From positions 1 through 14,257 of the forward strand of contig JAWAHN010000002.1 of the NCBI GenBank assembly GCA_038889235.1: a DNA stretch of 14,257 bases, in the 5' to 3' direction. The notes beneath the pieces are model-generated. The model ran no database searches, was not told where the DNA came from, and saw only the letters and a list, made by a program, of their open reading frames with translations. Numbering within the stretch: position 1 is the first letter of the stretch; every line of letters begins with the position of its first letter. Shown here in pieces: positions 1 through 14,257 of this stretch. The DNA comes from Candidatus Jordarchaeales archaeon (GTDB lineage Archaea > Asgardarchaeota > Jordiarchaeia > Jordiarchaeales > Freyrarchaeaceae). Position numbers and translations under genes: made by a program.

Positions 1-10408: not shown

Positions 10409-10505
10409 TTACTTCCACGCGAACCCGAAGGGGAGCAACGCTTTTAAGCGTTATGCCAGAATGGTTTCCCAGCACCCTTTCAAATTAATGATGGAGGGAA
10501 GCGTC

Positions 10506-10877
10506 TTGGGAAAAGTTCGGCCGACGTATGTTAAGAGGGTGGCGCGCCAAATAATGGCGGAGTACGGCCACCTGGTGACAGACAACTTTGAAGAAAACAA
10601 GAAGCTGTTAAACGAGCTCGCCTTGATAAGGTCGAAGAAGCTACGCAACAAGGTTGCAGGGTACCTTGTGAGGCTAGTGAAGCTCAGCCGCGAAGAGTAC
10701 GTGTACCCAACGGCTGAAGAGAGGAGAAGCGAAGAGGAGTACGAGCGGGAAATCCAGAAGTACGCAGCCGAGTCAAAGCAGGCTGAGGAAGCCCTGGAAG
10801 GAGAAGAAGTGGTTGAGGAAGAAGCCGAAGAAGCTGTGGAAGAAATAGAAGAGGAGCTGGAGGAAGGCTCAGAGTAG
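10506..10877 (+). CDS. rps17e: 30S ribosomal protein S17e with long acidic C-terminal extension, about 123 aa
   Basis: (M)GKVRPTYVKR...F..NK...SKKLRNKVAGY signature; TTG 10506 follows a GGAGG SD and matches the canonical eS17 N-terminus. Confidence 0.93.
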   Translation: MGKVRPTYVKRVARQIMAEYGHLVTDNFEENKKLLNELALIRSKKLRNKVAGYLVRLVKLSREEYVYPTAEERRSEEEYEREIQKYAAESKQAEEALEGEEVVEEEAEEAVEEIEEELEEGSE

Positions 10878-11025
10878 TGCTCCCCCTCCAGCTTTAGCCG
10901 TAATGTTTAAACTAAAAAGTGGTGTGTTTAAGGTAGTGAGGCCCTTTGTACTTAGCGCTACCCACGCCACGGGCTGCTTGCTGCTCTGCTCCGACTGGTG
11001 AGCTGCTTCCGGAACAGTTCCCGCA

Positions 11026-11337
11026 CTATGTTACGTCTATTTTGTCTGGGGAAAAGCCGACTGAGACCAGGAAGTCCCTGGCTTTATACCTGTGGTCTCC
11101 TTGAAGCTCTATCCTCCCGTCTTTGAAAGTCCCACCGCAGGCGCAATAGGCTTTCAGCTTCGCCGCCAGCTCCTCTAAGTCTATTTCTCTCCCGTCTATT
11201 CCCTCTATTATTGTGACCTCTCTACCCCACTTTCTCTTCTCGAGCCTCAGCTTTACTCTTTGCTCCTCCTTACCGATTTCCTGGCACACGCAGAGGTCTT
11301 TTGGAAGACCACACACGGGGCATATTTGGTGCGCCAT
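11026..11337 (-). CDS. sui1: Translation initiation factor aIF1 / SUI1
   Basis: CPVCGLPKDLCVC zinc knuckle, EKRKWGREVTIIEG, LKAYCACGGT, IELQGDH; ATG 11337 preferred over TTG 11352. Confidence 0.95.
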   Translation of the reverse strand: MAHQICPVCGLPKDLCVCQEIGKEEQRVKLRLEKRKWGREVTIIEGIDGREIDLEELAAKLKAYCACGGTFKDGRIELQGDHRYKARDFLVSVGFSPDKIDVT

Positions 11338-11427
11338 AATACACCATTCCAACCTTTGTTCAGAATGCTCCCATTTTACTTGAAAACGTGAAGTTATTAA
11401 TGTTGCGGTACGCTTCCTTCAGCCGCG

Positions 11428-12144
11428 CTACGGCTCTGCCTCGCTCCAAGCCTTCTCCACTTCCTCCGCTGTAAGCTTTCTTAGCTTCTTGTCCTTCTTC
11501 TCGACCACGGCAACCTCAACCTGGTCCTGGCTTAGGTTGTCGACCGCCGTCCTGAGTGCTTCTATAGCTAGCTTCACCGACTCCGCGACCGTTATGTCCC
11601 TCCTGTACCTCTTCTCCAAGACCTTCATTGCTTTATCCTCGTTCTCCCCTATAACTGCCGCCATGTAGCCTATGGCTGCCCCACTGGTGTCTATGACAAT
11701 CACCTCGGGCTCGCCGTCGTCGGCTACTCCGCCTATTATCAAGGCGCAGCCGAAGGGCCTCACCCCACCGAACTGCGTGTACTGCTGCATCGTGAGCGAC
11801 AGCCGCCTGGCTACGAATGAGGGCTTAGCCCCTTCACCGTATATCATCCTGTACCTCTGCGCCACGCGTCTCGCTAGGTCTGTTAGTACACGCGAGTCGG
11901 ACATGTAGCCTGCGCCAACGATCCCCATGTGCTCATCCAACATCAAGACCTTCTCGTAGTCGTCGAGCAGCTTCTCGTGCTTCCTTTTGACCCCCGCTAG
12001 GACCACGCCGTCCGCAGCCCTTATCCCGACGGCTGGAGCCCCCCTCCTCACAGCGCTCTTAGAATACTCCACCTGGAATATCCTCCCGTCGGGGGAAAAC
12101 ATTGCAATCGTCTTATCGTACTCGGAGATCTCAAGATACTCCAC
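11428..12144 (-). CDS. psmA: 20S proteasome alpha subunit (divergent), 238 aa
   Basis: YD...FSPDGRIFQVEY N-terminal signature, QQYTQFGGVRPFGCALIIGG, non-catalytic alpha-type Ntn pattern. Confidence 0.93.
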   Translation of the reverse strand: MEYLEISEYDKTIAMFSPDGRIFQVEYSKSAVRRGAPAVGIRAADGVVLAGVKRKHEKLLDDYEKVLMLDEHMGIVGAGYMSDSRVLTDLARRVAQRYRMIYGEGAKPSFVARRLSLTMQQYTQFGGVRPFGCALIIGGVADDGEPEVIVIDTSGAAIGYMAAVIGENEDKAMKVLEKRYRRDITVAESVKLAIEALRTAVDNLSQDQVEVAVVEKKDKKLRKLTAEEVEKAWSEAEP

Positions 12145-12292
12145 TTTACATCCCCCATTTCAGCCTCATCTAAGCCGGCGGCCTTTAAAAAGATGCCTCT
12201 ACTACGACCACATCAATACTAGTGTAACACTAAAATATTTTTTACGTGGGGTTCTCTGCTTCAATTAGTTTTCCCGTTTCCTGGGTGGTTTC

Positions 12293-13774
12293 TTGAGGTT
12301 GCTCGAGGAACACCTTTGCCCCCTCTGCAGGGAAAGAGAGGCCAGCTACTATTGTGAGTCATGTTTCCTAATGTTCTGTTCCTCTTGTTCGAAGAAGAAG
12401 CTCGTCCAGTACGCTGTCTGCGAGAGGTGCGGTGAAGTCCACTTGTTAGATGGAAGGTCCAGCCGTGCAGATTCCTGCTTCATCTGTGGACACGACCGAA
12501 TGAGGCTGGGGGTCAGAAAGCTGTCAGTCTGCCCCCGCTGCCTCTCCGAGAGCGTGTCCGACTTAAACAAGAAGAAAGAGGAGCACGCGGCTAAGCTAAG
12601 AGAGGTCGCCCGCGCCCTCCTTTCCGCCTCGTCCGCAATGCTCAACGTGGTGAACTCCACCTCCAAGGCCAAGTCCCGATTGCTAGCCCTCAGGAGAAGC
12701 GGCTTCCTCCACGACCCAAACCTGGAAGGCGAAGTCCTCGGGCTATACGAATCCATCTCAGCGCTCAAGCTCAAGGCCGTCTCGAAGGCTGAAGCGATAA
12801 CCGGTAGCCTTGTCTCCAGGGTCGCCTCCCTGCTCAAAGAGTGGTCCCCTCTGAGAATCAGGGAGATAGAGGCCTGCTTTGGGCAGCTGGAAGGAGCCCT
12901 AAAAGAGTACAAGCGGCTCGTCGAAGAAGAGTGCAAGGCTCTTGAGGAAAGGCTGAAGCAGCTATCCACCTCCCTAGACCACTTGGAGTTCCACAGGAGG
13001 CTCTTCGACGAGTTCAAGTGGCTCCTCGACATCGGGGAAAAAGAGAAGCCCGTCTGCGCCATCCCCCGGGTCAAGTACACTGGAAGCTCGTACCTGTCGT
13101 CGAACAAAGGGGAAGGCATACTCTTCCTAACGACGGAAAGGCTCATCTTCCTTAAGAAAGATGGGCTCCTGAGGAAGAGCTACAAGAAGCACTTCTCAAT
13201 TTTCATAGACGAAGTTGAGGAGGTTAAGGTAAGACGGAGGCTGCGCCGCTCGTTCACCGTGAAAACGCCGAAGGGAACGGTGTCCTTTAAAGCCCCACCC
13301 TACATCTTGGAAAACGTTGAAGCCTACTTCGCGCTCGCCAAAAACTTCGACGAAAACTCCCAGTTAAACCGCTCGCTGACGCTCAGGCTCGAAGGCATCG
13401 CGGTTGGGCTGAGCGACTTCAGGAAGGCGGTAGCCTCCCTCATGGAGGCGGCGCTCAAAGCCGACGAAGAGGGCAAAAGGAGCCAGGACGCCAGTGCACA
13501 ACCCTCCCAGCCGCCGCCTCCACCACAGCGCAGGCCCAGCCCTCCTCCCCCGCCACCCGCAGTGGACCAGGTCTCCCTCCTGGAGCTCGAGAAGAAGAGG
13601 TTCGCCGTTGAGCAGAACCTTAGGAGGCTTAAAGAGCTTTGGGAGAGGGGGGAGATACCCCTAGAGGACTACTTAAAGTTCTCTAGGAGGCTCGAAGGCG
13701 ACCTATACGAGCTCAACGTGAAAATTGAGAGCCTTAAAGGTGCAGGCCGCGGCCAGCAACCTCAGTGGTCCTAA
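12293..13774 (+). CDS. Multidomain protein: B-box/FYVE-like 12-Cys zinc region, helical bundle, PH/GLUE-like domain, polyproline linker, steadiness-box-like C-terminus; 493 aa
   Basis: Long ORF with host-like codon use, TTG start after GGGTGG. Six CxxC pairs (aa 9-83), heptad-rich helices (aa 90-240), GILFLTTERLIF beta motif (aa 275-286), Pro runs (aa about 403-424), C-terminal LKELWERGEIPLEDYLKFSRRL. The CDS is confident; domain names are by-eye inference. Confidence 0.85.
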   Translation: MRLLEEHLCPLCREREASYYCESCFLMFCSSCSKKKLVQYAVCERCGEVHLLDGRSSRADSCFICGHDRMRLGVRKLSVCPRCLSESVSDLNKKKEEHAAKLREVARALLSASSAMLNVVNSTSKAKSRLLALRRSGFLHDPNLEGEVLGLYESISALKLKAVSKAEAITGSLVSRVASLLKEWSPLRIREIEACFGQLEGALKEYKRLVEEECKALEERLKQLSTSLDHLEFHRRLFDEFKWLLDIGEKEKPVCAIPRVKYTGSSYLSSNKGEGILFLTTERLIFLKKDGLLRKSYKKHFSIFIDEVEEVKVRRRLRRSFTVKTPKGTVSFKAPPYILENVEAYFALAKNFDENSQLNRSLTLRLEGIAVGLSDFRKAVASLMEAALKADEEGKRSQDASAQPSQPPPPPQRRPSPPPPPPAVDQVSLLELEKKRFAVEQNLRRLKELWERGEIPLEDYLKFSRRLEGDLYELNVKIESLKGAGRGQQPQWS

Positions 13775-13887
13775 ACGCTCCGGAGAAGGGAGCCGCTAGG
13801 GCCCCCGGGAGAAAAACCGCTTACACACTAGGCGCTATAAGCAGCCCCGAAAACAACAGTGCGGCTTGGAGTTTGCGTCCTTCGGCG

Positions 13888-14257
13888 TTACTCCTTCTCC
13901 TCAGCCTTCTTTTCCTTCTTTACCCCTTCGAGCTCCTTCTTGGCTTCTTCGAGCTCCTCCAATAGCTGCTGTTTCTCTATGATGGGCGGTTCGGATGGAA
14001 CCTCCGGCTCCGCCACCCCTTCCATCGCTATCTCTGCCTCCAGCTTGTTGAGCTCAGCGGTCACGTCGACGTCCTCTATCCCGAAGCCTATGGGGGACGA
14101 GAGTAGCTCGCCGCTCCTGTCTATCTCCCTCATCATCTGCTCGTGCTGAACTGTCATCTCCATTATGTCGTCCGAGCTTGCAAGCTTCATGGCGCTCTCC
14201 ATGAGCCGGCCAGCTGCCTCCACGCTCTCCTTAACCTGCACTATGTCGTGGGCCTGC
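13888..14257 (-). CDS. ESCRT-III protein, Snf7/Vps20/32/60 class (5' part outside the window)
   Basis: Frame stays open to the window edge (..QAHDIVQVKESVE..). LLSSPIGFGIEDVDVTAELNKLEAE resembles the CHMP4/Snf7 PVGFG...ELxxLE segment; EPEVPSEP resembles a MIM2 motif. Confidence 0.82.
   Translation of the reverse strand, partial: QAHDIVQVKESVEAAGRLMESAMKLASSDDIMEMTVQHEQMMREIDRSGELLSSPIGFGIEDVDVTAELNKLEAEIAMEGVAEPEVPSEPPIIEKQQLLEELEEAKKELEGVKKEKKAEEKE

Follow-up and report, generated by a model that had tools for sequence, protein, structure and literature searches.

Among prokaryotes, Asgard archaea have the ubiquitin-ESCRT pathway that most closely resembles the eukaryotic one. Their genomes are reported to be without Vps37 and Vps36, and the complex of Odinarchaeal Vps23 and Vps28 is reported to be 2:1, without a third protein (Hatano et al. 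2022, PMC9192718). The reported absence of Vps36 and Vps37 raises the question of how ESCRT-I and ESCRT-II find the membrane in these organisms. A family named Znr_CC_PH_SB (also written Znr_PH_CC_SB; asCOG cog.011556) was described computationally by Makarova et al. (2024, mBio, PMC10936438). The published architecture consists of three zinc ribbons, a coiled coil or helical region, a PH domain and a steadiness box. According to that study, the family is absent from eukaryotes and was likely ancestral in Asgard archaea, and its members are likely ESCRT-I components with a PH domain that is expected to be membrane-associated. A table in the same paper places a 650-aa member of Lokiarchaeum GC14_75 between L35Ae and MetE.

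Here we describe the Jordarchaeia orthologue of this family. It is encoded on the plus strand at 12293..13774 of the stretch of DNA that we analysed (14,257 nt, hereafter the window), which forms the start of contig C2 in a genome of 2.14 Mb that is 95% complete. The gene has 493 codons, a TTG start and a TAA stop. Three N-terminal zinc ribbons, a helical region followed by the PH domain and a C-terminal steadiness box were all found in its product, in the module order published for the family. An exhaustive search among 1.84 billion proteins returned 88 cluster representatives with end-to-end alignments, including Lokiarchaeota/Promethearchaeota proteins of 649-700 aa, and the closest homologues of named source come from Jordarchaeales/Freyarchaeota (Asgard). 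The protein therefore shares full-length homology with the Lokiarchaeota members, and the same PH-mediated, ESCRT-I-like role may be proposed for it. A 649-aa protein of genome G187 matches the query with a phmmer E value of 6e-32; its gene lies between genes for L35Ae (97 aa) and a MetE-like protein (340 aa), in the order and with the sizes published for the Lokiarchaeum GC14_75 member.

Of 400 Asgard genomes searched with a family profile, 389 gave a match at E <= 1e-5. Because of these matches and the 88 cluster representatives, the open reading frame is regarded as a genuine conserved gene, and a chance origin is excluded. Counted from the match table, about 334 of the 389 genomes gave strong full-length-type matches; hairpin-sized matches only were obtained in about 55, concentrated in a few families. 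The protein is thus not indispensable, since several Asgard families have nothing beyond matches the size of the steadiness box. The initial annotation of this locus did not recognise the architecture as described, a view that has to be withdrawn, as the same modules and the same functional inference had been published for cog.011556. The gene adds a new compact member to a computationally described family which, like this copy, is known so far only from Asgard archaea. It belongs to Jordarchaeia/Freyarchaeota, a group that is unnamed in the main text of PMC10936438.

The TTG start position is common to five orthologues with 54-85% identity, in which the first residue coincides. Read from the sequence, a GGTGG motif is located 5-10 nt 5' of the start codon, and an A/T-rich, TATA-like box is found some 50-60 nt upstream, at about 12231-12243. 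Both fall within the divergent intergenic region (12145..12292, plus strand) that separates the gene from the proteasome alpha gene on the minus strand (11428-12144), and this region probably contains the promoter and ribosome-binding site of the Znr_CC_PH_SB gene. The genes upstream encode CBS, Cdc48, S17e, SUI1 and proteasome alpha, and the A-rich first 4 kb of the window holds a CRISPR array.

Based on a 38-sequence alignment, AlphaFold2 produced a full-length model with a mean pLDDT of 90.7 and a pTM of 0.72. The model begins with a zinc module rich in Cys and continues through three long helices and a PH fold to a Pro-rich linker, which is disordered, and a C-terminal helical hairpin. All Pfam matches of the single protein are sub-threshold, and domain calls were therefore made at the family level. 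The zinc module (aa 1-90; 12293..12562, plus strand) is modelled with beta hairpins and contains six conserved CxxC pairs, at 9/12, 21/24, 29/32, 43/46, 62/65 and 80/83, all within the first 83 residues. All elements listed in the initial annotation, these pairs included, occur in the translation, and each of the 12 Cys is fully or almost fully conserved across 35 divergent family members. The six pairs suggest three Zn sites, at which metal would be bound. Among the zinc modules of the same 35 members, zf-B_box (PF00643) matched 23 at E <= 0.01 (best 1.1e-6) and the family zinc-module profile matched the TRIM2 B-box at E 1.4e-5, although Cys-rich composition inflates such scores; DZR (double zinc ribbon) matched 21 members and FYVE five. 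The present protein scores 21.3 bits against zf-B_box, where the cut-off is 24.1. The first unit is probably B-box-like, as had been proposed, and the rest resembles zinc ribbons. A FYVE-like finger, which had also been proposed, found no such backing: the basic lipid motif R(R/K)HHCR is absent from the protein sequence, and no FYVE profile matched this protein at E <= 0.01.

The long helical stretch that had been claimed from heptad-rich sequence corresponds in the model to three helices (91-135, 143-182 and 186-240) within aa 91-245 (12563..13027, plus strand), predicted with pLDDT values of 93-98. Whole-model Foldseek searches of the PDB and AFDB matched DH-PH RhoGEF and dynamin structures with TM scores of 0.2-0.3 and rmsd values from about 20 A upwards, and a DH domain or dynamin homology was rejected. 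Such matches appear to reflect long helices beside a PH domain and do not argue for homology. Structure searches of the ESM Atlas also returned bacterial proteins, mainly from Chloroflexota, with a helical-plus-PH core (TM about 0.65), together with bacterial 'bPH+SHOCT' and 'Zn-ribbon+bPH' proteins, all of which are leads only.

The next domain (aa 246-355; 13028..13357, plus strand) is a predicted PH superfold of the bPH/GRAM/GLUE type, with seven strands and a C-terminal helix. In the full-length model the beta domain extends from 253 to 333 and the helix from 336 to 350, basic loops are located at about aa 288-299 and 313-319, and a helical extension follows at aa 356-399 (13358..13489, plus strand). 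When residues 246-400 were modelled alone, the pLDDT was 86.8, and Foldseek matched this model to CARMIL, BBS5, Dbs, Bcr and the EAP45 GLUE domain with E values of about 1e-4. A wide structure search with the same model placed the PH-GRAM domain of MTMR2 at the top (Z 13.4) and EAP45 GLUE at Z 10.8, and all 50 rows listed were PH-superfold structures of the PH, PTB, GRAM or FERM type. The predicted PH fold of aa 246-355 is therefore solid. It bears out the PH part of the GLUE/PH-like domain that had been placed at aa 245-350, but the GLUE label is too specific: across the PH regions of 38 members, Pfam returned bPH_3 for 22, Vps36_ESCRT-II for ten and GRAM for nine, and the best PDB sequence match of the PH family profile, yeast Vps36 GLUE, is weak (E 0.029). 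GLUE is one among several equally good labels for this domain.

Similarities to Vps36/EAP45 nevertheless deserve comment. The two proteins have in common a PH fold with a core of the 'G-x-L-F-L-T-x-x-R-L-I-F' type, combined in one chain with zinc fingers, as in yeast Vps36. In Pfam and PDB sequence comparisons, this protein's PH region matches the GLUE domain of Vps36 best, yet below threshold (PF11605, 18.7 bits against a cut-off of 24.1), and more members of the Znr_CC_PH_SB family match bPH_3. In contrast to Vps36, the zinc module is N-terminal here and not inserted in the PH domain, and the winged-helix domains are lacking.

The disordered Pro-rich linker (aa 400-423; 13490..13561, plus strand) has low pLDDT, with values below 50 at 411-419. 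Linker length varies across the family from about 40 to 295 aa, and its composition is also variable. This copy is shorter (493 aa) than the Loki-type members (about 650-700 aa) because its polyproline linker has about 25 aa, compared with about 200 aa in the latter. An analogy between the polyproline tract and the Pro-rich region of TSG101 had been drawn, which is not supported for the family as a whole. The tract is present in this protein and contains two P[ST]xP matches, but the feature is lineage-specific: of 38 family linkers, nine contain the motif, and a conserved P[ST]xP for the UEV domain was ruled out as a family feature. The tract could act as a UEV-domain ligand in this lineage; we treat it as a flexible linker.

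The C-terminal steadiness box (aa 424-486; 13562..13750, plus strand) is predicted to be a Vps23-type helical hairpin with helices at 424-451 and 457-486. A profile of 36 family hairpins, compared with the PDB, ranked the yeast Vps23 core highest (2f66, E 3.6e-7), ahead of TSG101 (E 4.7e-5) and Vps37B (E 0.02). Scanned singly against Pfam, 24 of the 36 hairpins matched Vps23_core, seven matched CdvA and four matched SHOCT. Within this genome, the steadiness box of UEV-Vps23 is 38% identical to the hairpin (E 3e-10), and hhalign gave a probability of 98.4% for this pair and of 85.9% for the N-terminal hairpin of Vps28. The protein itself scores 15.5 bits against Vps23_core (PF09454; cut-off 26.8), and its hairpin has a weak match to the CdvA coiled coil (E 0.005). 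These profile comparisons indicate that the hairpin is homologous to the steadiness boxes of Vps23 and Vps28, and the family-level tests separate it from SHOCT and CdvA look-alikes, in agreement with the earlier assignment of a Vps23-like steadiness box rather than a generic SHOCT. When the steadiness box was co-folded, in a run without controls, with the N-terminus of Vps28 and the box of UEV-Vps23, the score was 0.01, a result that speaks neither way on binding.

Compared with eukaryotic Vps23/TSG101, the protein has a homologous C-terminal hairpin with a Pro-rich segment before it, but it is without the UEV domain and the stalk helix directly preceding the box, and has N-terminal zinc and PH modules in their place. 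The hairpin could also serve as a third headpiece element in the manner of eukaryotic Vps37, although its family profile matches Vps37B weakly and the remaining architecture is unrelated.

Downstream of the gene, in convergent orientation, lie two ESCRT-III genes with the gene for a HerA-like ATPase of 947 aa between them, and the gene order is identical in two Jordarchaeales assemblies. The 3' part of the nearer ESCRT-III gene occupies 13888..14257 on the minus strand and ends 113 nt downstream of the Znr_CC_PH_SB gene, so that the ESCRT-III neighbour reported at this distance is indeed a minus-strand Snf7-family gene. The encoded fragment matches Snf7 (E 1e-4), and its identity with an intact Jordarchaeales Snf7 of 211 aa is 83-92%. 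A broken or frameshifted ESCRT-III gene was ruled out. The gene is split only in appearance, by a scaffold gap filled with N and flanked by a perfect overlap of 128 nt; the overlapping contig ends on either side of the N were left unmerged, which explains why the window ends at this gap, within the gene. A steadiness box in the adjacent HerA-like ATPase was considered and rejected, the family steadiness-box profile giving no match to it at E <= 10.

To place this neighbourhood in context, about 20 kb around the gene was sampled in 30 genomes that represent 17 GTDB families, and the open reading frames were searched with the ESCRT proteins of this genome. Of the 30 sampled Asgard genomes, 25 (13 of the 17 families) have an ESCRT-III gene within 9 kb, a figure that is a count and not a statistic, since related genomes are not independent. 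In 15 genomes from eight families ESCRT-III is the immediate neighbour, and the two genes are arranged tail-to-tail in all 15, as in the window; the pair overlaps by 4 nt in one genome (L040). The pair adjoins Vps4-Vps25-Vps22 in several families, and in one family the whole ESCRT-I/II/III set is found on the same 9.5-kb contig. ESCRT-III linkage is thus the rule across the sampled Asgard families, and the synteny with ESCRT genes expected by the initial annotation was recovered. A SHOCT or coiled-coil C-terminus, a non-PH fold and homologues unlinked to ESCRT genes, which that annotation had named as outcomes contrary to its proposal, were not observed.

This retention of the linkage in 13 of 17 families also bears on a very improbable explanation, in which the protein is a dimeric or oligomeric membrane scaffold, or a ubiquitin-system protein with a B-box/RING-like zinc module, whose link to ESCRT consists of gene order only and whose hairpin is a generic SHOCT or coiled-coil oligomeriser. 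Such a role would suit the UniProt names of the structural look-alikes ('B box-type' and 'RING-type domain-containing protein'), the resemblance of the core to small bacterial 'bPH_3+SHOCT' and 'Zn_ribbon+bPH_3' proteins and to Chloroflexota helical-plus-PH proteins, and the SHOCT matches of a few hairpins. However, the hairpin profile matches Vps23 and TSG101 specifically, and all homologues of named source are Asgard proteins, the 400-genome search set consisting of Asgard genomes only.

A direct link to ESCRT-III, similar to that of crenarchaeal CdvA, is a serious rival, because the conserved neighbour of the gene is ESCRT-III rather than Vps23 or Vps28; we consider it rather unlikely on balance. 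The protein would then be a membrane anchor that recruits ESCRT-III independently of Vps23 and Vps28, and its hairpin would mediate self-assembly or ESCRT-III binding. Across eight families the ESCRT-III neighbour is always convergent, and in Jordarchaeia both ESCRT-III genes are located here, apart from Vps4-Vps25, with the Vps23/Vps28 operon on another contig in this genome. Similarity between the steadiness box and CdvA was noted in PMC10936438 and agrees with the weak CdvA coiled-coil matches of this protein and of seven of the 36 members. Against this, the hairpin is far closer to Vps23_core, both by number of members matched and by its hhalign probability to UEV-Vps23, and convergent genes are not co-transcribed, so their adjacency says little on direct contact. 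Both proteins would be membrane-proximal adaptors encoded beside ESCRT-III, but Pfam found no CdvA PRC barrel in the present protein, which also has no known E3B-type peptide and carries PH and zinc modules instead.

The remaining ESCRT genes of this genome are located elsewhere. UEV-Vps23, Vps28 and Vps22 form an operon on contig C1, with UEV-Vps23 at about 1033k, and Vps4 is followed by Vps25 at a site away from the ESCRT-III genes; a ubiquitin gene is located on contig C2 at about 385.5k, and the two ESCRT-III genes beside the Znr_CC_PH_SB gene are the only ones in the genome. Near the ESCRT-I operon, a free-standing 112-aa open reading frame and the C-terminus of a 407-aa open reading frame also match the steadiness-box profile. 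Pfam searches of the Znr_CC_PH_SB protein returned no UEV or UQ_con match and no EAP30 (winged-helix) match. The initial annotation suggested that one polypeptide may carry modules that eukaryotes distribute over ESCRT-0/I/II. The protein adds to the standard Asgard ESCRT-I/II set and does not replace it as a single chain, because it lacks a UEV domain and separate genes for UEV-Vps23, Vps28, Vps22 and Vps25 are present.

Taken together, sequence comparisons and structure models favour, with moderate confidence, a role in which a membrane-bound PH/zinc protein joins ESCRT-I via its steadiness box. The PH domain and its basic loops would anchor the protein to the membrane, the three-helix region would be a rigid spacer or an oligomerisation element, and the flexible linker would present the C-terminal hairpin. 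The hairpin may then pack with the homologous hairpins of UEV-Vps23 and Vps28 into an ESCRT-I-like headpiece, filling the slot held by Vps37 in eukaryotes. By analogy with the zinc fingers of yeast Vps36, the zinc module might bind a further partner, such as ubiquitin, cargo that carries ubiquitin, or the C-terminal domain of Vps28. In this way the protein would tie the ubiquitin-binding ESCRT-I/II proteins to the membrane site where the products of the neighbouring ESCRT-III genes polymerise. Several observations weigh against such an ESCRT-I subunit. The protein's own Pfam scores for Vps23_core, Vps36_ESCRT-II and zf-B_box fall below the curated cut-offs; since Odinarchaeal Vps28 is reported to assemble with a Vps23 dimer (PMC9192718), a Vps37-like slot may not be free; the conserved ESCRT-III neighbour fits a direct ESCRT-III link at least equally; and several Asgard families have steadiness-box-sized matches only, so that the protein is not indispensable.

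A further-reaching proposal, which we put forward as speculative and improbable, is that Znr_CC_PH_SB is both the third subunit of the Asgard ESCRT-I headpiece and the membrane sensor that is absent from Asgard ESCRT-II. The steadiness box of eukaryotic Vps37 and the GLUE-plus-zinc-finger part of Vps36 would then descend from it by fission and refusion, and the tail-to-tail pairing with ESCRT-III would mark a site-selecting factor for ESCRT-III assembly.

In summary, the gene does not introduce a new kind of system; it contributes a compact member, a count of ESCRT-III linkage and family-level tests of the hairpin. The compact 493-aa Jordarchaeia protein, with its confident model, may be a suitable construct for biochemistry. 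Being nearly universal in the Asgard phylum, Znr_CC_PH_SB is an obvious candidate for the membrane targeting of ESCRT-I and ESCRT-II in these archaea.

The ESCRT-III gene at the window end, the convergent neighbour of the gene for P0001 (the 493-aa Znr_CC_PH_SB protein), appears as two ORFs of 171 aa and 117 aa. It looks split because a scaffold gap there, an N run at C2:14258-14355, is flanked on both sides by a perfect 128-nt direct repeat (gap and repeat copies together: window 14129-14257 plus C2:14258-14483; L003:430-784). The N run and repeat are an unmerged contig overlap, which rules out a truly split gene; an intact 211-aa orthologue exists elsewhere. At the other end of the window, A strongly outnumbers T over the first 4 kb, a bias due to a CRISPR array at about 870-3755 (37-nt repeat, 75-76 nt period).

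Between this gene and a second ESCRT-III gene lies a HerA/DUF87-type ATPase on the minus strand (L003:1114-3957; C2:~14.8-17.7 kb), 947-1013 aa long across L003 and the orthologous loci L005, L037 and L051. This placement is kept in both Jordarchaeia-type families sampled, while Vps4-Vps25 is encoded on a different contig. The ATPase gave no match to the steadiness-box profile built from family C-terminal hairpins. Two further steadiness-box-like hairpins are present in the genome besides those already described: a free-standing one in a 112-aa ORF (C2:290994-291329, plus strand; E 3e-6), and one at the C-terminus of a 407-aa ORF (C1:1027091-1028311, minus strand; E 0.013), ~5 kb from the UEV-Vps23/Vps28/Vps22 operon.

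ANCHR/ZFYVE19 is an ESCRT-associated abscission-checkpoint protein, and the ANCHR-like B-box model (PF22586) was matched by 17 of the 35 family zinc modules aligned (A5; P0001 aa 5-35). These matches may reflect nothing beyond common Cys spacing. The helical-bundle-plus-PH core of P0001 (aa 93-352; window 12569-13348) is matched by bacterial ESM-Atlas clusters, mostly from Chloroflexota (295 aa and 572 aa; TM 0.64-0.67), the 572-aa look-alike having GRAM/Vps36_ESCRT-II Pfam matches; bacterial ‘bPH_3+SHOCT’ and ‘Zn_ribbon+bPH_3’ proteins are likewise among the matches. In these look-alikes the core module possibly has a prokaryotic relative beyond Asgard.
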